From the NCBI GenBank assembly GCA_045594565.1, contig JAZNYT010000069.1, forward strand, positions 1 to 54,643: a DNA stretch of 54,643 nt. Direction: 5' to 3'. A model generated the notes under the pieces. That model saw only the letters and a list, made by a program, of their open reading frames with translations, did not search any database and was not told where the DNA came from. Position numbers and translations under genes: made by a program. Source of the DNA: Eubacteriales bacterium. GTDB taxonomy: Bacteria > Bacillota > Clostridia > Oscillospirales > SIG627. Positions 1 through 54,643 of this stretch are shown here, one piece after another (the first letter of the stretch is position 1; every line of letters begins with the position of its first letter).

Positions 1-323
1 ACAAGCTTTTTGAAGGTGTCGAGGGTAATTACGGCGTTTCTGGAGCAGTCTACCATATTACCGAGTCTGCCCCAACGAAGCTTCTCCGAAACCTGAATGC
101 TTTCCCCTTCCTTTGCAATAAGTGTGCCTATTCCGCGGAAAAGTGAAGGCTTGTCTGAATAGTAAAGCTTTGCATTTTTGCCGTCCGACTCTATTTTGAG
201 ACCGTCTTTTCCTTCAATTATTTCAACGGAAATACCGCCCTCGCCGTATTCGGCGGTGGTCTCAGTAATTGCTTCTTTTATAAGAGCTGCAAGCTCTTCG
301 TTGCCGCTAACTGTGATTTTCAT
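1..323 (-). CDS. GH20 beta-N-acetylhexosaminidase, N-terminal part (runs off the window edge)
   Basis: Manual translation from ATG at 323 (ATGA overlap with the recG stop): MKITVSGNEELAALIKEA...LFRGIG...GNMVDCSRNAVITLDTFKKL. The MxDCSRNAV motif is typical of GcnA-like GH20 enzymes. Absent from the ORF track because there is no stop in the window. Confidence 0.8.
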   Translation of the reverse strand, partial: MKITVSGNEELAALIKEAITETTAEYGEGGISVEIIEGKDGLKIESDGKNAKLYYSDKPSLFRGIGTLIAKEGESIQVSEKLRWGRLGNMVDCSRNAVITLDTFKKL

Positions 324-2356
324 ATGTTTTTTCCTTCTTTTATTTCTTCAAAATATTTACGTGCACAGTCAAGCGCCAGTTTCAAAAGGCCTGTGTCTCC
401 CAACCCCGCCGTAACGGGAAGGGCAAGCTCACCGTGCTGACGGGAGCCGAAGAAGTCACCGGGGCCCCTTTCCTCAAGGTCGTACTCGGCAATCTTGAAG
501 CCGTCGGAGCATTTGGTGATAAATTCAAGGCGTGAGAGCGCCGCTTTGCTCTTAGATGCCGTAATGAAGATGCACCATGATTTTGCGCTTCCTCTGCCTA
601 TTCTGCCTCTCAGCTGATGAAGCTGTGCAAGGCCGAAGCGGTCTGCGTTTTCTATTACCATTATCGTGGCGTTGGGCACGTTTACTCCAACCTCAACGAC
701 GGTTGTGGAAACAAGTACCTTCACGTCGCCCCTTGCGAAGTCTGACATAACCTCATTTTTAACGCTCGGCTTCATTTTTCCGTGAAGAAGGGCTACTCTG
801 TGGGGAGCGAACCTCTTTTCAAGCTCCTTTTCAAGAGCGGTTGCCGATAGAAGCGTGGAACCACTTCCCCCGGAAAATTCGTTTTCGAGAGCCTCGTCCT
901 CACTGTCCTCTACGAGAGGACATATAATATATGCCTGATGTCCCGATTCGAGCTCATTTTCTATAAATCCGTACATTCTTTCTTTCTTTGAAGGAGGAAT
1001 GAGGAGAGAGGATATCTCCTGTCTTCCGGGAGGGAGCTCGTCGAGGATGGACACGTCAAGTCCTGCATATAGGAACATAGCGAGTGTTCTCGGTATAGGG
1101 GTAGCGGACATTGCAAGATTATTCTTGATTTCCGCCTTCGAGAGAAGCTTTTCCCTCTGCTTTACACCGAAGCGGTGCTGCTCGTCTGTAATTACAAGAC
1201 CGAGTCTGTAAGGAACAGTCTCTTCTTCAAAAAGAGCGTGTGTTCCTACCAGTATAAGAGGGGCGGTGGAAACAAGCCTTTCTCTTATTTTGCGTCTTTC
1301 TGCAGCCTTTGTTGAGCCTGTAAGGAGAATTACATCAAAGCCAAGCTTTTCAAAAAGGTGAGACAGTGTTTCGTGATGCTGTACCGCAAGTATTTCGGTG
1401 GGCGCCATAATATAAGCCTTTGCACCGTTTTTCAATGCTATAAAGCAGGCAGCCGCCGCAACCGCCGTCTTTCCCGAGCCAACGTCACCCTGTAAAAGAC
1501 GCCTCATGGCGCGGTGCTTTTCTTCCTTTTTTGTAAGGTCGTTTTCTATTTCGAGAATTGCCTTTTTCTGTGCCGAGGTTGGAGTGAAGCCGAGAGCCTT
1601 AAAGAAGGGTGACATATCCACCCTTTCAAAAGGCTTAACTATCTCTGTATCCTCACGTCTTTTCAGCTTCTCAGAGGCAAGGGCAAAGTCGAAAAGCTCC
1701 TCGAATATAAGCCTTTTCTTTGCCATTTCCACAAGCCCCTTTTCGGTGCAAAGGTGTATCTCGAAAAGTGCCTTTCCCAGCGGCATAAGCATCGCTTCAC
1801 GAAGGACACTTTCGGGAAGAGTTTCTTCTATATCATAAGGTGACAGGGTTGAAAGAAGCTTTGCTATAAGCTTTGCAATTTTTCCCGAAGAAAGACTTCC
1901 TACAGGGGAGTAAATGGGAACCGTATCTCTTTCGAGAGCGTCCACGCTTTCGTGGGAAGGGGAGAACATATAATATCCCGAGGGGCTTTTTACAAGCTTT
2001 CCGTAAAAGCGGTAGTCCGCCCCCTTGTGAAAGGTGTTGACGAGATAAGGCTGATTGAAAAACGCTATATGTACAGTTGGAGAGCCTTCTCTCTGCCTTG
2101 CCGAAAAGCGTACTATACGCTTTCCCGTAGGAGTGTATCCAACACTTGGAGAGGTCACTACCCTCATAATAAAAGCGTTTTTTGAATCGAGAGGAGCATC
2201 CTCCACCATATATCTCGGTGTTCTGTCCTCATAGGTTCTGGGGTAAAGACGAAGAAGGTCAAGGCAGGTGTAAATACCTGCCTTTTCAAGTGCTTCTGCT
2301 GTCTTCGGGCCAACACCGGACAAACTTGACACCGGTGTGTTTTTTATATCTGTCAT
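320..2356 (-). CDS. recG: ATP-dependent DNA helicase RecG
   Basis: Wedge domain, LLQGDVGSGKT Walker A, DEQH, SATPIPRT, QLHQLRGRIGRG, and TRG motif RGPGDFFGSRQHG. Confidence 0.97.
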   Translation of the reverse strand: MTDIKNTPVSSLSGVGPKTAEALEKAGIYTCLDLLRLYPRTYEDRTPRYMVEDAPLDSKNAFIMRVVTSPSVGYTPTGKRIVRFSARQREGSPTVHIAFFNQPYLVNTFHKGADYRFYGKLVKSPSGYYMFSPSHESVDALERDTVPIYSPVGSLSSGKIAKLIAKLLSTLSPYDIEETLPESVLREAMLMPLGKALFEIHLCTEKGLVEMAKKRLIFEELFDFALASEKLKRREDTEIVKPFERVDMSPFFKALGFTPTSAQKKAILEIENDLTKKEEKHRAMRRLLQGDVGSGKTAVAAAACFIALKNGAKAYIMAPTEILAVQHHETLSHLFEKLGFDVILLTGSTKAAERRKIRERLVSTAPLILVGTHALFEEETVPYRLGLVITDEQHRFGVKQREKLLSKAEIKNNLAMSATPIPRTLAMFLYAGLDVSILDELPPGRQEISSLLIPPSKKERMYGFIENELESGHQAYIICPLVEDSEDEALENEFSGGSGSTLLSATALEKELEKRFAPHRVALLHGKMKPSVKNEVMSDFARGDVKVLVSTTVVEVGVNVPNATIMVIENADRFGLAQLHQLRGRIGRGSAKSWCIFITASKSKAALSRLEFITKCSDGFKIAEYDLEERGPGDFFGSRQHGELALPVTAGLGDTGLLKLALDCARKYFEEIKEGKNI

Positions 2357-2886
2357 TTTTCGTCTATAACGTCAAGGTGTAGAACACCGCTGAAAATATC
2401 TTTTATAGTCTTCAGATTATCTTCGTTTTTAGTCATGGCGAAATAAACCACGTCGCCGTTTTGTCCTTTTATCATTTTTTCTGCAACGCCAACGTCCTCG
2501 GGAGAATAGTTTTCGTAAATAGCCTTGAGGTTATCACGTCTTGTATCAAAGGCATCAAGGAGAGCCTTTGCTGTGTCGCTGTCCTTTACCTTGAATGCTC
2601 CTGCTTCTGAAACAGAGGTGGTAGCCGAGGTGTAGAAGAAATAATCTGTAATGCCGTTGAGAAGGTCGCCGTTTCCGAAATAATATTCAAAATAGTCACG
2701 GTCAAGCTTATTGTCGCTATTCTCCGAATAGAGGATTGTATCGTCTAAAAGACCCATAACCGCCGTTTCGGTTGTTGACATATTTATTGAGCTTTCCTGA
2801 AGCTTCTCTGTTTTTTCTTCGTTTTCACCACAGGATACGAGAACGAGTGCAAGAACAATAAATGCCGCAATAAGTAATTTTTTCAT
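2353..2886 (-). CDS. Lipoprotein, DUF4358-like
   Basis: Signal peptide with lipobox LVSC; FxxYSPE-like motif (YENYSPE); ATGA overlap with recG. Confidence 0.65.
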   Translation of the reverse strand: MKKLLIAAFIVLALVLVSCGENEEKTEKLQESSINMSTTETAVMGLLDDTILYSENSDNKLDRDYFEYYFGNGDLLNGITDYFFYTSATTSVSEAGAFKVKDSDTAKALLDAFDTRRDNLKAIYENYSPEDVGVAEKMIKGQNGDVVYFAMTKNEDNLKTIKDIFSGVLHLDVIDEK

Positions 2887-3072
2887 TTCTTAACTCCTTA
2901 TTTTTCTTTAACTATATTTTATCCAAAATCTTTTAAAAAAGCAACACAAATATTGTTTTTTTAAGAAATTTGTGCTATACTCAACCTGTGGTTGAATAAA
3001 AAATTTTCTTTTGCCTTTAAGGTAGAGGGTAAAAGTGTTATAATTTCCAAAAAAACAAGGACAGGTATAAAT

Positions 3073-4500
3073 ATGAGCAGCTTAGCAGATAAACTTATAA
3101 AGCTTCGCCGTGAGGCTAGATTCAGTCAGAAGGAGCTTGGCGCTCTCGTTGGAGTGAGCGACAGAGCGGTATCGAAATGGGAGTGCGGACTGTCCCGCCC
3201 CAGTCTTGAGGCGTGTGTCACCCTTTCGGGAATATTCAAGATACCTCTTGATGAGCTTATTTCGGGAGAAAAGCGCGGTTTTGAAGAAGAAAAAAAGAAT
3301 GGAATGGCGAGTATTCGTTCCCTTTATCGCATTGGACCCGGCCCTTCAAGCTCTCACACTATAGCACCCTCACGCGCGGCATCTATTGTTATGTCTATGT
3401 ATCCCGAAGCTGATTTTTTCAAGGTAGTGCTCTATGGCTCTCTTGCAAGAACGGGCTACGGTCACGGTACGGAAACCGCCCTTAAAAAAGCATTTGGAGA
3501 TAAAAAGAGTGAAATAATTCTCGACTATATGACCACCGATATAAAGCATCCCAACACTATGGATTTTCAAGCCTATCTTGGAGAAAAAGAGCTTGGCATG
3601 AAAAGAATCTACAGTACCGGTGGGGGCGCTATCGAGGCGGAGGGAGAGGAACAGGCTTTCGAAAAAGCTATATACCCTCATTCTACCTTCGGGGAAATTA
3701 TGGCATACCTTAAGGAAACGAAAAAGAGGATTCCCGACTACATCGAGGAGGTAGAAGGAAAGGAAATATGGTCCTTCCTCGCAACCGTTTGGGAAACTAT
3801 GAAGGACAGCATCGACAGAGGACTTTCTGCCGAGGGAATTCTGCCCGGCGGTCTTGAGGTGAAGAGAAAGGCGAAGACCCTGAAGGAAAGAAAGCATATG
3901 GACGAGACCTCCGAAACCAAAGAAAACAGAATGGTCTGTTCCTTTGCTTATGCGGTAAGCGAGGAGAATGCAGCGGGAGGCATTGTGGTGACTGCGCCTA
4001 CCTGCGGTGCATCGGGTGTTTTGCCTGCGGTTTTACGTTATCAACAAGAAAAGCGCGGATTTTCGGACAGAGAAATATGCCGTGCCCTTGCAACAGCCGC
4101 ACTTTTCGGCAATCTTATAAAGACAAACGCTTCAATTTCGGGCGCCGAATGCGGATGTCAGGCGGAAATAGGCTCAGCCTGCTCTATGGGAGCGGCGGCA
4201 CTTGCCGAGCTTTTCGATATGGATATCGAGCAGATAGAATATGCCGCAGAGGTGGCAATGGAGCATCATCTTGGACTTACCTGTGACCCTATCCGCGGAC
4301 TTGTGCAAATTCCCTGTATTGAGCGTAATGCGGTGGGCGCTATGAGAAGCATTCAGGCGGTAAATCTTGCGAATTTCCTCAGCGATACCAGAAAAATATC
4401 CTTCGACCTTGTAATTCAGACTATGTACGAAACGGGAAAGGATATGTCAAAGATATACCGCGAAACTGCCGAGGGAGGACTTGCAAAGCTCTATCAATAA
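3073..4500 (+). CDS. sdaA: XRE-family HTH fused to single-chain Fe-S L-serine ammonia-lyase
   Basis: N-terminal HTH (LRREARFSQKELGALVGVSDRAVSKWECG), then IGPGPSSSHT, VVTAPTCGASG, GAECGCQAEIG, HHLGLTCDP, QIPCIERNA. Start placed at ATG 3073 (AGG/ACAGGT upstream) rather than TTG 2992. Confidence 0.9.
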   Translation: MSSLADKLIKLRREARFSQKELGALVGVSDRAVSKWECGLSRPSLEACVTLSGIFKIPLDELISGEKRGFEEEKKNGMASIRSLYRIGPGPSSSHTIAPSRAASIVMSMYPEADFFKVVLYGSLARTGYGHGTETALKKAFGDKKSEIILDYMTTDIKHPNTMDFQAYLGEKELGMKRIYSTGGGAIEAEGEEQAFEKAIYPHSTFGEIMAYLKETKKRIPDYIEEVEGKEIWSFLATVWETMKDSIDRGLSAEGILPGGLEVKRKAKTLKERKHMDETSETKENRMVCSFAYAVSEENAAGGIVVTAPTCGASGVLPAVLRYQQEKRGFSDREICRALATAALFGNLIKTNASISGAECGCQAEIGSACSMGAAALAELFDMDIEQIEYAAEVAMEHHLGLTCDPIRGLVQIPCIERNAVGAMRSIQAVNLANFLSDTRKISFDLVIQTMYETGKDMSKIYRETAEGGLAKLYQ

Positions 4501-4524
4501 AGTGAACGGATGTTCGATTTTCCC

Positions 4525-4553
4525 TTGACAAACGGCTAAATGGGTGGTATTAT
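4525..4553 (+). promoter_or_regulatory. sigma-A promoter for the capD-wecB-kinase operon
   Basis: TTGACA-17 bp-TATTAT with an extended TG. Confidence 0.7.
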
Positions 4554-4617
4554 GTAAATATATGTAAGATAATTGTAGCACCTTGGTGCGAAAATATATA
4601 TTTTTTTAGGAGCTTTT

Positions 4618-6507
4618 ATGAACGTATTTCTTAAAGTAACCTATGCCCAAAAGCTTATACTGCTCGTTACAGACGTATTACTTGCAAACCTATCACTTCT
4701 CTTTTCTGTTATTTTATCAAGAGGGGGAAGTGTTTTCTTTTTGCCGAAATCCGCTCTTATTTTTACGGCAATAAGCTTTTTTACCTTTCCGCTTTTCGCT
4801 TACGTCAACGGCTCGCATCGAGTTATATGGCGCTATGCGGGAGTAAGAGATATAGTAAAGCTTGTAATAGCACAATACACGGCGTTTGCCTTTTCGGTGT
4901 TGGCGACCTCTGTTATCGGCGGAGAATTTATTTTTACCGCTATTGAATGGATTTCCGCAATGCTTCTCACCTCGGTTGCATCCGTTACTGTCAGAATGTT
5001 TTTAAGACACATTTCTGTTAAAAACAACAAAAAAGAAAAAAGAGAGAGCATAGAGGCAAAGGGTGAAGTTTCAAATTACGGTAACACTATGATAGTAGGA
5101 GGCGGCGGTGCCGCAGAGATTCTTCTCCGCGAGATTTTCACTTCTGCTTCTTTCACAGGCTGTTTGCCCGTTGTTATTGTCGATGATAACAAGGGCCTTC
5201 ACGGACTTTCGGTAAGAGGCGTGCCCATTGCAGGCGGCAGAAACGATATTGAAAAGCTTGTTCGTCAGCACAAGATAAAGAGCATATTCCTTGCCATTCC
5301 CTCTATTTCCGCAAAGGACAAAAGAGAAATTCTTAAAATCTGCTCACAGACAGGCTGTGACACAAGAGTTGTGCCCGGCATTGATGAAATGATGAATATT
5401 TCGTCCTTCGGTCTCAAGATGAGAAAAGTGGAGATTGCTGACCTTCTGGGCAGACAGACTGTAAAGATAAACGATGGAAGAGTTCTTTCCTACGTTGAAA
5501 ACAAAACCGTTATGGTAACCGGTGGCGGCGGCTCCATCGGAAGTGAGCTTTGCCGACAGATAGCAAGTCATTCACCGAAAAAGCTCATAATTTTTGACAT
5601 TTATGAGAACAATGCATACGATATACAAAACGAGCTTAAGAGGAATTTCCCCGACCTTGACCTTGTATGTCTTATCGGCTCGGTAAGAGATAAAAAGAGA
5701 CTTGACAGCGTGTTTGATAAATACCGTCCCGAGATTGTTTATCACGCGGCGGCACATAAGCACGTGCCTCTTATGGAGGACAGTCCCAACGAGGCAGTAA
5801 AGAACAACGTTTTCGGTACTCTCAATACAGTGCGCGCCGCTGATAAGTACGGAGTACACCGCTTCGTTCTCATTTCTACCGACAAGGCGGTAAACCCCAC
5901 CAACGTTATGGGTGCAACCAAGCGTATCTGCGAAATGATAGTGCAGACCTACAATAACAGAAGCAATACCGAGTACGTGGCGGTAAGATTCGGAAACGTT
6001 CTCGGCTCTAACGGAAGCGTTATCCCTCTCTTTGAAAAGCAGATTGAAAAGGGAGGCCCCGTAACCGTAACGCATCCCGATATTATCAGATATTTCATGA
6101 CCATTCCCGAAGCAGCCTCTCTGGTTCTTCAGGCGGGTGCAAATGCCGAGGGTGGCGAGATATTCGTTCTCGATATGGGTGACCCCGTAAAGATTCTCGA
6201 CCTTGCGGAAAATATGATAAGACTTTCGGGCTTTGAGCCTTACGCGGATATTGATATCAAGTTCACGGGACTCAGACCCGGCGAGAAGCTTTACGAGGAG
6301 CTTCTTATGGACGAGGAAGGTCTTAAAACCACCGATAACGAGCTTATCCATATAGGAAAGCCCATAGTTCTCGACGAAGAAGAGCTTCTTTCCTCTCTTG
6401 CAGAGCTTGAAGAGGTAATGTCCGACGACAATGCCGATATAAGAGGCTTTATCCACAGACTTGTTCCCACCTTCAAGGAGCCGAATGAAGTAAACGCAGG
6501 CGCCTGA
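4618..6507 (+). CDS. Membrane-anchored nucleotide-sugar 4,6-dehydratase (CapD/PglF/WbpM type)
   Basis: Four N-terminal TM segments, CoA-binding-like domain, VTGGGGSIGSELCRQ, HAAAHKHVPLME, STDKAVNPTNVMGATKR, VRFGNVLGSNGSV, GLRPGEKLYEEL. Confidence 0.93.
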   Translation: MNVFLKVTYAQKLILLVTDVLLANLSLLFSVILSRGGSVFFLPKSALIFTAISFFTFPLFAYVNGSHRVIWRYAGVRDIVKLVIAQYTAFAFSVLATSVIGGEFIFTAIEWISAMLLTSVASVTVRMFLRHISVKNNKKEKRESIEAKGEVSNYGNTMIVGGGGAAEILLREIFTSASFTGCLPVVIVDDNKGLHGLSVRGVPIAGGRNDIEKLVRQHKIKSIFLAIPSISAKDKREILKICSQTGCDTRVVPGIDEMMNISSFGLKMRKVEIADLLGRQTVKINDGRVLSYVENKTVMVTGGGGSIGSELCRQIASHSPKKLIIFDIYENNAYDIQNELKRNFPDLDLVCLIGSVRDKKRLDSVFDKYRPEIVYHAAAHKHVPLMEDSPNEAVKNNVFGTLNTVRAADKYGVHRFVLISTDKAVNPTNVMGATKRICEMIVQTYNNRSNTEYVAVRFGNVLGSNGSVIPLFEKQIEKGGPVTVTHPDIIRYFMTIPEAASLVLQAGANAEGGEIFVLDMGDPVKILDLAENMIRLSGFEPYADIDIKFTGLRPGEKLYEELLMDEEGLKTTDNELIHIGKPIVLDEEELLSSLAELEEVMSDDNADIRGFIHRLVPTFKEPNEVNAGA

Positions 6508-6524
6508 CTTTCAAAGGAGAAATA

Positions 6525-7619
6525 ATGAAGAAAGTAATGCTTGTCTTCGGTACACGTCCGGAAGCAATTAAGATGTGTCCGCTTGTACTGGAATTAAAGA
6601 AAAGAAAGACTATTGAAACTATAGTTTGTGTAACGGGTCAGCACAGACAGATGCTGGACCAGGTGCTTCACGCCTTTAACGTCGTGCCCGACTTTGACCT
6701 TTCTATTATGAAGGAAAAGCAGACCCTTTTCGACGTAACCACAAACATACTCGAAAGAATAAAGAGTGTTTTTGAGGAGGTACGTCCCGACGTAGTGCTG
6801 GTTCACGGAGACACCTCCACCACCTTCGTTACAGCCCTTGCGGCGTTCTATATGCAGATTCCCATAGGACACGTTGAGGCAGGACTGAGAACCTACAATA
6901 TTTATTCACCCTATCCCGAGGAATTTAACAGACAGGCAGTGGGAATAATAGCGAAGTACAACTTCTCTCCCACCGAAATGTCAAAGGACAATCTAATAAG
7001 AGAGGGAAAGAATCCCGAAACGATTTATGTAACGGGAAATACGGCGATAGACGCTCTTAAAACTACGGTAAGAGAGGACTATACACACCCCGAGCTTGAA
7101 TGGGCAAAGGGAAGCCGTCTTATTACCATAACGGCGCACAGAAGAGAAAATCTCGGTGAGCCTATGGCGAATATGTTCCGTGCAATAAGAAGAATTATTG
7201 ATTCTCATCCCGACGTTAAGGCAGTGTACCCCATTCATATGAATCCCGTAGTCCGCGAGACTGCCGATAAGTATCTCGGCGACTGTGACAGGATACACAT
7301 AATCGAGCCTCTTGACGTACTTGATTTTCACAATTTCCTTGCCCGTTCATATATGATAATAACAGACTCGGGCGGAATTCAGGAGGAAGCGCCCTCTCTC
7401 GGTAAGCCTGTTCTCGTAATGCGCGATACTACCGAGCGCCCCGAAGGTGTTGCGGCAGGCACTCTGAAGCTTGTGGGAACAGAGGAAAAAACCATATACG
7501 AAAGCTTTAAAACACTTCTGGATAACAAGGAAGAATATGACAAAATGAGCCATGCCCGAAATCCTTACGGCGACGGCACGGCTTGTATAAGAATCGCGGA
7601 TATACTTGAGAATAACTGA
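6525..7619 (+). CDS. wecB: UDP-N-acetylglucosamine 2-epimerase (non-hydrolysing)
   Basis: FGTRPEAIKM, TGQHRQML, HVEAGLRT, TDSGGIQEEAPSLGKPVLV, NPYGDG. Confidence 0.96.
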   Translation: MKKVMLVFGTRPEAIKMCPLVLELKKRKTIETIVCVTGQHRQMLDQVLHAFNVVPDFDLSIMKEKQTLFDVTTNILERIKSVFEEVRPDVVLVHGDTSTTFVTALAAFYMQIPIGHVEAGLRTYNIYSPYPEEFNRQAVGIIAKYNFSPTEMSKDNLIREGKNPETIYVTGNTAIDALKTTVREDYTHPELEWAKGSRLITITAHRRENLGEPMANMFRAIRRIIDSHPDVKAVYPIHMNPVVRETADKYLGDCDRIHIIEPLDVLDFHNFLARSYMIITDSGGIQEEAPSLGKPVLVMRDTTERPEGVAAGTLKLVGTEEKTIYESFKTLLDNKEEYDKMSHARNPYGDGTACIRIADILENN

Positions 7620-7634
7620 AAAGAGGCGAATCTG

Positions 7635-8750
7635 ATGAATAACTTTGATCCCGAGGTTATAAATACCTTAAGATTTGTGGGTGAGAAGTTCAGGCTCAAA
7701 GGCGAGCTTGAGTCATACGAACTTATAACACATGGCAATATAAATACAACCTATAGCGTTAAATATAAAAATCCCGATAAAAGCTATATTTTTCAGAAGG
7801 TAAATACCTACGTTTTCCGCGAGCCTGTGGAAATTATGAAGAATATAGATATGGTAACAGAGCACATAAGAGGAAAGCAAAGGGGAAGGGATATCCCTGC
7901 CCTTCACTATCATCATACCGATGACGGTAAAAACTATTGCTTTGGCGAAAAGGGCAACTTCTGGAGAGTTTCAAACAACTTTGACGCTCTTACCTATCAG
8001 GCATCAAGCGACCCGGAGGTGCTTCGTCAGGCAGGACGTGCCTTCGGAGAGTTCCAGAAAAATCTTTCTGATTTTGATGCATCACTTCTTTTTGAAACTA
8101 TTCCTAATTTTCATAATACCCAAAAGCGTCTCGAAGGATTTTTTGAAAACGTGGAAAAGGATGAGTATGGCAGAGTTTCAGAGGTAAAAGCAGAGATAGA
8201 ATTCATAAGAAGCCACAGAGAAATTGCCGAAAAGCTTAACATACTTCTCGAAAACGGAATAATACCTAAAAGAGTTACCCATAATGATACCAAGATAAAT
8301 AACGTTCTTTTTAATAAGGAAACAGGTGAGCCTCTCGTCGTTATAGACCTTGACACCGTAATGCCGGGTCTTGCGGCGCATGATTTCGGTGATGCGGTAA
8401 GATTTGCCGCAAATACTGCCGCCGAGGACGAAAAGGATTTATCGAAGGTATCCTTTAACCTTGACCTTTACCGAGGCTTTGCAGAGGGATTTATTTCTGC
8501 TGCGGCAGATATTCTTACACCCGAAGAAATAGATACTATGGCACTTGGCGCTCTTACTATTGCAATCGAGCTGGGTATGCGCTTCCTTGACGACTATATC
8601 ACGGGAGACAAGTATTTCAAGACAAGATACGAGGGACATAACCTGGTTCGTACACGATGTCAGCTTGCTCTGGCTGCGGATATGGAGAAAAAGTTCGACG
8701 AAATGAACAAAATAGTGAAAGACACCGCAGACAGAATAATAAAGAATTAA
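7635..8750 (+). CDS. APH-fold phosphotransferase, N-acetylhexosamine 1-kinase (NahK/LnpB)-like
   Basis: GNINTTY, ETIPNFHNT, RVTHNDTKINN, VIDLDTVMPG, DFGDAVR, RFLDDYITGDKYF. Confidence 0.8.
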   Translation: MNNFDPEVINTLRFVGEKFRLKGELESYELITHGNINTTYSVKYKNPDKSYIFQKVNTYVFREPVEIMKNIDMVTEHIRGKQRGRDIPALHYHHTDDGKNYCFGEKGNFWRVSNNFDALTYQASSDPEVLRQAGRAFGEFQKNLSDFDASLLFETIPNFHNTQKRLEGFFENVEKDEYGRVSEVKAEIEFIRSHREIAEKLNILLENGIIPKRVTHNDTKINNVLFNKETGEPLVVIDLDTVMPGLAAHDFGDAVRFAANTAAEDEKDLSKVSFNLDLYRGFAEGFISAAADILTPEEIDTMALGALTIAIELGMRFLDDYITGDKYFKTRYEGHNLVRTRCQLALAADMEKKFDEMNKIVKDTADRIIKN

Positions 8751-8788
8751 CTAAATTGAAAAAAATTTAACAAACTCACGAAAAAGTA

Positions 8789-8817
8789 TTGCAAAAAAGA
8801 AATTTTTGACATATAAT
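8789..8817 (+). promoter_or_regulatory. sigma-A promoter of gap
   Basis: TTGCAA-17 bp-TATAAT upstream of an AAGGAG RBS. Confidence 0.65.
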
Positions 8818-8867
8818 ATGTAATTGGAATTAAAAAAATTAATCAATATATAAAGGAGATTCAAATT

Positions 8868-9890
8868 ATGGCAGTAAAAGTTGCTATTAACGGCTTTGGC
8901 CGTATCGGACGCCTTGCGTTCAGACAGATGTTCGGTGCTGAGGGTTACGAAGTTGTAGCTATCAACGACCTTACAGATGCAAAAATGCTTGCACACCTTC
9001 TCAAGTATGACACAGCTCAGGGTAAATACGCTCTTGCTGATACAGTTTCATACAGCGAAGAAGACAACACAATCACAGTTGATGGCAAGACCATCAAGAT
9101 CTATGCTGAAAAGGACGCTAACAACTGTCCTTGGGGCGCACTTGACGTAGACGTTGTTCTTGAATGTACAGGCTTCTATACATCTACAGAGAAGTCTATG
9201 GCTCACATCAACGCAGGTGCTAAGAAGGTTGTTATTTCTGCTCCCGCAGGTAAGGATCTCAAGACTATCGTATTCAGCGTTAACGAAAAGACTCTTACAA
9301 AGGAAGACAAGATCATCTCTGCTGCATCTTGTACAACAAACTGCCTTGCTCCCATGGCTAAGGCTCTTAACGATTACGCTCCCATTCAGAGCGGTATCAT
9401 GACAACTGTTCACGCTTACACAGGCGACCAGATGATTCTCGACGGTCCTCACAGAAAGGGTGACCTTCGCCGTGCAAGAGCAGGTGCTCAGAACATCGTT
9501 CCCAACTCCACAGGTGCTGCTAAGGCTATCGGCCTTGTAATTCCCGAACTCAACGGCAAGCTCATCGGTTCTGCTCAGAGAGTTCCTACTTGCACAGGTT
9601 CTACAACAATCCTCGTTGCAGTTGTTAAGGGTAAGGACGTTACTATCGAAGGCATCAATGCAGCTATGAAGGCTCAGTCTTCTGCTTCCTTCGGCTACAA
9701 CACAGATGAAATCGTTTCTTCCGACGTTATCGGTATGACATACGGTTCTCTCTTCGATGCTACTCAGACAATGGTAGCAAAGATTGACGACGACACATAT
9801 CAGGTACAGGTTGTTTCTTGGTACGACAACGAGAACTCCTACACAAGCCAGATGGTTCGTACAATCAAGTACTTCGCAGAGCTTAACTAA
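8868..9890 (+). CDS. gap: Type I glyceraldehyde-3-phosphate dehydrogenase
   Basis: [29 protein letters not shown]; strongly biased codon usage. Confidence 0.98.
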
Positions 9891-9910
9891 TTTTAAATTA
9901 CAAAAAAAGT

Positions 9911-9942
9911 CAAGTGCAGGCTTTTTGCCTGCACTTGCTTTT
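9911..9942 (+). terminator. Rho-independent terminator of gap
   Basis: CAAGTGCAGGC-TTTTT-GCCTGCACTTG followed by CTTTT. Confidence 0.8.
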
Positions 9943-9984
9943 AGAAAAAGTTTGTTAAAAAAATAACAATTTAAGGATATAAAA

Positions 9985-10815
9985 ATGGAACGTATACACT
10001 ACGAAAGGCACGACCTTGCTTTAAAGGAGCTTCCCTTTATATTTAATAAATCGGTTTGTCAGGCGAAAGCCTTTTTCCCTGCTCATATGTATGCCAACTG
10101 GCACGAAAACATAGAGATAATTTACGTTACCGAGGGAAAGGGAAAGATAATCTGCGACTTTACTGAATTTGACGTGGAAAAGGGCGATGTGTTTGTAATA
10201 AACTCCGACGTTCTTCACGGCTTCAGTATGGCAGATGACGAGGAGGCTTTTGAGTACTACTATATGATAGTAGGCAGAGATTTCTGTGCTTCAAACGGAA
10301 TTGATACCGATGAGGTACGCTTTTTTGAAAAAATAAAAGACGTGGAAACCGCAGAAAAGTATGAAAAGATAGCTGAAGTCTTTGAAATGAATAGTGAATA
10401 CAAGGGACTTATGATAAGGGCGGCGGTGCTGGAGCTTCTTTTCGACCTTGCAACCAAATATATAAAGATGCAACCCGAAAAGAGCGATAAAAAGCCTCTT
10501 AATCTCGAAAACGTACGTTCTGCTATTATTTATATCAGAGAAAATCTTTCAAAGAAGATTACCATAAAGGATCTGGCGCTTCACTCGGGAATAAGCGAAT
10601 ACTACTTTATAAGAGAATTCAAGCGTATAACCCGATATACACCCGTAACGTATATAAATATGATACGCTGTGATACCGCCAAGAAGCTTCTTTCGGAGGG
10701 TGAATACAACGTGGGTGAGGTTGCCGATATGTGTGGCTTTGATAATATGCCCTATTTCACCAAGACCTTTAAGAAGTATACGGGAGTTCTCCCCTCACAG
10801 GTGAAGAAAAAATAG
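9985..10815 (+). CDS. AraC family transcriptional regulator
   Basis: Cupin N-domain (NWHENIEIIY) and C-terminal double HTH (VADMCGFDNMPYFTKTFKKYTGVLPS). Confidence 0.93.
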   Translation: MERIHYERHDLALKELPFIFNKSVCQAKAFFPAHMYANWHENIEIIYVTEGKGKIICDFTEFDVEKGDVFVINSDVLHGFSMADDEEAFEYYYMIVGRDFCASNGIDTDEVRFFEKIKDVETAEKYEKIAEVFEMNSEYKGLMIRAAVLELLFDLATKYIKMQPEKSDKKPLNLENVRSAIIYIRENLSKKITIKDLALHSGISEYYFIREFKRITRYTPVTYINMIRCDTAKKLLSEGEYNVGEVADMCGFDNMPYFTKTFKKYTGVLPSQVKKK

Positions 10816-10935
10816 CTGAAATTCGAAAATAAGATTTACATATTTAAGTAAAGTGCAAATATAAAAGATAATCTTGCATATTTTAACATTTTGTGCTATA
10901 CTCTTATAAACATCATAAAAAAGAGAGTGGAAAAA

Positions 10936-12249
10936 ATGATTGATATCAATTTTTTAAAGGCAAATCCCGATGCAGTAAAAGAGAATATTAAAAAGAAATT
11001 TCAGGACCACAAGCTTCCCCTTGTAGATGAGGTTCTTGAGCTTGACGCTTCCCGCCGTGAGACTATCGGTGCGGTAGAGGCTCTTAAGGCTACAAGAAAC
11101 AAAATGTCCAAGGAAAACGGAATGCTCTTCGGAAAGCTCAAGAAGACCGAGGATACTGCTGAAAAGGCTGAAATTGAAAAGCAGATAGAGAAGAATAACG
11201 AGGCGGTAAAGTCAGCCGCTGACGAAACCGCAGCTCTTGAAGAAAAGCTTCAGGGAATTGAGGCGAGAATCCGTGAGATAATGCTCTCTATCCCCAATAT
11301 AATTGCAGACGACGTTCCCATCGGACCCGATGACAGCCACAACGTTGAAATTGAACGCTTTGGTGAAGCGGTTGTTCCAGAATTTGAGGTGCCTTATCAT
11401 ACAGATATTATGGCAAGGTTCAATGGTATTGACCTTGAAGCGGCAGGACGAGTTGCAGGAAACGGCTTCTATTACCTTATGGGTGATATTGCAAGACTTC
11501 ATTCCTCTATTCTTTCCTATGCCCGCGACTTTATGATAGACCGTGGATTTACCTACTGTATTCCTCCTTATATGATAAGAAGCAATATTGTTGACGGCGT
11601 TATGTCCTTTGCCGAAATGGATGCCATGATGTATAAGATTGAGGGAGAAGACCTCTTCCTCATCGGTACAAGCGAGCACTCTATGATAGGTAAATTCGTT
11701 GACCAGATTATCCCCGAGGAAAATCTTCCTCAGGCACTTACCAGCTTTTCTCCCTGCTTCCGTAAGGAGAAGGGCGCTCACGGTATAGAGGAGCGTGGTG
11801 TCTACAGAATTCACCAGTTTGAAAAACAGGAAATGATAGTTATCTGTCAGCCTGAAGAGAGCGAAAAGTGGTATGACATACTCTGGAAGAACACAGTAGA
11901 CTTCTTCCGTACTCTCGATATTCCCGTAAGAACACTCGGATGTTGCTCGGGTGACCTCGCTGACCTTAAGGTAAAGAGCCTTGACGTTGAAGCTTGGAGC
12001 CCCAGACAGAAGAAGTACTTTGAGGTAGGAAGCTGTTCTAACCTCGGTGATGCACAGGCGAGAAGACTGAAAATCAGAGTAAACGGCAAGGACGGAAAGA
12101 AGTACTTTGCACATACTCTTAACAACACCGTTGTTGCACCTCCCAGAATGCTTATAGCATTCCTTGAAAACAATCTTCGCGCCGACGGAAGCATTGCTAT
12201 TCCCGAAGCACACAGACCTTATATGGGTGGCAAGAGTGAGATTAAATAG
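10936..12249 (+). CDS. serS: Serine-tRNA ligase
   Basis: N-terminal coiled coil, LIGTSEH, CFRKEKGAHG..RGVYRIHQFEKQE, EVGSCSN, HTLNNT. Start at ATG 10936. Confidence 0.97.
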   Translation: MIDINFLKANPDAVKENIKKKFQDHKLPLVDEVLELDASRRETIGAVEALKATRNKMSKENGMLFGKLKKTEDTAEKAEIEKQIEKNNEAVKSAADETAALEEKLQGIEARIREIMLSIPNIIADDVPIGPDDSHNVEIERFGEAVVPEFEVPYHTDIMARFNGIDLEAAGRVAGNGFYYLMGDIARLHSSILSYARDFMIDRGFTYCIPPYMIRSNIVDGVMSFAEMDAMMYKIEGEDLFLIGTSEHSMIGKFVDQIIPEENLPQALTSFSPCFRKEKGAHGIEERGVYRIHQFEKQEMIVICQPEESEKWYDILWKNTVDFFRTLDIPVRTLGCCSGDLADLKVKSLDVEAWSPRQKKYFEVGSCSNLGDAQARRLKIRVNGKDGKKYFAHTLNNTVVAPPRMLIAFLENNLRADGSIAIPEAHRPYMGGKSEIK

Positions 12250-12280
12250 AAAAAAGAGTGTCGAAAGACACTCTTTTTTT
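12250..12280 (+). terminator. Rho-independent terminator of serS
   Basis: AAAAAAGAGTGTC-GAAA-GACACTCTTTTTTT. Confidence 0.85.
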
Positions 12281-12283
12281 ATT

Positions 12284-12552
12284 TAATAATGAATAATGAA
12301 TATTGAAGATTTAATAATTTAGGATAATTTCCTTCGGAAATTTTCAATTAAATAATATTCAATAGAGGAGGATTTTCAAAAATCCCCCTCTCTTTTACTC
12401 TCCCCAAAACTATAAAAATCACTAAAGTTTTCGTGGGGGCATAAGGGGGAATTCTTTTATGAAAAGCATTCCATCTTAATATAATAAATTTAATTTTGCC
12501 TTGGGCAAAATTTTCCTTAATTATTCAATATTCATTCTTCAATATTCATTAA
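12284..12552. repeat. 7-mer-arm element, copy A (carries a REP-like insert)
   Basis: Left arm of (GAATAAT/GAATATT/GAAGATT)n plus hairpin AATTTCCTTCGGAAATT; right hairpin AATTTTGCCTTGGGCAAAATT plus inverted 7-mers. Both ends match the reverse complement of 53692-54232. Confidence 0.85.
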
Positions 12553-12581
12553 AAAAGTATGTGCCGAGCACATACTTTTTT
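12551..12581 (-). terminator. Rho-independent terminator of the AEC transporter gene
   Basis: AAAAAAGTATGTGC-CGA-GCACATACTTTTTT (bidirectional shape). Confidence 0.8.
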
Positions 12582-13536
12582 ATGCTATAAATAAGAGATA
12601 CATCAGCGGGATGGTAATTACCGACAGAGTATGGGAAATCATTGCCATTGCCGCACCGGGTTTTGTGTCTGTACCGAAAGCGGCGGGATAGACAATAGTG
12701 TTGAGTCCGAGAGGCGTTGCAAAGCCGATAAGGGCAAAGAGCGTACATTCAAGAGGAGCGTTTATTGCTTTCATAAGAAGCGTTATCGCCACGGGAATCA
12801 CAATAAGACGGAGGAAGGTTGCGGCATACACCTTCTTGTCCGAAAGAAGACTCTTTATTTCATATCCACCCACAACGAAGCCTGCAAGAATCATAGCAAC
12901 GGGTCCCATACAGTCGCCTGCCGAGTCCAGTGCCTTGGAGAGAAAGTCGGGCATATACTTACCTACTCCCAAAAGACCGAATATTACACCGAAAATCATT
13001 CCCAGCATCGGAGGATTGAGAATTCTTTTAACTGTTGCCTTAAATCCCTGTCCCTCCTTGGGGATAAGCTGAGGAATACCCCATCCGTAGCAGAATACCG
13101 ACAAAGGAAAGGTGAACATGGTGTATTTGAAAAGCGCTTCGCTACCCCATACACCGAGGACGAGGAAGTTTCCCATAAATCCGAAGTTTCCGAAAGCCAT
13201 ACCGTAACGGTATATCTTACGAAGGTATTCTTTGTGCTTGTCACCTTCTGTTTTTCTTACGAAAAGCATAGAGAGGGGATAGGAAATACCCACAGCCAGA
13301 AGTATGAGAATAAGGCTATAGAGCATAAAAACCGAGTATTTTTTAAAATTGTCCACAGTACAGTTTGCAATCTGCGTTGCAAGAACCAAGGCGGGAGAGA
13401 AAACGTAGGTTTCAAGCCTCGACATAGTTGTTCCCGAGCTTTCGGGGAGTATTTTTGATTTTCGTAGTACAAAGCCCGTGAGTATAAGAGTAAACATCAT
13501 GAGCATTTGATTCAGCGTTAAATTAAAAACGTACAT
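12580..13536 (-). CDS. AEC (auxin efflux carrier/malate permease) family transporter
   Basis: About 10 TM segments; FGNFGFMG, LNPPM, PVAMILAG, LRLIVIP, SHTLSVITIP. Confidence 0.9.
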   Translation of the reverse strand: MYVFNLTLNQMLMMFTLILTGFVLRKSKILPESSGTTMSRLETYVFSPALVLATQIANCTVDNFKKYSVFMLYSLILILLAVGISYPLSMLFVRKTEGDKHKEYLRKIYRYGMAFGNFGFMGNFLVLGVWGSEALFKYTMFTFPLSVFCYGWGIPQLIPKEGQGFKATVKRILNPPMLGMIFGVIFGLLGVGKYMPDFLSKALDSAGDCMGPVAMILAGFVVGGYEIKSLLSDKKVYAATFLRLIVIPVAITLLMKAINAPLECTLFALIGFATPLGLNTIVYPAAFGTDTKPGAAMAMISHTLSVITIPLMYLLFIA

Positions 13537-13548
13537 AAGGAGCCTCGC

Positions 13549-14535
13549 TTACTTTAAGTCTTCAAGGTCGTAGCCTTGAGACCAGGCAAGGTTTCCTTTT
13601 TCGTCGCGGAAAACAAGTCTGAAATATCCGTCGGTGTCTTTTATATCAAAGCTTCCCTCGGTAATACCTTCACCGTTTATTGCGTTTCTTCTTCTGCCCT
13701 CTGTCATAAGGGATACCTTAACGCAGTCGGAGCATTCAAAGAATACCTTTCCGTCCTCAAATACAAGACTCTTTATTTCGGGTCCTGTCGAGGAATAGAA
13801 ATAGCCAAAGCGTAAAGCATTGAAAATAGTATCATAGTCAAGCTTTTCTGCGTTTATCACAGTAAATCCGCCACAAGTATCGTCACTTCCGTGGTTGTCA
13901 TCGGCGGCGGTACAGAAAACGCTCTTTCCCGCTCTCATCATTTCTTCAAATACGTGCTCGTCACCCCGTCCGCCGTGTGCCACTACCGAGTGGTTGTAAA
14001 TTTCAACCGCCCAAACACTCTCAAGCCCGATATAATCCTTTTCGGTTTCAAGTGACCAAGAGGGATGATTGAAGGAAACAAGGAAGCCACGCTTATTCGC
14101 TTCTCTTATTATCTTGTTGATGCCTCTTCTTGTATGTACTCTCTTGAACTCCTTATCGAACTTTATAAGATGGCGGTTTTTGTCATTCACGTAGTGGTCG
14201 TAGATAGAAGAATAACAGGGAGTCACCGTGTCGTGGGGGTCGGGTGAATATACGTTCAGGTGGCAAACCTTCATTTTAAGGTTTTTGAGGGTAGACTGCT
14301 TTGGAAATTCCTTTATGGCAAGCTCGGCAGAGGTGATGGCGAGGAAGCTCTCGTCATTCAAGTCCGAGTTATCGATAAGATGCTCATGGTCGGTAAAGGC
14401 AACTACCGAATATCCGTTATTCTTATAAAGCTCCTTCACTTCTTCACGTGTCATTTCACCGTCCGAAAGAGTGGTATGACAGTGAAGATTTGCTTTATAG
14501 AAGCTTAAGTCTTTATCAATAAGTACGTGTTTCAT
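13549..14535 (-). CDS. PHP-domain metallohydrolase
   Basis: YKANLHCHTTLSDG, AFTDHE, NHPSWS, EIYN, AADDNH, YSSTGPEI. Start placed at ATG 14535 (AGAGGA upstream). Confidence 0.85.
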   Translation of the reverse strand: MKHVLIDKDLSFYKANLHCHTTLSDGEMTREEVKELYKNNGYSVVAFTDHEHLIDNSDLNDESFLAITSAELAIKEFPKQSTLKNLKMKVCHLNVYSPDPHDTVTPCYSSIYDHYVNDKNRHLIKFDKEFKRVHTRRGINKIIREANKRGFLVSFNHPSWSLETEKDYIGLESVWAVEIYNHSVVAHGGRGDEHVFEEMMRAGKSVFCTAADDNHGSDDTCGGFTVINAEKLDYDTIFNALRFGYFYSSTGPEIKSLVFEDGKVFFECSDCVKVSLMTEGRRRNAINGEGITEGSFDIKDTDGYFRLVFRDEKGNLAWSQGYDLEDLK

Positions 14536-14609
14536 ATATTTTCCTCTTTTCTTAATCTCTCTATATTCTACCACTAATTATAAAAAAATCAAGAGTTTGT
14601 TCTACAATA

Positions 14610-14646
14610 AAATTCGGCAAGATGTGTTTTTCATCTTGCCGAATTT
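14610..14646. terminator. Hairpin/terminator after the zinc-ribbon gene
   Basis: AAATTCGGCAAGATG-7 nt-CATCTTGCCGAATTT, a perfect 15-bp stem. Confidence 0.7.
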
Positions 14647-14664
14647 CTTGTAGCTATATATTGG

Positions 14665-15069
14665 TCAAACAGCAGTTACTGATATCTTACCAAACATATT
14701 CATCGAAACACTAAAGGTCATATCTCCATCGCTTTCTTTAATGAAAATAACCTCGCTTGAATAACTGTTTTTGTTCCCTTGTCCTACCGTTAAGCCCCCT
14801 TTACCAACCGCATGAGATGTAGCGCGAATCTGGAGACGGTGAGAACCTGAGGGTATGGGGAAAGTTTTTGTTTCTCCTAATCGAACGATTGCATACTCAC
14901 CACCATCAACAAGAACACTCATGGGATCGGTTCCAAAAACCCCTTTTCTTTTAATTGTTATCATTCTTTCTGCTTTATTATTAGCAGAAAGTCCTTGTTG
15001 GGCACCGCATTTCTCGCAAAAATTTACTCCTTCATTTAATTTGAATCCACAATTTTGACAAAAAGCCAT
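14665..15069 (-). CDS. Zinc-ribbon domain protein
   Basis: FCQNCG...FCEKCG double CxxC followed by a small beta-rich domain; AAGGAGG RBS. Confidence 0.8.
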   Translation of the reverse strand: MAFCQNCGFKLNEGVNFCEKCGAQQGLSANNKAERMITIKRKGVFGTDPMSVLVDGGEYAIVRLGETKTFPIPSGSHRLQIRATSHAVGKGGLTVGQGNKNSYSSEVIFIKESDGDMTFSVSMNMFGKISVTAV

Positions 15070-15084
15070 TTCAATTCCTCCTTA

Positions 15085-15125
15085 TATACCATATTGGGAT
15101 ATTTTTATTATACCATTATGGGATA
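15085..15125. promoter_or_regulatory. Tandem palindromic operator pair between divergent genes
   Basis: TATACCATATTGGGATA (15085-15101) and TATACCATTATGGGATA (15109-15125), 24 bp apart. Confidence 0.65.
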
Positions 15126-15146
15126 ATAATGTCAAGAGGTGATTTT

Positions 15147-15365
15147 ATGAGATTGAAAGAAATTAGAAAATCAAGGGGTATATCTCAACAAAAATTGGCT
15201 ATAGATTTGAACACTAATCAAAATACTATAAGCAGATATGAAACAGGAGAAAGAGAGCCGGGAATAAATGAGCTTATAAAAATCGCTGATTACTTTGGTG
15301 TTTCTGTTGATTATCTTTTAGAAAGAAGTGACGAGATAACAATAAATAAGCCAAAAGGGAAGTAG
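15147..15365 (+). CDS. XRE-family HTH regulator
   Basis: RLKEIRKSRGISQQKLA...ISRYETGEREP...IADYFGVSVDYLL; GAGGTG RBS before ATG 15147. Confidence 0.9.
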   Translation: MRLKEIRKSRGISQQKLAIDLNTNQNTISRYETGEREPGINELIKIADYFGVSVDYLLERSDEITINKPKGK

Positions 15366-15423
15366 CCTTCTGCATTTATATAAAACCCACCCGCCATTAC
15401 GGGTGGATATTTATTTTTATTCT

Positions 15424-15600
15424 CGATATGCCGTCACTTTGCTTTGCTCGATATATTCACCTTCGGCGAATTCGATATAACCTCCCTTTCGGTCGGTTGC
15501 GATATGATATTCGCCTGTTTTTTCTCGTGCGAAGCACATATCGCGTCCGAAAGGACATATCGAGCATGAAGTGCATATTGATTGCCAAAGGCAAATATCG
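15424..15600. repeat. CGATAT/ATATCG hairpin array
   Basis: CGATAT at 15424, 15449, 15473, 15500; ATATCG (one ATATTG) at 15538, 15557, 15575, 15595; short hairpins between most units. Confidence 0.8.
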
Positions 15601-15627
15601 CTGCTTTGTGCCTCAAAACGCACAAAG

Positions 15628-17004
15628 CTAGCCCTCTTGACGTTTCTTTTTGAGTATTTCGACGTTTTTTATAACGGTTTTCTTTTTTAAAGGATACCAA
15701 AAGGCGAGTACTATCCCAAGGAGCGTGAATCCTACGGCGGGAAGTCCCGTTGCAATGGAAAATATACCGTCAAGAACCTCAGGGTTAAAGGCGTTTTCCT
15801 CGTTGTAGCCGATAAAGGAGAGGAGTGAACCCACAATTCCTGCGGCAGATGCCTGACCGAGCTTTCTTGCAAAGGAGTAAAGAGCGTATACCGAGCCGTC
15901 CTCTCTTACTCCGTTCTTTATTTCAGAATAGTCAATAACGTCGGTAATAAGCGCCCACGTCACCATGGCGAATATACCGAGGCCGTACCAGGAAACAAGG
16001 TTTATAAGAACGAAGCTCCATACGTTTTCGGGACGCACTATAAATAGAATGAAGGATATTACTGCAGCGAAAAGACTTGCCGCTACACTTATTTCAGCCT
16101 TTCCGAATCGCTCGGAGAGAGGCTTTGCGGTAAGGGCGGCGAATATCATACCAACTACCATTGCTATAGTGGCAACAGTCTGCGCTTCGGGTGCTCCGTA
16201 GTAGTTGGGGTATATATAGTTTGCCATTGATTGCATGGTGAGCTGTGAGAGAAGCATAAGAACAGATGCTACAATGATTGATATAAGAGCTCTGTTGCGT
16301 AAGGCGGAAACAAACATTTTAAAGATGCCCGTTCTGTTTTCCGACGTTTCTGTCTTCACTCTTTCGGTGGTTAAATGATAGCAGAGAAGATAGCATATTA
16401 CCGCAAAAATAGAAAAAGCACCTGCGATGAGGGTAAAACGTTCACCTACCATAATCGTTTTTCCGTCAATCTTTTCGTATGCAATAAGCGGTACTCCTGC
16501 TCCCACTATGAGCCCCGCGAGAGTGCCACCCATTGTTCTGAAGGTGGAAAGGGACTGTCTGTGGGCGGGTTCGGGCGAAATGGCGGAAGCCATTGAGCCA
16601 TAAGGAATGTTTATAGAGGTGTAGAAGACAGAGCCCCATAAAATATATGTGACGAAAAGCCATACCGTCTTGAAAAGAGTGCTTTTATCGGCGAACGCAC
16701 TTTGATAAATGAGAAATGAGGCTATTGCAACGGGCGCAGCCATTCGTCTTATCCAAGGCTTGAACTTCCCTGCAGAAGTAGTTTTGCTTCTGTCACAGAT
16801 GCGCCCCATAATAATATCGGTAAAGGCATCTACGAAACGGGCGCTCATCATAACAAGCCCGACTATATATGCATCAAGTCCCATAACGTCGGTGTAAAAT
16901 TTTAAAAGAAAGGTAGAGGAAACGAGAAAAGTGAAATCGTTTCCAAAATCTCCGAAAAGATAACCAAGCTTGTCCTTTGTTCCGAAGGGCTTTGTGTTTT
17001 TCAT
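15628..17004 (-). CDS. GPH-family (MFS) sugar:cation symporter
   Basis: DKLGYLFGDFGND, RFVDAFTDIIMGRICD, GKFKPWI, NIPYGSM, DVIDYSE..GVREDG. Start placed at ATG 17004. Confidence 0.92.
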   Translation of the reverse strand: MKNTKPFGTKDKLGYLFGDFGNDFTFLVSSTFLLKFYTDVMGLDAYIVGLVMMSARFVDAFTDIIMGRICDRSKTTSAGKFKPWIRRMAAPVAIASFLIYQSAFADKSTLFKTVWLFVTYILWGSVFYTSINIPYGSMASAISPEPAHRQSLSTFRTMGGTLAGLIVGAGVPLIAYEKIDGKTIMVGERFTLIAGAFSIFAVICYLLCYHLTTERVKTETSENRTGIFKMFVSALRNRALISIIVASVLMLLSQLTMQSMANYIYPNYYGAPEAQTVATIAMVVGMIFAALTAKPLSERFGKAEISVAASLFAAVISFILFIVRPENVWSFVLINLVSWYGLGIFAMVTWALITDVIDYSEIKNGVREDGSVYALYSFARKLGQASAAGIVGSLLSFIGYNEENAFNPEVLDGIFSIATGLPAVGFTLLGIVLAFWYPLKKKTVIKNVEILKKKRQEG

Positions 17005-17152
17005 AAATAATATCCCTCGCTTTGATTTTTTATTTAATTTGCCCCAAAAGAGAAAAAAGATACATTTATTTAGAAATAAAGGCAATAATACGGTTGACGA
17101 AATGAAAAAAATACGTATAATAAGTGGTGAAGGAATTATTTGGAGGAAAAAT

Positions 17153-18199
17153 ATGAAATTATCTTTTCGTTGGTATGGCGAGGGCGACCCTGTTACCCTT
17201 CCGTACATCAGACAGATCCCCGGTATGCGTTCAATTGTAAGCGCTATCTATGACGTCGCTCCCGGTGAAGTATGGAGTGAAGAAAGCCTTAAAAAAATGA
17301 AAGAGACCGTCGAGAAAAACGGACTCCTTTTCGATATCGTTGAATCGGTTCCCGTTCACGAGGACATAAAGCTCGGACGCGGTAGGGTAGACGAATACCT
17401 TGAAAATTACTGTGAAAATATAAGACGTTGTGCAAAGTACGGCGTGAAATGTATTACTTATAACTTTATGCCCGTTTTCGACTGGACAAGAACAGAGCTT
17501 GACAGACTTGCGCCCGACGGCTCCACAAGCCTTGTTATGTACTGGGACCAGATGAAAAATCTCAATCCTCTCACCGACGATATACATCTCCCCGGATGGG
17601 ATTCCAGTTACACACAGGAGGAGGTAAGAGAGCTTATTTCCGCTTACGGTGAGCTTGGTGAGGAGGGGCTTTGGAGAAACCTTGAAAAGTTCCTTAAAAA
17701 AGTTATTCCCGTTGCTGAGGAGTGCGATGTCAGAATGGCGATTCATCCCGACGACCCGCCCTATTCTATCTTCGGTATTCCGAGAATTATCACAAATGAG
17801 GAAAACCTCGACAGAATGCTTAAAATCGTTGACTCTCCTGCCAACAGCCTTTGCCTCTGCACAGGCTCACTCGGTTGTGCTAAATCCAATGACGTTGTGA
17901 AGATGGTCGATAAGTATTCTGCGATGGACAGAATTGCATTTATGCATATGAGAAACATTATGATAATGGATGACGGAAGCTTTGAGGAAAGAGCGCACCT
18001 TTCATCCTGCGGAAGCCTTGATATGTACGAAATTACAAAGGTACTTGTGAAGAACGGCTTCGACGGCTACGTTCGTCCCGACCACGGAAGAATGATATGG
18101 GGCGAGACAGGCAAGCCCGGCTACGGACTTTTCGACAGAGCTTTGGGAGCAGCCTATATCAACGGACTCTTTGAAGCATGTGAAAAGGGTAAAGCTTGA
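17153..18199 (+). CDS. uxuA: Mannonate dehydratase
   Basis: MKLSFRWYG, VESVPVHEDIK, YNFMPVFDWTRT, IHPDDPP, RPDHGRMIWGE..PGYGLFDRALG; GGAGG RBS before ATG 17153. Confidence 0.97.
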   Translation: MKLSFRWYGEGDPVTLPYIRQIPGMRSIVSAIYDVAPGEVWSEESLKKMKETVEKNGLLFDIVESVPVHEDIKLGRGRVDEYLENYCENIRRCAKYGVKCITYNFMPVFDWTRTELDRLAPDGSTSLVMYWDQMKNLNPLTDDIHLPGWDSSYTQEEVRELISAYGELGEEGLWRNLEKFLKKVIPVAEECDVRMAIHPDDPPYSIFGIPRIITNEENLDRMLKIVDSPANSLCLCTGSLGCAKSNDVVKMVDKYSAMDRIAFMHMRNIMIMDDGSFEERAHLSSCGSLDMYEITKVLVKNGFDGYVRPDHGRMIWGETGKPGYGLFDRALGAAYINGLFEACEKGKA

Positions 18200-18475
18200 T
18201 ATTTTGGTTAAAACCGAAAATGAAAATTTTCAGTTTTTACTACAAAACACTTTCTAAAGAGAAAGTGCTATCACAACAGAATTAAGTTATATGACTTTAT
18301 AATGTAGAAAGACGAGGATTCACCTCGTCTTTCTTTCATTTATTCCAAATTTCATTTTCTTCGCGTGTTGCTCGGACTGCTGTACAAAGTACAGCGACGC
18401 CTTCGCACTCCGCGATTTTACCTCAAAATCTCTGCGCTTTTTGGTAAAGCTTGACCTTTTGGTTAAAACCGAAAA
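18188..18475. repeat. Direct-repeat-bounded structured element, copy 1
   Basis: 33-bp direct repeats (31/33 identical) at 18188-18220 and 18443-18475; interior colinear with 52698-52957. Confidence 0.85.
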
Positions 18476-18479
18476 CAGT

Positions 18480-18503
18480 AAGAGCACCCGAAAGGGTGCT
18501 TTT
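18480..18503 (+). terminator. Rho-independent terminator
   Basis: AAGAGCACCC-GAAA-GGGTGCTTTT. Confidence 0.75.
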
Positions 18504-18504
18504 A

Positions 18505-18637
18505 TAATGGAAAATTGAAAATTGAAAATGGAAAATTAAGGTGAATTTTGCTTGAAGCAAAATTAAAATTGATTGTGATTTTGGCAAAGCCAAAATGTCC
18601 GAAATTATTCAATTTTTATTCTTCAATATTCATTATT
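18505..18637. repeat. 7-mer-arm element, copy B (empty)
   Basis: (GAAAATT/GAAAATG)n-AAGGTG-AATTTTGCTTGAAGCAAAATT, 13-bp centre, ATTTTGGCAAAGCCAAAAT, then inverted 7-mers (ATTCTTC AATATTC). The left junction is nearly identical to 53727-53752. Confidence 0.8.
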
Positions 18638-18742
18638 TCGCTCTGTGCTTTAGGAGAAGCTTCGATAAACGGGCGAGAGTACAACATAGTTAACAAAAAC
18701 AAAACCGCTTTAGCTATTATAGCCAAAGCGATTTTTAATTTT

Positions 18743-19924
18743 CTATAAGCTTTCCATCATTAAAAAATCTTTGAGTTTGATGTGCTTTACGGCACTTGTG
18801 GAATAGTCGATATCGTCATTTGTGATAATTATTTTTTGACTTAAATTATCAATGTTCTTAAAAGCGTTGAACTCTCTTTGATACGCTTTGTCTTCGGCTA
18901 CGCTATAGGCGACCTGTACGTAATATTGAAGACCGTTTTTGGTTGCAAGAAAGTCTATTTCTTTGCCGTTGTTATTATAAACGTAAAGCTCGTAGCCCAT
19001 ATAAATAAGCTCGTTGTATACTACGTTTTCAAGATTGTGTGTCAAATCGAATCGGTTGTTCATAGAGCGAATAGAGTTAAAGGAAACGTCAGCGTTGTAG
19101 ATTTTCGAATAATAAGAAAGCTCTTTTTTTGTTTTTGTGGAATATTGCTTTATTGATTCTATAATATATGCTTCTTCGAGATACCCGATATATTTCATGA
19201 TTGTGTTTATTGAACAATTTGCGTGTTCGGTTTTTATATAATCGCGAATTGAATTTGCCGACAGTATCTTGCCGTTACTACGCAGGAGAAAATTTACAAG
19301 GCTTTTGAATAAGCTTTCTTTTCGTATTTTATATCTGTTTATAAGGTCGTTTATGACAATTGTGTCGTCTAAATCGTTCAAATATCTCGTTTGAGCGTCA
19401 AGGGTATCGAATTCGAGGCGTTTAGGAAAGCCTCCCCATACAAGATAATCTGTGACAGAGGCTTCTTTGCCGAGCTCTTTTGCATATTCCGCAATTTCTT
19501 TATAAACGAAAGGTCTGATGCGAAAAGAAACGTATCTCCCTGAAAGCTCCTTTGTGAACTCACCGGATAAAAGCTTTGAGTTTGAGCCTGTTATAAACAA
19601 AGAATTGTCATAAAGCCTCAAGGTTTTACACGCGTCCTGCCATCCATCAAGTGTCTGTATTTCGTCGAAAAATAAATAGCATTTTCCACTTTTTTTGTTT
19701 TCTTCTACGTATGACAATAATTTAGCCGTATCGGTAATATTGGCAGAAACCTTTTTGTCTTCAAAATTAAGATATATAATATTATTTGTTTTTTCGCTTA
19801 CTTCTTTTATTATCTGTTCCATAATAACCGATTTACCACATCGACGGATACCGGTTATTATTTTAATTAAATCAGAGTCATAAAAAGGACGAATCTGCTT
19901 GATATAATGATTTCGCTGTATCAT
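18743..19924 (-). CDS. AAA_14 ATPase with DUF4143 domain
   Basis: ITGIRRCGKS Walker A, LFFDEIQ, TGSNSKLLS..LSGR, WGGFP, LENVVYNEL, EIDF..YVQV; AT-rich. Start placed at ATG 19924 (GAGGTG RBS). Confidence 0.92.
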   Translation of the reverse strand: MIQRNHYIKQIRPFYDSDLIKIITGIRRCGKSVIMEQIIKEVSEKTNNIIYLNFEDKKVSANITDTAKLLSYVEENKKSGKCYLFFDEIQTLDGWQDACKTLRLYDNSLFITGSNSKLLSGEFTKELSGRYVSFRIRPFVYKEIAEYAKELGKEASVTDYLVWGGFPKRLEFDTLDAQTRYLNDLDDTIVINDLINRYKIRKESLFKSLVNFLLRSNGKILSANSIRDYIKTEHANCSINTIMKYIGYLEEAYIIESIKQYSTKTKKELSYYSKIYNADVSFNSIRSMNNRFDLTHNLENVVYNELIYMGYELYVYNNNGKEIDFLATKNGLQYYVQVAYSVAEDKAYQREFNAFKNIDNLSQKIIITNDDIDYSTSAVKHIKLKDFLMMESL

Positions 19925-20083
19925 TTTTGTCACCTCAACATTATTATACTGAAAGATTTTACCAAAGTCAAGAAAATTATTCACTACTACTGAAAGATTT
20001 TTTAAATTCCCCCTTTTTTGTTCAGTAGGAAAAATAAAACATACTGTGGCGAAGTGATTTGTAAAAATCGCTTTGCCACAGCC

Positions 20084-20194
20084 TTTTTATTACATAGGAA
20101 GTTGCATCTGGGTTGCTTGTAAAAACAAAGTCTACCTATGAAATTCTGTGAGCGTAGGTGAACATATAAATCAATTGCTGAAGGCGGCTTTTTT
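20084..20194. repeat. Dispersed non-coding repeat, copy 1 (inverted copy at 50215-50301)
   Basis: Reverse complement shares, in order, CCTTC(A/G)GCAATTGATT, ACGCTCAC, ATAGGTAGACTTT, ATGCAA and CTATGTAATAAAAA with 50215-50301. Confidence 0.75.
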
Positions 20195-20287
20195 ATTTAC
20201 AAATAGTTATTTACTTTTTTTCTTTTTGTGATATAATGTATACTAGAATAAAATAGGTATAGTGTTTTTTAAGAAAGGAATAAAAAA

Positions 20288-20824
20288 TTGAAGAAATTTA
20301 GTTTGATACTTATATTCGTTTTAACACTTTCGCTTCTTGTTTCCTGCTCGAAAAAGGAGACGGATATTCCGGAGGGAATGGCGGTTTTGAACGGCGATGC
20401 CGTTGACTACAATTTCTATTACCCCGAGGACTGGCAGATAGACAGAAACGATGGCATGGTAAGTGTCTACGTTTCAGATAAGGACCGCTCCAACGTGTCG
20501 GTGACAACCTTTACGGCGCCTGCCGAGGTACAGGGCGTTGACGGATATCTCACAATGGGAGATACCACCTATTTTGACCACGTGAAGGCTACCTTCCCCG
20601 ACCTTGAGATGTTATCGGACGGAGAGGAGACTACTCTTGGCGGAGTTCCTGCAAGACAGTACGTATTCACCGCGACTGTTGCAGGCGACCCTTATAAGTT
20701 CCGTCAGGTAGTGACATACTACTACGGATATATCCATATTCTGACGTATACCTCAACTCTCGACGGATTTGACTCACATCTCGACGAGGTAAATAAGATA
20801 ATTTCTGAATTCAAGTTTAAATAA
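20288..20824 (+). CDS. Lipoprotein, PsbP/DcrB (DUF1795)-like
   Basis: Lipobox LVSC; FYYPEDW, TTLGGVPA, HILTYTS, IISEFKF pattern; TTG start after AAAGGA. Confidence 0.7.
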   Translation: MKKFSLILIFVLTLSLLVSCSKKETDIPEGMAVLNGDAVDYNFYYPEDWQIDRNDGMVSVYVSDKDRSNVSVTTFTAPAEVQGVDGYLTMGDTTYFDHVKATFPDLEMLSDGEETTLGGVPARQYVFTATVAGDPYKFRQVVTYYYGYIHILTYTSTLDGFDSHLDEVNKIISEFKFK

Positions 20825-20833
20825 GGAGACCCT

Positions 20834-21796
20834 ATGGCAAGAGAAAAAAGAGCCTGCCCCACCGCAAAGTCCCGTGTTGGCGGACAGGCGGTGCTTGAAG
20901 GCATTATGATGAAAAAGGGAAGCACCTGCGCTACCGCCGTAAGATGCCCCGATGGAACGATAGCCCTTGACAAAAGGAAAGTCAGCAGTATTAAAGAAAA
21001 GTGTAAGTTCTTCAAAATCCCCATTATCCGAGGAGTTGTAGGCTTTGTGGAGTCTATGAAGCTTTCTATGGATATCCTCACCCTTTCAGCGGAAATGCAG
21101 GGAATTGAGGAAGAGGAATCGAAGTTTGAAAAGTGGCTTCAGAAGAAGCTTGGAAAAAGCCTTATGGGAGTTGCCGCGGTTATCGGCGGAGTACTCGGCG
21201 TATTTCTCGCACTCGGACTTTTCTTCTACCTTCCTATGCTGATATCTAAGCTCATATCCCTTGTTTTTGAAATGCCTGCCGTTATGAAGGCAGTAGTGGA
21301 GGGTATCGTTAAGATTCTCATATTCCTTCTCTACGTTTGGGGAGTGGCATTTATGCCGGATATCAGACGTACCTACGAATACCACGGTGCAGAGCATAAG
21401 TCTATTTTCTGCCTTGAGGCAGGACTTCCTCTCACAGTTGAGAACATAAAAAAGCAGTCGAGATTTCATCCCAGATGCGGTACTAGTATGATGTTTGTTA
21501 TGCTCATTCTGTCTATCGTTGTTTCGGCATCTCTTCCTGCAAGTCTGTGGAATAACCTTTTCCTCAGATTTTTAACTAAAATTGCAATAATCCCCCTCAT
21601 TGTGGGTATCGGCTATGAGATAACTATTTTCTCGGGCACTCACGACAACTTGCTCCTCAGAATTCTCACTGCCCCCGGACTTTGGTTCCAGAGAATCACA
21701 ACCCGTGAGCCGGACGAAAAGGAAATCGAGGTAGCGATAAAGGCGCTTGAAGCAGCCCTTGAGGAAGCAGATACGGAAAATGCAGAAAATTCTTAA
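20834..21796 (+). CDS. DUF1385 membrane protein
   Basis: VGGQAVLEGIMM, IPIIRG, YHGAEHK, RFHPRCGTS, PGLWFQRITTREP; usual neighbour of prmC. Confidence 0.93.
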   Translation: MAREKRACPTAKSRVGGQAVLEGIMMKKGSTCATAVRCPDGTIALDKRKVSSIKEKCKFFKIPIIRGVVGFVESMKLSMDILTLSAEMQGIEEEESKFEKWLQKKLGKSLMGVAAVIGGVLGVFLALGLFFYLPMLISKLISLVFEMPAVMKAVVEGIVKILIFLLYVWGVAFMPDIRRTYEYHGAEHKSIFCLEAGLPLTVENIKKQSRFHPRCGTSMMFVMLILSIVVSASLPASLWNNLFLRFLTKIAIIPLIVGIGYEITIFSGTHDNLLLRILTAPGLWFQRITTREPDEKEIEVAIKALEAALEEADTENAENS

Positions 21797-22568
21797 AGAG
21801 CTTTTTGAAGGCTCCGATTTTGCAAAGGAAAATTTAAGCTTCAGAGAAACGGTATCGCTTATTCTTGAAAAGTATTCTCTTGACCGCGACACTCTTATTA
21901 TGGGACGGGAAATAGAGAAAAGCGTTGCAGAAAAAATAATAAGCGACTTTAAACGCGCTATTTCTGCAGAGCCTCTCGGATATATCCTGGGAAAAGTTCC
22001 CTTCTACAAGGAGGAATACCTTGTGGGAGAGGGTGTACTTATACCCAGATGCGACAGCGAGGTTTTGGTGGAGGAAGCGATAAAGAGAATTCCCCGAAGC
22101 TCTCATTTTCTCGATATATGCACGGGTAGCGGATGTATAGGACTGTCGGTTTTGAAAAGCCGTCCCGACCTTACCGCGACGCTTCTTGATATATCTCCAT
22201 TTTCTGAAAAGTGGGCGAAAAAGAACATAGAGTATCATGGACTTGAGGAGAGATGCACCTTCAAGCGATTTGACCTTCTCAAGGAAGCACTTCCCGAATG
22301 TGACGCTATTACTATGAATCCTCCGTATATTACGGCAAAGGAAATGAAAGCTCTTCCCGAAAACGTAAAAAGAGAGCCTTCTCTTGCCCTTTTCGGGGGC
22401 GATGACGGACTTGACTTTTACAGGCGCATAAAAAATCTTTCCCCCAAGGCAAGTCTTTTCTTTGAGATGGGATGTTTGCAAGGAGATGACCTTATTCGTC
22501 TTTTTGAAGGCGGAGAGATAGTGCGCGACCTTTCGGGCAACGACAGAGTTTTTATAAAGGAGAAATAA
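21780..22568 (+). CDS. prmC: Release factor glutamine methyltransferase
   Basis: EPLGYILG, GVLIPR.DSE, LDICTGSGCI, NPPY, EPSLALFGGDDGLDFY. Confidence 0.93.
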   Translation: MQKILKELFEGSDFAKENLSFRETVSLILEKYSLDRDTLIMGREIEKSVAEKIISDFKRAISAEPLGYILGKVPFYKEEYLVGEGVLIPRCDSEVLVEEAIKRIPRSSHFLDICTGSGCIGLSVLKSRPDLTATLLDISPFSEKWAKKNIEYHGLEERCTFKRFDLLKEALPECDAITMNPPYITAKEMKALPENVKREPSLALFGGDDGLDFYRRIKNLSPKASLFFEMGCLQGDDLIRLFEGGEIVRDLSGNDRVFIKEK

Positions 22569-22569
22569 T

Positions 22570-24756
22570 ATGCCTTCAACACTTGTTTCGGTAGAAAAGA
22601 AGCCACCTCTTGAATATCAGTATTTCCCGTGCAGATTTATGGGCGCGATATTCAGACTGTGGGGTTATATCCCCTCGGAAAAGATTGCCGAGGTGCTTGG
22701 TACAAGCGTAGAGAACGTAAAAAAATCTGCCGAAAAAATGGGGCTTGACCCCGACAAAAAGGCAGACCCCATATGGCGTCGTCGTGGATACATAACGATT
22801 ATAAAAAATGTGTGGCATATGCTTTCTTACGACCAGATTTGCACACTTCTCGACCTTACCTCCGCCGAGTTTGACACAATGCTCAAGGAGGACGACTTCC
22901 TTTTTTCAAAGCTCGGTCTTATCATTCCCGAAAGCGAGGATGCACTCTGGCGTGAGCTTACCTCCGAGGAGGAGAAAAGGGCGGAGTGGATAAAGAAAAA
23001 CGTAACAAGGCTCGAAAAAGAGCTTGGTGAATACAAAGAAAAAGCCTTTGATTTTATAAACAAGTACTACGAGGAGGACACACTTCCGCCTGTAGTATCG
23101 GACATAAAGGGCGATCTCAGAATGGTTTACTCCTATTTCGCTCTTTATGGAGACCCTCTTATGGAGGATGATGCCAACCCGTTCCCCGATAAGCTTCTTC
23201 GCGAATATGCGGAATACGGAATAAACGGAATATGGTTTCAGGCGGTGCTGTATCAGCTTGTAGAGTTTCCTTTTGCTCCTGAATTGTCACGAGGCTATGA
23301 AAAGAGAATAGAAAACCTAAAGAGAATTGTGAAGAGAGCTGCAAAATACGGCATTGGCATCTATCTCTACATAAACGAGCCGAGAAGTATGCAGGAGTCG
23401 GTATTTGAAAAATATCCACACCTTAAAGGACACACACGAAACCCCGAAAAGAAGATATATTCGATGTGTACCTCCACTCCCGAGGTAAAAGAGTATCTTG
23501 AAAATGCTCTTTACACTCTCTTTTCCGAGGTTGAAGGACTTGGCGGTATTCTGACTATAACGGCAAGTGAAAATCAGACTCATTGCTACTCCCATTCCAC
23601 CGAGGAGACCTGCACCTGCGAAAGATGCAAAAAGAGAAGCGCCGCCGACGTTATTTCGGAGGTCAACAACGTTATGGCGAGGGGTGTCAAGAGAGCAAAC
23701 CCCGATGCAAGAGTTATATGCTGGGATTGGTCATGGCCGATAGACCAGACCGCCGACATTATAAGAAAGCTGGACCGTAGAGTTATACTCCAGAAGACAA
23801 GTGAGCATCAGATGGAGATAGTCAAGGGCGGTGTAAAAAACCGTGTCAGCGATTATACTATGTCAAATCCCGGCCCCGGTCCTTTTGCGAAAGAGGTTTG
23901 GGAGGTAGGACGAGAGAGTGGTCTTGAGCTTTCCGCAAAGGTACAGTTTAACTGTACCTGGGAAATGTCGGCAGTACCCTTTATTCCCGCCTTTGACCTT
24001 GTTGCAGAGCACGCGGAGAACCTAAAAAAAGAAAATATAAAGCATATTATGATGAGCTGGACTCTCGGAGGCTCCGCTTCACCAAACATCAGTCTTGTAA
24101 ACGATATAATGCAAAAGGGCAGCACGGTAGAGGATTTTATCCGCGACTTTTACTCGGCAGAGGAATGGGAGACGGTAAACCGAGCCCAGCGAGAGCTGTC
24201 GAAAGGCTTCAGAGAATTTCCCTTCAGCTGTCAGGTAGCTTATAACGCGCCACAGAACGGAGGCGTGAGAAGTCCTTTCTTCCCTGAAAAAACGGGTTGG
24301 TATTCCACGATGGTAGGTTATCCTTACGACGACATTGACAGATGGCGCCATAATTATCCCGCAGACGTTTTTGAAAATCAGTTCAGATTGGTATGTGAGG
24401 GGAACAAACGAGCCATCGATATAATGGAGAGCTACGAGGGTAAAAAGAGCGAGAGATTTATCGACACCCTCAACTGTATGAAGGGCTCTTACGCACACTT
24501 TTTAACGTCCTATAATCTTATTCGTTTCACACGTCACCGCAACAAAGCGTCCACGCTTACCGCAGAGGATATAGCTTTCTACGGACAGGTGTTCGATAGC
24601 GAGGAGAAGAACGTGAGAGATGCGATAAAGCTGTTGTCGGAGTTTTCAAAGTTTGGCTTTGAGGCGACAAACCATTACAGCGCAACAAGGCAGGACCTTA
24701 TAGAAAAGCTTATAAATATAGAGTATATGAGAGAATATTATGAAAAGAGGAGATAA
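22570..24756 (+). CDS. Hypothetical 728-aa protein, probable TIM-barrel glycoside hydrolase-like fold
   Basis: Long ORF with host-like codon usage, tightly coupled to prmC and recA; GINGIW / [12 protein letters not shown] / VICWDWSW segments resemble barrel strands. Family not identified. Confidence 0.6.
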
Positions 24757-24760
24757 AGAA

Positions 24761-25867
24761 ATGGAAGACAAGAAGAAGAAAACGGCAGCCGCAGAGGATG
24801 CGAAGGCAGGCAGAGAGGCGGCAAGAAATAAAGCGATATCACAGATAACGAAGAAATACGGACAGGGCTCTATAATGCGTCTTGGCGACAATACCTCTAT
24901 GCAGGTATCGGCTATTCCCACAGGCTCCCTTTCACTTGACTTTGCGCTCGGTATAGGCGGTGTTCCCAAGGGACGTATAGTTGAAATCTACGGACCTGAA
25001 AGCTCAGGTAAAACAACCCTTGCCCTTCACATTGCGGCAGAAGCCCAGAAGATGGGAGGCTCTGCGGCGTTTATCGATGCAGAACACGCTCTCGACCCCT
25101 CTTATGCACAGCAGATAGGTGTTGATATTCAGGACCTTCTGGTAGCACAGCCCGACGACGGAGAGCAGGCGCTTGAAATTGCAGAAGCGCTCATTTCGTC
25201 GGATGCCATCGACGTTATCATCGTTGACTCTGTTGCGGCTCTTGTTCCCAAGGCGGAAATCGAAGGTGATATGGGACAGGCGATGGTAGGCGCACACGCA
25301 AGACTTATGTCCAAGGCGCTCCGTAAGCTTTCGGGCGCTATTGCAAAGAGCCAGTGCGTACTCATCTTTATAAACCAGCTTCGTGAAAAGGTTGGCGTTA
25401 TGTACGGTAACCCCGAGGTTACCACAGGCGGTAAGGCGCCTAAATTCTACGCTTCCGTTCGTATCGACGTGCGCCGCGGTCAGCAGATAAAGGAAAAATC
25501 CGAAATTATCGGTAACCATACAAAGTGTAAGGTTGTAAAAAATAAGGTTGCGGCACCCTTCAAGTCTGCAGAGTTCGATATTATGTACGGCGAGGGTATC
25601 TCGGCGGACGGCGAGATTATCGACCTTGGCGAAACACTCGGCATTGTTACAAAGAGCGGCTCCTGGTACGGCTACGGCGGACTCAGACTCGGTCAGGGTA
25701 AGGACAACGCTAAACTTTATCTTAAGGAAAACCCCGATATCAGAGAGGAAATCAAGTCGAAGATTCTTGCACAGGCAGGCGACCTTCAGGGAAATCTTTC
25801 CTTTGGCGGTATAGCAGGACTTGACGAGGATGACGATGAAGATATTGGAGACGGATTTGACGAATAA
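24761..25867 (+). CDS. recA: Recombinase A
   Basis: [63 protein letters not shown]. Start at ATG 24761 (AGGAG upstream). Confidence 0.98.
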
Positions 25868-26463
25868 TGAAATATCTCGGACAGTATAACGTAACGAAAA
25901 ATAAAGAAACGGTAATTCTCACCGACGAGGGAGAATATCCCATCTGGGTGAAGGATGCCGAAAAATATTTTGTCTCTCTTGAAAAGGGAGAGGAAATAGA
26001 AGACCCAGAGCTTCTCGTCACTCTCGCCTGTCGACGCGAGATAAAGAAAAAGGCGATAAGGCGTCTTTCGGCAGGTGACATTACCAAGAAGGCACTAATA
26101 ACGAAGCTTTGCCGAGAGAAGATATTCGGGACCTACGCCGAAAAGGAGTGGGTAGAGGAGCTGGTAGGCAAGCTTGAAAGGGCAGGCTATATTGATGATA
26201 AGGGCTACGCCAAGAGATATGCCGAAAAGTGCCTTGAAAAGCTTTGGGGCGAAGTGAAGATAAAAGGCTCGATGTACGAAAAGGGCTTTTCTTACGAGAC
26301 GGCAGACGAAGCGCTTGAAGCGCTTTCACCTGACTTTGTGGCACTTGCCCGTGAGTATATAGAAAAAAACCTTCAAGGCTGTGAAAGAGATACTGTATTC
26401 CGTAAGCTTTCCTCAAGGGGATTTCTTACAGAAACTATTATGTCTGCCTTGGACAAGAATTAA
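25867..26463 (+). CDS. recX: Regulatory protein RecX
   Basis: Directly after recA (TAATG overlap); GYIDDKGYA, WGEVKI..MYEKG, KLSSRGF. Confidence 0.85.
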   Translation: MKYLGQYNVTKNKETVILTDEGEYPIWVKDAEKYFVSLEKGEEIEDPELLVTLACRREIKKKAIRRLSAGDITKKALITKLCREKIFGTYAEKEWVEELVGKLERAGYIDDKGYAKRYAEKCLEKLWGEVKIKGSMYEKGFSYETADEALEALSPDFVALAREYIEKNLQGCERDTVFRKLSSRGFLTETIMSALDKN

Positions 26464-26478
26464 AGGTACGGAGATTTT

Positions 26479-27807
26479 ATGAGTATAAAAGTCGGATTTG
26501 TTTCCCTCGGATGTCCTAAAAACACCTGTGACACCGAGGTAATGCTTGGACTTCTCAACGAGGCGGGATATGAAATCGTAAGCGAGGACATTTACGCCGA
26601 CGTTATGATAGTCAACACTTGCGCCTTTATCAAGAGCGCAAAGGAGGAGGCAATAGAGACCATTCTCGATATTGCCTATCTCAAGGAGCACCACGATTTA
26701 AAGGGCATCGTTGTTACGGGATGCCTTGCCACACGCTATGCGGAGGATATAGAAAAGTCGCTTCCCGAGGTTGACGTTATCCTTTCGGCAGGCGACGAGG
26801 GCAAGATATGCGAGGCGGTAGAAAAGGCGTACCGCGGCGAGAGGTGTAAATACACCGCTCCTACCGAAAACCTTGCCTTTGGCGGTGACAGAGTTGTAAC
26901 TACCCCCGAATATACGGCGTATCTGAAGATTGCCGAGGGCTGTGACAACCGCTGTGCCTATTGCTCTATTCCCGATATAAGAGGAAGATTCAGAAGTAGG
27001 GAAATGGACGACGTAATGGCAGAAGCGAGAACTCTTTTTGAGCTTGGCGCAAGAGAGCTTTGCCTTGTGGCGCAGGACACCACAAGATACGGAGAGGACC
27101 TCTACGGAAAGTATTCTCTCGACGTGCTTCTTGAAAGGCTTGCCACCGAATGTGAGTTTAAGTGGATAAGACTTCTCTATTGCTATCCCGATAAGATAAC
27201 CGATTCACTTATAGAGGTGATGGCAAAATACGACTCGGTTGCAAAATACATAGATATGCCCATTCAGCATATAAACGACAGAGTGCTGGGAGTTATGAAC
27301 CGCCACGGCGGAAGGGGGGGCATAAAGAGTGCGATAGAGAGGCTTCGCAGTAAGATGCCCGATATTACCATACGTACTACCGTTATAACAGGCTTCCCCA
27401 CAGAAACCGCCGCCGAGGCAAACGAGCTTCTCGAATTTGTGAAGGAAACACGCTTCGAAAGACTTGGCGCATTTACCTATTCGAGAGAGGAGAACACTCC
27501 TGCATATTCTTTTGCTCCTCAGGTTTCGGAGAAGAGCAAGACCGCACGCTGTGACAGAATAATGGAAGCACAGTACAGAATACACGCGGAAAACAATGAG
27601 AAGCTTATCGGTAAGACTCTCACGGTACTCGTTGAGGGCTATGACAAGGTGGGCGAGACCTACTTCGGAAGAACCGAAATGGACGCTCCCGAAATAGACG
27701 GCAAGATTTATTTCTCGGCGAAGCGAAGACTTCGCGACGGCGAGTTTATAAAGGTAAAAGTAACAGAAACACTCGATTATGACCTCGTTGGAAGTCAGGT
27801 AGAATAA
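26479..27807 (+). CDS. rimO: Ribosomal protein S12 methylthiotransferase
   Basis: SLGCPKN, VNTCAFI, YLKIAEGCDNRCAYC, C-terminal TRAM domain (DAPEIDG). Confidence 0.96.
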   Translation: MSIKVGFVSLGCPKNTCDTEVMLGLLNEAGYEIVSEDIYADVMIVNTCAFIKSAKEEAIETILDIAYLKEHHDLKGIVVTGCLATRYAEDIEKSLPEVDVILSAGDEGKICEAVEKAYRGERCKYTAPTENLAFGGDRVVTTPEYTAYLKIAEGCDNRCAYCSIPDIRGRFRSREMDDVMAEARTLFELGARELCLVAQDTTRYGEDLYGKYSLDVLLERLATECEFKWIRLLYCYPDKITDSLIEVMAKYDSVAKYIDMPIQHINDRVLGVMNRHGGRGGIKSAIERLRSKMPDITIRTTVITGFPTETAAEANELLEFVKETRFERLGAFTYSREENTPAYSFAPQVSEKSKTARCDRIMEAQYRIHAENNEKLIGKTLTVLVEGYDKVGETYFGRTEMDAPEIDGKIYFSAKRRLRDGEFIKVKVTETLDYDLVGSQVE

Positions 27808-27817
27808 GGAGAAACAA

Positions 27818-28393
27818 ATGAGTAAAATCAATCTTCCAAATAAGTTAACTATTCTCAGAATGATACTCGTTCCTGTTGTAATGGTATTCATTCTCTATCC
27901 CGCCCTTACGGGAAACAACCCCCTTCTTTACGGAATTATTCCCGCCTTGCTTTTCATACTCACTGCAATAACAGACTTTATCGACGGCAAGATTGCACGT
28001 AAATATAATCTTATCACCGATTTTGGCAAATTTATGGACCCCGTTGCCGATAAGTTTATGGTAATAGGCTCTCTTGTTGCAATAACCGTAGCAAACGATG
28101 TACTCCGCCCATATATGGTATGGGTATCCATTATCGTTATCTTCCGTGAGCTTGCGGTTACAAGCATACGCCTTGTAGTGTCGGGAGAGGGAATAGTCGT
28201 TCCCGCAAACTGGCTCGGCAAGTGCAAGACAATGACACAGTCCATATCTATAGTTGTATTCCTTATCGAAGGAATGTTCTGGGATTTATATATCTTCTCA
28301 TACGTGGGAATGGCGGCAACCGCATTTCTCACTCTCTGGTCGGGAATAAATTATCTTAAGGAGTATTGGAAGTACATTGACCCTACAAAGTGA
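27818..28393 (+). CDS. pgsA: CDP-diacylglycerol-glycerol-3-phosphate 3-phosphatidyltransferase
   Basis: NLPNKLTILR, TDFIDGKIARK..ITDFGKFMDPVADK. Confidence 0.96.
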   Translation: MSKINLPNKLTILRMILVPVVMVFILYPALTGNNPLLYGIIPALLFILTAITDFIDGKIARKYNLITDFGKFMDPVADKFMVIGSLVAITVANDVLRPYMVWVSIIVIFRELAVTSIRLVVSGEGIVVPANWLGKCKTMTQSISIVVFLIEGMFWDLYIFSYVGMAATAFLTLWSGINYLKEYWKYIDPTK

Positions 28394-29651
28394 ATTTAAA
28401 GAGCGAAAGCTAAAATCCGAAGGAATAGAGGTCTATTCCTTCCCTTCATCCTCTCACAGCTTCTGCCTATCCCTTATAATAAGGGCAGGCACGATGCATG
28501 AGGCGGTGGGGGAGGAGGGATATACTCATTTCTTCGAGCACATAGTTTTCCGTAATATATCCAGACTTATGTCGGGAGAGCTATACCGAGTGCTTGACCG
28601 ACATGGACTCACCTTTTCGGGCACTACCTATAACGAGCTGATACACCTTTCCATTCAGGGAAGCCCGAAATATTTTAACATTGCATCCGATATTCTTACC
28701 CTTGCCCTCAAGCCTCTCGTCATCGACAAGAGTGAGCTTGACTCCGAAAAGGAGAGGGTAAAAAGAGAGATAAGAGAGGACACCTATCGCTCATCGGTGG
28801 ATGAGCTTTTACAAAAAGCTGTGTGGGAAAATACGTCTCTCTCACGTCCCATTACGGGAACGGTTGGCGGAATATCCAAGCTTACCTTAAAGAAGCTTTC
28901 TGATTTTTCGAAGAAGATACTTACACGCGAAAACGTGTTTTTCTATCTTACGGGGGCATTCGGGGAGGAAGAAGAAAAATATCTTGTGTCAAAGGTAGAG
29001 GGTATAACGCTTCCTTCGGGTAAAAAGCGTGAGAACTCACCCGAAGTGCCACTTGACTTCTTTAAAAGAAACGCAAAGGTGGTATTCAAAAAAGCAGATT
29101 TCTGCAAAGTAAAGCTTGCCTTTGACGTAGATACAAGAAAGATAAAAAAGCCCCTTCGTGATATTATATACGATATGCTTTTCGGAGGCGATTCCTCAAG
29201 AATCTTTCTTTCCCTTTCGGAAGAAAAGGGTTATATCTACAGCTTTGATGCAAACGTCGAGGAATATGAAAACGTAGGCGTTTTCACTCTTTCCTTCGAA
29301 ACGGGAGAAAAGGACTTTTTACCCGCTTTGCGACTTGCCCTTGAGGTTATTTCTACCGCAGCACAAAAGGAGCTTTTTGAATTTGCAAAGGTGCCTTATA
29401 CCGAAAACTATCTCTTTATGCTTGACGATTCGGAGGCGCTTTGCTGGAACAAGGTTTACGAGTCTCGCTTTCTCGGCTTTGATTACTCTACCCTTGACGA
29501 AAGACGTGAGGAGTACGGCAGAATTACATTTGAGGACGTGGAAAGGGCGGCAGAGGGGATTTTCAGAAAAGACAACCTCACCATCGCCATAAAGCATCGC
29601 CGTGACGTTCAAAAAGAGGTAAGTGATATTATAGACGAGATTTTGAAATAA
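28377..29651 (+). CDS. M16 family peptidase
   Basis: Inverted zinc motif HFFEH, EKERVKREI, SRIFLSLSEEKGYIYS. Confidence 0.85.
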   Translation: MTLQSEFKERKLKSEGIEVYSFPSSSHSFCLSLIIRAGTMHEAVGEEGYTHFFEHIVFRNISRLMSGELYRVLDRHGLTFSGTTYNELIHLSIQGSPKYFNIASDILTLALKPLVIDKSELDSEKERVKREIREDTYRSSVDELLQKAVWENTSLSRPITGTVGGISKLTLKKLSDFSKKILTRENVFFYLTGAFGEEEEKYLVSKVEGITLPSGKKRENSPEVPLDFFKRNAKVVFKKADFCKVKLAFDVDTRKIKKPLRDIIYDMLFGGDSSRIFLSLSEEKGYIYSFDANVEEYENVGVFTLSFETGEKDFLPALRLALEVISTAAQKELFEFAKVPYTENYLFMLDDSEALCWNKVYESRFLGFDYSTLDERREEYGRITFEDVERAAEGIFRKDNLTIAIKHRRDVQKEVSDIIDEILK

Positions 29652-29718
29652 AGGACGTTTATTTTAAAGGTTTCCCGATAATAATTCTTATAAATATTAT
29701 TGTTTTCAGGAGAATACT

Positions 29719-31314
29719 TTGAAGGACCGCTCACTTTATCCGTATCTTGCGATACCGCCCTTATATCTTCTCGCCTTCTTTTTTGCGGAGAAGGTTGTAT
29801 GCGAGGGGAGATTCGTTTCGTATTTACCTATTGACGACAAAATCCCTTTTATTTCCCTGTTTGTTGTGCCCTACGTTTTGTGGTACTTTCTCATTTTCGG
29901 CACAGGCTTTTATCTTTTTAGGAGAGACCCCGAGGGCTTCAAAAGGTATATGTCCTTTATGGGTATCGCTTTTTTCTCAATTATAATACTTAATATTTTA
30001 TTCCCAAACGAGCAGAACTTAAGAGCGGATCTCACTCTTCAAGACGGCATTTTTTCAAAAGCAGTATCCTTTATCTATAGCGTTGACACCAACACCAACG
30101 TCTGTCCCAGTATGCACGTTGTTGGTACTCTCGGCGCGGTATTTTCGATATGGGAGAGAAGATTTCCAACGCTTTGGAGATTTTTTCTGTCAGTTCTCGG
30201 CATATTTATATGCCTTTCAACAGTTTTTATAAAGCAACATTCGTCACTCGACGTAATAACCGCAATCCCTTACGCCGTTGGCGTGTTCATAATAGTAAAT
30301 AAACTTATTTTCAGAAAAAGAGGTAACACAATGAAAAGAATAGCTATAGCAGGCTACGGAAACCTTGGTCGCGGAGTTGAAGCGGCAATCAAAAACAGAG
30401 AGGATATGGAGCTTGTAGCGGTAGTTACAAGAAGAGCTCCCGAAATGCTCAAAATAAGAACGGAAGGCGCCGTTGCGCTTTCCATGGATAACGTGAAGGA
30501 TTTGAAGGGCAAGGTCGATGCGATAATTATCTGCGGCGGCTCTGCTACAGACCTTCCCGAAATGACACCTGCACTTGCAAAGGATTTTAACGTTATCGAC
30601 AGCTTTGATACACACGCCAAGATTTCCGAGCATTTCAAAAGAGTTGACTCTGCCGCAAAGGAAGGGGGAAACATTGCTATGATTTCGGTTGGCTGGGACC
30701 CCGGTATGTTCTCGGTAAACCGCCTTTATGCAAATTCAATTCTCCCCAACGGTCGTGACTACACCTTCTGGGGCAGAGGAGTAAGCCAGGGACACTCCGA
30801 CGCTATTCGCAGAATAGAGGGCGTTGTTGATGCAAGACAGTATACTGTGCCCATTGATGCGGCGGTAGAAAGAGCAAAGAGCGGAGAAATGCCCGAATTT
30901 ACCACAAGAGAAAAGCATACAAGAGAGTGCTTTGTTGTGGCTGAGGAGGGGGCAGACCTTGAAAGAATAGAAAAAGAGATAAAGGAAATGCCCAACTACT
31001 TCGCAGACTATGATACAACAGTTACCTTCGTGACGTTAGAGGAGCTTCAAAGAGAACACAAGGGTCTTCCTCACGGAGGCAGAGTTATAAGAACGGGCAA
31101 AACGGGCTTCGACCTTGAGAACAGACATACTATAGAGTATTCCCTCGCCCTTGACTCCAACCCCGAATTTACCGCCAGCGTTATCGTTGCATACGCTTCG
31201 GCTATGCTCAAGATGAAGGAAAGAGGAGAGGTAGGCTGTAAGACCGTATTCGACGTATCCCCCGCCGACCTTGCAAACGTATCCTACGACGAAATGCTCG
31301 CGCATATGCTTTAA
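29719..31314 (+). CDS. ddh: PAP2-family membrane phosphatase (29719-30330) in frame with meso-diaminopimelate dehydrogenase (from ATG 30331)
   Basis: N-part: DTNTNVCPSMHV, STVFIKQHS. C-part: IAIAGYGNLGRG, GGSATDLP, DSFDTH, VGWDPGMFS, TFWGRGVSQGHSDAIR, LDSNPEFT. No stop between them; internal AGAGGT RBS before ATG 30331. Confidence 0.88.
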   Translation: MKDRSLYPYLAIPPLYLLAFFFAEKVVCEGRFVSYLPIDDKIPFISLFVVPYVLWYFLIFGTGFYLFRRDPEGFKRYMSFMGIAFFSIIILNILFPNEQNLRADLTLQDGIFSKAVSFIYSVDTNTNVCPSMHVVGTLGAVFSIWERRFPTLWRFFLSVLGIFICLSTVFIKQHSSLDVITAIPYAVGVFIIVNKLIFRKRGNTMKRIAIAGYGNLGRGVEAAIKNREDMELVAVVTRRAPEMLKIRTEGAVALSMDNVKDLKGKVDAIIICGGSATDLPEMTPALAKDFNVIDSFDTHAKISEHFKRVDSAAKEGGNIAMISVGWDPGMFSVNRLYANSILPNGRDYTFWGRGVSQGHSDAIRRIEGVVDARQYTVPIDAAVERAKSGEMPEFTTREKHTRECFVVAEEGADLERIEKEIKEMPNYFADYDTTVTFVTLEELQREHKGLPHGGRVIRTGKTGFDLENRHTIEYSLALDSNPEFTASVIVAYASAMLKMKERGEVGCKTVFDVSPADLANVSYDEMLAHML

Positions 31315-31337
31315 TAATAAGAAAAAGGAAAAATAAA

Positions 31338-32633
31338 ATGCTTTCAAAGAACATAAACGTTAATGCCGAAGGGCATCTTACCTTTGCAGGAGTTGACACA
31401 GTTGCTCTTGCAAACAAATACGGAACACCACTTTATCTCATTGACGAGGACGGTATCGTCCAGAGAGTAAGAGAGTATAAGAACGCTATGAAGGGCTTTT
31501 TTTCTGCTGATTCCGAGCCTTGCTTTGCAGGAAAGGCGCTTTGCTATACCGACCTCTACAGAACTCTCGAAAAGGAAAATATGTGGATAGACGTAGTGTC
31601 TCCCGGTGAGTTTTACACCGCTAAAAATGCAGGCTTCGACCTCTCCCGTGCTATGTTTCACGGAAACAACAAGACCGACGCCGATCTTGAAATGGCACTT
31701 AAAATGGGAGTTGGAAGGATAGTTGTTGATAACGGCGACGAGGCAGAGGCGCTGGAGCGAATAGCAGGTGAGATGGGAGTGAAGGCTCCCGTTATTCTCC
31801 GTCTTACACCGGGCATCGACCCCCATACGCTAAAAGCTATAAATACAGGCACCGTTGACTCGAAGTTCGGAGTTGCCATCGAAACGGGAGATGCCGAAAA
31901 GCTTGTGAAGAGGGTGCTTTCTTATAAAAATATCACTCTTTACGGCTACCATTGCCATATAGGCTCACAGGTGTTTGATTGTATCCCCTTTATCGAGGCG
32001 TCTGACAGAATGTTCGCCTTCTCGGCAAACATTCGTGACAAGTACGGATTTGAAGCGCCTGAAATAAATCTCGGCGGCGGTATGGCGGTAAAATACCTTA
32101 AAAGCGACCCCGAAATAAGCTATACAAAAAATATATCCGATATCGGAGAGCATATAAAAATGCTTCTTAAAAGGTTCTCCCTTAAAATGCCCCGCATCTT
32201 TATGGAGCCGGGCAGAAGCATTGTTGCCGACAACGGTATGACTCTTTATACCGTAGGAAGCGTTAAGTGCATACAAAACTATAAGAATTACGTATCGGTT
32301 GACGGCGGTATGGCGGATAATCCCCGTTATGCTCTCTACAACGCATCCTATACTCTTATAAATGCAAGCTTTGCAGATAAAACCCCTGATTTTGAAGCCA
32401 CAGTTGGAGGCAGATGCTGCGAAAGCGGCGATCTTATTCAGGAGAGAGTAAAGCTTGTTCGTCCAAAGAGAGGAGACGTCCTTGCCGTTTGTACAACGGG
32501 CGCCTATAACTTCTCTATGTCCTCCAACTACAACAGACTTCTCCGTCCCGCCCTTGTCAGCATCAAGGGAGGAGAAGACAGACTTGCGGTAAAGCGAGAG
32601 ACCTTTGAGGACCTTGTACGAAACGATATTTAA
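31338..32633 (+). CDS. lysA: Diaminopimelate decarboxylase
   Basis: YGTPLY, FHGNNK, SKFG, HCHIGSQ, INLGGG, EPGRSIV, GRCCESGD, TGAYNFSMSSNYN. Confidence 0.96.
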   Translation: MLSKNINVNAEGHLTFAGVDTVALANKYGTPLYLIDEDGIVQRVREYKNAMKGFFSADSEPCFAGKALCYTDLYRTLEKENMWIDVVSPGEFYTAKNAGFDLSRAMFHGNNKTDADLEMALKMGVGRIVVDNGDEAEALERIAGEMGVKAPVILRLTPGIDPHTLKAINTGTVDSKFGVAIETGDAEKLVKRVLSYKNITLYGYHCHIGSQVFDCIPFIEASDRMFAFSANIRDKYGFEAPEINLGGGMAVKYLKSDPEISYTKNISDIGEHIKMLLKRFSLKMPRIFMEPGRSIVADNGMTLYTVGSVKCIQNYKNYVSVDGGMADNPRYALYNASYTLINASFADKTPDFEATVGGRCCESGDLIQERVKLVRPKRGDVLAVCTTGAYNFSMSSNYNRLLRPALVSIKGGEDRLAVKRETFEDLVRNDI

Positions 32634-32748
32634 TTCCCCGAGATAATGTTAATTTTTGTCTATTTGTTGCATTGAAGATTTCTTGTTTTTTTCATCTAAA
32701 AATGGAATAATTCTATTGTAGAATTTCACATGAAAGGATGAAAACAAA

Positions 32749-34482
32749 ATGAAAAAACCACAGCTTACAGAATTAACCCTTCGTGAAAAAATAGGTCAGA
32801 TGCTGGCTCCTCATCACTGGGAGGTTTACGGCAAGTCAGAGGCAAACTATGACTACAAGCCCGTTGACATTTCCTACGTTAAGGAGCAGTATGAAAAGGA
32901 GTGCTTCGGTACTATCCGTGCTGAGCAGATCGGCGTTTACTACGTTGATTCACGTCATTTTTCAGAGAAGATTGACCCCGGTGCAGATATAACCGAGGGT
33001 AACCTTCTTGCTTACGGCAAACTCAGAATGCCTGTTGACCCCTACAGAGAGTACATGAAGGAGATTTGCTCTTTCCCCAAGATTCCGCCTCTTGTAGCAG
33101 GAGACTGTGTAACAGGCGCTTCAAACGTATTTACTGACCTCTCCTCGATTTGTAACGCCTTGACAATCGGTGCGGCAGACGATGAGGAGCTGACCTATGA
33201 GCTTGGTGCGGCGGTTGCACGTGAAATGCGTTATGCAGGCTTCAACTGGCGTTGGTGTCCTGTTATGGATATGGCAAACCGTAACCGTTCAACAGTATCG
33301 CGTACCTTTGCCATGGACGATTATGACAGATGTCTCCGTCTTTCCAAGGCATACATCAAGGGTATGCAGTCGGAGGGCGTTGCTGCTGCTATCAAGCATT
33401 TCCCCGGCACAGACAGATATAATGCAAGAGATTCCCATTATTCACCTGTATCTAACCTTTCTACTATGGAAGAGTGGTGGGCAGAGCAGGGACGTGCATT
33501 CCAGGAAATGATAGATTTCGGCGTATGGTCCATTATGACTAACGTTGGCTCATTCCCCGCAGTTGACGATTCTACAATAAACGGTCAGCTCAGACCTACT
33601 CCCATTTCCAAGAAGATTACAACAGAGCTTCTCAAGGAAAAGATGGGCTTCAAGGGTGTTGTAATTACCGACGGTATCCGTATGGGCGGTCTTTATTCGA
33701 TTTTGCCTTATGAGGAGCTTGTAGTAGAGCTTGTTAACGCAGGTAACGACGTTCTTCTCGGCGGTGATATAAATTCAGGCGACCTTATCGAAGCGGCAGT
33801 GCGTGACGGCAGAATTGCGGAATCACGAATTGATGATGCTTGTCAGAGAGTACTTGACTTCAAGGAAAAGCTCGGCATGTTTGAGGACGATTATTATACA
33901 AAGCCCTTCCCCTATACAAAGGAAGAGATGCTTCGTAAAACACGCGAGGTCAACGAGAAGATTGTAAGAAAGAGTATGACTCTTGTCCGTGACAGAACCG
34001 GTATACTTCCCGTAAATAAGGAAAATATCAAGAAGGTTTCCATAATCGTATCAAGTCACCTTCCGAATATTATGGAAATACTTGAGCCTCTGAAAAATGC
34101 ATTTGAAAAGAGAGGCATTGAGGTACATATGCAGCGCAGACTGAAAAGTGTGGCAGAGCTGAAGGAGATATCCGATAACAGCGACCTTATCATTTACGCC
34201 GCATACGTTGCCATGTTCATGCCGTCAGGCTACCTTCGTCTCTTCGGCGAAGAGTGCCAGACCTTCTATTATGCCTTCAAGTACGGTAAGGAAAAATCCA
34301 TCGGTGTTTCCTTCGGTTATCCTTACGTTCATTATGACAGCATGGAGGCTGTTAACGCCTTTGTCAATGCAAATAATATGGACGTGGCATCACAGGAGGC
34401 TTTCGTTGCAGCACTCTTTGGCGAGATAGGCTTTGAGGGAAAGAGTCCCGTTCGACTTATCCCTCGCGCGAATACAATGTAA
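32749..34482 (+). CDS. GH3 glycoside hydrolase (beta-N-acetylhexosaminidase-like), copy 1
   Basis: LTLREKIGQM, KHFPG...RDSH, MGFKGVVITDG, AGNDVLL, RIDDACQRVL. Confidence 0.88.
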   Translation: MKKPQLTELTLREKIGQMLAPHHWEVYGKSEANYDYKPVDISYVKEQYEKECFGTIRAEQIGVYYVDSRHFSEKIDPGADITEGNLLAYGKLRMPVDPYREYMKEICSFPKIPPLVAGDCVTGASNVFTDLSSICNALTIGAADDEELTYELGAAVAREMRYAGFNWRWCPVMDMANRNRSTVSRTFAMDDYDRCLRLSKAYIKGMQSEGVAAAIKHFPGTDRYNARDSHYSPVSNLSTMEEWWAEQGRAFQEMIDFGVWSIMTNVGSFPAVDDSTINGQLRPTPISKKITTELLKEKMGFKGVVITDGIRMGGLYSILPYEELVVELVNAGNDVLLGGDINSGDLIEAAVRDGRIAESRIDDACQRVLDFKEKLGMFEDDYYTKPFPYTKEEMLRKTREVNEKIVRKSMTLVRDRTGILPVNKENIKKVSIIVSSHLPNIMEILEPLKNAFEKRGIEVHMQRRLKSVAELKEISDNSDLIIYAAYVAMFMPSGYLRLFGEECQTFYYAFKYGKEKSIGVSFGYPYVHYDSMEAVNAFVNANNMDVASQEAFVAALFGEIGFEGKSPVRLIPRANTM

Positions 34483-34500
34483 CGAAGGGATGAAAACAAA

Positions 34501-36234
34501 ATGAAAAAACCACAGCTTTCAGAACTTACACTCCGCGAAAAAATCGGACAAATGATGGCACCCCATCAGTGGGGCATTTTCGGCAAGGAAGAAACCGCCT
34601 TTGACTTCAAGCCTGTTGATATTGAAGAGGTAAAGGCTCGCTGTGAAAAGGACTGCTACGGTACGCTTCGTGCAGAGCAGATTGGTGTATACTTTACAGA
34701 TTCCCGCTATTTTAAGGAAATGTCGAAGGACGTTACCGATACAACGGAGGGCGACCTTCTCGCTTACGGCAAGATAAGAATGCCTGCCGAAGTGTACAGA
34801 GAATACAACAAAGAGCTATGCAGCTTTTTTAAGATTCCGCCCCTTGTAGCAGGTGACTGTGTTACAGGTCCATCTAACGTCTTCACTGATTTATCAACTA
34901 TTTGTAATGCACTGACAATCGGTGCAGCAGACGACGAGAAGCTCACCTTTGAGCTTGGTGCGGCTGTAGCACGTGAGATGAGATACGTCGGCTTTAACTG
35001 GCGTTGGTCTCCTGTAATGGATATGGGTAACCGTAACCGTTCCTGTGTTATGCGTACCTTTGCAATGGACGATTTTGACAGATGTATGAGACTTTCCAAG
35101 GCATACATCGACGGTATGCAGTCGGAGGGAATGGCGGCAGGTGCAAAGCACTTCCCCGGTGTTGACCGCTATAGCGCAAGAGATACTCATTTTTCTGCCG
35201 AGGCAATGGCGTGCAGTATGGAAGAATGGTGGGCAGAGCAGGGCCGTGCTTTCCAGGAAATGATTGACCACGGCGTATATTCTATTATGATTGACCACAC
35301 GGCGTTCCCTGCGGCAGATGATAGTCTTATAAAAGGTAAACCACGTCCGAGTACTATTTCTAAAAAGATTATTACCGACCTTTTGAAGGAAAAGATGGGC
35401 TTCAAGGGCGTTGTAATTACCGACGGTATAAGCATGGCGGGACTTTACTCGCTCCTTCCTTACGAAGAGCTTATAGTTGAGCTTGTAAATGCAGGTAATG
35501 ACGTTATTCTTGGCAGTGAAATGAATTCATCAGACATTATCGAAGAAGCAGTTCGTGATGGCAGAGTTCTTGAGTCAAGAATCGACGACGCTTGTCAGAG
35601 AGTCCTTGACCTCAAGGAAAAGCTTGGACTCTTCGAGGACGATTATTATACAAAACCTTTCCCCTATACAAGAGAAGAAATGGTTGCAAAAACACGTGAG
35701 ATAAACGAAAAGATTGTAAGAAAGAGCATGACGCTTGTTCGCGACAGAACGGGTATTCTTCCTTTTAAGAAGGAGAACGTTAAGAGAGTTTCTATTATTG
35801 CATCAAGCCACTATGACGGTATTATAGAAAAACTTGAGCCTATGAAGCGTGCCTTTGAAAAAAGAGGTATGGAGGTACATATTCAGCGCAGACTTAAGAG
35901 TACGGCAGAACTTAAGAAAATATCCGAGAGCTCCGACCTTATTGTCTATGCCGCATACGTTGCAATGCATATGCCAAAGGGCTATTTACGTCTCTTTGGT
36001 GACGAGTGTCAGACATTCTATTATGCATTTAATCACGGTAGCGAGAAATCTGTTGGCGTTTCCTTCGGCTATCCTTACGTACATTATGACTCTATGGAAG
36101 CAGCTGATGCCTTCGTTAACGCAAATCACATAAGCGATATCTCTCAAGAGGCATTCGTTGAAGCAATCTTTGGAGAGATAGGCTTTGAGGGCAATAGCCC
36201 CATTGACCTTATACCCCGTGCAAATACAATGTAA
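34501..36234 (+). CDS. GH3 glycoside hydrolase, copy 2 (tandem paralog)
   Basis: Same length (577 aa) and colinear with copy 1; KHFPG...RDTH, VITDG. Confidence 0.88.
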   Translation: MKKPQLSELTLREKIGQMMAPHQWGIFGKEETAFDFKPVDIEEVKARCEKDCYGTLRAEQIGVYFTDSRYFKEMSKDVTDTTEGDLLAYGKIRMPAEVYREYNKELCSFFKIPPLVAGDCVTGPSNVFTDLSTICNALTIGAADDEKLTFELGAAVAREMRYVGFNWRWSPVMDMGNRNRSCVMRTFAMDDFDRCMRLSKAYIDGMQSEGMAAGAKHFPGVDRYSARDTHFSAEAMACSMEEWWAEQGRAFQEMIDHGVYSIMIDHTAFPAADDSLIKGKPRPSTISKKIITDLLKEKMGFKGVVITDGISMAGLYSLLPYEELIVELVNAGNDVILGSEMNSSDIIEEAVRDGRVLESRIDDACQRVLDLKEKLGLFEDDYYTKPFPYTREEMVAKTREINEKIVRKSMTLVRDRTGILPFKKENVKRVSIIASSHYDGIIEKLEPMKRAFEKRGMEVHIQRRLKSTAELKKISESSDLIVYAAYVAMHMPKGYLRLFGDECQTFYYAFNHGSEKSVGVSFGYPYVHYDSMEAADAFVNANHISDISQEAFVEAIFGEIGFEGNSPIDLIPRANTM

Positions 36235-36243
36235 AAATTCACT

Positions 36244-36276
36244 ATAGCCGAAGGGAGCAGGACTCCCTTCGGCTAT
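36244..36276. terminator. Hairpin after the GH3 pair
   Basis: ATAGCCGAAGGGAG-CAGGA-CTCCCTTCGGCTAT; no clear U-tract. Confidence 0.55.
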
Positions 36277-36295
36277 CACCAATTCGGAGGCAACG

Positions 36296-37162
36296 ATGAT
36301 TTACGCCGTATATGCAGAGAATGGATCCTCTGACTACTATTTTACGTCCAGCCGTTCCAACGTCTTATGTACCCCTCATGCACACAGTCACGTTGAACTG
36401 ATTTTTGTGCTTGATGGTCAGCTGTCTTTATCGGTGGACGATACAGTACGTCTTGTGGATAAGGGTACTGTGGCGATAATTATGCCCTATCAGGTTCATT
36501 TCTACAACTCAGAGAAAAACAATACGATTTTTGATATTGCCTGCCCTCCCGAGTACGTCAGCGAGTACAAGCAGATTTTTTCGGGAAAGCTCTTTTCTCC
36601 CTTTGTTGTACCAATAACTCCGTCAATGGAGGCTTTGATAAAAGAAATTTCACCCCACAACAAAGACAGACGGGTTTCACGTGGAGACTTGCATCTTTCT
36701 TTTAAATGCAAGTCGTTGCTTTACGTCGCTTTTTCACAGTTGATAAGCCAGTGCAGCCTCGTCGATACCGACAACATTCCGTACGACGTCTACCGAAGGG
36801 CAATGGTATATATAACAGAGCACTACAATCAGCCGATTTCTCTTTCGACGGTTGCTCAGCACTGTGGCGTCACACCGATTCATTTAAGCAGACTTATGAA
36901 TAGCCGAGGTAATACCGGCTTTTTGAATATCGTCAATTCTCTCCGTGCGTTTCAGGCAAAGAGACTTCTTGAACAGACGACGCTCCCCATAAGTCAGATA
37001 GCTCTCGACGTGGGATTCGGTACTATTCGCAGCTTTAATCGTATCTTTCGGGAATATTTTAACTGCCACCCGAGAGAGCTTCGCTTTCATGCTCAGTCCG
37101 AGGGCGAAACTCCTCTCCATCCGTTAGAGTCAAAAAACAATGTATTTAAAGGAGAAGAATAA
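36296..37162 (+). CDS. AraC family transcriptional regulator
   Basis: PHAHSHVELIFV cupin; IALDVGFGTIRSFNRIFREYF. Confidence 0.92.
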   Translation: MIYAVYAENGSSDYYFTSSRSNVLCTPHAHSHVELIFVLDGQLSLSVDDTVRLVDKGTVAIIMPYQVHFYNSEKNNTIFDIACPPEYVSEYKQIFSGKLFSPFVVPITPSMEALIKEISPHNKDRRVSRGDLHLSFKCKSLLYVAFSQLISQCSLVDTDNIPYDVYRRAMVYITEHYNQPISLSTVAQHCGVTPIHLSRLMNSRGNTGFLNIVNSLRAFQAKRLLEQTTLPISQIALDVGFGTIRSFNRIFREYFNCHPRELRFHAQSEGETPLHPLESKNNVFKGEE

Positions 37163-38070
37163 TGTTTATTGATATCCACGCACACGCTTACAGAAAGACT
37201 CCCGTTTTCGGATGCTCTTTTTGTACCGCAGAACAGCTTATCGAGGAATATGACAAGCTGGATATAGATATGGGGGTGGTTCAGCCTATCGTAAGTCCCG
37301 AGGTCTATTCCCCTCAATCCAACGAGGACGTTCTGGATATGGCTGAAAAATATCCCGACAGAATTATTCCTTTTTGTAATATAGACCCGAGAGGCGGAAA
37401 GAACTCGCCCACAACCAACTTCACTCCCATCCTTCAGCACTACAAGGACAGGGGATGTAAGGGCATTGGCGAGGTAATGCCCAAGCTTCAGATAATGGAC
37501 CCCAAGGTGCAGAACCTTCTCTATCACGCCGAAAAGGTAGGTCTTTCGGTGACCTTCGATGGCTCTCCCCAAACGGACAGGGGCTTCGGTGTTTATGATG
37601 ACGTGAATCTTCCTCAGCTTGAAATGACGCTAATGAGCTTTCCCGCTCTTATAGTGTTCGGCCACGGACCTCTTTTCTGGTCGGAGCTTGCAAGACTTGA
37701 AACCGTCGGCGAGAGAGGGTACATATATACCTTTGACGACCGTCACATAGGAATGATGGGAACAGGTCCCATAAAAGAAGAGGGCGTTGTACCTAAGCTT
37801 ATGCGAAAATTCCCCAATCTTTACGGTGACTTATCCGACTGCACTCCCTGTCATATGCTCTCAAGAGACAGAGAGTTTTCCGCAAAATTCTTAACCGAAT
37901 TTCAGGACAGACTTTTCTTCGGCACCGATATGTGCTTCCCCGGAATGAACGTGCCCATTATCAGCTTTCTTTATGAAATGCGGGACAGTAAAATGATAAC
38001 AAACGAAGTGTTTGAAAAAATATCGCATAAGAACGCAGAAAAATTTTTAGGAGTTAAGGTGAAAAAATGA
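37162..38070 (+). CDS. Amidohydrolase_2 family protein
   Basis: IDIHAH, IPFCNIDP, GIGEV, GHG, LYGDLS, LFFGTD, NAEKFL. Confidence 0.88.
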   Translation: MFIDIHAHAYRKTPVFGCSFCTAEQLIEEYDKLDIDMGVVQPIVSPEVYSPQSNEDVLDMAEKYPDRIIPFCNIDPRGGKNSPTTNFTPILQHYKDRGCKGIGEVMPKLQIMDPKVQNLLYHAEKVGLSVTFDGSPQTDRGFGVYDDVNLPQLEMTLMSFPALIVFGHGPLFWSELARLETVGERGYIYTFDDRHIGMMGTGPIKEEGVVPKLMRKFPNLYGDLSDCTPCHMLSRDREFSAKFLTEFQDRLFFGTDMCFPGMNVPIISFLYEMRDSKMITNEVFEKISHKNAEKFLGVKVKK

Positions 38071-39311
38071 ACAGATTTGAATCAGCAAAAGAGCTTTACT
38101 CAAAATACGGAGTAGACGTTCAAAAGGCGATAGAAACAATAAAAAATGCCCCTGTAAGCCTTCATTGCTGGCAGGGTGACGACGTTAAGGGCTTTGATCA
38201 GGACGGCCCCTTGACAGGCGGTATTCAGACCACGGGCAACTACCTCGGAAAAGCGCGTACCCCCGATGAGCTTATGGCGGATATCGAAAAGGTTATCTCC
38301 CTTTGCCCCGGTAAAAAGAAGCTCAACGTTCACGCTTGCTATGCTATTTTCGATGGCGAGAGAGTAGACCGCGACAAGCTTGAACCCAAGCACTTTAAAA
38401 AGTGGGTAGACCTTGCTAAAAAGTACAATATGGGTATAGATTTTAACCCTACCTTCTTTTCACATCCTATGTGCAAGGACGGACTTACTCTTTCAAGTCC
38501 CGATGAAAATGTGAGAAAATTCTGGATAGAGCACGGAAAGGCGTGCATTCGTATTTCGGAGTATTTTGCAAATGAGACGGGTATTCCCTGCGTTATGAAC
38601 ATCTGGACGGGAGACGGCTTTAAGGATATCCCCGCCGACAGAATGGGACCCCGAAAGAGATACAAGGAGTCTATCGAAGAAATTCTTCTGGAGCCCTTCG
38701 ACAAAACAAAGGTAAAGCCCTGCGTCGAATCGAAGGTATTCGGTATTGGTGTTGAAGCCTTTACTGCAGGCAGTGCGGAATTCTCTCTTTCCTTTGCCGC
38801 AACTCACGATGGCTGTCTGCCTCTTATGGATAACGGACATTATCATCCCACCGAGGTGGTTTCGGATAAGATTCCCGCCCTTCTTTGCTTCTTCGACGAA
38901 ATTGCCCTTCACATAACGAGACCTATCCGTTGGGACTCCGACCACGTTGTGATTTTCGATGACGAAACAAAGGAGATGGCGAAGGAAATAGTGCGCTGTG
39001 ATGCTCTTGACAGAGTTTATATGGCACTTGATTACTTTGATGCAAGTATCAACCGCATTGCCGCCTGGACAGTGGGCTTCCGCAGTTGGCAGAAGGCACT
39101 CCTCGCCGCACTTTTGACACCGCACACTATGCTTCGTGAGCTTCAGGACAAGGGTGAGTTCACAAAGCTTATGGTAATGAACGAGGAGATAAAGACTCTG
39201 CCCTTTGGTGATATTTGGGCGCACTATTGCGAAACCGAAGGTGTTCCATCCGATGAGAGCTGGTACGCCGAGGTGGAGAGTTATGAAAAAGAAGTTCTGC
39301 TTGACAGATAA
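38067..39311 (+). CDS. rhaA: L-rhamnose isomerase
   Basis: SLHCWQGDDV, DFNPTFFSHP, FWIEH, VESKVFGIG, GHYHPTE, RPIRWDSDHV, LDYFDASINR. Confidence 0.95.
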   Translation: MNRFESAKELYSKYGVDVQKAIETIKNAPVSLHCWQGDDVKGFDQDGPLTGGIQTTGNYLGKARTPDELMADIEKVISLCPGKKKLNVHACYAIFDGERVDRDKLEPKHFKKWVDLAKKYNMGIDFNPTFFSHPMCKDGLTLSSPDENVRKFWIEHGKACIRISEYFANETGIPCVMNIWTGDGFKDIPADRMGPRKRYKESIEEILLEPFDKTKVKPCVESKVFGIGVEAFTAGSAEFSLSFAATHDGCLPLMDNGHYHPTEVVSDKIPALLCFFDEIALHITRPIRWDSDHVVIFDDETKEMAKEIVRCDALDRVYMALDYFDASINRIAAWTVGFRSWQKALLAALLTPHTMLRELQDKGEFTKLMVMNEEIKTLPFGDIWAHYCETEGVPSDESWYAEVESYEKEVLLDR

Positions 39312-39318
39312 GAACATT

Positions 39319-39348
39319 TAAGGGAGTGCTTTAAAAGGCACTCCCTTA
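39319..39348 (+). terminator. Terminator hairpin after rhaA
   Basis: TAAGGGAGTGC...GCACTCCCTTA followed by T-rich sequence. Confidence 0.7.
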
Positions 39349-39438
39349 TATTTTGGATTAAAAGTCATCATCCTGTCGTAAAGAAGCTTCAAGTATTTCC
39401 TTAACCTTCTTTGGAAGCTTGAAAAGATTTACAATCAA

Positions 39439-39468
39439 GGCGATAATAGTTCGACTCTCTTCGGCTAT
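39439..39468. repeat. 30-bp sequence with an exact inverted copy at 54505-54534
   Basis: GGCGATAATAGTTCGACTCTCTTCGGCTAT. Confidence 0.9.
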
Positions 39469-39789
39469 CATAAGCTTGCTCCTTAATCGAAAGTGTTGTT
39501 GTTTTTGTGTTAAGATTCTATCACAAGCAGTATACAATAAAAAGGACAACGAAACCCCTAAACTTTTTTACGCGCTTTGCCTCCTTGAGGTTCAAGTCCT
39601 TTCGGATTTATCTACAAAACAAAAAACACCCCAAGGGGTGTTTCTTTGTTTTGGGAAATAACTCTAATTTTGATAAAATGCATCTCCTATAAGGAATTTT
39701 GCACCCCCCTTATAGCGAATGCACCCCCTCATAAAAAAGCATGATGAGTTGTATTTTGCAACAAAACATCATGTTTTAATGATATTTTA

Positions 39790-39818
39790 TTGACTTATGC
39801 AAACAATTATGGTATAAT
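39790..39818 (+). promoter_or_regulatory. sigma-A promoter of the HTH-methyltransferase operon
   Basis: TTGACT-17 bp-TATAAT with an extended TG. Confidence 0.75.
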
Positions 39819-39860
39819 GTAATCTAATATATAATCATCGTGAAAGGAGATTATGGTTAT

Positions 39861-40079
39861 ATGGCTGTTAAGTATATAAAGTTGTGGAAACTTTTGTTAG
39901 ATAAAAATTTGAAACGAACCGACTTAATATCAATAGCAGGAATAAGTACAAATGTATTAGCTAAACTAGGGAAAGATGAATTTGTCGCTATGGAAAGTCT
40001 TGAAAAAATCTGCAAGGCTTTAAATTGTGATATTAGTGACATCTCTGAATTTTGTTTCGAGGAGAATAGTGATGTTTGA
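39861..40079 (+). CDS. Small Cro/C1-type HTH protein (HTH_26-like)
   Basis: YIKLWKLLLDK..KRTDL..AGIS..LAKLGKDE.V.MESLEKICKALNCDISDI; overlaps the MTase start. Confidence 0.88.
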   Translation: MAVKYIKLWKLLLDKNLKRTDLISIAGISTNVLAKLGKDEFVAMESLEKICKALNCDISDISEFCFEENSDV

Positions 40080-41073
40080 AAATACATTTAACAATGCAGT
40101 AGGATATTCAACTGATCGAGGAATGTGCATCTGCGGTGATTCCTTAGATTTAATGAAGAGGTTAGATGACGAAAGTGTGAGTTTGGTTGTAACTAGTCCT
40201 CCGTTTGCGTTACAAAGAAAAAAGGAATATGGAAATGAAAATCAAGAACAGTATGTTGATTGGTTGTGTGAATTCGGGAAAATCGTTTATAAAAAGCTAA
40301 AAGAAGACGGTAGCTTTGTTATAGATTTAGGAGGAGCTTACGAAAAAGGTATGCCAACATATAGTTTGTATCAATTTAGAACATTGATACAGCTCTGTGA
40401 TGTTGTTGGTTTTTCATTAGCGCAACCATTTTATTGGCATAATCCCAGTGCATTACCCGCACCTATCGAGTGGGTTAATAAGCGAAAGTTACGAGCTAAA
40501 ACCTCGGTAAATACCGTTTGGTGGTTGTGCAAAAATCCCCACTGCAAAGCAGATGTTACGCAAGTACTGACTCCATATTCTTCTAGAATGCAGCGACTTA
40601 TCAATAATCCTGAAGAGTTTGTTAAGGAAGAAGGAACGGTAAGACCGTCTGGGCATGTTTTAGGAAAATCATCGTGGGGAAAGGATAATGGCGGAGCTAT
40701 ACCGCCCAATTTGTTACAGATTTCCAACAGTGAAAGTAATAGTCAATATTTAAGAATATGTAAAGCATTAGGAGTTAAAGGACATCCTGCTCGTTTTCCA
40801 CAAGGTTTACCTGAATTTTTCATTAAATTTCTTACTAATAAAAATGATATTGTTGTAGATATATTTGGTGGGAGCAATACTACCGGTCAGGTGGCGGAAA
40901 AGCTCAACCGAAAATGGTTGAGCTTTGAATTATCACAGGAATATGTGGCTGCATCAATATTTAGATTTTCAAATGATATAAATAAATCGAAAGATAATTA
41001 TGATAGAATTATGGCAGGAGAATTTATAACATTACCATCGCAACCAGAACAAATGTGTTTAGAACTCGATTGA
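40072..41073 (+). CDS. Beta-class amino DNA methyltransferase, M.PvuII-like (probable m4C)
   Basis: GDSLDL, SLVVTSPPFALQRKKEYGN, EWVNKRKLR, GGAIPPNLLQISNSESN, HPARFP, VVDIFGGSNTTG; closely follows M.PvuII motifs as recalled. Confidence 0.9.
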   Translation: MFENTFNNAVGYSTDRGMCICGDSLDLMKRLDDESVSLVVTSPPFALQRKKEYGNENQEQYVDWLCEFGKIVYKKLKEDGSFVIDLGGAYEKGMPTYSLYQFRTLIQLCDVVGFSLAQPFYWHNPSALPAPIEWVNKRKLRAKTSVNTVWWLCKNPHCKADVTQVLTPYSSRMQRLINNPEEFVKEEGTVRPSGHVLGKSSWGKDNGGAIPPNLLQISNSESNSQYLRICKALGVKGHPARFPQGLPEFFIKFLTNKNDIVVDIFGGSNTTGQVAEKLNRKWLSFELSQEYVAASIFRFSNDINKSKDNYDRIMAGEFITLPSQPEQMCLELD

Positions 41074-41592
41074 ATCGGGATCGATTGGTTCATATTCATC
41101 AATAGGGTATACTCTTATTCCATTTTCACGCACAAATTTTACTGGTATTTTAGGGTTGTTTAAATGAGGCATTACTGTTAATTTATCTTCCCAACGTTGG
41201 TACAATGGTTCAAGCATTTGGGGAGTCATGACATAGATTTCATCTAACGTAATACCCCTATATATAGCAAATGTCCAAGGAACCCTTCTATATTTATCAA
41301 TAATAGTTTGAGTTGTATGATGGTTCGTGCTAAATCCACTAGCGCTTGTCAATAGATTTATTGACTTCATTTCCCATTCAGTTCCACTTGGTGAAATCGC
41401 ATCATTGCCTTCTCTGCCAGGAAGAACTCTCATATTCAAGTATATTAGTTGCTGTAAAATTTTGGCTCCATTATCTTGAAATATATCATCAATGCCAAAT
41501 TCTTTAGCCATTTCTGATAAATCATGTAAATTGTTCCATAGCTGATTTAATTTATTGATTAGTCGCTTGTGTTCATGACCATAAAATCGCAT
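41059..41592 (-). CDS. Type II restriction endonuclease, PvuII family (predicted CAGCTG)
   Basis: GIDDIFQDNGAKILQ, VLPGREGNDA, EWEMKSINL, GFSTNHH, KYRRVPWTFAIYRGI, NNPKIPVKFV parallel R.PvuII (GINDIFQDNGGK, LPGREGNDA, ELKS, GFSTHHH, NNPKIP). Confidence 0.92.
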   Translation of the reverse strand: MRFYGHEHKRLINKLNQLWNNLHDLSEMAKEFGIDDIFQDNGAKILQQLIYLNMRVLPGREGNDAISPSGTEWEMKSINLLTSASGFSTNHHTTQTIIDKYRRVPWTFAIYRGITLDEIYVMTPQMLEPLYQRWEDKLTVMPHLNNPKIPVKFVRENGIRVYPIDEYEPIDPDSIEF

Positions 41593-41596
41593 TTTA

Positions 41597-41812
41597 TTAG
41601 TTCCTTTCATCCAAAAACAATTTATAAGTTTCAATCTCAAGAGCATCTGCTATCCGTTGAATATTTTCTAACGAAATACTTCGACGATAACATTCAATAG
41701 CACTAATATATGTACGATGCATTCCACTTTTTTCTGCAAAAGCTTCTTGTGACATTCCAATAGCAGTGCGATATTTCTTTAAATTTGTGCCAAACACCTT
41801 TACAATATCCAT
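41597..41812 (-). CDS. R-M controller (C) protein, XRE HTH
   Basis: FGTNLKKYR..GMSQEAFAEKSGMHRTYISAIE..RRSISLENIQRIADALEI; directly upstream of R; GGGAGGG RBS. Confidence 0.9.
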   Translation of the reverse strand: MDIVKVFGTNLKKYRTAIGMSQEAFAEKSGMHRTYISAIECYRRSISLENIQRIADALEIETYKLFLDERN

Positions 41813-41852
41813 ATCTACAACCCTCCCATGATAACATTTTAATTGAAATGAA

Positions 41853-41878
41853 CACAAAAAGTCTACATACAATAAGTA
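41853..41878 (-). promoter_or_regulatory. C-box operator pair
   Basis: Minus strand TACTTATTGTA-TGTA-GACTTTTTGTG, in the format of the PvuII C-box (GACTnnnAGTC-TGTA-GACTnnnAGTC). Confidence 0.65.
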
Positions 41879-42090
41879 TCTTTTGCCATGCGAACCCTTT
41901 TTTGTATCACATGAACCCCTTTTCGGCCATTTGAACCCTATTACTTTCGCAAAAAGCATCTAAAAAAGAAAAAAACGCTTCTAATTTTCTTCGAAGCGGT
42001 TAAATAATTGTTTTAAAAGTGACGAAAAGCCTTATTTTAAACCAAAAATCAATAACCCCAACTTTTTATCAAAGCAAAATCATCAATTTA

Positions 42091-42255
42091 ATGAAATCGT
42101 GCAAATCACGATGAAATCCAAACAAGTTTGGATGAAATCCTCGCTCGGCTCGGATGAAATTAAATCCGTCTTAATATATCCGCCGAAGGCGATTTCATCA
42201 GCGAAGCAGATTTCATCCTCTGACTGAGGATTTATCCCGTCACAAGACGGATTTA
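42091..42255. repeat. ATGAAATC/GATTTCAT hairpin array
   Basis: ATGAAAT at 42091, 42111, 42132, 42154; GATTTCAT at 42191, 42209 and a variant at 42229; TAAATCCGTCTT (42161) pairs with AAGACGGATTTA (42244). Confidence 0.8.
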
Positions 42256-42292
42256 GTTGAAAAAGACCTTAACATTTTATCAAAGTTAAGGT

Positions 42293-42317
42293 CTTTTTCT
42301 GGTGCGCTTGACAGGAC
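42293..42317 (-). repeat. Duplicated tRNA-Leu 3' end (att-like)
   Basis: CTTTTTCTGGTGCGCTTGACAGGAC is identical to 42777-42801; it has its own terminator hairpin at 42259-42299. Confidence 0.9.
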
Positions 42318-42743
42318 ACGTCTTGCTTTGCAATCCGTACTGCTCGTCCACCCAAACGCGGGGCGTTTCGGTACCGGACTTCGCAACAAAGCGCTACAAA
42401 ACTTGCCACCGGCAACTTTTGTTTTACGCGCTTTGCCTCCTTGAGGTTCAAGTCCTCTCGATTTATCTACAAAACAAAAAACACCCCAAGGGGTGTTTCT
42501 TGTTTTGGTGCGGGTGTTCTTATAGGATTTACCCACAAATGCCGTAAAATCAAGGGTTTTAGAGAGACATAACAAGCACTTATACTAAAAAGTCGATATG
42601 CAAACTTTGTTTTCTCGATATTTTTACTTCGTAAAATCGATGTGTTTTTATAAGTATCGTTGCCGTAAGGGAACATATCGTGCCGTCAGGCATATCGAGT
42701 TCCAACGGAACCTATCAAAAATCTGGCAGAGATTTATATGATT

Positions 42744-42783
42744 GAAAAAGCGACAGAAATCTGTCGATTTCTGTCGCTTTTTC
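42744..42783 (-). terminator. Terminator after tRNA-Leu
   Basis: GAAAAAGCGACAGAAATC-TGTC-GATTTCTGTCGCTTTTTC. Confidence 0.8.
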
Positions 42784-42866
42784 TGGTGCGCTTGACAGGA
42801 CTTGAACCTGCACGTGAAGACACTAGATCCTAAGTCTAGGGCGTCTGCCAATTCCGCCACAAGCGC
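42784..42866 (-). tRNA. tRNA-Leu (anticodon TAG)
   Basis: GCGCTTGTGGCGGAATTGGCAGACGCCCTAGACTTAGGATCTAGTGTCTTCACGTGCAGGTTCAAGTCCTGTCAAGCGCACCA: acceptor GCGCTTG/CAAGCGC, anticodon loop CTTAGGA, variable arm, T-loop TTCAAGT, encoded CCA. Confidence 0.97.
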
Positions 42867-43023
42867 ATATTTGAAGTAATAGTGAATAGGTAAGAAGTTA
42901 GGTTAATTTGCCTTCGGCAAATCTTCACTTTTTATTCTTTATCCGTCGTGCATTTATTCTATCACAAAACGTCTTGAAAATCAACACGAAAAAAGGAAAA
43001 TGTGAGAAAAATTAAAAAAAGTC

Positions 43024-43052
43024 TTGCATTTTTAAAAATGTTGTGATATAAT
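43024..43052 (+). promoter_or_regulatory. sigma-A promoter of rplS
   Basis: TTGCAT-17 bp-TATAAT with TG. Confidence 0.7.
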
Positions 43053-43079
43053 ACATCTCGCTTACTATGGAGATTTATA

Positions 43080-43115
43080 GGGATAGTCCTCTGCTGGACT
43101 CGGCATGAACATTCC
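43080..43115 (+). ncRNA. Ribosomal protein L19 leader
   Basis: GGATAGTCCTCTGC...GGCATGAACATTCC hairpin in the rplS 5' UTR, matching the Firmicutes L19-leader pattern as recalled. Confidence 0.7.
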
Positions 43116-43150
43116 TTTACTTTCCAATTATATGGAAGGAGGAGCCTAAA

Positions 43151-43495
43151 ATGGATCTTATTAAGGCTTTCACAAACGAGCAGATTAAGGCTGAAGCACC
43201 TGAATTCAGAATCGGTGACACAGTTCGTGTTCACAACAGAATCAAGGAAGGTGCAAGAGAGAGAATTCAGTACTTTGACGGTACTGTTATCGCCAAGAAG
43301 AACGGCGGTATCTCCGAGACCTTCACTGTAAGAAGAATTTCTAACGGTGTTGGTGTTGAGAAAACTTTCCCTCTTCATTCGCCTAACGTAGTTGCGGTTG
43401 ACGTTATCCGTGAAGGTAAGGTACGCCGTGCTAAGCTTTATTATCTTCGTGACCGCGTAGGTAAGGCTGCAAAGGTTAAAGATAAGGCAAAATAA
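43151..43495 (+). CDS. rplS: 50S ribosomal protein L19
   Basis: [50 protein letters not shown]. Confidence 0.99.
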
Positions 43496-43503
43496 GCTCA
43501 ATC

Positions 43504-43535
43504 AAAAAGGACTTGATTTTATCAAGTCCTTTTTT
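43504..43535 (+). terminator. Terminator of rplS
   Basis: AAAAAGGACTTGAT-TTT-ATCAAGTCCTTTTTT. Confidence 0.85.
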
Positions 43536-43657
43536 CCTTTAAGTGAATTTTTATTCTTAAAAAAGCGTTTTTTTGTTGACAATATAGGCTAATAAATGAT
43601 ATTATAAAGAAACAGGAGGCGCGCCTCCAAAAAAGACGAAAGTGAAAGGGATTTATT

Positions 43658-45994
43658 ATGGAAGGCTATAAGCAGATATACGTTTCTCCTACAGGAAACG
43701 ACAGTGCTGACGGAAGTATAAAGGCACCGTTTCAGACAGTCGAGAGAGCGTATGATGAGATTTGTAAAACGAAGGAAAGCATAGAGGTAAATCTTCTACC
43801 CGGTACCTTCAAGCTGACAAAAACCTTAAAGTTTGATTCAACTAATACAAGCGAAGACCGCAAAATCGTCTTCAAGGGGGACGGCGCTACCGTTTTCGGC
43901 GGCAGATACGTTACAGGTTGGGAAAAGTACACCGACAAAATTTACAAGGCACATCTTGATATGGAGGACGTAAGAAACTTTTACGTCAATACCTTCCCTG
44001 CCACCAGAGCGAGAAGTAAGTATTCATATTCTACCAGCGACGTGTATAAAAAAGGTGACGCAGTGGTAGGTATCAAGGTGGGCGAAAAGAACTTCCCGAG
44101 GAACTTTACTAACTTCAAAGACCTTGAGATAGTTAATCCTTACGAGTGGGAAACACACCGTTTCCGTGTTATTGACTATAAGTATCTTCCCGAAAGCCGT
44201 GAATATGCCTTCGAGTTTGACTTAACCGACAACAAAATAACACGTCTCGGTACTACCACAAAGGGCTTCTATCTCGAAAACGACTTCTCTCTTCTTGATG
44301 AAGAGGGCGAGTTCTTCTTTGATAAGGCTTCAAAGACTATATACTACTATCCTTATGCAGAAGAGGACCTTGAAACTGCCGAGTGCTACGTTGGCGAAAA
44401 GGAAATGTTTGTGTCCATTTACGGTGAGAGTAACGAAAAACGCGCTTGCAACGTAACCTTTGAGGGTATCCGCTTTGCAGGCGGTGCTTGTAACGTTTTC
44501 TCAAAGTACGGCTATCTTTCACATCAGTCCGACCACATATCCGAGGCCTCTCCTCTTCGCTCGGCAGAGCCTCAGAAGGACGGCTTCTTCGGCATGAACA
44601 CCTGCCAGTTCGGTATAAACTGTGCTGAGAACATTGAATTCAAGAATTGTGAATTCATCAATATGGGTTCAGCCGTTATCGGTATGACTCACAGTGTTTC
44701 AAACGTACTTATCGAGGGTAATATCATAAGAGACGTTTCGGCAAATGCAATCCGTGTAGGACATCCTTCACACAGAAATCCCGTAGAGGGCATCGACGTA
44801 TGTCGTTATATCACAATTCAGAACAACGTTATCATAAGACCCTGCGGAGAGCTCTTCAGCAACTGCGGTATCAGCGTATACTATGAAAACAACGTGAAGA
44901 TACGCCACAACGTTATTGAGGATACTCCTTATACGGGCGTTTCACTCAGCTGGGGCTGGGAGGGCGCAGTCGGCTACGAATGCCGTGATATTGAGTTTGC
45001 ATACAACAGAGTTACACGTCCTATGGGACTTCTTTCAGACGGCGGCGGACTTTACACTCTCGGCGAAATCAAGAACGGACGTATCCACCACAACGTATTT
45101 GAGGATAGCCGCGACAGAGCTATTTACAACGATGCAGGCGCGGCGCAGACCACCTCTCACGATAACGTAATTCTCGGTTGCTCACTTCCTTTCTATGTTC
45201 AGGAAACAAAATATCGTACAAACAATATTAACTTCTACAATAACTATTCCGACAGAGAAAGCATTGCGGTTCCTGTGCATGAAACTATCAAGGCAGACCC
45301 CGTGATTCTCATTGACAGAAACAATCTCACAGGCGCGGCAAAGGAAATATATGACAATGCAGGTCCTACCAACGAATACCGTCACCTTGTTGAAAAGGCA
45401 GCAATTCCCACATGGCACAGAAAGAGAACCGGAGGCGGTTGGAAGAAGGACTTCAAGAGTGATAGCGATAAGCTTATCAGCAAGCTCAGATGCGAATTTG
45501 AGGCAGAGGACTTTATTAAAGGTGGAGAAGGCGTTGCCTTCCATAAGACCTTCAAGCCCAGAAAGAACAACAACGGCTACCGTCCCGAGGAAGTACACCT
45601 GCATTACAACCCTCAGTTCCTCAGCTATGTGATTCATAAGATTGATGTGGGCGAGTGGCTTTGCTACGACGTTGAAGTTCCTGAGGACGACAACTATTAT
45701 CTCGACATTATCGGTCAATTCGGAGTAAATGATACACCTATTATGACGGCGCATCTTGACGGAGAGCTTCTGTCAGACAGTATCCACGGCACAGAAAAGC
45801 TTGCCGTAGGCTCAAGTGCAACCGTAGGTCCTTTCCCCATGAAGAAGGGAGTTCACAGACTCAAGCTGGAATTTACAGTGCCCTTCCTCTTTGATAAATT
45901 CAGAATTTACACAGGCAAGGAAGCGCCTGTTCCCGAAGAGCTTTTCTATAAATCAGACGACAATTACGAGGACGGTTTATTCTCGAAGGCTTAA
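43658..45994 (+). CDS. Right-handed parallel beta-helix protein with a C-terminal CBM6/35-like domain (probable carbohydrate-active enzyme, GH141-like)
   Basis: YVSPTGNDSADGS..PFQT start, LDEEGEFFFD, Asn-ladder repeats, YTGVSLSWGW, DGGGLYTLG; C-terminal FEAEDF...GEWLCYDV. No signal peptide seen. Confidence 0.75.
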   Translation: MEGYKQIYVSPTGNDSADGSIKAPFQTVERAYDEICKTKESIEVNLLPGTFKLTKTLKFDSTNTSEDRKIVFKGDGATVFGGRYVTGWEKYTDKIYKAHLDMEDVRNFYVNTFPATRARSKYSYSTSDVYKKGDAVVGIKVGEKNFPRNFTNFKDLEIVNPYEWETHRFRVIDYKYLPESREYAFEFDLTDNKITRLGTTTKGFYLENDFSLLDEEGEFFFDKASKTIYYYPYAEEDLETAECYVGEKEMFVSIYGESNEKRACNVTFEGIRFAGGACNVFSKYGYLSHQSDHISEASPLRSAEPQKDGFFGMNTCQFGINCAENIEFKNCEFINMGSAVIGMTHSVSNVLIEGNIIRDVSANAIRVGHPSHRNPVEGIDVCRYITIQNNVIIRPCGELFSNCGISVYYENNVKIRHNVIEDTPYTGVSLSWGWEGAVGYECRDIEFAYNRVTRPMGLLSDGGGLYTLGEIKNGRIHHNVFEDSRDRAIYNDAGAAQTTSHDNVILGCSLPFYVQETKYRTNNINFYNNYSDRESIAVPVHETIKADPVILIDRNNLTGAAKEIYDNAGPTNEYRHLVEKAAIPTWHRKRTGGGWKKDFKSDSDKLISKLRCEFEAEDFIKGGEGVAFHKTFKPRKNNNGYRPEEVHLHYNPQFLSYVIHKIDVGEWLCYDVEVPEDDNYYLDIIGQFGVNDTPIMTAHLDGELLSDSIHGTEKLAVGSSATVGPFPMKKGVHRLKLEFTVPFLFDKFRIYTGKEAPVPEELFYKSDDNYEDGLFSKA

Positions 45995-46069
45995 ATACTT
46001 CGGCTTAATCGAACCTGCTTCAACAGAAAGATGCGAACAAAAGGACTTCAAAAATTGGCTTTATAACGT

Positions 46070-46102
46070 AGAAAGACGAGGAAGATTCCTCGTCTTTCTT
46101 TT
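46070..46102. terminator. Bidirectional terminator; part of a truncated copy of the 18188-18475 element
   Basis: AGAAAGACGAGGAA-GA-TTCCTCGTCTTTCTTTT is nearly identical to 18306-18336. Confidence 0.8.
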
Positions 46103-46931
46103 ATTCATAGTGCTTGACCGATGGCATTTTGCTGTAGCTTGAGGGAGAGATGCCGTAGCGTTTTTTGAAGAGCTTTGAAAAGTGCTGAGGACTTTCAACT
46201 CCTACCATTTCTGCAACCTCAAGGATGGTATACTTTTTCTTGTAAAGGAGGTTCTTCGCATATTCCATCTTCTGTTCATTTACGTACTTTGCGGGAGTTA
46301 CTCCCGTTTTTTTCTTAAAAAACCTTATAAAGTGGGTAGGATGCATATTGGCAACCATTGCAAGCTCGTCATTTGTCAGCTTCTTCGAAAGATTGGAGTT
46401 GATGAAGGCGAGTACTTTATTTATAACGGTTTTGTTGTCGGAGCTTTCAATACTTACAACGCTGCCCTTTGAAAGATTTACATATTCGGCAATTATTTTG
46501 AGTATGACTGCCTTTATTTCTATTCTTGCCGCCACGCTCTCTCTTTTCAAAAGCTCTGTGTATTCAAAGAACAGTCCGTATATTTTCGTGTCTTCTTCGA
46601 CTTTTATTGAATGAGGCAGGTCGAGAATTCTGAAAATATGATTTTCTGTGGGATGAAAGTCGAAATGTATAAATATGTGGCAAAAGGGCTTCTTCGTGCT
46701 ATGATATGAATAAACCGTTCCCTCGGGAATGAAGAAGGCAGTTCCTTTTTCCCCCTTGTATTCCTTTCCGTCAATGGTCATTATGCACTCGCCCTCGGTA
46801 ATAAGATAAAGCTCACTGTGACGAAAGGATATGGGATGATTGACACACCAGTTTTTCTCCGACGAGAACCTTGCGAGACTTCCGTCACGGTATATTACGT
46901 TTATGTTATCTGCATAAAGATTATTTAACAT
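46101..46931 (-). CDS. AraC family transcriptional regulator
   Basis: Cupin N-domain; ELAMVANMHPTHFIRFFKK and VAEMVGVESPQHFSKLFKKRYGISPS; GGAGG RBS before ATG 46931. Confidence 0.92.
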   Translation of the reverse strand: MLNNLYADNINVIYRDGSLARFSSEKNWCVNHPISFRHSELYLITEGECIMTIDGKEYKGEKGTAFFIPEGTVYSYHSTKKPFCHIFIHFDFHPTENHIFRILDLPHSIKVEEDTKIYGLFFEYTELLKRESVAARIEIKAVILKIIAEYVNLSKGSVVSIESSDNKTVINKVLAFINSNLSKKLTNDELAMVANMHPTHFIRFFKKKTGVTPAKYVNEQKMEYAKNLLYKKKYTILEVAEMVGVESPQHFSKLFKKRYGISPSSYSKMPSVKHYE

Positions 46932-47098
46932 AAAACCTCCCACTTTACGCTAAAAATATACAATATACCTAATTATATCAAGTAAAATCGGACAAGTCAA
47001 GGGCGTATATGTGCTAATAATATATAACTTTTTGTTTGTAAAGTGTATTGACTCAAAATGGCTGTGGCGTATAATAGAGGTGAAAGGGAGGATGTAAT

Positions 47099-47920
47099 AT
47101 GGTAACAAAAGAAGATATAGTAAAATCCATCCGAGACCTTGGAATATCCGAAGGGGACAGTGTCATAGTTCACTCCTCCTTTAAAAGCTTTGGTCAGGTC
47201 GAGGGCGGTGCAGAAACGGTAATATCAGCTTTCGAAGAGGTACTGACAAAGAAAGGAATCCTCATTTTTCCAACCCTTGTGCAAAAGGACTTTTCCACGG
47301 CTTATGACACCTGGCATATGGATAAGCCATCCGACGTTGGATATCTTACCGAATATTTCAGAAAGCGTGAAGGCTCTTATCGAAGCGACCAAGCCACACA
47401 TTCTGTTGCGGCATCGGGGGAGCGAGCGAAGTGGCTCGTCCAAACTCACGGACACACTCATAAGAGAATAGGCATATTCGGAGATACCCCCTTTTCGGCA
47501 GACTCCCCTTGGGCAAAGATGTACGATATCAATACGAAGGTTGTGCTTATCGGTGTAAATGAAACGAAGATTACCTTCAAGCATTACGTTGAGTATATGC
47601 ATATAGAAAACGCCTTGAAATCAATAGAAGGGGCACCCGAATATGAGGAAATGAAGGCAAAGGTAAGACGCTTCGGCAAGCCGGGCGTGTGGGTGTGGCT
47701 TGATAGCCTTAAGGTATTCCACGACCTTGACGGAAGGGGACTTCTTAAAAAGACTATGTGCGGCGATGCCGAGATTATTTCCTTCCCCGCCAGAGAGTAT
47801 ACCGATATACCGCTTGAAAGATTTGACAGCGGAGACTGGTTTTACCTTGCATATCCCGAGGCAAACGGAGAATACATAGAATGGATAAAAGAAATAAAGA
47901 GAATAGAGGAGAGAAAATAA
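47099..47920 (+). CDS. AAC(3)/YokD-family N-acetyltransferase
   Basis: LGISEGDSVIVHSSFKSFGQVEGGA, ILIFPT, VGYLTEYFRK, RSDQATHSVAA, SPW, VLIGV..TFKHYVE. Confidence 0.88.
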   Translation: MVTKEDIVKSIRDLGISEGDSVIVHSSFKSFGQVEGGAETVISAFEEVLTKKGILIFPTLVQKDFSTAYDTWHMDKPSDVGYLTEYFRKREGSYRSDQATHSVAASGERAKWLVQTHGHTHKRIGIFGDTPFSADSPWAKMYDINTKVVLIGVNETKITFKHYVEYMHIENALKSIEGAPEYEEMKAKVRRFGKPGVWVWLDSLKVFHDLDGRGLLKKTMCGDAEIISFPAREYTDIPLERFDSGDWFYLAYPEANGEYIEWIKEIKRIEERK

Positions 47921-48825
47921 TGTTTATAGATATTCACGTTCACGCATACCGCAAGACTAATGCACTTTTCACAAACGTTATGAATGCCGAGGATCTTATC
48001 GAAATGATGGATAAGTACGACGTTGAAAAATCTATCGTTCTTCCCATCGTCAGCCCCGAAATATATCTTCCCCAGACCAATGAGGAAGTTCTTGAAATGG
48101 CAGAGAAATACCCCGACAGAATAGTTCCCTTCTGTAACATTGACCCACGCGCCATGTCCAATTCCCCCGAAGCACCTCTTGAAATACTGCTTCAGTATTA
48201 CAAGGATAAGGGTTGCAAGGGACTCGGTGAGGTAATGCCCAACCTTGAGCTGATGGACCCTAAGGTGCAGAATCTTTTCCGCGCCGCAGAAAAGGTTGAT
48301 ATGCCTGTAATATTCGACGGCTCCGACTCCAAGAGCTGCGACTTCGGTATCTACGACGACCCGGGACTCCCTCAGCTTGAGCATACTCTCCAGAGATTTC
48401 CAAATCTTAAAATCTTCGGACACGGTCCTGTTTTCTGGACTGAAATTGCAAGACTTTCCACCCCCGGAGAAAGAGGTTACATATATACTATTGGCAGAGT
48501 ACCTCCCCGTCAGGTAGGATATGCCCCCAAAGGAAGAATCGAAGAAGAGGGTGTTGTGCCCGTTCTTTTCCGCCGTTACCCCAATCTCTACGGCGACCTT
48601 TCGGATGGTACCGCTTATAATGCATTCGCAAGAGATGATGAGTACGGTCCGAGGTTTATGACCGAATTTCAGGACAGACTTATGTTCGGCTCCGATGCGG
48701 TAGGCGTAGGTAACACCTATCCGTTGAGAAGGCTTCTTCTTGACTGGCTTGAAAAGGGTAAGATAAGCGAAACGGTATTCAATAAAATAGCAAGAGATAA
48801 CGCAAAGAGAATATTTAATATATAG
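47920..48825 (+). CDS. Amidohydrolase_2 family protein (paralog of 37162-38070)
   Basis: IDIHVH, VPFCNIDP, GLGEV, GHG, LYGDLS, MFGSD; TAATG coupling to the upstream gene. Confidence 0.88.
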   Translation: MFIDIHVHAYRKTNALFTNVMNAEDLIEMMDKYDVEKSIVLPIVSPEIYLPQTNEEVLEMAEKYPDRIVPFCNIDPRAMSNSPEAPLEILLQYYKDKGCKGLGEVMPNLELMDPKVQNLFRAAEKVDMPVIFDGSDSKSCDFGIYDDPGLPQLEHTLQRFPNLKIFGHGPVFWTEIARLSTPGERGYIYTIGRVPPRQVGYAPKGRIEEEGVVPVLFRRYPNLYGDLSDGTAYNAFARDDEYGPRFMTEFQDRLMFGSDAVGVGNTYPLRRLLLDWLEKGKISETVFNKIARDNAKRIFNI

Positions 48826-48943
48826 AGAATTTTTAAGAGTTTATAAATCATTGATTTTTACATAAAAAATGCAGAAAGTTACATTGATTTATTTACGATA
48901 ATATCGTATTATAAAATAAAATATTTTGTAAAGGAACATAATT

Positions 48944-50215
48944 ATGAAAAAGCTTAATATTGGTATCGTTGGTTTGGGACAGAGAGGAAGCGACCTTCTT
49001 AATACCATTCTGAAAATGGATGACATCAACGTTGTTGCAGTGTGTGACGAATACGAGGACAGAGCGGAGAATGCTAAAAAGAAGATTATAGAAGAGAGAG
49101 GTATTACCCCTTTCTCTACTACCAACTACCGAGAGCTTCTTGAAATAGGAGAAATTGAAGCGGTTGTTGTTTCAACTGCATGGGAGGCACACGTTGAGGT
49201 TGCTGTTTCTTCGATGAAGGCGGGTAAATACGTCGGCATTGAGGTGGGAGGAGCTTACTCCATAGAGGATTGCTGGAGACTCGTTCACACAAGCGAGGAG
49301 ACAGGTATGCCTTGTATGATGATAGAGAACTGCTGCTACGGTGAAGTTGAGCTTATGTGTCTTAATCTTGCAAAGCAGGGTGCCTTCGGTGAAATCGTTC
49401 ACTGTACAGGAGCATATTTCCACGATCTCAGAAACGAGATTTCCACCGGTGTCGAAGAACGTCATTACAGACTTCGTAACTACATAGGACGTAACTGTGA
49501 CAACTATCCCACACACGCTCTCGGCCCTATCGCGAAGCTTCTTAACGTTAACCGCGGTAACAGATTTTTATCTCTTGTTTCGATGGCTTCAAAGGCAAGA
49601 GGTCTTCATGAGTACGTTGTCGAAAAGAGGGGCGAGAATGATGCGCTTGCGAAGGTAGACTTCAAGCAGGGCGACGTTGTCACCACCCTCATCAACTGCG
49701 CTAACGGAGAAACCATTCGTCTTACTCTTGCTACAACAACGTCCCATCCTTATTCCAGAGACTTTGGTGTTGTGGGTACACAAGGACTTTTTCAGGAGGA
49801 TACAAACGCACTTTATCTTAAAAAGGACTTGGATAAATATCACCCCACCGAAAGCGGCATAAAACCGTACTGGGATAACGTTAAAGCCTTCAAGGAGGAG
49901 TACAACCATCCTCTCTGGACAGAATACAACAGTGCAGGCGTAAAGGCAGGTCACGGCGGTATGGACTGGCTTGTTCTCCGTGCCTTCTTTGAGAGTGCTA
50001 TGTATAAGAAGGAAACGCCTATCGACGTATATGATACAGCCGCTTGGATGAGCATCACAGCTCTTTCCGAGGAGTCCGTTGCAAAGGGCGGCAACGCGGT
50101 TGCGGTGCCCGACTTCACAAACGGCAAGTGGCTCAAGGACAAGGACAGAGTGAGAGATGAGGTTCCTACCTATTCGCTACAGACACTACCCGAGAAGATA
50201 GAATTGAAGATATAA
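48944..50215 (+). CDS. Gfo/Idh/MocA oxidoreductase, GH109 (NAD-dependent N-acetylhexosaminidase)-like
   Basis: IGIVGLGQRG, IENCCY, NYPTHALGP, GHGGMD, PIDVYD.A.W, PDFTNGKW. Confidence 0.88.
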   Translation: MKKLNIGIVGLGQRGSDLLNTILKMDDINVVAVCDEYEDRAENAKKKIIEERGITPFSTTNYRELLEIGEIEAVVVSTAWEAHVEVAVSSMKAGKYVGIEVGGAYSIEDCWRLVHTSEETGMPCMMIENCCYGEVELMCLNLAKQGAFGEIVHCTGAYFHDLRNEISTGVEERHYRLRNYIGRNCDNYPTHALGPIAKLLNVNRGNRFLSLVSMASKARGLHEYVVEKRGENDALAKVDFKQGDVVTTLINCANGETIRLTLATTTSHPYSRDFGVVGTQGLFQEDTNALYLKKDLDKYHPTESGIKPYWDNVKAFKEEYNHPLWTEYNSAGVKAGHGGMDWLVLRAFFESAMYKKETPIDVYDTAAWMSITALSEESVAKGGNAVAVPDFTNGKWLKDKDRVRDEVPTYSLQTLPEKIELKI

Positions 50216-50301
50216 AAAAAGTCTCCTTCGGCAATTGATTATAACTAACGCTCACGTTTTTTATAGGTAGACTTTATATGCAATTTACTATGTAATAAAA
50301 A
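50215..50301. repeat. Dispersed non-coding repeat, copy 2
   Basis: Colinear blocks shared with the reverse complement of 20084-20194. Confidence 0.75.
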
Positions 50302-50319
50302 TTTAAGCTGCAATGATTT

Positions 50320-51285
50320 TCATTGCAGCTTAATTTTTACAAGTATTTTTTTATTAAACTCTTTTTCAAGCTTTTTGATGTTTTCTCTTTTTTGCCCAAT
50401 ATACTGGGACAAAAGTGTCGTGGGTGCAAAAAAGGTGTCGGTATCGTTTTTTTCGAAAAACTCTCGCATCTCAATAAGTCTTACCCTGGACAATATCATC
50501 TCGCCGAGAGCGTCTTTGTAATCACCTGCGACCACCTCGTCGGTGTGCAGTCCCTCGGAGGATTGAAGCCCGATGCGGATGACGTTTACACCGTTTTTTT
50601 CAAAAACCCTGTAAACCGCCGCTCCTCTTTCCACCGTTTCTTCAAGGCTCGGAGGTAGGTATTTACCCTCGGAATAAAGCTTTTCAAGCTCTGTTTTGCG
50701 GAAGGTCACAGTGGGGTAGATCCTCGCACTTTCAGCACCGCATCTCGCTATTTCCTCGGCGGTGAAAATCTCGTCCTCGGGAGAGGAGCCGTACATTCCC
50801 GTCATCATCTGACCTGTAAGAGAGAAGCCCCACTCTACGATTTTTTTCATTGCAAGGCGGGATGTGTCGGCGGTGTGTCCTCTTTTGTTTTTCTTCAGCA
50901 CACTGTCGTTCATCGACTGTATGCCAAGCTCAATGTTCTTGACACCTTTTTCCTTTAAGATGCCAAGTATTTCGTCGTCAATATAGTCGGGGCGTGTGGA
51001 AAGCCTTATGGACGAAACCATACCATTGTCGATATAGCCCTTTGCCGTATCCAGAAGCCTTACCATAAGATTTCTCTCTATTCCTGTAAAGCTTCCTCCG
51101 AAAAAGGCTATCTGCACCTCTCCCTCGAAGCCCCGAAGGGTTTCGAGGGCGGTGTCTATCTCTTTTTTTACCAGTGACTCGTCAAATTCACTTTTTCCCG
51201 AAATCGTCCTCTGGTTGCAGAAAACGCAGTCGTTGGGGCAACCGACGTGAGGCACGAATACGGGTATATTCGCGTGGCGTTTCAA
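50320..51285 (-). CDS. Radical SAM protein (Elp3/YhcC-like)
   Basis: IPVFVPHVGCPNDCVFCNQ, AFFGGSFT, IRLSTRPD, IELGIQS, RIYPT, IRIGLQ. TTG start at 51285 preferred over 51330, which overlaps cysS. Confidence 0.88.
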   Translation of the reverse strand: MKRHANIPVFVPHVGCPNDCVFCNQRTISGKSEFDESLVKKEIDTALETLRGFEGEVQIAFFGGSFTGIERNLMVRLLDTAKGYIDNGMVSSIRLSTRPDYIDDEILGILKEKGVKNIELGIQSMNDSVLKKNKRGHTADTSRLAMKKIVEWGFSLTGQMMTGMYGSSPEDEIFTAEEIARCGAESARIYPTVTFRKTELEKLYSEGKYLPPSLEETVERGAAVYRVFEKNGVNVIRIGLQSSEGLHTDEVVAGDYKDALGEMILSRVRLIEMREFFEKNDTDTFFAPTTLLSQYIGQKRENIKKLEKEFNKKILVKIKLQ

Positions 51286-51289
51286 TTTT

Positions 51290-52681
51290 TTATGCTCTCT
51301 TCCACTTAGTGCCGTCCTTGGTGTCCTCAAGAATGATTCCGCGGCTCTTGAGCTCTTCTCTTATTTCGTCGGCACGCGCATAGTTCTTTTCCTTCTTGGC
51401 GTTAGCTCTTTCCTCGATAAGAGCCTCTATCTCTGCCGCCTCGTCCTCGTTTTCTTCGGGAAGAAGGAAGCCCATAAGACCTACAAGCTCACGATAGATA
51501 GCGTAAATCGCCTCGGCATCAGCCTTTGTAAGGCTTTCTGCAAGAAGTGTGTTTATCGCTCTTATCATTTCAAATATTGCCGAAATGCCGTCGGCGGTAT
51601 TGAAATCATCGTCCATAGCCTCAATAAACTTGTCGCGGTAAACCGAGAGTCCGTCAATTTCGGCTTTTTTGGTAATTTCTCCGTCTTCCCCGTTCTTTAT
51701 AGCATACTTTATTGCGTTTTCACAGTTGTACATACGCTCAAGAGAAGCCTTCGCCTGCTCAAGTATCTCTGCCGAGAAGTTTATGGGGCTTCTGTACTGT
51801 GCGGATACAAGGAAGAATCTGATTGCGGGATAGCCATACTTTGCCGCCGCATCTCTTACTGTAAAGAAGTTTCCGAGGGACTTGGACATCTTCTTGTTAT
51901 CAACGTTTATATAGCCGTTGTGGATAAAGGCACGGCAGAAGGGAACGCCGAAGGCAGCCTCTGACTGCGCCACCTCGTTTTCGTGGTGAGGGAAGGTAAG
52001 GTCCTGTCCGCCTCCGTGGAGGTCGATGGTCTTGCCGAGATATTTATCTACCATTGCCGAGCATTCAATGTGCCAACCGGGACGTCCCTTACCCCAAGGA
52101 GACTCCCAGTAGGGCTCACCCTCCTTGTACGCCTTCCAGAGAGCAAAATCCAGCGGGTCGCGTTTTACGTCGTTTACGTCAATTCTCGCACCGCTTTCAA
52201 GGTCGTCAACGTCAAATCCGCCCAGCTTTCCGTAGCCCTTGAATTTTCTTGCCGCAAAGTAAACGTCACCGTTATCGGCAGGGTATGCATAGCCCTTTTC
52301 GATAAGAATTTCGATTATCTTTATAATCTCGTCCATGTTTTCTGTTGCCTTGGGATGGAAGGTGGCGGGAGTAATGCCCAGCCCTTTTGCATCGGTGAAG
52401 TATTCGGCAATGTACTTGTCGGCAACCTCCTTAACGGTGATGCCCTCCTCGTTCGCTCTCTTTATCATCTTGTCGTCAATGTCGGTAAAGTTCTGAACGA
52501 AGGTAACCTTGTTTCCTCTGTACTCAAGATAACGGCGGAGAAGGTCGAATACAACGAAGCATCTTGCGTTGCCTACGTGGAAAAAGTTGTAAACTGTCGG
52601 TCCGCAGGCGTACATTCTGACGGTGTTGTCCTTGAATTCAAGCTCTTCCTTTTGTTTTGTGATAGAATTGTAGAATTTCAT
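51290..52681 (-). CDS. cysS: Cysteine-tRNA ligase
   Basis: [47 protein letters not shown]. Confidence 0.98.
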
Positions 52682-52697
52682 ATTTATCTCCTTTTTT

Positions 52698-52957
52698 AAG
52701 CTTGACCTTTTGGCTAAAACCGAAAATGAAAAGTTTCGGTTTTAGGGTACAACACTTTTCAAAAAGAAAGTGCGAACAAAGAGTAGTCAAGCTATTGATT
52801 TTTTTAAGGTAGAAAATCTGCGATTTTCTTCTTGTTTATTTCAAATTTCATTTTCTTCGCACCTCTCTCGCACTGCCGTACCGAGTACGCCGACGGCTTC
52901 GAGATGCACGATTTTATCTCAAAATCTCATCGCTTTTTGGGGCTTGATATTTTGGTT
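52698..52957. repeat. Direct-repeat-bounded structured element, copy 2 (cysE-cysS spacer)
   Basis: Starts AAGCTTGACCTTTTGGCTAAAACCGAAAA, ends GCTTGATATTTTGGTT; interior colinear with 18188-18475. Confidence 0.85.
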
Positions 52958-52965
52958 TTATGAGA

Positions 52966-53043
52966 GAAAACTTTTATGCTTATTTATCATAGTTTTCGTG
53001 GGAGTGCAAGGGGGAGTGCTTTTATAAAAAGCATTACCCCTTA
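52966..53043. repeat. REP-like hairpin repeat
   Basis: AGTTTTCGTGGGAGTGCAAGGGGGAGTGCTTTTATAAAAAGCATTACCCCTT is closely similar to 12426-12477. Confidence 0.75.
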
Positions 53044-53047
53044 AATA

Positions 53048-53677
53048 TCATTTATTATTTATTTTTTCAAGTTCTTTCTTTAGTCTGTCTATTTCTGCCT
53101 GTAATTTGCAAAGCTCTTGGGACACAGGGTCGGGAATGTGTACTTGGTCAAGGTCGAGGGTTCTCTCGCCACCGATTTTCACGACTCTTGCTGGAGCGCC
53201 GACAGCCGTTGAGTCGGGCGGTATCTCCGAAAGCACTACCGAGCCTGCCGCAATCTTTGCACGGTCCCCCACCTTAAAAGGCCCTAGCACCTTAGCTCCT
53301 GCACCTACAAGCACGTTGTTGCCAAGTGTAGGGTGACGCTTTCCCGTGTCCTTACCCGTACCGCCAAGGGTCACTCCCTGATAGAGAGTACATTCGTCAC
53401 CGATTTCGGCAGTCTCACCGATAACCACTCCCGAGCCGTGGTCAATGAAAAGCCCACGCCCGATGGTAGCACCTGGATGTATCTCAATGCCCGTGAAAAA
53501 TCTGCCAAGCTGTGATATGAGACGTGCTATGAAAAACATATGATAAACGTAGAAGAAATGTGCTATTCTGTAATAGATAAGCGCGTGAAAGCCCGAATAC
53601 AGAAAGAATATTTCAAAAACGCTTCTTGCCGCAGGGTCACGGGATTTGATGGATTTAAGGTCATCTATGATTTTCAT
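53048..53677 (-). CDS. cysE: Serine O-acetyltransferase
   Basis: RDPAARS, TGIEIHPGATIG.GLFIDHG.GVVIGET, GGTGKDTGKRHPT, hexapeptide repeats. Confidence 0.97.
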   Translation of the reverse strand: MKIIDDLKSIKSRDPAARSVFEIFFLYSGFHALIYYRIAHFFYVYHMFFIARLISQLGRFFTGIEIHPGATIGRGLFIDHGSGVVIGETAEIGDECTLYQGVTLGGTGKDTGKRHPTLGNNVLVGAGAKVLGPFKVGDRAKIAAGSVVLSEIPPDSTAVGAPARVVKIGGERTLDLDQVHIPDPVSQELCKLQAEIDRLKKELEKINNK

Positions 53678-53691
53678 GTATATCTCCTGAA

Positions 53692-54232
53692 AATAATGAA
53701 TAATGAATATTGAATATTGAATAATTAAGGTGAATTTTGCTTAAGCAAAATTTCCGTTTTATTATTTGAGGTTATTATTTTTAGCTGTATTTATAGAAGC
53801 AATTAAAATTTTCTTTATTTCAATACAATCCAAAAGTAAAGAATCTTTTTGTGAATCCGAAACGTATTCTGCTTTATGAAGCAATTTTATCCAGTACTCT
53901 GTTTCTGCACACTCTTTTAATGCAATATGCAATTTGGATATAAAATCAGCGGAGCTTTGTGCGTAATTTGCTTCATTTATGTTTGCTCCGATAGACGTAC
54001 CACTGCGAATTACTTGCTTAGATACAGTAAATTCTTTTTTATCCATAAGAAATTTATATAAGTTCATTATCCTTGCGGCAAAATCTATGCTTTTTTCGGT
54101 TAATATATTATCTTTCATAAAATCCTTTGTTTTGTAACCATATTTTATAACGCAATTGAAATACAAATAAAATTGAAAATTTCCGAAGGAAATTAACCAA
54201 AATTATTCATTCTTCAATCTTCATTATTCATT
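53692..54232. mobile_element. 7-mer-arm element, copy C, carrying a four-helix-bundle gene
   Basis: Arms 53692-53752 and 54171-54232 are imperfect inverted 7-mer arrays, each with an inner hairpin; AT-rich cargo. Mobility is inferred, not shown. Confidence 0.7.
53762..54118 (-). CDS. Four-helix-bundle protein (TIGR02436 / 23S rRNA-IVS protein family)
   Basis: KSIDFAARI, SKQVIRSGTSIGANINEA..AQS.ADFISKLHIALKE..ETEYWIKLL; AAAGGA RBS before ATG 54118. Confidence 0.92.
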   Translation of the reverse strand: MKDNILTEKSIDFAARIMNLYKFLMDKKEFTVSKQVIRSGTSIGANINEANYAQSSADFISKLHIALKECAETEYWIKLLHKAEYVSDSQKDSLLLDCIEIKKILIASINTAKNNNLK

Positions 54233-54412
54233 AAAAAAGCACCTCTTGAATTCTCAAGAGGTGCTTTTGCACGGTTCCACTCTTATTTTTCGCTTTTTAC
54301 TTTCACTTTGAAGGTGTTTAGACCGCACTTTCACGAATACCTCAGCTTAAATGCTCACACCAACCGCATTCTCTCTGGAAGCCTTTTTCTCCGTTACTCT
54401 TGTCCTCTTTTT
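54233..54412 (-). ncRNA. T-box riboswitch with Cys (TGC) specifier
   Basis: Minus strand: GAGGAC..AGTA, AGAGAGAATGCGGTTGGTGTGA stem-I apex, GAAAG-TGC-GGTC specifier (54325-54327), T-box AATAAGAGTGGAACCGTG, terminator AAAAGCACCTCTTGAG-AATT-CAAGAGGTGCTTTTTT; upstream of cysE-cysS. Confidence 0.9.
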
Positions 54413-54438
54413 AAGGAAAGCATATTAAATTCATAGGT

Positions 54439-54467
54439 ATTTTAACACATTTTTTTAAATCCGTCAA
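54439..54467 (-). promoter_or_regulatory. sigma-A promoter of the T-box/cys operon
   Basis: Minus strand TTGACG-17 bp-TAAAAT with TG. Confidence 0.75.
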
Positions 54468-54504
54468 GACAAATTATATCGTGAAAGCCTTTCTGTGTAT
54501 TTGT

Positions 54505-54534
54505 ATAGCCGAAGAGAGTCGAACTATTATCGCC
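54505..54534. repeat. Exact inverted copy of 39439-39468
   Basis: ATAGCCGAAGAGAGTCGAACTATTATCGCC. Confidence 0.9.
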
Positions 54535-54643
54535 GAGCAAAGCCCTTTTTGGTCTAAATTCTCCCTTGTCGCTTGGAATACATAAAGTATTCCTGCACTT
54601 CGCAGAAAAATTTATCCACAAAAATCATCTTTCCTCGGTTCAA

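Follow-up and report, generated by a model that had tools for sequence, protein, structure and literature searches.

What is a gene for a four-helix-bundle (4HB) protein, enclosed by mirrored arrays of 7-nt words, doing between a T-box leader and the serine acetyltransferase gene cysE? The locus lies in a stretch of 54,643 nt (the window, meaning the whole sequence analysed) from an Oscillospiraceae metagenome-assembled genome (G000) that is 90.69% complete.

A 4HB gene inserted in the cysE leader

Reading along the minus strand, the T-box leader, its terminator, the cassette and cysE follow in that order, with the 4HB gene and cysE co-oriented and one cassette arm beginning directly 3′ of the terminator (Table 1). 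The cassette has been inserted after the T-box terminator and before the cysE start codon. The T-box match is sub-threshold (58.7 bits; the RF00230 gathering score is 93), and relatives also have a T-box leader 5′ of cysE. The distance from the T-box core to the cysE ATG is 68–175 nt in relatives (8 loci, those with a cysE match starting at locus position 3001), 556 nt in the cassette-bearing locus L001, and about 590 nt, estimated by reading, in the window.

Stable synteny upstream of cysE had been named in the first-pass annotation as evidence against a mobile element, and we found the opposite: a 4HB ORF is present at 1 of 80 related cysE loci. The 4HB protein at that one locus belongs to a different clade, carries different heptamers and is 51.7% identical to the window protein, while the CysE of the same locus is 84% identical to the window CysE. 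The closest relative of the window 4HB protein (78%) is in another species at another locus. A precise empty site was not found at cysE; L002 has no cassette, but its interval has diverged and boundaries cannot be fixed on it.

A single promoter-like site was found on the minus strand between 53000 and 54643, and it is likely the promoter of the T-box leader, the cassette and cysE-cysS; the same search found none inside the cassette. Lacking such a site and pointing the same way as cysE, the cassette should be transcribed only when the T-box is read through. At gathering thresholds the only Rfam match in the whole window is a tRNA, and rRNA is absent.

Table 1. Features of the cassette locus and of the sibling elements in the window.
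Feature	Position	Strand	Basis or detail
cysE (serine acetyltransferase)	53048..53677	-	gene call and relatives
Arm 3′ of 4HB gene	53692..53737	-	complement of GAATAAT GAATATT GAATATT GAATAAT (53698-53725, +)
3′-side inner hairpin	53733..53752	-	AATTTTGCTT/AAGCAAAATT; inverted-repeat search
4HB protein gene, 118 aa + stop	53762..54118	-	ORF and profile matches
5′-side inner hairpin	54178..54194	-	AATTTCC-TTC-GGAAATT (minus strand); by reading
Arm 5′ of 4HB gene	54190..54236	-	GAATAAT GAAGATT GAAGAAT GAATAAT (54229-54202) and junction TTTGG
T-box terminator hairpin	54235..54268	-	15-bp perfect stem, 4-nt loop, then T-run; inverted-repeat search and reading
T-box leader of cysE-cysS operon	54254..54413	-	RF00230, full model 1-219, E 5.3e-12
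Promoter-like site	54439..54467	-	TTGACG-17-TAAAAT, TG; sole minus-strand match in 53000-54643
Element with halves 143 nt apart	12285..12555	+	gap holds a separate REP-like repeat as an inverted pair; terminator on each side
Gene-less hybrid-arm element	18507..18637	+	left arm GGAAAAT/GAAAATT type, right arm GAATAWT type; two hairpins; starts right after terminator

The 4HB family was first found inside rRNA intervening sequences (IVSs). The window protein matches PF05635 (E 1.6e-29, 102.6 bits, cut-off 33.8) and TIGR02436 (E 5.2e-32, 110.3 bits, cut-off 24), and a search for a second Pfam family, including any transposase family, returned none at E up to 10. Its nearest solved structure is 2RLD (E 1.3e-39), an entry with 5 chains, and homology to 2RLD suggests that the window protein is a homopentameric four-helix bundle; a pentamer is also reported for Xcc0516 in the literature on the family. 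The conserved family motif GxxRxxxSxxxNxxE (Zhang et al. 2013) is present as R-SGT-S-IGA-N-IN-E with the leading G replaced by Q, which places the protein in the family, and S42, N46 and E49 are invariant or nearly so among 55 4HB proteins of the genus, whereas positions 20 and 51-55 are class-specific. An RBS-like AAAGGA lies 6 nt 5′ of the 4HB ATG. Comparison of the window gene with its relative in G014 gave a dN/dS of 0.17, indicating purifying selection, and values of 0.03–0.17 were obtained in 6 of 9 4HB gene pairs (those 6 in which dS was computable).

Heptamer arms and inner hairpins

The arms (53694-53737 and 54190-54233) pair over 44 nt with 86% complementarity and 452 nt between them. 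Each holds four tandem GAAKWWT heptamers (53698-53725 on the plus strand, 54202-54229 on the minus strand) and an inner hairpin; this enclosure of the gene, described in the first-pass annotation, was recovered by the inverted-repeat and heptamer scans. The imperfect complementarity of the outer arms also stands, but over a span longer than the ~34 nt originally given. The 3′ arm stops 14 nt short of the cysE ATG and 7 nt short of the cysE AGGAG. Allowing at most 2 mismatches, we counted 31 occurrences of GAATAATGAATA in the window as compared to 8.8 ± 3.3 expected, and none of 100 shuffles reached 31. No Rfam family, RF01706 (Gut-1) included, matched the window's own arms; matches over an arm to RsaE, PyrR and other families at E up to 1 were rejected, being far under thresholds and resting on the terminator hairpin.

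Two further elements lie in the window. The one at 18507-18637 (fold z −3.1 and −3.8) had been described as the same arms, empty; it is gene-less, but its arms are hybrid and therefore not those of the cassette. The arms round a REP-like insert are as described (12285-12555). At all three sites an arm starts 0–3 nt past a hairpin and T-run (by reading), in agreement with the original observation, as is the CCTTCGG hairpin on the terminator-side arm of both the cassette and the 12285-12555 element. The 5′-side inner hairpin of the cassette recurs in the latter and in the remnant G000:C109 (below).

Parts of the stretch were found in 20 public sequencing runs; four were aligned, all as contigs. 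Depth peaks on the arms, because the arms are a repeat common to many loci and organisms. Judged from loose contig ends in other metagenomes, the boundary of the repeat falls at 54233-54238 on one side and 53692-53694 on the other. Contig joints that skip 468–485 nt were considered as excision here and rejected, since they are other gene-less copies. An inside-out junction (right arm, ~12 nt, left arm) seen in contigs is absent from G000 and occurs twice among the loci, in L107 and L120. In the one RNA run, coverage was confined to cysE and the window's far end.

Gene-less copies throughout the genome

Numerous gene-less copies exist in G000, as the claim of empty siblings predicted. We identified 132 half-sites. 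They form 50 pairs, and 32 halves stand alone; most of these elements carry no gene. The gap between halves is ≤5 nt in 39 pairs and 24–417 nt in 11. The genome also has a second cassette with a different word. A de novo genome scan for two-armed 7-mers was noisy and gave leads only. Copies at least 95% identical occur in unrelated flanks: C33:9645 and C75:308 are 96.4% identical with flanks at 28% and 18%, and C110:27613 and C23:5090 are 95.2% identical with flanks at 30% and 33%. Terminal inverted repeats together with many copies in unrelated flanks are the properties of a MITE. Contigs break at elements. Heptamer number differs between near-identical copies, and one element, G000:C109:131-328, aligns on both sides with the intact cassette locus of a sister species while ~356 nt of the ORF are gone; this alignment identifies it as an in-situ deletion remnant of a cassette. 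Taken from such comparisons, the family can be seen to change heptamer number quickly and to decay in place to gene-less forms. Some elements are old, with orthologues in three species, and recent insertion therefore does not account for all copies.

The elements are not randomly placed. None of the 33 elements with both neighbours resolved lies in a divergent intergenic region, a class that makes up 21% of intergenic regions (P 4e-4); a gene 3′ end faces the element in 33/33, and the RBS of the next gene often adjoins. A terminator-like flank accompanies 19 of 50 elements as compared to 103 of 600 random intergenic positions (Fisher p 0.001), and a T-run lies outside the arm at 38 of 104 half-sites (background 9%). 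The original statement that the element sits at terminators is borne out as an enriched tendency, but it describes 38% of elements and is not a rule. A search for target-site duplications found no direct repeat at element ends, which are A/T-rich partial heptamers (AAT...ATT) that would hide a short duplication.

Compensatory change in the hairpins and not in the long stem

The fold of the cassette RNA pairs the arms in both the MFE and centroid structures (z −2.64), in keeping with the earlier proposal that paired arms loop out the cargo. That proposal finds no counterpart in covariation, however: among the 22 of 50 elements parsed on both sides, arms are 78.7% complementary to their own partner and 77.6% to those of other elements (permutation p 0.26), and hybrid arms exist. 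By these two observations, the long stem arises only because both arms repeat one word. The arms are arrays of words, not the strands of a co-evolved helix, and selection for the long stem is not visible.

Compensatory changes preserve the inner hairpins. For hairpin 2, 97.8% of cells are paired as compared to 78.1% in shuffles, and 47 cells are changed on both sides as compared to 17.9 (0/500 shuffles in each case). Hairpin 1 forms perfect stems in 67 of 100 halves, with 19 distinct stems; RNAalifold on alignment A1 did not predict it, because loop gaps shift the stems out of register, and its support is the perfect-stem count.

Heptamer words follow protein clades

Of 15 sister species, 11 contain element DNA; of 15 genomes outside the genus, 2 gave weak matches. 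This distribution indicates that the window's element family is restricted to this genus. Matches to the A-type arm, the type of the window cassette, range from 0 to 184 per genome among the sister species. The 58 4HB genes of the genus carry about 20 different words, and 42 of these loci pass a word-array test as compared to 147 of 1572 control genes; the test, which requires exact 7-mers, misses degenerate arrays, and several of the 16 negatives show arrays by eye. On the tree of the 58 proteins, 26 word labels require 27 changes (minimum 25; shuffled mean 48.6; 0/200 as low), and all 14 tandem-heptamer cassettes form one protein clade (support 100/97). By these comparisons the kind of word tracks the protein clade. 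Suspected earlier of being parallel families, the CGATAT and ATGAAATC arrays are just that and are attached to other 4HB genes.

Gene-less elements in G004 carry TAGAAAT/GAGAAAT arms, as does its resident 4HB gene; the C-type gene of G004 has an in-frame TAA, even though no other genome has as many C-type arrays. In genomes that are 81–91% complete, A-type arm matches occur with no A-clade gene found in G003 (51) and G010 (20), and C-type arms with no C-type gene in G007 and G000. Two 4HB proteins, those of L113 and L115, are natural chimeras of an N-half and a C-half. The co-variation of word and protein suggests that the 4HB protein binds the repeats, though physical linkage alone could produce both this co-variation and the two chimeras.

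Flanks of family genes elsewhere carry heptamer arms as well, both in the genus and across the phylum. In a phylum sample, 15 of 26 4HB loci are above the control 95th percentile for inverted complementarity between upstream and downstream sequence, and periodicity is stronger at lag 7 than at lags 6 and 8 in 20 of 26 loci as compared to 107 of 300 controls. Of the armed loci in this sample, two are located within 23S rRNA and a third within an RNase P RNA gene. In a region as AT-rich as this one, some chance recurrence of AT-rich 7-mers is expected, but the arms, repeat counts, half-sites, word arrays, periodicity and hairpins all exceed their controls, which refutes an origin in chance or low-complexity sequence and leaves it next to no probability.

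Candidate mobility enzymes

The first-pass annotation saw no mobilising enzyme, and our searches agree: neither of two enzyme families, Y1 transposase and reverse transcriptase, is tied to the arms, and a comparison of ends, which covered the single Y1 transposase, revealed no match to the repeat. An ordinary MITE or REP family moved in trans by a conventional transposase (IS200/IS605 TnpA, TnpB or other), with the 4HB gene as passive cargo or frequent neighbour, would account for the inverted repeats at the ends, the subterminal hairpins and the abundance of copies without a gene, and the genome does encode one Y1 transposase and one TnpB, with ~9% of it missing. The Y1 transposase is flanked by GC-rich hairpins without heptamers, however, and a passive cargo does not explain why arrays associate with the 4HB gene over controls, phylum-wide and with different words, or why tandem-heptamer cassettes fall into one protein clade; a target-site duplication is likewise not seen. 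We consider this explanation decidedly improbable.

A retroelement, in which the 4HB protein is an Avd-like cofactor of a reverse transcriptase and the armed RNA is copied back into DNA, has still less to recommend it and is highly improbable. The first-pass annotation relates the family structurally to the DGR accessory protein Avd, and the preference for positions behind terminators recalls group IIC introns, but the genome has 0 RVT_1 matches at 90.69% completeness, no template/variable repeat pair was seen in the flanks read, and the cassettes are only ~545 nt long.

A probable selfish insert and the host-regulon alternative

The cassette is probably a selfish element of the IVS type residing in an mRNA leader, with MITE-like gene-less derivatives. 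It consists of a 4HB (S23p/IVP-family) gene between mirror modules, each of about four heptamer words and a hairpin. In the transcript the arms would pair as a stem of ~38 bp that RNase III, for which the genome encodes a gene, may cut as it does in rRNA IVSs; with such a cut, transcripts could tolerate the insertion and the 4HB mRNA would be set free. By analogy with ring proteins such as TRAP, which read spaced triplets, a pentameric 4HB protein could read the periodic words on single-stranded nucleic acid and so serve the spread or upkeep of the element. Copying to new sites would be carried out by host functions, favouring the 3′ side of sites with a hairpin and T-run.

In an alternative reading, the arrays spread because they are useful. 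As a host regulator of RNA- or DNA-binding type, resembling a ring-shaped attenuator protein, the 4HB protein would act on arrays that serve, behind terminators, as operators tuning read-through or the expression of genes further downstream, with its own gene autoregulated in its own site. Elements that consistently face gene 3′ ends and often adjoin the next RBS would fit, and in 8 of 11 flank-type cassettes (automated call) a co-oriented gene follows within ~125 nt downstream. Strong purifying selection on the protein, the orthologous elements in three species with compensatory hairpin changes, and the upstream-array type of 4HB locus, which has its own promoter between array and gene, point the same way. 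Several observations are at odds with this, however. The number of arm matches swings widely between sister species, near-identical copies lie in unrelated flanks and break contigs, and the ~20 word classes in the genus, each with a small protein, fit selfish diversification better; the same design is also found within genes for rRNA and RNase P RNA, in which an operator would be pointless. On balance we regard a host regulon as unlikely.

A broader extension of the selfish-insert interpretation can be put forward tentatively, and we think it fairly unlikely: 4HB pentamers may be sequence-specific readers of periodic 7-nt words on single strands of nucleic acid that, together with the arrays, form very widespread transposase-free mobile cassettes (rRNA IVSs, Gut-1, heptamer MITEs, and inserts in mRNA leaders and RNase P RNA), tolerated because host RNase III would excise them from transcripts, and each clade having its own word.

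Described more than 25 years ago, rRNA IVSs and their encoded protein have since been assigned neither a function nor a mechanism of mobility. This genome offers a compact testable system, with an intact cassette in a riboswitch-controlled leader, a second-word cassette, ~50 gene-less derivatives, hybrids, a decay product and chimeras, and the ~20 word classes of the genus can be used against each other for specificity. If RNase III cuts the cassette, the T-box leader would be split from the cysE-cysS message, an unreported kind of mRNA processing.

Comparison with known systems

The cassette protein shares with Avd a small helical bundle and, by homology, a probable five-subunit arrangement (the Xcc0516 pentamer and the 5 chains of 2RLD). 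A DGR is defined by a reverse transcriptase gene, whereas the cassette genome has no such match and no template/variable repeat pair was seen.

In REPIN-RAYT systems and MITEs a protein gene has an inverted repeat of its own type on either side, the same repeat occurs as gene-less intergenic palindromic doublets, and repeat types differ between protein clades. The cassette resembles them in its own-repeat flanks, dispersed gene-less doublets and clade-specific repeats. It differs in that the protein is a 118-aa helical bundle and not an HUH/Y1 or DDE transposase, the Y1 RAYT gene flanked by a REP type being absent, and in that each arm repeats a 7-nt word in tandem instead of having a unique terminal sequence, with no target-site duplication seen.

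Arrays 5′ of two other 4HB genes (G000:C13 and C121) match RF01706 (Gut-1) on both strands at 39–46 bits (gathering 50). Gut-1 and these arrays have in common the word UGAAAU repeated between hairpins and two mirror arms. In the window cassette, by contrast, the words follow one another directly, no hairpin intervening, and the arms flank the gene where those of C13 and C121 both lie upstream of it. Gut-1 is listed as a likely non-coding RNA in the available text of Weinberg et al. 2010 (PMC2864571), and our literature search found no paper linking it to a 4HB gene. Through this genome, a curated 'non-coding RNA' family, Gut-1, and anonymous heptamer repeats become linked to a single protein family.

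The closest comparison is with the ORF-bearing 23S rRNA IVSs, known from Leptospira and as the S23p element of Coxiella burnetii (Warrier et al. 2016, PMC4990558, in the text available; Ralph & McClelland 1993 as cited there). The accessible text describes tandem heptamers (GACAGAT, 2–3 copies) beside the Coxiella S23p ORF, with RNase III cutting at the first repeat (PMC4990558), and within the available portions of the literature searched, heptamer arrays are reported only for this IVS. The cassette and the rRNA IVSs share the protein family (S23p is PF05635), a size of about 430–550 nt, an ORF between stem-forming terminal inverted repeats, heptamers beside the ORF (four per side in the cassette) whose copy number varies between strains or copies, and a sporadic distribution with no known mobility enzyme. 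The cassette differs in lying in an mRNA leader, between T-box and cysE, and not in a 16S or 23S rRNA helix, and in having an extra hairpin per arm and ~50 gene-less derivatives in one genome. Purifying selection acts on its protein, whereas in Coxiella the S23p ORF was judged expendable by the authors (PMC4990558), and excision by RNase III, demonstrated for rRNA IVSs, is predicted for the cassette. The two 23S rRNA IVSs of the phylum sample have the same heptamer arms.

A four-helix-bundle gene cassette in the cysE leader

The four-helix-bundle (4HB) gene of the window lies between a T-box leader and cysE and is enclosed by two inverted arms, each made of heptamer words and an inner hairpin. 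Profile matches place the ORF clearly in PF05635 and TIGR02436 (the S23p family), and its nearest solved protein is 2RLD (E = 1.3e-39, 5 chains). About 60 nt separate the first hairpin from the ORF and contain an RBS-like AAAGGA. The arms are complementary at 86% across 44 nt, and the window has 31 matches to the heptamer motif against 8.8 expected, a number attained in 0 of 100 shuffles. Together with the profile matches, these results confirm the gene-and-arm arrangement described in the first-pass annotation. The full RF00230 model matches the T-box leader with 58.7 bits (E = 5.3e-12), short of the gathering score of 93.

Layout of the 4HB cassette and its surroundings in the window
Feature	Position	Strand	Details
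Promoter-like site	54467-54439	minus	upstream of T-box leader
T-box leader	54413-54254	minus	RF00230 match
Terminator hairpin of T-box leader	54268-54235	minus	15-bp perfect stem, followed by T-run
First arm	straight after terminator T-run	minus	4 tandem heptamers GAATAAT GAAGATT GAAGAAT GAATAAT, then TTTGG junction and CCTTCGG hairpin
4HB ORF	54118-53762	minus	118 codons; PF05635 and TIGR02436 member
Second arm	after ORF	minus	hairpin AATTTTGCTT/AAGCAAAATT, CACCTTA junction, 4 heptamers of opposite sense
cysE ATG	53677	minus	14 nt beyond second arm

The cassette as an insert

Comparison with related loci identifies the window cassette as an insert in the cysE leader. Among CysE relatives from 80 fetched loci, those with a recognisable T-box core and a cysE match from locus position 3001 have 68-175 nt between the core and the ATG in eight cases and 556 nt in locus L001 only; in the window the distance is ~590 nt by reading. 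L001 alone has a 4HB ORF at cysE (1/80). Its cassette has GAAAATT-type arms, and the same arrangement is found in L093, a locus of the genus whose 4HB protein and CysE are 51.7% and 84% identical to those of the window (L093 may be from the same genome as L001, and the two are counted once). L002, with a CysE 84% identical to the window's, has no cassette.

As the cassette of L001 and L093 differs from that of the window, different cassettes can occupy one site. One cassette type also occurs at several sites, since the closest relative of the window protein (78% identical) is encoded between trxB and a thioredoxin-like gene in another species. The counterpart of the latter locus in G000, the genome of the window (G000:C109:131-328), is without ~356 nt of the 4HB ORF but retains its final codons, the two arms with both hairpins, and the terminator; cassettes thus decay in situ to gene-less forms.

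A gene-less family in G000 and related species

Profiles of both element halves identified 132 half-sites in G000 (2.02 Mb, 126 contigs), grouped as 50 pairs plus 32 solo halves, many lying at contig ends. The halves are separated by at most 5 nt in 39 pairs and by 24-417 nt of cargo in 11. A typical gene-less unit is ~125-135 nt long and is composed of heptamers, hairpin 1, ATAATTGATTGTG, hairpin 2 and heptamers. Median pairwise identity is ~80% among 36 full gene-less units, and several pairs of units are at least 95% identical with flanks alike only at chance level.

Of 15 sister species, 11 contain DNA of the element; outside the genus it was detected in 2 of 15 genomes, and only weakly. 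Matches to A-type (GAATAWT) arms number 184 in G000, followed by 96 and 51, and fall to 0 in four genomes. Gene-less elements of the sampled genome G004 share the backbone of those in G000 but have TAGAAAT/GAGAAAT (C-type) arms, as does the cassette of G004 itself. Four of 16 genomes have C-type arrays, and the two C-type genes belong to the two genomes with the most; for other types and genomes the correspondence between array type and resident gene is imperfect.

G004 has a single C-type 4HB gene (L092, G004:C15:22700-23014), which contains an in-frame TAA, although this genome tops the genus in C-type arm matches (54). One gene-less element occupies the same locus in three species (G000:C76:13568-13701; L148, G003:C33; L155, G014:C88), with similar heptamers and with hairpin stems that differ by compensatory changes (GCC/GGC vs CCC/GGG). 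An inside-out order, with an ATTATTC array, 12-50 nt and a GAATAAT array, was observed upstream of Ai-clade 4HB genes in L107 (G005:C95) and L120 (G001:C11) and was not seen in G000; in metagenome contigs (runs X1, X2 and X4) the spacer is ~12 nt and starts with TCC.

G000 has one IS200-type Y1 transposase, whose ends are GC-hairpins unrelated to the heptamer arms, one TnpB and an RNase III gene. No match to the reverse transcriptase family RVT_1 was found in this genome, which is 90.69% complete.

Placement of the elements

All elements are intergenic as judged from a crude ORF map. Both neighbouring genes could be resolved for 33 elements: they are in tandem in 23 cases, convergent in 10 and divergent in none, compared with 21% divergent intergenic regions in G000 (P = 4e-4). 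Strong flank hairpins (MFE <=-12 kcal/mol in 45 nt) accompany 19/50 elements vs 103/600 random intergenic positions (p = 0.001), and a T-run lies just beyond the arm at 38/104 half-sites vs a 9% background. Many other copies reach as far as a stop codon or the RBS of the next gene. The proposal that the elements sit at terminators therefore holds as a real bias and not as a rule.

Constraint on hairpins and arms

The second inner hairpin covaries. In 34 elements from five genomes, 97.8% of hairpin 2 cells are paired vs 78.1% in shuffles and 47 cells are changed on both sides vs 17.9, values reached by 0 of 500 shuffles in either case; slid controls were at most 61% paired. Across half-sites there are 19 distinct perfect stems of the form AATTT(T)SS(S). 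Arm-arm covariation was absent in 22 elements, with 78.7% complementarity within an element vs 77.6% between elements (p = 0.26), and three elements (window 18507-18637, G004:C2 and G001:C23) have two arms of different word type. Because of this absence and these hybrid arms, we consider the arms to be arrays of the degenerate word G-A-A-N-A-W-T and their pairing a consequence. In the predicted fold of the cassette RNA the arms are paired in both the MFE and the centroid structure (-105.7 kcal/mol, z = -2.64).

4HB proteins and their words

Two of the five 4HB genes in G000 are bracketed by tandem heptamers (GAATAWT in the window, GAAAATT in C110), two have an upstream two-armed array of ATGAAATC words alternating with hairpins, and one has GATGATATAC words alternating with hairpins. 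The ATGAAATC-word arrays score 39-46 bits against the Rfam Gut-1 motif, just below gathering. A weak phmmer match to the 4HB protein (G000:C12:3086-3424, E = 0.071), inside a two-orientation array of CGATATA words, may be a degenerate sixth gene.

Two-orientation word arrays are common in the genus set of 58 4HB genes in 16 genomes: an exact-7-mer two-orientation test was passed by 42/58 loci vs 147/1572 control genes (30/58 vs 45/1572 in a stricter form), and most failing loci have arrays visible by eye. On the protein tree the 26 word labels, assigned by eye, require 27 changes, against a minimum of 25 and a mean of 48.6 for shuffled labels (0/200 shuffles that low), and all 14 of 14 tandem-heptamer cassettes fall in one protein clade (support 100/97). 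Because close kin inherit shared labels, this fit indicates clustering, not co-evolution. In two natural chimeras the array matches the type of the N-terminal half: the N- and C-terminal halves are 92% and 77% identical to different types in L115, and 83% and 82% in L113. Since the array is physically linked to the N-terminal half, the chimeras can only suggest that word type is tied to it. The dN/dS ratio, computable for six pairs, was 0.03-0.17, and Q35, S42, N46, E49, D58, K62, K68, E69, E72 and W76 are invariant or nearly so in 55 proteins.

Other dispersed repeats

A separate REP-like repeat, TATAGTTTTCGTGGGRG followed by a GGGGAGTGCTTTT...AAAAGCAYTCCCC hairpin (window 12360-12480 and 52978-53060), has 56 loose motif matches in G000, ~35 of them clear copies; ~9 copies lie within 70 nt of a heptamer half-site and one lies between cysE and cysS. 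A third repeat, X (AAGCTTGATATTTTGGYTAAAACCGAAAA...; window 18201-18221, 18456-18476 and 52707-52727), has 58 matches in G000, usually just 5' of the RBS of a gene. In 14 of the 58 cases X is shortened to ...CCGAAAACNGTTTTTAAT and is followed, no more than 80 nt away, by a heptamer element, a pairing that also occurs in G004; perhaps X is a preferred target or an outer module. Window 42091-42217 contains an array of ATGAAAT words in two orientations (4 forward, 2 reverse) and no 4HB gene; this array, probably of Gut-1 type and gene-less, is ~570 nt away from a tRNA gene (42787-42866). About 10 or more dispersed sites have short runs of tandem palindromes (ATGATATCATGATATCAT...), e.g. G000:C77:3515-3572, C84:20707-20764 and C104:293-334.

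Occurrence in the phylum and relation to intervening sequences

The 4HB family is present in 26 genomes of an even phylum sample of 121. Excluding two short contigs, one partial match and the window itself, we analysed 26 of the 30 returned loci. Inverted complementarity between upstream and downstream flanks exceeds the control 95th percentile at 15/26 and the 99th at 10/26; 7-nt periodicity exceeds the 95th at 12/26, and lag 7 is greater than lags 6 and 8 at 20/26 loci vs 107/300 controls. The words vary by locus (CTAGTAA, GCAGGTA, TAGCTGA, CAGGAGA, GTGATGG, TAGTTGA, GACAATT and others). Two of the loci, L172 (G094:C45) and L173 (G110:C1), are classical intervening sequences (IVSs) within 23S rRNA genes, with tandem-heptamer arms of GGTTAGA/TGTTAGA type and the design of the window cassette. 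At L177 (G082:C1, 1229-2003, minus strand) an RNase P class A RNA gene (RF00010, 294 bits) is 775 nt long vs 367 model positions and contains a 4HB gene with GGAAGTT/GGAGGTG heptamer arms, an IVS-like insert in rnpB.

The cassette is an insert of IVS type and belongs to a mobile family that extends across the genus, and the interpretation in the first-pass annotation is partly supported. Three further steps are inferred: the cassette would be excised at the RNA level, the words would be bound by the 4HB protein, and copying to new sites would use host functions.

No paper in a literature search connected the 4HB family with Gut-1, with MITE-like derivatives or with cassettes that have heptamer arms outside rRNA. 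Two papers name the family among those found close to CRISPR loci or arrays (18 genes in cas loci; a figure legend; PMC3936711, PMC10910872), and one might speculate that CRISPR-array finders pick up word-plus-hairpin arrays. The Coxiella IVS is described as having tandem GACAGAT heptamers in strain-variable number beside an S23p ORF and a 28-bp terminal stem, with an RNase III cut where the first repeat begins, and the same paper restates an older idea that the ORF serves mobility (PMC4990558). Heptamer number varies among strains there and among near-identical copies here (3 to 8). Because heptamer repeats also accompany the ORF in the 23S rRNA and Coxiella IVSs and in the rnpB insert, the window cassette is best classed as an element of this kind that lies outside rRNA.
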